Origin: Candidatus Heimdallarchaeota archaeon
Lineage (GTDB): Archaea > Asgardarchaeota > Heimdallarchaeia > Heimdallarchaeales > Kariarchaeaceae
DNA length: 14,680 nt
Direction of reading: 5' to 3'
Assembly (NCBI GenBank): GCA_015523565.1
Contig: WAKA01000041.1
Location: 1 to 14,680, forward strand
Position numbers and translations under genes: made by a program. Positions 1 to 14,680 of this stretch are shown here, piece after piece. Position 1 is the first letter of the stretch, and each line of letters begins with the position of its first letter. The notes beneath the pieces are model-generated. The model saw nothing but the letters and a program-made list of their open reading frames with translations, made no database searches and was not told the origin of the DNA.

Positions 1-160
1 AATATTCAAGCCCATTTTCTATTAGGAGAGAAAAAGCCAAGATGCGTCAGAAAAATTAGAATTAGGTTTCTTTTGTTGTTTAAGTTGCACTTTTGTTTAT
101 TTCAGAAAAGAAAAACAATCTTCGTTCTTAATGCTCAATCATGTATCAAAGTCCCTAGAT

Positions 161-167
161 TTTTATA
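161..167 (+). promoter_or_regulatory. Archaeal TATA box (probably leaderless transcript) for the 191..1057 gene
   Basis: TTTTATA lies 24-30 nt upstream of ATG191, the typical TATA-to-start spacing in archaea. Confidence 0.55.
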
Positions 168-190
168 GGCTTATGGGAAATTATTATTGA

Positions 191-1057
191 ATGAGCATTT
201 CTGACGAGGAATTTGAACGAAAACTTGAGGGATTGCTCCCCAAAGTTTTACATAGTTTAGGCTATATAATTACTCCAGAACAGATTGCAACGAGAGAAGA
301 TATTGAAAATTTAAGGAGACAAATGGATGAACGTTTTTTGAAAGTCTTTGAACGAATGGAAAAGAATGATGAGGAAATCAAGGGCATCAGGGAAGAGATG
401 AAGCAGCAGAATGAGGAGATCAAGAGCATCAGGGAAGAGATGAAGCAGCAGAATGAGGAGATCAAGAGCATCAGGGAAGAGATGAAGCAGCAGAATGAGG
501 AAATCAAGAGCATCAGGGAAGAGATGAAACAGCAGAATGAGGAGATCAAAAATCTCAGGGAAGAGATGAAGCATCAAAATGCGAGAATTGATAGGCTTAT
601 TGAGAGTATGAACAATGGGTTCTCCCTAGTCCACGATGAACTAGCAAAGGTTTCGAGCAAATATGGGAAAATGCGTGAAGAGGAAGCAAGAAAGCTATTG
701 GATGAGGTTTTAAAGCATTTTGGAGTCCCCTCTTATAAAGTCAAGAAAATGCAGGTAATAGACCAAGAAGGAATTGTATTTGCCAAAGGATATATTACAG
801 ATATTGATTTGTATTTGGAAAAGGACAATGAGGTTTGGGCCTTTGAATTCAAGGCAAACTGTGACAGATTTGACCTGTTTGGGTTCCATAAGATCTGTGA
901 ACTTCTTGAGAATGGATATGGCAAAAAAGTTACCAGAAAGATTCTTGCATGTTTCAGTTTTGAAGATGGCGTTGATATTGATGCGGACAGATTTGATATT
1001 GAAATTTGGAAACCAAAGGCAAGGGTTCCAGGTCTTGTTTTCCCAATCGATCTCTAA
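191..1057 (+). CDS. Coiled-coil protein with C-terminal PD-(D/E)XK nuclease-like domain (DUF3782/DUF1626-like archaeal family)
   Basis: 288-aa ORF with a short N-terminal head, an IATREDI motif (ATKxD-type beta-layer signature) and a long heptad-repeat coiled coil. It ends in a ...EEEAR...TDIDLYLEKDNEVWAFEFKAN segment matching E...D-x(n)-E-x-K of PD-(D/E)XK nucleases. Family assigned from motif recognition, not a database search. Confidence 0.8.
   Translation: MSISDEEFERKLEGLLPKVLHSLGYIITPEQIATREDIENLRRQMDERFLKVFERMEKNDEEIKGIREEMKQQNEEIKSIREEMKQQNEEIKSIREEMKQQNEEIKSIREEMKQQNEEIKNLREEMKHQNARIDRLIESMNNGFSLVHDELAKVSSKYGKMREEEARKLLDEVLKHFGVPSYKVKKMQVIDQEGIVFAKGYITDIDLYLEKDNEVWAFEFKANCDRFDLFGFHKICELLENGYGKKVTRKILACFSFEDGVDIDADRFDIEIWKPKARVPGLVFPIDL
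371..580 (+). repeat. In-frame tandem repeat, 5 x 42 bp (14 aa: EEIK(S/G/N)(I/L)REEMK(Q/H)QN)
   Basis: Units start at 371, 413, 455, 497 and 539, consensus GAGGAGATCAAGAGCATCAGGGAAGAGATGAAGCAGCAGAAT. Copies 2 and 3 are identical, copies 1 and 4 differ by 2 nt, and copy 5 is the most diverged. Confidence 0.97.
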
Positions 1058-1113
1058 CAATCATTTCATAAGAATTATTTTCCGACTTATTTGGGCTCAG
1101 TATTGATTATAAT

Positions 1114-2025
1114 TCAAGCATTATGATAATTTTGATCAGGAGATTGTTTATTTTTTGTGAGAAAATGCATGGGGTTTTCTATAAAAAACAACGAAAAGGT
1201 AATGATCAATCGAGGTTCCTTATTAAGAATTCGATGTGGCATCCCTTCCAAAGCAATTAAGGTAGAGTTGGGAAGTAATGCATCAAGTTTTACAGAATCT
1301 TCAAAGGGAATTACCTTATCATCAGTTCCTGCAAAAATTAGAGTAGGGGTATCAATGACGCTTGGATCAATGCAGTAAGAGGCAATTGTTTCCTCGATGA
1401 TTTTCTTTTGGATTTCAAGTGGTGCATTGGTCAATTGTGAAATAAATTTTTTATAAGTCGGGATTTCTTCTTCCGATGCAAAGTATGGCAAAGTCTTTTC
1501 AAATAACTTGGCGACTGCTCGAATCAATTTTTTGGGAGAAAGTTTGGTAAGACCTTTTAACCATAAAGGTACTGAGAATTTTATGGTTGGAGAAATAAGT
1601 ACCAAAGAATCGACATGCTCAGGGAAAAGTTTTGTAAATGTCAATGAGACAGCAGAAGAGAGAGAACTTGCAACAAGGTTTATCTTGAAATCAGAACCAA
1701 GAAACTGGGACAGAGCACAGTGAATATCTGTAGCAAGGTCTTGAATGGACCAAGACAAGTCTAGAGGGGAATCTGAATCCCCATGACCACGCAAATCAAT
1801 TGCAAACATGTTGAAATGATTTGAATAATGATCAAATGCATATTTATAGTCTTCACTGGACCCAAACCATCCATGAAGGAAAACCACATTTGGAAGGCTG
1901 GGATTGATGACTTCTGTTCGTTTCAAGGAGAGAAGAAAAAAGTCATTCTCTGCAATTTTCTCATCAACTTCGCAGTGAAAATCTGACCTATGATAAACTG
2001 GAACAAAGCTTTCTACAACTGACAT
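1114..2025 (-). CDS. Alpha/beta fold hydrolase (Abhydrolase_1-like)
   Basis: Motifs VFLHGW (oxyanion region), AIDLRGHGDS, nucleophile elbow LVASSLSS (S121), PTLIFAGTDDKVIP (D236) and GMPH (H264). A possible SD (GAGGT, 2037-2033) lies upstream. Confidence 0.9.
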   Translation of the reverse strand: MSVVESFVPVYHRSDFHCEVDEKIAENDFFLLSLKRTEVINPSLPNVVFLHGWFGSSEDYKYAFDHYSNHFNMFAIDLRGHGDSDSPLDLSWSIQDLATDIHCALSQFLGSDFKINLVASSLSSAVSLTFTKLFPEHVDSLVLISPTIKFSVPLWLKGLTKLSPKKLIRAVAKLFEKTLPYFASEEEIPTYKKFISQLTNAPLEIQKKIIEETIASYCIDPSVIDTPTLIFAGTDDKVIPFEDSVKLDALLPNSTLIALEGMPHRILNKEPRLIITFSLFFIENPMHFLTKNKQSPDQNYHNA

Positions 2026-2124
2026 ATAGATGACCTCGATGCATTGTGCGTCGATATAGATGCAATAGATCCCATCAAGGAAATACTTCCTTGAGAAAGT
2101 TCTATCTATTCTTTACTAGTGTCA

Positions 2125-2140
2125 TTTTATATTTATAAAA
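2125..2140. promoter_or_regulatory. Palindromic, possibly bidirectional TATA element between the divergent hydrolase and XPD genes
   Basis: TTTTATA-TT-TATAAAA has perfect 7-bp arms and is centred at about 2132, almost exactly midway between the start codons at 2025 (-) and 2238 (+). Confidence 0.45.
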
Positions 2141-2237
2141 CATTGCTAATAAGGAAAGAATAAATTTTCCATGACCTGATATTTCAGGCAATCAAGACTT
2201 TTTTAAGAGAGGGATAATTGGTTTTCTTGTAAAAGAA

Positions 2238-4178
2238 ATGAGCATGACCAAAGAAAAATGGAAGGAATTCTTCCCGTACAAGCCAAGACCTGCACAGGAA
2301 AAGATCATGCAACCTATGCAGGATGCAATATTTGATGGAAAACATTGCTTAGTGGAAGCTGCAAATGGAACTGGAAAAACAATTGCCGCATTGGCTGCGG
2401 CAATCCCTGTAGCCAAACAATTGGACAAGGTAATTGTATATCTTGCAAGAACACATTCCCAAATGGATAGAGTGATCGAGGAATTGCAGGAGATTAGTAA
2501 CCATTCAAAGGAATATGTTTCAGGGTTGACATTGAGAGGCAGAAACTCAATGTGCCTAAATGAATTGGTTTTGGAATATGCAAAAAGTGCCAGATCTGCC
2601 AGTGAGATGTGTACACAATTAAAATCCCTGAAAAAATGCCAATATTACAAAAACATGAGTGAGGATAAACGGATAAAACCAATAATGCATGAACTGAAAA
2701 AAATGCCTGCCACGGCAGAAGTGATTTTTGAAATGGCAGACGCCGCCCAGATCTGCCCTGCGGAAACTGCGAGAAAATTGCTTGCAAGTGTAGATGTAAT
2801 ATCCTGCAGTTATCTGTACATATTTGATCCAAAAATAAACGCATCATTTTTTGATCAGGTTGGGGTAGATTTGGATGATATCATACTCATTATTGATGAA
2901 TGCCATAACTTGCCAGACACTGCTATAGAAATTGGATCTGATGAGATCACATCATTTTCCTTCAGCAGGGCGATTCGTGAGGCAAGGGAAGAGGGAAGAA
3001 GGGATGCAATCCCATTTTTTGAAGCTTGCCAAGATTATTTTTTTGATCAGGCAAACAAATGGCAAATAGGACAGGAGTTGCAGGTTGACGGTTCAAAAAT
3101 CCTTGAAGAGCTTGAATTGAAATGTGACATTGAATTGGATGATGAGTTTTTTGAGGATCTCGTTTCTTTGGGGTTTAAGATTAGGACAAAGCTATTAAGG
3201 AAAGGCAAGGAACCAAGATCAAGTATAGGAAGAATTGGGGAGTTTTTTTCTGCATGGTATGATTCCATTGGCAGAGTAGATTATATCCATTCAATGGAGG
3301 TACGCACAATTGAAGGGAATAGGCAAAGCAGGTATGCAGTTTTAAGATTATCCAGTTTGAATCCAAGAAAAATCTTGGACCCAATACTTACAAAGGTTTT
3401 TTCATCAGTACACTTGACAGGTACTTTAGGAGACCCAGATGCTTACAAAATGTTAACAGGTCTTTCTGATCTTCCGACAGAGACAATGGTTCTTCCCTCA
3501 CCTTATAAGAGTTTCAATATCAAGGCATATTATACGGGAAAGCTTAGTACCCTATACAATCATCGTAATCCAGATACCTTCAAAAAAATGGTTGAATTAA
3601 TCATTGCAGTGGCTGACAACACTCCAGGAAATATTGGAGTGTTTGCTCCAAGTTATCAGATTGTAAAGGATCTTATGGACAACGGTCTCTCAAAATACAT
3701 GATAAAGCCAATATTCCAAGTACCCGCAGATTCAACGTCTGAAGAAAATGACAGAATCATTCGGAGGTTCAAGAAAGAGGCAAGCAAGGGGGGTGGAATT
3801 TTGCTGTCAGTACTTGGGGGAAGATCATCTGAAGGAACTGATTTTCCAGGGGACTTGATGAATTCTGTTGTTATCATTGGCATACCCTATGCTCCCCCAA
3901 ATCCGAGAATTAACGCAAAAATAGAATTTCTGGAGTCAAAATTTGAAGGCTGGGGGAGAACACTGGGGTATATTATTCCAGCGATAAACAAGGCAAGCCA
4001 AGCAGCAGGAAGGGCAGTAAGGTCTCTTGATGACAAGGCATTCATACTCTTTGTTGATTTTCGCTATGGTTCCTATAAGGTAAAAAGATTGCTTCCCCAT
4101 TGGATAAGACAGAATTTGAAAAAAATTGAGCCAAAGCCTGAGTTTATTAAAAAAGAAGTGATTGGATTTTTCAGGTAA
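2238..4178 (+). CDS. xpd: ATP-dependent 5'-3' DNA helicase, XPD/Rad3/DinG family with 4Fe-4S cluster
   Basis: Q motif FPYKPRPAQ, Walker A EAANGTGKT, motif Ia RTHSQ, four Fe-S cysteines (SMCLN, EMCTQ, KKCQYY, QICP), Walker B DECH, motif III TGTL, motif V SEGTDFPG, motif VI QAAGRAVR. The start may be ATG2238 or ATG2244. Confidence 0.95.
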   Translation: MSMTKEKWKEFFPYKPRPAQEKIMQPMQDAIFDGKHCLVEAANGTGKTIAALAAAIPVAKQLDKVIVYLARTHSQMDRVIEELQEISNHSKEYVSGLTLRGRNSMCLNELVLEYAKSARSASEMCTQLKSLKKCQYYKNMSEDKRIKPIMHELKKMPATAEVIFEMADAAQICPAETARKLLASVDVISCSYLYIFDPKINASFFDQVGVDLDDIILIIDECHNLPDTAIEIGSDEITSFSFSRAIREAREEGRRDAIPFFEACQDYFFDQANKWQIGQELQVDGSKILEELELKCDIELDDEFFEDLVSLGFKIRTKLLRKGKEPRSSIGRIGEFFSAWYDSIGRVDYIHSMEVRTIEGNRQSRYAVLRLSSLNPRKILDPILTKVFSSVHLTGTLGDPDAYKMLTGLSDLPTETMVLPSPYKSFNIKAYYTGKLSTLYNHRNPDTFKKMVELIIAVADNTPGNIGVFAPSYQIVKDLMDNGLSKYMIKPIFQVPADSTSEENDRIIRRFKKEASKGGGILLSVLGGRSSEGTDFPGDLMNSVVIIGIPYAPPNPRINAKIEFLESKFEGWGRTLGYIIPAINKASQAAGRAVRSLDDKAFILFVDFRYGSYKVKRLLPHWIRQNLKKIEPKPEFIKKEVIGFFR

Positions 4179-4198
4179 CCCAAAAATTTTTTTTAGGG
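4179..4198 (+). terminator. Possible archaeal oligo-U terminator after xpd
   Basis: CCCAAAAATTTTTTTTAGGG immediately follows the stop codon: an 8-T run (4187-4194) inside a weak inverted repeat. Confidence 0.4.
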
Positions 4199-4217
4199 GA
4201 AAAGAAATTATTGTATA

Positions 4218-4805
4218 TTGACCAATGATAAGCGGAGAAATGAAATCCTCCAACTGATCAACAGGTTTTTCAAGGATTTTGATGAGTTATTCAATTTTGC
4301 GGATCAATTGGATGAGCCTGACAAAATAATAAAGCTGATCAAAAATGCGACAGATGACAAGTTAGCTATTCAGCTAGTCTTTAGGTTGGCATATCTGGAT
4401 GAGTCACATTTGGCCAAATTAATAATGGAAACAGATGATGAAATAATCAAACAATTCAGTATATTTATTTTGAAGGATGAGAATGCACTCAAAAGAGTCG
4501 CTGAAGCTGATACGTCAATTTGGACTGCATTGGGTGCAGTATCAAAAATTTCAGATCAAAATTTGCTTTTTGAATTGGCAAACAATACCAACGCTTTTTC
4601 AAGCGTCAGATGGGAAGCATTAAGGCGAATAGATAAAACGGAGCTTCTAGTAAAATTGCTGGACAATCCAATTGATGATATTTGGGTTAAAGCAATTCTC
4701 ACAAAAATCAAAGACATGGATACATTGCTAATGCTACGATTGACTTTAGCAGATCGTTATCAATCTGAATTGATCAAAAAAATAAAAAGAATCAGTGAAA
4801 ATTAG
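4218..4805 (+). CDS. Hypothetical alpha-helical (HEAT-like) repeat protein
   Basis: 195-aa ORF with TTG start and about 26-aa periodic units such as DQNLLFELANNTNAFSSVRWEALRRI and DENALKRVAEADTSIWTALGAVSKIS. Its 3' end overlaps the convergent regulator gene by 14 bp. Confidence 0.7.
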   Translation: MTNDKRRNEILQLINRFFKDFDELFNFADQLDEPDKIIKLIKNATDDKLAIQLVFRLAYLDESHLAKLIMETDDEIIKQFSIFILKDENALKRVAEADTSIWTALGAVSKISDQNLLFELANNTNAFSSVRWEALRRIDKTELLVKLLDNPIDDIWVKAILTKIKDMDTLLMLRLTLADRYQSELIKKIKRISEN

Positions 4806-6339
4806 TGACGGAAGAATAATATTGCTTTTCATTATAAACTCTCTTTTTGAGCAGGATGTCCAATAGATTTTCAATTTCGTCATAATCAGGATCAATATAT
4901 TCTTTGTTTGCAATCTTTTTCTTTTTGATCAACTGGTTTTTTGTCAAAATATTCAACATGTTTCGGACAGTCTTTCTGTTTATGCCTGTTTCTTCAGATA
5001 TTGTGCTGATATTCCATTCTATGTTTTCATAGGAAACTAAGAATTCCAAAAATGGAATCGCATGTTTTGATCTAAGATTGAGTTCAACCATTTTAAGACC
5101 ATAATCGAATTGATCAGCATACTCAGATGCAATATAAACGATATAACGTCCAACTTTCTTCTTCTCGACCCATCCATACTCTTCCAATATTTGAAGATGC
5201 CATAAAAGATTACCCATACCCATACCCACAGCTTTCTTGATTTCACGGAGGTGTGCACCAGAAGCTTCCAGATATTCTAAATAATCTATAATTGCCTTTC
5301 GTGCAGGATTTACAAGAAGTTGACCTTCAGATATCTGTCGGTTTTGGACATGATAGGCAGAACCGATAATGAAAATTCCAAATTTGAGGATTTGATCGAA
5401 TACCCATTGAAGAAATGAAATAATTTTTCTGAAGAACAGGGCAATTAAGGCAACAAAAACCAAAAGCATTGGAAGCAGGGAATTGCTAAAATTTGAATCA
5501 TTTGTATTTGGAAATTGCGCAGAGTTTGAGTTTGTGGAATTTGAAGTAATCATTGTGTTGTTTGATACGGCTGTAGAAATGTTATTTGAGGATATTGAAT
5601 TTTCAATTTTAATGTTAAGGAACATTTTTACTGTTTTCTGTATCAGGATGTCAATTTTGGAAAGCAGATCGGGCAGGGCATTGATATGAAGATTTCCATG
5701 ACCATTTTCCACAGGGGAAACTAAGTCAAACATAAATGCAATTGAATAAAGCAGAGAGCTATTTCTTTCCAAAATAATTGGTTCACCACCAGAGATTTCT
5801 TTTTGAACCTCCGATTCATTGACAGAAGAAATAGTTCCGAGAATGTTTGTATTTTGTAATTGTGTGACAATTCCCACTTTGCCCAAATAGGATGCAGATA
5901 TATCTGATTCATTCAATCTAAGAGTGAATGTCCATTCAGTGTTTTCCTCCCCCAGTTCTTTCAGATAATTTCCCACACCAAGTTTTGTAATAAAGTTGTT
6001 GCTGAATTCGTCAATACGGGAAGAGAATAGGACAATGGATTTTAGATCGTCAGTATTTATGAATTGTTCAATTTCATCTTTCAAAGCACTTTCCAAGTTT
6101 TCTGATGAAGTTTCAACAAAAATTATGTCAAATGAGTTCAATGAAGGTGGCGATTTTGAGTCACTTGGGATTGGAGTTACAGATACTTGATCATATTTAC
6201 TTAACAAGTCAAGAAATGTACTTTTACCCTCTTCATTTGAATAGATGACACCAATATTGATTTGGTGGCTTGTTGCCAATCCAAACATGGGATTCAGAAG
6301 CATCAACAATGATAAGAAAATGAAAGGTAACTGTTTCAT
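4792..6339 (-). CDS. Membrane-anchored transcriptional regulator: signal peptide, extracellular domain, Ser/Asn stalk, TM helix, tandem winged-HTH (COG3398/ArsR-like)
   Basis: Start reassigned from 6489 to ATG6339 (MKQLPFIFLSLLMLLNPMFGLA is a signal peptide, with a TATA about 45 nt upstream), giving 515 aa. TM LLPMLLVFVALIALFF followed by RK at about 5478-5425. wHTH1 is NPARKAIIDYL...AHLREIKKAVGMGMGNLLWHLQILEEYGWVEKKKVGRY. wHTH2 is WNISTISEETGINRKTVRNMLNILTKNQLIKKK. Confidence 0.85.
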   Translation of the reverse strand: MKQLPFIFLSLLMLLNPMFGLATSHQINIGVIYSNEEGKSTFLDLLSKYDQVSVTPIPSDSKSPPSLNSFDIIFVETSSENLESALKDEIEQFINTDDLKSIVLFSSRIDEFSNNFITKLGVGNYLKELGEENTEWTFTLRLNESDISASYLGKVGIVTQLQNTNILGTISSVNESEVQKEISGGEPIILERNSSLLYSIAFMFDLVSPVENGHGNLHINALPDLLSKIDILIQKTVKMFLNIKIENSISSNNISTAVSNNTMITSNSTNSNSAQFPNTNDSNFSNSLLPMLLVFVALIALFFRKIISFLQWVFDQILKFGIFIIGSAYHVQNRQISEGQLLVNPARKAIIDYLEYLEASGAHLREIKKAVGMGMGNLLWHLQILEEYGWVEKKKVGRYIVYIASEYADQFDYGLKMVELNLRSKHAIPFLEFLVSYENIEWNISTISEETGINRKTVRNMLNILTKNQLIKKKKIANKEYIDPDYDEIENLLDILLKKRVYNEKQYYSSVTNFH

Positions 6340-6379
6340 GCCACATCTGTCATCTTTTTGTTTAATTACAATTACAATG

Positions 6380-6389
6380 TTATATATAA
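6380..6389 (-). promoter_or_regulatory. TATA box for the membrane-anchored regulator gene
   Basis: TTATATATAA (self-palindromic) lies 41-50 nt upstream of ATG6339. Confidence 0.5.
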
Positions 6390-6443
6390 TAAGACCATTG
6401 GAACAGTTTTGCCCACATAAGAAAAAGGAAAAAAAAGTTACTA

Positions 6444-6463
6444 AAAAATAATGAGTTATTTTT
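6444..6463. promoter_or_regulatory. Candidate operator palindrome AAAAATAA-tgag-TTATTTTT
   Basis: Perfect 8-bp inverted repeat with a 4-nt spacer, centred at 6453/6454, about 68-69 bp from each of the two divergent TATA boxes. Confidence 0.45.
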
Positions 6464-6510
6464 CGCACGAACAACGGAATGATTTTCACTATGAGTCGAC
6501 AATGTGATGT

Positions 6511-6525
6511 AAAAAGTTAAATATA
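6511..6525 (+). promoter_or_regulatory. BRE + TATA promoter of the S8 protease gene (probably leaderless)
   Basis: Purine-rich AAAAAG directly followed by TTAAATATA, 21-29 nt upstream of ATG6546. Confidence 0.65.
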
Positions 6526-6545
6526 TCTATGTTTTAATTGTTACA

Positions 6546-9500
6546 ATGAACACCAAATCACTAAGAAATGGTAGTTTTATTAACAGGACAGGAGTGTTCA
6601 TTTTACTTTTTTCAATACTAGTGATTTCATCATTCACTCCTGCCTCTGTTATAGCGAATCAAAGGATCAGTTCACAAAGCATTCAACAAAATGTAGCAAC
6701 TGACCTTACTCAGAATCAAAATCAAGAATTGCAAACCACAAAAGGAAGCGCATTTGATTTGATTCCTGAGGACAGCAGATATGATCTGCTCAGAAAACAT
6801 TTGGAAAAAGAAGGTGCACCAATAAATGCAAAGGTTATTTCTCCATTCCTTCTGAATCTTCAAGACAGGGATCTAAATGTTCAGAAGGATGGAACCATGA
6901 AATTGGTTGTTTCATTGGACAATAGAAACAAATACGCAGACGTATATGGGTTGGCTTCCCGTTTTGGCTTTAGTGTGGAAGAAGAAATTCCCAGATTGAA
7001 TGCATTTGTTTTCAAAGGGAAAATTGACGCATTCAACAATTTCCTTCTAAGCAAGGGGTCTCGTTTAGGAGTAGAATACGTTGAACCTGTTGTCTATTAT
7101 CAGTTAGACAATACTGAAAAAAGCCATCCACCTCATCTTATGGGTACACCAAATGACCCCATGTGGAATGATCAATACGGTCCACAAATCATCAGGGCAG
7201 ATAAGGCATGGGGACAGTTCCAAACACCACCTTCGGAACCAGTCATTGTTGCAGTTATTGATACAGGTGTGGATTACAACCATCCAGATCTTCAAAATAT
7301 CTATTTGCCTGGCGGATATGATTGGTACAATGATGATAATGATCCAATGGATGATCATGACCATGGAACCCATGTTGCAGGAATTATTGCTGCAGAGATC
7401 AACAACAGCATAGGTATTGCTGGTGTTGCTGGTTTGGGTTCAGGTTATGTGAAAGTCATGGCAGAAAAATTCCTAAGCTCATGGGGAAGTGGATCAGACA
7501 CTGATGCCGCAAATGCCATCATTCATGCAGTAGATTTTGGAGCAGATATTTTAAGCAATTCATGGGGTGGCGGTCCTTCTGATCTTATTGCAGAAGCGAT
7601 GGCATATGCAGAAGATAATGGAGTAATTGTCATAGCTGCGGCGGGCAATGGTTTTGGTCAAGATGCAGATTTCAACTATCCTGCGGCATTGCCATCAGTT
7701 ATTTCTGTTTCCTCAACAGATGAAAATGACCAATTGTCATACTTTAGCTCATATGGCTATACTGTTGATGTCGCAGCCCCTGGTTCAAGTATTCTTTCAA
7801 CTGTCAGGAATGGAGACTATGAGTTTTTCTCAGGAACATCCATGGCCACACCACACGTATCAGCTACAGCTGCATTGATGTTGCTTAGACAACCTGACTT
7901 GACACCTTTTGAAGTTAGAACCCTCTTGCACGACACTTCTGTTGACCTTGGCGATGAGGGATTTGATGTGAAATTCGGTTATGGTCGTATCGATGTCCTT
8001 AATGCAACAACAGCCGCGGTAAGACCCAACACAGATTTGAGGGCAACAATTTATGTGCCTCAACAACCCACAATTACAAATTCAATAATCAGAGTTACAA
8101 TTGGCCTGTTCAACTTTGGTACATCCACCCAAGATTTGAGTTACAGCATTCTACAAAATGGAAAAGTTGTTGCTTCAGGAACAGAATCAAATATGGCGGG
8201 TGGAACATATCTTAAATATGAACATGAAATGATTGTTGTCAATCCACAGGATGTTGTTCTGCAAGCAATAATCACCCCTGTTGCAGGTGAAACAAACATT
8301 GCAAACAACAATGCCACTCAAGTCCTCTCTTTTGGCAAGCAAACATATTCCATGAAACCAATGCAGTTTGAGTGGGATGATGCAAGGAATGGTGGAAGAA
8401 ATCTCGGATTGGTTGGGGATGATATAGCAGTTGATGTCCCATTGCCTTTCGCCTTTCCGTTCTTTGGAGATTTCAATTTTGACACTGCATTTGCCAGCAC
8501 AAATGGGTACATCTCATTTGTAGACCCAAGTGGATGGAGATATTATCCCGCCATATTTCCAGATGACTATAATCCATTTGTAATAGCACCATTCTGGACA
8601 GACATGATCATGTTTGACTTTGGCGATGGAGGAAACACGACAAATGATGTTCCAGAATTTTGGGTCAAAGAAAGAAATGACTCTGTGATTTTGCAATGGA
8701 CAAATGCAAAGCTTTACTTTGATCCTACTGCAAGAATTACATTCCAAGCGGTATTGTATAAAGATGGAGACATTCAATTCAATTACCTAAATGCAGAAAC
8801 GGAATTCGTTGCAATTGGTGTAAACAAGGGTCTTAGGTCAATGGACTATACCACATATTGGTCACCTTTGGATGGTCCGATTTCTCTGACAAACATGTCA
8901 TTATTGTTTACATCAAAGGAAATGAGTGTAGCCAATGAACTTGGTGTTTCTCTCTATACCTCATTGGATATGACACTTCCAAACAGCAATAATACAATTG
9001 AATTTGGCATTCTCAATTATGGCACAGCAGATGCTACAAATGTGGCATATGATATGGCAATCAATGGAACAAGTGTGATGAATGGAAGTACAGATGTAGA
9101 TGCAGGATTTGGTGAGCCGTTTTCGTATGAGTGGATGCCTACAGTAGAAGGTCATTATGTTTTCAACATTTCTGTTGCCCCATACTTGAATGAAACGGAT
9201 TTACAGAACAACTTCATTGTTTTCGAAGTTGATGTGGTTTCTTCTAACCTCAATGTACCATTTGGAACTCCGATGTATTACCAATTTGATTCAGAGCTTT
9301 TTGGAGGGCTAGAAGAGTGGCCTTTACTAGAAATGCACGTTGAAGAAACTGAAGATCCATTATTTGCAGATCTATGGCTGACATACATAGACCTGTTTAC
9401 TGGAGAAGTATTCATTGAATCCTCATTCCGCTTCAATGTTTTGACCTTTGAACTTGAAGGTGGATGGGGTCAAATGCCATTCATCCTACCAACATTTGCA

Positions 9501-11096
9501 GATGTAGGATACAGCAATGAGTTTGGTGAAATTGTTTCAGACACAACATACGATTTCCAAGGAACTTCATTAACAGGTTGGCTTCTAGAAGATAGTTGGG
9601 GAACCTCTGTAGTTTATGACCAAGAAACAGGTGCAATGCTATCTTACAGGGTACCGTTCTATAATGGAAATGGAACATCTCCAGAAACCGTTGGAGTCAC
9701 CATTATTGCGGCACATGGAGTTCTTGCTACACCATCTGTCAATCAATTCTTAGATGTTTTTGCAATAGATGGACCAGTCAATGCAGAAACACAGATCAAT
9801 GCATTTGTCATGAACACAGGAAGCAGTACAGTTTCTGGTACAACATTGCAATTGAAAGTTGATGGGCAAGATGTTTTCAGTATGGATATTTCTTCATTGG
9901 ACCCTACAAGCTATACCGTGGTATCGGTGAATTATACTGTATCTGAAGGAGTTCATCTTGCAGAAGGATCATTGTCAGCAGCCACTTCAGAAACATATCT
10001 TGAAGACAATGCAGATACAGATACCTTCATTGGAATGGAATTCATTGCTGTTTTCCAAGATGACTATCCCTTCTTCTCATATATGCTTGAAGATGTCATT
10101 ACTTATGGACTAGGAATGGGTGTTAAGTATTTCGGATCTAACGATATTGGAAACGTCAATATAAGTGCATATAAACGAGTGATTATTGCGTCATCCCAAA
10201 CCGCTTCATTCCAAAATAAAGTTTCATCCAATACCCAATGGTTTGAAAACTACGCTGAAAATGGAGGAATTCTTGAAATCCATGCAGCTTCAGATCAAGG
10301 ATATGGAGCAGGACCAGGTTACACATCTCTTCCAGGAGGTGTGAGTGTTGTCAATGCACAAGATGGATATAACCAGATCTCAATTATGGATCCAACTTCA
10401 GACCTGTTTACAACACCCAATTTGATTTCTGATGCCATGTTAAGCAATTGGTATTGGTCTGCATATGGATATTTGTCAATTAATGACCCATTGACAAAAG
10501 TTTATGCAAAAACCACAGACGTCAGTAGTGTTGCACCAGTGATTGCTGCTAAGGCACAAGGAGATGGTTTTATCATATATACCACAATGCCTGTAGAAGC
10601 ATGGTGGGGCAGTTATAGTTTCTTGGAAAATCTCGTCCAATTTGTGCCTAATGATGTCCCAACATCAGGCAATCCACCATCAATTCAAGGAAATGAAAAT
10701 GTGATCATGTATTATGGTCAGTGGGAGACACTCATATACGTAATTTCGAGTGACTTCTATGAAACATATTCAATTACAATTGATGGAGACAAGACAGTCT
10801 ATAACTGGAATGAAAAAGAGAAAACCATCGTTATTTCCACAGAAAATTGGACTGTCGGAGAGCACTCTGTGAAGATTGATGCAACAGATCTTCTGGGTCA
10901 GACTACATCAATGGAAACAACTGTTAAGGTTCTGCCACAGGGTGGAGTAACAGTCACTAAAACAGTAAGTGCCACAACGACACCCACAAATACAAGTGTG
11001 TCAAGTAGTGAAAGCAAAAGTCCATTTAACATGTGGGCAGTTGTATTTGGTCTTGTCTTTATAGCAATCATGCCAATCATCAGAAAGAAGAAATAG
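6546..11096 (+). CDS. Secreted, cell-surface-anchored multidomain S8 (thermitase-like subtilisin) serine protease
   Basis: Signal peptide, I9-like propeptide, then catalytic D239 (VAVIDTG), H273 (HGTHVAG), oxyanion N368 (AAAGN) and S432 (GTSMATPH). These are followed by CARDB-like repeats (N-x-G...E...NN), a NIDO-like domain (LPFAFPFFG...STNGYISF...IAPFWTD), a GATase-like domain, an Ig-like domain, a Thr/Ser linker and a C-terminal SPF-TM-RKKK tail. Confidence 0.95.
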   Translation: MNTKSLRNGSFINRTGVFILLFSILVISSFTPASVIANQRISSQSIQQNVATDLTQNQNQELQTTKGSAFDLIPEDSRYDLLRKHLEKEGAPINAKVISPFLLNLQDRDLNVQKDGTMKLVVSLDNRNKYADVYGLASRFGFSVEEEIPRLNAFVFKGKIDAFNNFLLSKGSRLGVEYVEPVVYYQLDNTEKSHPPHLMGTPNDPMWNDQYGPQIIRADKAWGQFQTPPSEPVIVAVIDTGVDYNHPDLQNIYLPGGYDWYNDDNDPMDDHDHGTHVAGIIAAEINNSIGIAGVAGLGSGYVKVMAEKFLSSWGSGSDTDAANAIIHAVDFGADILSNSWGGGPSDLIAEAMAYAEDNGVIVIAAAGNGFGQDADFNYPAALPSVISVSSTDENDQLSYFSSYGYTVDVAAPGSSILSTVRNGDYEFFSGTSMATPHVSATAALMLLRQPDLTPFEVRTLLHDTSVDLGDEGFDVKFGYGRIDVLNATTAAVRPNTDLRATIYVPQQPTITNSIIRVTIGLFNFGTSTQDLSYSILQNGKVVASGTESNMAGGTYLKYEHEMIVVNPQDVVLQAIITPVAGETNIANNNATQVLSFGKQTYSMKPMQFEWDDARNGGRNLGLVGDDIAVDVPLPFAFPFFGDFNFDTAFASTNGYISFVDPSGWRYYPAIFPDDYNPFVIAPFWTDMIMFDFGDGGNTTNDVPEFWVKERNDSVILQWTNAKLYFDPTARITFQAVLYKDGDIQFNYLNAETEFVAIGVNKGLRSMDYTTYWSPLDGPISLTNMSLLFTSKEMSVANELGVSLYTSLDMTLPNSNNTIEFGILNYGTADATNVAYDMAINGTSVMNGSTDVDAGFGEPFSYEWMPTVEGHYVFNISVAPYLNETDLQNNFIVFEVDVVSSNLNVPFGTPMYYQFDSELFGGLEEWPLLEMHVEETEDPLFADLWLTYIDLFTGEVFIESSFRFNVLTFELEGGWGQMPFILPTFADVGYSNEFGEIVSDTTYDFQGTSLTGWLLEDSWGTSVVYDQETGAMLSYRVPFYNGNGTSPETVGVTIIAAHGVLATPSVNQFLDVFAIDGPVNAETQINAFVMNTGSSTVSGTTLQLKVDGQDVFSMDISSLDPTSYTVVSVNYTVSEGVHLAEGSLSAATSETYLEDNADTDTFIGMEFIAVFQDDYPFFSYMLEDVITYGLGMGVKYFGSNDIGNVNISAYKRVIIASSQTASFQNKVSSNTQWFENYAENGGILEIHAASDQGYGAGPGYTSLPGGVSVVNAQDGYNQISIMDPTSDLFTTPNLISDAMLSNWYWSAYGYLSINDPLTKVYAKTTDVSSVAPVIAAKAQGDGFIIYTTMPVEAWWGSYSFLENLVQFVPNDVPTSGNPPSIQGNENVIMYYGQWETLIYVISSDFYETYSITIDGDKTVYNWNEKEKTIVISTENWTVGEHSVKIDATDLLGQTTSMETTVKVLPQGGVTVTKTVSATTTPTNTSVSSSESKSPFNMWAVVFGLVFIAIMPIIRKKK

Positions 11097-11135
11097 ACAA
11101 AACCCTAAATAATATGGAATTCATTTTTTAACTGT

Positions 11136-11741
11136 TTGAATTATACGGAATTTATTCAAAATCTCAAGACATACATCTCAAACAACCATTTTATACATTC
11201 ACAGAAACCAATAGCATCAGTATTAGTTCCCATTTTTGAAAAAAATGATGAGCCATGGATTTTATTGACAAAAAGGTCTACAAAACTGGAGAAACATTCA
11301 GGACAGGTTTCATTTCCAGGGGGAAAAGTTGACATCACGGATAGGGACGAGATAGATACTGCATTGAGGGAAACAAAGGAGGAACTTAATATTTCAAAAG
11401 GACAAATTGAAATCATAGGGAGGTGGCATGATTTCTGGACACCATATTATAGAGATGTTGCCACAATAATCGGGGAAGTGAAAAATTTAGATGGCATGAC
11501 CCCTTCAGAATCAGAAATTGAAAAGATAATCAGCTTGCCCGTATCTTCTTTTGCAGATCCAAGCATTCATAGGGTTGAGGAAAGATATCATAATGGCATA
11601 ACCTATACAGTCCATTATTTTGAAATTAACGGGGACGTGATTTGGGGAGCCACTGGTGGTGTGATTTTCTTTCTTTTAAGAGACTTAGGGATAATAAAAT
11701 ATGGAAAACAATATTCAGGTCGTAGAAGTGGTCTTACTTAG
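11136..11741 (+). CDS. Nudix hydrolase, CoA pyrophosphatase subfamily (NudL/PCD1/NUDT7-like)
   Basis: ASVLVP, the NuCoA motif LLTKRSTKLEKHSGQVSFPGG, the Nudix box GKVDITDRDEIDTALRETKEELNI, and C-terminal IWGATG. TTG start, with a TATA-like TAAATAATA at 11106-11114. Confidence 0.9.
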   Translation: MNYTEFIQNLKTYISNNHFIHSQKPIASVLVPIFEKNDEPWILLTKRSTKLEKHSGQVSFPGGKVDITDRDEIDTALRETKEELNISKGQIEIIGRWHDFWTPYYRDVATIIGEVKNLDGMTPSESEIEKIISLPVSSFADPSIHRVEERYHNGITYTVHYFEINGDVIWGATGGVIFFLLRDLGIIKYGKQYSGRRSGLT

Positions 11742-12120
11742 TCTTTTCATCCCGAATTTCCTTGAGAACCTTAAGACCATCCATTGCGAGAGGAAAGCCG
11801 ATAAACATTGCCAAATGTAAGAAAAGCTCTGCCAATTGATCATATCCATAACCTTGATTTAGCGCTGCAATCAGGTGTGATTTAAGTTGCGGTTTTAGTC
11901 CTAGGCAGGTTAGAGAAGTAATTGCTACAAGTTCTTTTTCCTTAAGAGACAATCCTTTTCTTGGATATACCGACCCATAGGGGATTTCGATGACGAATTT
12001 TGCAAAAGTTGGATCCAAATTTGTGAGGGCAGATTTTATCTTTTCCCAGTTATGCTTATACAATTCATATCCAATTGTATCTGCTTCAGTTTCCCTGTTG
12101 TCTGGAATGGGCGAATTCAC
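11734..12120 (-). CDS. Carboxymuconolactone decarboxylase (CMD/AhpD-like, PcaC-type) family protein
   Basis: YGSVYPRKGLSLKEKELVAITSL...PQLKSHLIAALNQG...ELFLHLAMFIGFP is the typical CMD pattern. There is no CxxC. GTG start, with an 8-bp convergent overlap with the Nudix gene. Confidence 0.9.
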   Translation of the reverse strand: MNSPIPDNRETEADTIGYELYKHNWEKIKSALTNLDPTFAKFVIEIPYGSVYPRKGLSLKEKELVAITSLTCLGLKPQLKSHLIAALNQGYGYDQLAELFLHLAMFIGFPLAMDGLKVLKEIRDEKTK

Positions 12121-12224
12121 ACGATTTTATCATCCATTGTCCATTTATCAATTCCGTTACATATCAATTTTCATCTAAACATTCACTGGCTATGGTGACT
12201 TATTTTGGAGAACTTATTTGTAGA

Positions 12225-12231
12225 TTTATAA
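12225..12231 (+). promoter_or_regulatory. TATA box for the DinB-family gene
   Basis: TTTATAA lies 24-30 nt upstream of ATG12255, supporting that start over 12075. Confidence 0.55.
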
Positions 12232-12254
12232 GCATTGCATTGAAATATGATTCA

Positions 12255-12746
12255 ATGATTGAGCCCATTGAAAAAAACAAGCTCCATAATAAACTTGTGA
12301 CAACTGGAACAGCCCTTCATTCCTTGTTTTGGGGGAAAAAACCGCAACAGGTGAATATTAAGTCGTCAGACCCAAACATAAAATATTCTGCCTTGGAATA
12401 TTTAATGATCTTGAGATATGCATCCGATTTATTTACTGGAAGGGTGGAGAGGATGTTAAAGGATGAAACAGTTCCAAGCACCCACGATTTTGACCTAGAC
12501 AAGTTTTTGGCAATGGAAGACATTGATGATCAAAGCTTGAAAGCAAATATTGAAGAATTCATGGAATCTCGTGCAAAATTGCTTAGACTTCTGAACCCAC
12601 TTGCAGATGAGGATTGGGATAAATACAAAATCAACCATGAGAAATATGGAGAGCTCACATTAAGGCAACTGTTAACTCTCTTGGCAAATTATGAAGAAGA
12701 ATGGGTAAATAACATTCGTACAATTCTCAAGGAACACAATATGTAA
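12255..12746 (+). CDS. DinB/YfiT-like (DinB_2) four-helix-bundle protein lacking the metal-binding histidines
   Basis: The pattern KYSALEYLMIL...RVERMLKDETVP...FMESRAKLLRLLNPLADEDW...HEKYGELTLRQLL matches DinB_2. The start is moved to ATG12255 (163 aa) because the longer ORF would overlap the divergent CMD gene and its promoter. Confidence 0.8.
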   Translation: MIEPIEKNKLHNKLVTTGTALHSLFWGKKPQQVNIKSSDPNIKYSALEYLMILRYASDLFTGRVERMLKDETVPSTHDFDLDKFLAMEDIDDQSLKANIEEFMESRAKLLRLLNPLADEDWDKYKINHEKYGELTLRQLLTLLANYEEEWVNNIRTILKEHNM

Positions 12747-12748
12747 CC

Positions 12749-14197
12749 CTAATCAACATACTGCTCATAGAAGATTATATTAGATGCAATTGTGAGCAAA
12801 TCTTCAGGAATCCAGTTATTGAGTTCTAGCCATAATGTTCCATTGGCAAGATCAGAGAGCAATTCCTCTATAGTTTCACTTTTTGTCATGACTGAAGGGG
12901 GATCAACACCTGTGCGTCTGTCTGGGGCTCCGAAAATATGGCTTATCTCATGTTGGAACAAGTTATCTGTCCATGCATTGGTAAGCCTGACGCCACTTGC
13001 CTTTAAACTGCCACCTGCATTTGCGGCGATGTTGAATCCACCATTGACAGTACCAATGACCATTCCATAGTTTGACATCGTTTTATTTGTATTGATGAGC
13101 AAAATGTCGGCACCCATGTTATTGCGAGACCTGCCTTGGATGTGCCACCATGTGTTTTGAGGAAGATTGAGCATGGAACCCACCTTTGATTTTGCAAAAT
13201 CAAAAAAATCGGGAAGTGAAGTGGATCCAGAATAATCGGTTTCAATGGTTAAAGCAACTTTGAAGGTCATATTGAACCATTTCTCAAAGTAAATGTTGAC
13301 AATTTTAAGGATTTCAGAAACTGGAGGAAAAGTATCTTCCCAATGATCATTCATTACAGTAACTAAAATGACCTTTTTGCGATTAAGAAGCATGAAATAA
13401 AATGTCAGTTCAGATTGTGAGGAATTGAATACCAGAGTGACATTTATCATACTTGACAAATCTGCAAGATTTAGTGATATTTCGCTATTATTGATCTTGT
13501 AAGTCCTTTTGTTTATGAATAAAGTTCCATTGAAACCTGAAGAGGCATTTATGTTGAAAAGATAAGAAGACGCCGCATTGACTTGGGTTTCAAGCAATCC
13601 GTAATTAAAGGAATTATTAGTAACGACTGTAACTTTTCCATGCATAGCTGAAGAGATGGATCCAGAGGCATTATGAAGTATCCAAGTGGAGGAGGAAAAC
13701 ATGTTGACTGCAGAATACTTTTCGACATGAATAATCTGGTCAAGAATCATTGTTTTTTCAAAAGTCTGGTTGTCAACAGAAAAGGTATAGTTTAAGTTGT
13801 GAAGTTTATATGCTCCATCAGAAAGAGCAAAAAACATGTCAGAGGTAGTTTGCCAAAAGCCAGGCAAGAAATCGAATTGCAGTTTGTAATAACCGGGAGA
13901 ATAAGATTGATTGAGGAAAATATATTGATGGGAAATTCTTTCATTCTTTGAAGCTTCCAACTTAACGCCAACAAGGGTTGCATTGTAAACAGAGACATTT
14001 AGGGTGACAATCATAGTGAGATTCTCCCCTCTGAAGAGAGTATCATTAAAATTGACGTTTTCTATTTCCAATGTCTTTTCTTTTGGAAATTGGGGAGCTT
14101 GCTTTGGGATACGGTAAAGATACAAGGCAACCCCCAGAATTGAAACAAGAATGATTAAGGAAATTGAAACGACAGACATTAACTGTTTTGAGTTCAT
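12749..14197 (-). CDS. Membrane-anchored zinc metalloprotease, metzincin clan (reprolysin/M12-like), with N-terminal beta-rich extracellular domains
   Basis: N-terminal signal-anchor VVSISLIILVSILGVALYLY, zinc motif HEISHIFGAPD (HExxHxxGxxD, aa 416-426, nt 12952-12920), Met-turn PSVM (M437) and 17 N-x-S/T sequons. A TATA-like TTTAAG lies at 14226-14221. Confidence 0.8.
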   Translation of the reverse strand: MNSKQLMSVVSISLIILVSILGVALYLYRIPKQAPQFPKEKTLEIENVNFNDTLFRGENLTMIVTLNVSVYNATLVGVKLEASKNERISHQYIFLNQSYSPGYYKLQFDFLPGFWQTTSDMFFALSDGAYKLHNLNYTFSVDNQTFEKTMILDQIIHVEKYSAVNMFSSSTWILHNASGSISSAMHGKVTVVTNNSFNYGLLETQVNAASSYLFNINASSGFNGTLFINKRTYKINNSEISLNLADLSSMINVTLVFNSSQSELTFYFMLLNRKKVILVTVMNDHWEDTFPPVSEILKIVNIYFEKWFNMTFKVALTIETDYSGSTSLPDFFDFAKSKVGSMLNLPQNTWWHIQGRSRNNMGADILLINTNKTMSNYGMVIGTVNGGFNIAANAGGSLKASGVRLTNAWTDNLFQHEISHIFGAPDRRTGVDPPSVMTKSETIEELLSDLANGTLWLELNNWIPEDLLTIASNIIFYEQYVD

Positions 14198-14238
14198 TCA
14201 ACGGATATTGGAATTATTCACTTAAATTATTAGTCGCA

Positions 14239-14598
14239 TTAGTTTGAAATTTCGTCAGGATCAATTTCAATCAATTTCTTGAAGACGTCAACAAATGCAG
14301 GTTTTGGATAGGCGCCGACAAAGCGACCGACAGGTTTTCCATTTTTGAAAGCCCAGAATGTTGGAATACTAGTTGCACCATATTTCATTGCCGTTTGTGG
14401 ATTCTCATCAACATTCAGTTTGCCAACCCATACTTTCCCCTTGTATTCCTCAGCCAGTTCTTCCAATATTGGAGCAACCATCCTGCAAGGTCCACACCAT
14501 GCCGCCCAAAAGTCAACCAAAATAATGGGTGCTTTTTGGATCATTTCATCAAAGTTCTCATCAGTGAGTTTTATTGGTTTTCCTGTTTCTTCAAGCAT
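14239..14598 (-). CDS. trxA: Thioredoxin
   Basis: LVDFWAAWCGPCRMVAPILEELA, KLNVDEN and cis-Pro motif SIPT. Confidence 0.97.
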   Translation of the reverse strand: MLEETGKPIKLTDENFDEMIQKAPIILVDFWAAWCGPCRMVAPILEELAEEYKGKVWVGKLNVDENPQTAMKYGATSIPTFWAFKNGKPVGRFVGAYPKPAFVDVFKKLIEIDPDEISN

Positions 14599-14604
14599 AA
14601 TCCT

Positions 14605-14610
14605 TCACCT
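14605..14610 (-). promoter_or_regulatory. Archaeal-type Shine-Dalgarno site of thioredoxin
   Basis: Minus strand reads AGGTGA-AGGATT-ATG. A TATA-like TTATTAATAA lies at 14649-14658. Confidence 0.6.
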
Positions 14611-14680
14611 TCGTTTGAAGATGTGCTATTATGTAGCAACAACCTTACTTATTAATAATTGTTATAGTACAGTATATAAT

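Follow-up and report, generated by a model that had tools for sequence, protein, structure and literature searches.

An uncharacterised transmembrane regulator of Heimdallarchaeia with a predicted operator and a predicted cell-surface regulon

We analysed a window of 14,680 nucleotides of DNA from a Heimdallarchaeota archaeon and found that a gene on its minus strand encodes an uncharacterised Heimdallarchaeial transmembrane regulator, for which we predict an operator and a regulon of cell-surface genes. We believe, with a probability of about 0.7, that this protein is an autoregulated one-component regulator of cell-surface genes that acts in the manner of ArnR and ToxR; we infer that it binds the operator and that it responds to a signal. 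A membrane-anchored S8 protease is encoded head to head with the regulator, but it is probably outside the circuit. The original prediction had joined the two genes into one signalling system. Its receptor-like transmembrane regulator was borne out, and a conserved candidate operator does lie between the genes, whereas the S8 protease as a target or sheddase of the regulator was not supported.

The regulator starts with the ATG at 6339. A longer version with a GTG start at 6489, offered by the ORF finder, was dropped; alignment with homologues gives it no support. The parts of the gene are as follows.

4792..6339, minus strand: transmembrane transcription regulator, 515 aa; signal peptide, GATase-like ectodomain, stalk, TM, amphipathic helix, wHTH, wHTH (stop at 4792)
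6274..6339, minus strand: signal peptide-like hydrophobic N-terminus, residues 1-22 (hydrophobic part 4-22; hydropathy)
5608..6267, minus strand: cysteine-free ectodomain, residues 25-244, with a GATase1/ThuA/GIFT-like fold (AF2 model and structural matches)
5482..5586, minus strand: S/T/N-rich disordered stalk, residues 252-286, with five N-glycosylation sequons (sequence and AF2)
5431..5481, minus strand: TM helix, residues 287-303, then RK (hydropathy)
5353..5430, minus strand: conserved amphipathic-then-hydrophobic helix, residues 304-329, consensus WLxxK...GAxY (alignment, hydrophobic moment)
5110..5328, minus strand: wHTH domain 1, HVO_0163_N / ArsR-like, the most conserved portion of the regulator (Pfam)
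4828..5103, minus strand: wHTH domain 2, TrmB-like (Pfam, AF2)

Hydropathy, Pfam and an AF2 model (built from 43 homologues; mean pLDDT 85) confirmed the anatomy first described, that of a type I, receptor-like membrane protein of an Asgard archaeon with two cytoplasmic wHTH domains. Relatives from the same genus carry the label Ca. Heimdallarchaeota. The N-terminal hydrophobic stretch is present in most homologues, and the pLDDT of the stalk falls below 50 at residues 253-284. Pfam HTH_HVO_0163_N matched residues 346-409 (E 7.6e-7) and TrmB matched residues 441-481 (E 2.1e-6). The regulator has both elements in the structural half of the definition of transmembrane transcription regulators (TTRs), a DNA-binding domain and at least one TM segment. 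The helix at residues 304-329, which lies between the TM and the wHTH domains, had been overlooked. The hydrophobic moment of its first part (304-317) is 0.66, and we consider the helix a candidate signal-transmitting or dimerising element.

TTRs such as ToxR, TcpP and CadC are a common class, with about 4 per archaeal genome on average and 1,384 archaeal members in 367 species (Demey et al., 2023, PMC10269533). Like them, the regulator is a single-pass protein with its sensor domain outside, its wHTH inside and no kinase. It differs from ToxR and CadC in being a type I protein with a signal peptide, a C-terminal tandem wHTH, a GATase-like ectodomain and an extra amphipathic helix. The wHTH of ToxR and CadC is of the OmpR type and is N-terminal. 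We rejected membership of the ToxR/CadC family, as the domain order is opposite and the HTH matches are HVO_0163_N/ArsR/TrmB-like. No ToxS-like partner is shown for the regulator; a predicted complex of the ectodomain with a surface protein of the C107 family (described below), modelled on that idea, scored 0.00 and counts for neither side.

A second comparison is with ArnR and ArnR1 of Sulfolobus acidocaldarius, membrane-bound one-component activators of surface-structure genes with inverted-repeat boxes upstream of BRE/TATA (PMC6396743). Their boxes lie at -43 to -84, two boxes TCGAC-N5-GTCGA are required, and ArnR has an N-terminal HTH, a cytoplasmic HAMP and sensor, and two C-terminal TMs (PMC6396743). 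Our regulator is likewise archaeal, membrane-bound and one-component, with a putative inverted-repeat-type box before the BRE/TATA of surface genes. Unlike ArnR, it has an ectodomain, one TM, two wHTH domains and mostly a single box of different sequence; the N-terminal HTH, the HAMP and the two C-terminal TMs are all absent, and membership of this family was rejected as well. By analogy, the regulator would work like ArnR or ToxR/CadC, yet its architecture places it outside both families.

The cytoplasmic part of the regulator resembles the HVO_0163-like tandem-wHTH proteins (PF24266), which we take to be COG3398. The regulator scored 29.5 bits against PF24266, for which the curated cut-off is 31, and its structural neighbours carry the family. 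Neighbours in the Atlas include Promethearchaeota clusters of about 420 aa with HTH families identical to those of the regulator, and TM-bearing relatives of this size are frequent in another Asgard family; a feature search of the Atlas gave nothing beyond weak leads. Our literature search found nothing on the function of HVO_0163, on COG3398, or on the regulator family, its box or its targets, and no described GATase-like ectodomain or operator for HVO_0163-like proteins.

The closest solved structures to the ectodomain (VIA Z scores) are a GH42 domain (16.2), a ThuA-like protein (15.9) and Agd3 (15.8); OST-A chain G scored 14.1, IFT52 13.3, and residues 618-874 of site-1 protease (S1P, MBTPS1), its fourth domain, 10.5. 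The ectodomain has no cysteine, and any cysteine at all is found in only 4 of 33 close homologues. It is therefore not an active class I glutamine amidotransferase, although the fold is shared. Accessory domains of glycan-handling enzymes are numerous among its best structural matches, and these suggest that the modelled domain senses a sugar or small ligand. The GATase-like fold alone is without power to identify that ligand. Pfam searches with the ectodomain alone, and with the late domain of the S8 protease alone, gave no match.

The original prediction expected an operator within the 206-bp gap between the two genes (6340-6545). An alignment of five intergenic regions contained a single strongly conserved element, which we consider a candidate operator.

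6400..6415, minus strand: candidate operator TGGGCA-N4-TGTTCC, ending 7 nt before the regulator TATA (phylogenetic footprinting)
6385..6392, minus strand: TATA-like box of the regulator promoter (sequence; spacing alike in homologues)

This box is kept in all five regions, including that of genome G002, which is without the S8 gene. Exact copies number 4, 5, 3 and 3 in genomes G000 to G003, against about 0.2 per genome expected from composition, and the reversed pattern occurs 0, 1, 0 and 0 times. Nearly all exact copies point to a downstream gene and have an AT-rich box after them. Those in this genome stand ahead of the regulator, the C107 gene, the C135 operon and coaBC. A matrix trained on other genomes only placed these same four promoters on top (23-26 bits); the reversed matrix reached a maximum of 19.1 bits, and its ten best matches were all in coding sequences.

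The C107 gene encodes an acidic surface protein of 424 aa, a homologue of the surface protein that is co-operonic with the regulator elsewhere, and its family has a weak similarity to lysosomal GLMP. The C135 operon encodes a barrel protein (837 aa), a barrel-7TM-ATP-grasp protein (1370 aa) and a transglutaminase (398 aa). The matrix also found a 40-aa ORF on C147, counterparts of which follow boxes in G001, G003 and G014. coaBC is not a surface gene, and its box is 157-174 bp away. Nine other regulator homologues are co-operonic with one of these groups: a C107-family gene for a surface protein of 370-390 aa lies immediately upstream in the same orientation in seven, spread across the tree, and the prenyltransferase-barrel / 7TM-ATP-grasp / transglutaminase operon adjoins the regulator in two.

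The box or its right half stands ahead of the regulator or the regulator operon at 15 loci. Among genomes with the regulator, 12 have it, whole or as a half, ahead of their C107-family gene, versus 0 of 12 genomes of family f2, in which only a soluble two-wHTH paralogue was found; this co-occurrence is confounded by kinship. At the f4 regulators (G014 and G016) no box was found in the short flanks at hand, even though boxes occur at other sites in G014. Each divergent f5 regulator is preceded by a different box of its own, which also stands ahead of surface genes next to it.

These patterns bear on whether some other factor reads the box, either a soluble two-wHTH paralogue (C214) or an alternative TFB for which the box is an extended BRE, with the regulator just a member of the regulon. 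Such a paralogue exists, the right half of the box lies directly against the BRE position, and some genomes have a degenerate left half. However, the f2 genomes, including two that are 93-95% complete, have the soluble paralogue and a C107-family gene, but show no box. Moreover, TGTTCC with a TATA occurs at only 12 of 2092 upstream regions, and we discarded it as a general core-promoter element. Finally, the box changes along with the divergence of the regulator, as in the f5 copies. We consider it improbable that another factor is the reader, and prefer the regulator itself.

The facing protease proved to be what had been described, a TM-anchored S8 protease with an intact triad, divergent from the regulator across 206 bp.

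6546..11096, plus strand: membrane-anchored S8 protease, 1516 aa (Pfam, structure comparison)
7260..7841, plus strand: catalytic triad codons D239 (7260), H273 (7362) and S432 (7839); triad intact (sequence)
10038..10670, plus strand: GATase1/GIFT-like domain of the protease, residues 1165-1375 (AF2 pTM 0.88)
6517..6524, plus strand: TATA-like box of the protease gene (sequence)
6459..6491, plus strand: protease-side element, two TTTT(C)CRCAC/TTTTCACTA-like copies (intergenic alignment)

Its domains are, in order, a prodomain, a thermitase-like S8 domain, CARDB, NIDO, CARDBs, a GATase-like domain, a stalk and a TM (residues 1494-1512). Peptidase_S8 matched residues 233-480 (Pfam, E 8.7e-61), CARDB and NIDO were also matched, and the S8 domain and Asp/His/Ser triad of an S8 subtilase are both present. 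The order catalytic, Ig-like, GATase-like, TM loosely resembles that of S1P. Unlike S1P, the protease has extra NIDO and CARDB domains, and generic GATase folds outscore S1P in comparisons with its GATase-like domain (VIA Z: 3rht 15.4, IFT52 14.2, OST-A chain G 14.2, S1P 621-875 12.6). The Ak.1 protease and thermitase are the closest solved relatives of the catalytic domain, S1P is not among its 60 best matches, and there is no MBTPS1 Pfam match. We rejected MBTPS1 orthology, with only a GATase-like fold in common; the original prediction had itself called the catalytic domain thermitase-like and disclaimed orthology. A profile comparison of the GATase-like domains of regulator and protease gave a probability of 3.3%, no sign of close relation. 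We found no literature on an Asgard site-1 protease or an Asgard GLMP.

It could be argued that the S8 gene is a newly recruited target, with the shared box also acting from a distance on the protease promoter, to activate or repress it, and the regulator left uncleaved. The box is pseudo-palindromic and lies in the shared gap, the S8 resembles other putative targets in being located at the surface, and the pair has persisted in four species. We think this unlikely, because the distance from the box to the protease start is variable (130, 181 and 209 bp; in DRR684994, 107 bp as counted from the called gene), whereas the spacing to the regulator TATA is similar among homologues. The protease also owns a separate conserved element; in three genomes its first copy sits at -75 to -77 relative to the start of the S8 gene. 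This element was not seen in G002, and no other promoter of the present genome carries one. Half-sites were lacking before all 12 of the S8 genes checked in this genome, and the promoter of the S8 orthologue in G003 scored at best 2.9 bits. A TGTTCC before that orthologue was rejected, because it is without a left half-site and falls within the loop of a hairpin, after the TATA and before the ribosome-binding motif. The box is part of the regulator promoter and outlives the loss of the S8, which speaks against the claim that the regulator controls the facing protease.

The 5' flanks of 27 regulator homologues were read (six further ones end too close to a contig edge). The S8 faces the regulator in only 4 of the 27: this genome, G001, DRR684994 and JALUJQ. 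These four regulators form one clade (support 100/97), and their proteases are 50-57% identical. Where contigs are long enough, a block of hydrolase-XPD-regulator / S8-NUDIX-CMD-M12-thioredoxin is kept around the pair. In G002 (82% complete), a genome of the same genus and the sister of the S8-facing clade, the block is on one contig with NUDIX opposite the regulator, and no S8 orthologue was found in the genome. In G003 (93% complete) a full-length S8 orthologue (35% identity) lies about 66 kb off and faces the M12 gene. Since there are 13 S8-like genes in this genome and the pair has a single origin on the tree, the juxtaposition is no more than regional synteny yields. It looks like the S8 adjoins the regulator through one rearrangement, not partnership; the synteny test that the original prediction had set for itself goes against it.

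These data also bear on the proposal that the neighbouring S8 cuts the stalk and an intramembrane protease then releases the wHTH part, with S8 expression under the control of the regulator. The ectodomain and the protease are on the same membrane face, the stalk is exposed and disordered (AF2), and the pair with its S1P-like domain order has been retained in four species. The search for intramembrane proteases was positive for M50 and rhomboid, but these matched in 14 of 14 control genomes and their presence here therefore shows nothing; archaeal SPP/A22 (PF06550) was looked for without success in this genome, which is 90% complete. In addition, the stalk has five sequons and no conserved sequence among the 43 homologues compared for an RxxL-type motif, which occurs in 2 of the 43 and not in this regulator. 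With a thermitase-like catalytic domain, a box bound up with the regulator promoter and a pairing confined to one clade, we consider clipping by the facing S8 very unlikely. The suggested prokaryotic analogue of regulated intramembrane proteolysis fares no better as a system defined by conserved linkage, and a protease-activated transmembrane regulator is already known in prokaryotes, CadC (PMC11484849); TcpP is likewise protease-activated, according to work cited in PMC10269533.

A broader version is an ATF6-like envelope-stress circuit in Heimdallarchaeia, in which the GATase-like ectodomain would sense surface glycan or the condition of the envelope, an S8 (the facing one or the one encoded on C29) sheds the ectodomain, M50 or rhomboid cuts within or behind the TM, and the tandem wHTH so released activates a surface-building regulon with a distant relative of the lysosomal membrane glycoprotein GLMP/NCU-G1. 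We find this improbable. C29 of this genome carries an unlinked S8 and MBTPS1_4th-like protein. It is possible that the regulator is activated through proteolysis by an unlinked protease.

We propose instead a model in which the regulator itself reads the box. The wHTH domains of a regulator dimer would bind the pseudo-palindrome (T)GG(G/A)CA-N4-TGTTCC just upstream of BRE/TATA, and the regulator probably activates its own gene (positive autoregulation). The position of the box fits activation, as ArnR boxes do, but a box that abuts the BRE could possibly mean repression. Further probable targets are the acidic/His-rich surface protein of about 400 aa, anchored C-terminally, the operon of prenyltransferase-barrel, 7TM-ATP-grasp and transglutaminase proteins, and a helical ORF of 40-55 aa; perhaps coaBC is a target too.

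The second part of our model addresses the signal. The non-catalytic GATase-like ectodomain most likely reads a small ligand, a glycan or envelope condition. The signal would then pass through the TM and the amphipathic helix, with the regulator remaining membrane-bound.

The final part involves how this arrangement arose. Ancestrally, the unit probably consisted of the box followed by surface protein and regulator. In this genus the genes would have separated, each retaining its own box. One rearrangement in a sub-clade of the genus may have put the S8 opposite the regulator and parted the latter from the gene with which it ancestrally shared an operon.

In sum, the analogy with S1P and ATF6, attractive yet weak, is removed, because the link to the protease comes down to one rearrangement. 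Almost no sets of regulator, operator and targets are known for Asgard archaea, and the protein, 16-bp site and named targets predicted here are testable with one soluble fragment. The putative targets hint at envelope building: one is an ATP-grasp/transglutaminase system, as yet uncharacterised, and another belongs to a surface family that is, by weak similarity, GLMP-like.

Four features, three of the window and one from elsewhere in its genome, can be listed:

Window 6459-6491: protease-side repeated element
G000:C29:4783-7764 (locus L108), minus strand: 993-aa protein with an S8 domain, an MBTPS1_4th/GIFT-like domain and a C-terminal TM
Window 12749-14197, minus strand: membrane-anchored M12/reprolysin-like metallopeptidase, 482 aa
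Window 191-1057: 288-aa protein, near-perfect 14-residue coiled-coil repeats followed by a DUF3782-type domain

The protease-side element keeps a constant distance to the S8 start in the window's own genome (G000), in the same-genus genome G001 and in JALUJQ, and no second occurrence was found in G000. Site-1 protease is nearer in architecture to the C29 protein than to the window's subtilase. The catalytic domain of the C29 protein is nearest to archaeal and Bacillus subtilisins, and no regulator adjoins its gene; the contig also carries a rhomboid gene. In G003, also of the same genus, the orthologue of the window's subtilase is faced by the gene of this M12/reprolysin-like metallopeptidase, not by the regulator.

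Further genes of G000 lie behind the candidate operator (TGGGCA-N4-TGTTCC) or a variant of it:

G000:C147, about 8137-8259: small ORF (loci L105, L106 and L107)
G000:C158:3620-4183, minus strand: 187-aa membrane protein, variant box TGGGCG-N4-TGTTCC
G000:C135:3096-10888 (L103): box-bearing operon
G000:C107:487-1761 (L110): box-bearing acidic/His-rich surface protein of about 400 aa, family A7

The small ORFs, seen in four genomes, immediately follow the box and encode charged helical products of 39-55 aa; those of G000 and G001 are clear homologues. We regard this product as a candidate feedback peptide. The C158 gene has a TATA at the usual spacing from its variant box, and its product is a possible additional target of the regulator. 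A perfect box also precedes coaBC by 157-174 bp (G000:C143:5696, L104; G001:C7, L098), where a long co-oriented gene ends. A small RNA or an element of the UTR may be concealed within this extended leader.

The C135 operon encodes a prenyltransferase-barrel surface protein, a barrel-7TM_transglut-ATP-grasp_ST fusion and a transglutaminase, and the regulator is the last gene of such an operon in genome G006 and at locus L195. Family f5 (L050-L060) has two regulator paralogues with different boxes, GCGGAA-N4-ATTCG-like for one and an A-run-GTGTTCC for the other, each preceding its own paralogue and neighbouring secreted-protein genes. A pilin-like gene (RRAVSPILAA) lies close by on the opposite strand. 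Another regulator homologue, P0018 (807 aa), carries an NHL beta-propeller N-terminal to the GATase-like ectodomain.

Family A7 is present in 45 of the 81 genomes of the class. Pfam NCU-G1 (lysosomal GLMP) was matched by 8/30 members (best E 8.9e-7). Judged from these sequence matches, the family is a possible Asgard relative of lysosomal GLMP.

Follow-up and report, generated by a model that had tools for sequence, protein, structure and literature searches.

The window analysed here, a stretch of 14,680 nt from a Candidatus Heimdallarchaeota archaeon, carries on its reverse strand (positions 4792–6339, stop codon included) a gene for a protein of 515 amino acids that is probably a type-I single-pass transmembrane (TM) regulator, in which a ligand bound by the ectodomain would switch DNA binding by a tethered pair of winged helix-turn-helix (wHTH) domains. 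In public records, the proteins of this family are named only "hypothetical" or "predicted transcriptional regulator". Literature searches on COG3398, HVO_0163, and Asgard membrane-tethered transcription factors returned nothing on this receptor family, and the 2014 archaeal dark-matter paper does not treat it.

The maximal open reading frame spans positions 4792–6489 of the reverse strand and begins with GTG, and its Met51 corresponds to an ATG at 6339. A reading made earlier from the sequence alone (the sequence-only reading) had suggested that the caller's start at 6489 hides a signal peptide at Met51, and the relatives bear this out. Met51 is the better predicted start because an aligned Met with a hydrophobic leader opens every relative, the 515-aa form is present in a public protein collection, the 50-codon extension is not conserved (same-genus open frames, 503–539 aa; 574 here), and a TATA-like run (6381–6392) lies within this extension, ~47 nt upstream of the ATG. 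The TATA-like run is preceded by an 18-nt block (6397–6414) that is conserved with the orthologous locus L003, and the two together (6381–6414, reverse strand) constitute a putative promoter. Eight other near-matches of the 18-nt block were found in the genome, as opposed to none for the reversed control; since these share neither a TATA element nor a gene-start context, no regulon can be claimed from them. An AT-rich palindrome with 8-nt arms (6444–6463) was considered as an operator and discarded, as the surrounding sequence is not conserved in L003. The search upstream of the receptor gene, covering the palindrome and the 18-nt block, identified no operator.

Residues 1–23 (6271–6339, reverse strand) form a predicted Sec-type signal peptide (Kyte–Doolittle peak of 1.96 at residues 4–22), comprising Lys2, a hydrophobic core (3–16), and the run Asn-Pro-Met-Phe-Gly-Leu-Ala|Thr, with small residues at −3 and −1 and predicted cleavage after Gly-Leu-Ala. 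Leaders of the n/h/c type occur in nearly all full-length relatives. The TM helix (residues 288–304; 5428–5478, reverse strand; Kyte–Doolittle peak of 2.45) is conserved across 33 family representatives and is helical in the AF2 model. Arg-Lys directly follows it, as had been noted with reference to the positive-inside rule, and the bias extends to the family, in which Lys plus Arg average 0.27 over the 15 residues preceding the TM helix vs. 1.55 over the six that follow it. The Arg-Lys pair and a conserved juxtamembrane helix occupy residues 305–328 (5356–5427, reverse strand; AF2 and alignment), and residues 288–328 are modelled by AF2 as one continuous straight helix of 41 residues with no hairpin. 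The juxtamembrane helix had been described as amphipathic; this applies to its first half, which contains a near-invariant Trp312 and an acid–base pair, but not to its second half, which is conserved, Gly-rich, and hydrophobic. Taken together, the leader, the one strong TM helix, the positive-inside bias, and the continuous AF2 helix support the prediction, as proposed earlier, of a single-pass, type-I receptor with N-out/C-in topology.

A second true TM helix had been named as the finding that would overturn this topology. Residues 306–324 have a Kyte–Doolittle value of 1.53, and in ~44 of the 150 wider relatives a segment ~22 residues past the first peak reaches TM-like values. By contrast, the insertion energy of the best 19-mer of the juxtamembrane segment, estimated from scale values summed without position weighting, is +7.1 here (family median, +6.5) and ranges from +4.5 to +11.5 across the 33 representatives, with none below 1.5, and is thus never favourable. 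As the hydrophobicity of segment 306–328 is TM-like in some distant relatives, we therefore grade it as unlikely, and no lower, that this segment is an independent second TM helix.

The cytoplasmic part contains two winged helices, namely an ArsR/SmtB-like winged helix 1 (residues 345–404; 5128–5307, reverse strand; profiles and AF2) and a TrmB/MarR-like winged helix 2 (residues 427–484; 4888–5061, reverse strand; Pfam TrmB and AF2 secondary structure), followed by a C-terminal helix (residues 486–501) and tail (4795–4884, reverse strand; AF2). Pfam and NCBIfam profiles match at residues 341–409 and 441–481, and AF2 predicts two H-b-H-H-b-b units with pLDDT values of 90–97 (94–97 in winged helix 1); the tandem wHTH pair of the sequence-only reading is thus recovered, and the opposite outcome, in which no wHTH fold is predicted, did not occur. 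Conservation within the protein is highest in winged helix 1, with invariant G376, L378, W380, L382, and L385. Its match to NCBIfam HTH_metalloreg (E = 2.2e-9) reaches 37 bits, short of the cut-off of 55, and Pfam HTH_20 and HTH_5 score 24 (cut-off, 27) and 19.5 (cut-off, 22), respectively; winged helix 1 is ArsR-like in its fold and recognition helix and falls outside the ArsR/SmtB family by score. Pfam HTH_HVO_0163_N (PF24266) reaches 29.5 bits with a cut-off of 31. The N-terminal wHTH profile of TrmB (PF01978; residues 441–481) scores 27.9 bits vs. a gathering score of 25.6 and is the sole HTH profile above its curated cut-off for this protein, but the C-terminal sugar-binding effector domain of TrmB proper is absent according to both Pfam and AF2, with the helix and tail alone following winged helix 2. 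Among 87 wider relatives, HTH_20, HTH_5, and HTH_HVO_0163_N match 74, 64, and 63 proteins, respectively (best E for the last, 1.6e-21), and the same tandem module is present in a soluble 253-aa paralogue encoded in the same genome (E = 4e-36). A fold search with the full-length model returned a list filled by ectodomain matches, and the wHTH fold assignment rests on the profiles and AF2. Homodimer prediction for residues 285–515 gave a score of 0.00, which speaks neither for nor against dimerization. On the basis of these assignments, the wHTH pair would be expected to bind DNA.

The ectodomain (residues 24–251; 5587–6270, reverse strand) adopts, in the AF2 model of this region alone (pLDDT, 94.2; pTM, 0.88), the alpha/beta/alpha fold of class-I glutamine amidotransferases (GATases), of a non-catalytic, ThuA-like type. 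VIA-align gave Z scores of 13.6–14.1 to ThuA-like, GATase1-like, and GH42 chains over 163–172 residues, rising to as much as 16.2 once the C-terminal helix was included, and Foldseek gave E-values of ~1e-6; the best scores of an ESM Atlas search with the whole protein (0.77–0.78) were uninformative. The catalytic Cys-His-Glu triad of these enzymes is lacking, the mature ectodomain being devoid of cysteine. The four orthologous ectodomains matched no Pfam family at E ≤ 10, including the ThuA, DUF4350, and GldG-type families, and a sequence-profile search of solved structures produced no match at E ≤ 0.01. The fold is shared (Z = 12–16 over 160–213 residues), as is the absence of a catalytic Cys, with non-catalytic GATase-like domains such as the ThuA-like proteins, the GH42 C-terminal region, Agd3 CBM87, the IFT52/GldG "GIFT" domain, and OST48, from which the ectodomain differs in its low sequence identity (7–15%) and in its lack of Pfam membership. 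In none of the structural matches listed does the fold serve a transcription regulator as its ectodomain. In Agd3, the N-terminal domain is amidotransferase-like and constitutes the carbohydrate-binding module CBM87 (PMC7229062); it aligns with the ectodomain model with a Z score of 13.9 and an rmsd of 3.4 Å over 171 residues. The ligand could likewise be a glycan, as for other non-catalytic members of the fold, but this is an analogy only, because many GATase-like proteins with unrelated functions match the fold equally well.

Between the ectodomain and the TM helix lies an Asn/Ser/Thr-rich disordered stalk (residues 252–287; 5479–5586, reverse strand; AF2 pLDDT < 50 over residues 253–284) with five sequons and a near-invariant Pro277. 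The sequon count given earlier was exact: eight precede the TM helix, three in the fold (143, 174, and 193) and five in the stalk (253, 260, 267, 280, and 283), and one follows it (443). Its use as internal support for the topology was rejected. Composition-preserving shuffles of the ectodomain yield 6.2 expected sequons, and in the 33 representatives the ectodomains contain 218 sequons vs. 152 after shuffling and the cytoplasmic parts 59 vs. 40.5. As both parts exceed the shuffles by ~1.4-fold, the imbalance reflects the N/S/T-rich composition. A single N-x-S/T sequon, N193-S-S (5755–5763, reverse strand), located after the P-x-P motif of the ectodomain, stands out in the family alignment: 30 of the 33 representatives retain it, with Ser/Thr at +2, while the middle residue varies. 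Because of this conserved site and the STT3/AglB encoded in the genome, glycosylation of the ectodomain or stalk, which had been presented as a property of the protein, is plausible. The conserved site and STT3/AglB also speak for the predicted outside position of the ectodomain.

The TM–juxtamembrane–tandem-wHTH module is widespread in Asgard genomes. A survey for N-terminal ectodomains, which had been recommended earlier, found 80 aa or more ahead of the TM helix in 117 of the best 150 representatives, and BLAST clustering sorts the N-terminal domains of these 117 into no fewer than 22 groups, all on the same C-terminal module. Identity to same-genus orthologues is 33%, 26%, or undetectable in the ectodomain vs. 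58, 55, and 46% in the cytoplasmic part, neighbouring genes being ~40–80% identical where found. By these sequence comparisons, the cytoplasmic part evolves far more slowly than the ectodomain, and outer-domain swapping onto a conserved inner module, combined with fast outer evolution, is the pattern expected of sensors.

Given the predicted signal peptide, the N-out/C-in topology, and the cytoplasmic wHTH pair, the protein is best described as a one-component, receptor-like membrane-bound regulator, in agreement with the sequence-only reading. In ArnR, the HTH is N-terminal and cytoplasmic, the TM helices are C-terminal, and no large ectodomain is known, a description that sets it apart from the present receptor. 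ArnR and ArnR1 of Sulfolobus acidocaldarius are similar to the receptor in that they are archaeal, membrane-bound HTH one-component regulators (PMC6396743), and ArnR is the sole characterized archaeal example in Table 1 of a survey of transmembrane transcription regulators across Bacteria and Archaea, in which such proteins were found to be widespread in Archaea (PMC10269533). Two features by which that survey defined the class, i.e. at least one predicted transmembrane region together with a DNA-binding domain, likewise predicted, on one polypeptide chain, are present here (TM helix 288–304; TrmB and ArsR/SmtB-type matches). ToxR, CadC, and TcpP are one-component regulators that likewise span the membrane once, keeping the winged-helix DNA-binding domain on the cytoplasmic side and the sensor on the outer side, but they have no signal peptide, their single DNA-binding domain is an N-terminal OmpR-type wHTH, and their sensor is C-terminal and periplasmic; the polarity of the receptor, with its tandem wHTH, is opposite. 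This reversed orientation had been regarded as unusual, yet it has a precedent in Vibrio TfoS, a sensor of chitin oligosaccharides in which a signal sequence and a large periplasmic domain are followed by a TM helix and, at the C-terminus in the cytoplasm, an HTH (PMC3903286). TfoS of Vibrio cholerae, with its putative signal sequence, large extracytoplasmic sensor, one TM helix, and C-terminal cytoplasmic HTH, is a one-component system for which switching by ligand-driven dimerization or conformational change has been proposed. It differs in being bacterial and in having an AraC-type HTH and an unrelated periplasmic domain; there is no sequence relationship between the two, and of these only the archaeal family has the conserved juxtamembrane helix. 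Residues 330–500 are of the same type as the soluble tandem-wHTH archaeal regulators (COG3398-like; HTH_HVO_0163_N, TrmB N-terminal domain), to which the receptor adds a signal peptide, ectodomain, TM helix, and juxtamembrane helix before the module. The family is an uncharacterized archaeal (Asgard) variant within the known class of membrane-bound one-component regulators.

In the mechanism that we favour, the Sec signal peptide would be removed, and the non-catalytic amidotransferase/ThuA-like domain would be held outside the cell on the flexible, probably glycosylated Asn/Ser stalk. One TM helix would cross the membrane and continue as the juxtamembrane helix at or in the inner leaflet, and the ArsR-like and TrmB/MarR-like winged helices would bind DNA in the cytoplasm while tethered. 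Binding of an external ligand would alter oligomerization or helix register, and this change, relayed via the TM–juxtamembrane helix, would switch the DNA binding of the wHTH pair at its presumed target genes, as proposed for Vibrio TfoS.

It is unlikely, in our estimation, that the wHTH pair is instead freed as a soluble regulator in the manner of Notch or SREBP, with ligand binding or shedding by a surface protease followed by intramembrane cleavage. The predicted type-I topology, which the sequence-only reading had likened to that of Notch, is that of a substrate of regulated intramembrane proteolysis, and the long disordered stalk, the near-invariant Pro ~10 residues before the TM helix, a divergently transcribed gene for a 1516-aa secreted subtilase, and a reprolysin-like metallopeptidase gene 6 kb away would suit such processing. 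Release itself is unsupported, however, in that no subtilase lies beside the orthologues at L004 and L005 (two of the three related loci), the Pro within this TM helix is not conserved, release is unneeded in a cell without a nucleus, and action from the membrane is what has been reported for characterized prokaryotic regulators of the class (PMC10269533). The genome contains homologues of M50 site-2 protease and rhomboid, but their presence says nothing because both match in all 14 control genomes. A domain shared by the ectodomain and the C-terminal region of the subtilase was also considered and has no sequence support (BLASTP E = 0.22; hhalign probability, 0.4%). That type-I receptors of this family in Heimdall-group Asgard archaea are processed like Notch, with a surface protease such as the divergently encoded subtilase or the nearby membrane metzincin shedding the fast-evolving ectodomain and intramembrane cleavage freeing the tandem winged helices, is a long shot; if true, receptor-to-gene signalling by regulated proteolysis would have a forerunner in prokaryotes.

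It also seems improbable that the protein has no signalling role and binds glycans or acts as a scaffold at the surface, its wHTH pair constitutively anchoring DNA or a partner to the membrane without ligand-dependent switching. Non-catalytic GATase-like domains are often oligomerization or scaffold modules (GH42 C-terminal region, IFT52 N-terminal domain, OST48), and neither a ligand pocket nor an operator was identified for the receptor, but the many unrelated, rapidly evolving outer domains on one inner module argue for a sensor. Very improbable is a two-pass hairpin or re-entrant arrangement, in which residues 306–328 would re-cross the membrane and the winged helices would be extracellular and bind a protein or ligand rather than DNA, as the hydrophobicity of this segment and of its counterparts in relatives, together with its conserved Gly-rich second half, is outweighed by the unfavourable insertion energies, the conserved acid–base pair in mid-segment, the straight AF2 helix, the ArsR-type conservation of the recognition helix and wing in winged helix 1, and the occurrence of the same module in the soluble cytoplasmic paralogue.

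Asgard archaea include the group closest to eukaryotes, and hardly any work exists on membrane-bound one-component regulators in Archaea. As a ligand-switched, tethered regulator, the receptor would belong to a family of modular receptor-like regulators for Asgard archaea, in which one TM–juxtamembrane–tandem-wHTH output is combined with many fast-evolving outer domains. The non-catalytic amidotransferase-like domain is a candidate extracellular sensor, the defined predicted DNA-binding module would provide a route to regulons, and the family may offer a tractable handle on surface sensing in these organisms.

The receptor gene (4792–6339, reverse strand; 515 aa) reported in the sequence-only reading was confirmed, and its architecture had been interpreted largely correctly. 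Residues 1–23 have n, h, and c regions arranged as in a Sec signal peptide; Gly occupies position -3 and Ala position -1. In the AF2 model, which was built on a 33-sequence alignment (mean pLDDT 82), residues 27–251 form a well-folded domain, followed by a disordered Asn/Ser stalk (253–284; pLDDT <50), a single unbroken helix (288–328), two H-b-H-H-b-b winged-helix units (345–404 and 427–484; pLDDT 90–97), and a terminal helix (486–501). Searches of Pfam and NCBIfam also bear out the tandem winged helices: an ArsR/SmtB-like wHTH was matched at residues 341–409 (E 2.2e-9, under the curated cut-offs), and a Pfam TrmB-type wHTH was matched at 441–481, above its cut-off (27.9 versus 25.6 bits). 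By score, the receptor is not an ArsR/SmtB member. Conservation across the whole family peaks in columns of the first winged helix that belong to its recognition helix and its wing.

The maximal ORF (4792–6489, reverse strand) starts with GTG and encodes 565 aa, but Met51 (ATG at 6339) is the better start, as had been proposed, because a Met and a hydrophobic leader are aligned at the N-terminus of all relatives, the entry in the public protein collection is exactly the 515-aa form, the 50 codons upstream of Met51 are without conservation (open frames of the orthologues in same-genus genomes span 503–539 aa versus 574 here), and a TATA-like run (6381–6392) lies inside the putative N-terminal extension, ~47 nt 5' of the ATG. 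Directly upstream of this run, an 18-nt block (6397–6414, reverse strand) is kept in L003 and partly in L004, two related loci with receptor orthologues. In the genome bin (3.57 Mb, 90% complete), the block occurs nine times with up to two mismatches, compared with no occurrence of the reversed control; the other near-matches examined lack a promoter context. An AT-rich palindrome (6444–6463) is not conserved in the related locus compared, and the search of this upstream region points to no particular operator or regulon.

A topology with the N-terminus outside and the winged helices in the cytoplasm is predicted to be the most likely. The crux is whether the juxtamembrane segment (306–328) is a second TM helix, which would place the winged helices outside. 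Its Kyte-Doolittle value is borderline (1.53), and the equivalent segments have TM-like values in ~44 of 150 wider relatives. The summed biological-hydrophobicity estimate (summed without position weighting) is nevertheless +7.1 kcal/mol for this segment (family median +6.5; none below +1.5) versus about +0.7 kcal/mol for the true TM (288–304). In the centre of the segment lie a Trp and an acid-base pair, both conserved, and the next 12 residues form a Gly-rich hydrophobic stretch; in the AF2 model, the segment continues the TM helix in a straight line with no hairpin. The hydrophobicity estimate, the conserved acid-base pair, the straight helix, and the existence of a soluble paralogue thus favour the single-pass arrangement. 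On average, family members have 0.27 Lys plus Arg in the 15 residues before the TM, compared with 1.55 in the 6 that follow it.

The sequon count put forward in support of the topology (eight before the TM, five of them in the stalk, and one after) is exact, but the evidence for glycosylation was overstated. Shuffled sequences predict 6.2 sequons in the outer part of the receptor, and the outer and cytoplasmic parts both exceed shuffles by the same factor (~1.4) family-wide; the count is therefore no more than composition predicts. A better indicator of topology is the site after a conserved P-x-P motif, which is N-x-S/T in 30 of the 33 family representatives with the middle residue free, whereas at N344, a conserved Asn of the cytoplasmic part, Ser or Thr occupies +2 in just 17 of the 33. 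STT3/AglB is encoded in the genome.

Folded alone, the ectodomain gave a pLDDT of 94 and a pTM of 0.88. Foldseek and, independently, an all-against-all comparison of structures both assign the model to a class-I glutamine-amidotransferase-like alpha/beta/alpha fold, with matches to ThuA-like proteins, a Planctomyces GATase1-like protein, the C-terminal region of GH42 galactosidase, the N-terminal domains of Agd3 and IFT52, and OST48 (Z 12–14 over 160–179 residues; up to Z 16 with the C-terminal helix 223–251). The mature ectodomain, without a single cysteine and without the amidotransferase triad, is thus no amidotransferase. Searches with this and three orthologous ectodomains matched no Pfam family at a cut-off as loose as E ≤ 10. 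The Agd3 domain, matched at Z 13.9 (rmsd 3.4 Å over 171 residues), is amidotransferase-like but has no catalytic residues, and was defined as the carbohydrate-binding module CBM87 (PMC7229062); it sets a precedent for this fold binding glycans and is not evidence for such binding by the receptor. One member of the family, the 807-aa protein P0013 (relatives in JGI metagenomes), has ~300 additional residues preceding its GATase-like ectodomain, which suggests that further outer domains may be stacked on the same receptor.

A Notch-like release, which had been implied, is unsupported. The orientation is indeed reversed relative to ToxR/CadC, but its novelty was overstated, as there is a precedent: in Vibrio cholerae, TfoS runs from a putative signal sequence through a large periplasmic domain and a single TM helix to a cytoplasmic HTH at the C-terminus, and is proposed to be switched by chitin-oligosaccharide-driven dimerization or conformational change (PMC3903286). 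The receptor works alike on paper, although every domain is unrelated. A survey of membrane-bound one-component regulators (TTRs) listed 1,384 archaeal proteins from 404 species, mostly single-pass, with ArnR as the sole characterized archaeal case (PMC10269533). Our literature search found no paper on this Asgard family, and public annotations of the relatives are generic. The receptor is best filed as an Asgard-wide newcomer within the known transmembrane transcription regulator class, with a new type of sensor domain and a conserved juxtamembrane element.

The most stable neighbour is an XPD/Rad3-type helicase gene (2238–4178, forward strand; DEAD_2, HBB, and Helicase_C_2), convergent with the receptor gene and sharing 59–71% identity in three related loci. 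A 195-aa ORF (4218–4805, forward strand), also convergent and overlapping the 3' end of the receptor gene by 14 nt, shares 57–58% identity in L003 and L004, where both it and the helicase gene are kept. It matched nothing in Pfam or NCBIfam; its resemblance to small HEAT-repeat proteins (language-model look-alikes scoring 0.92–0.94) is a lead only. A divergent gene encodes a secreted 1516-aa subtilase (6546–11096, forward strand; Peptidase_S8, two CARDB domains, and a NIDO-like stretch). This pairing is present in L003, whereas the orthologues in L004 and L005 lack the subtilase next to them. Comparison of the C-terminal region of the subtilase with the ectodomain of the receptor showed no sequence similarity (E 0.15–0.22). 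A 482-aa protein (12749–14197, reverse strand), whose C-terminal half matches reprolysin-like (M12B) metallopeptidases, shares 39–48% identity in the same neighbourhood of L003 and L004. Elsewhere in the genome, the soluble 253-aa paralogue (G000:C214:4683–5120; L007 1201–1962, reverse strand) has the tandem wHTH module N-terminally and an acidic C-terminal tail; it adjoins a multi-pass membrane protein in which a long coiled-coil region is chemoreceptor-like.

Relatives of the receptor come from Heimdallarchaeota MAGs, and the names of their sources include Candidatus Kariarchaeaceae, Hodarchaeales, and Promethearchaeota, which places the window in a Heimdall-group Asgard archaeon. An exhaustive HMMER search yielded 315 representatives (E ≤ 1e-3). 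Approximately 33 are full-length relatives (E < 1e-30), and most others match residues ~290–485 only. Among the 150 best representatives, 117 carry 80 or more residues ahead of the TM, and BLAST sorts these N-terminal parts into at least 22 clusters; in profile-profile comparisons, one other cluster retains this ectodomain in a diverged form (columns 26–486 aligned) and another has the wHTH module alone in common. In a phylum sample of 301 genomes, 158 contain a match (E ≤ 1e-5). Matches reaching the ectodomain occur mostly in the same taxonomic family (8 of 10 other genomes) and one sister family (3 of 3), plus a small number of partial matches within the same class; in the remaining phylum, only the TM-juxtamembrane-wHTH part is matched, in frames of 400–550 aa. 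Against the three same-genus orthologous loci, ectodomain identity is 33%, 26%, and undetectable, versus 58, 55, and 46%, respectively, for the cytoplasmic part and ~40–80% for neighbouring genes where found. Such a combination of one conserved output module with outer domains that are interchangeable and evolve fast is what a receptor family would be expected to show.
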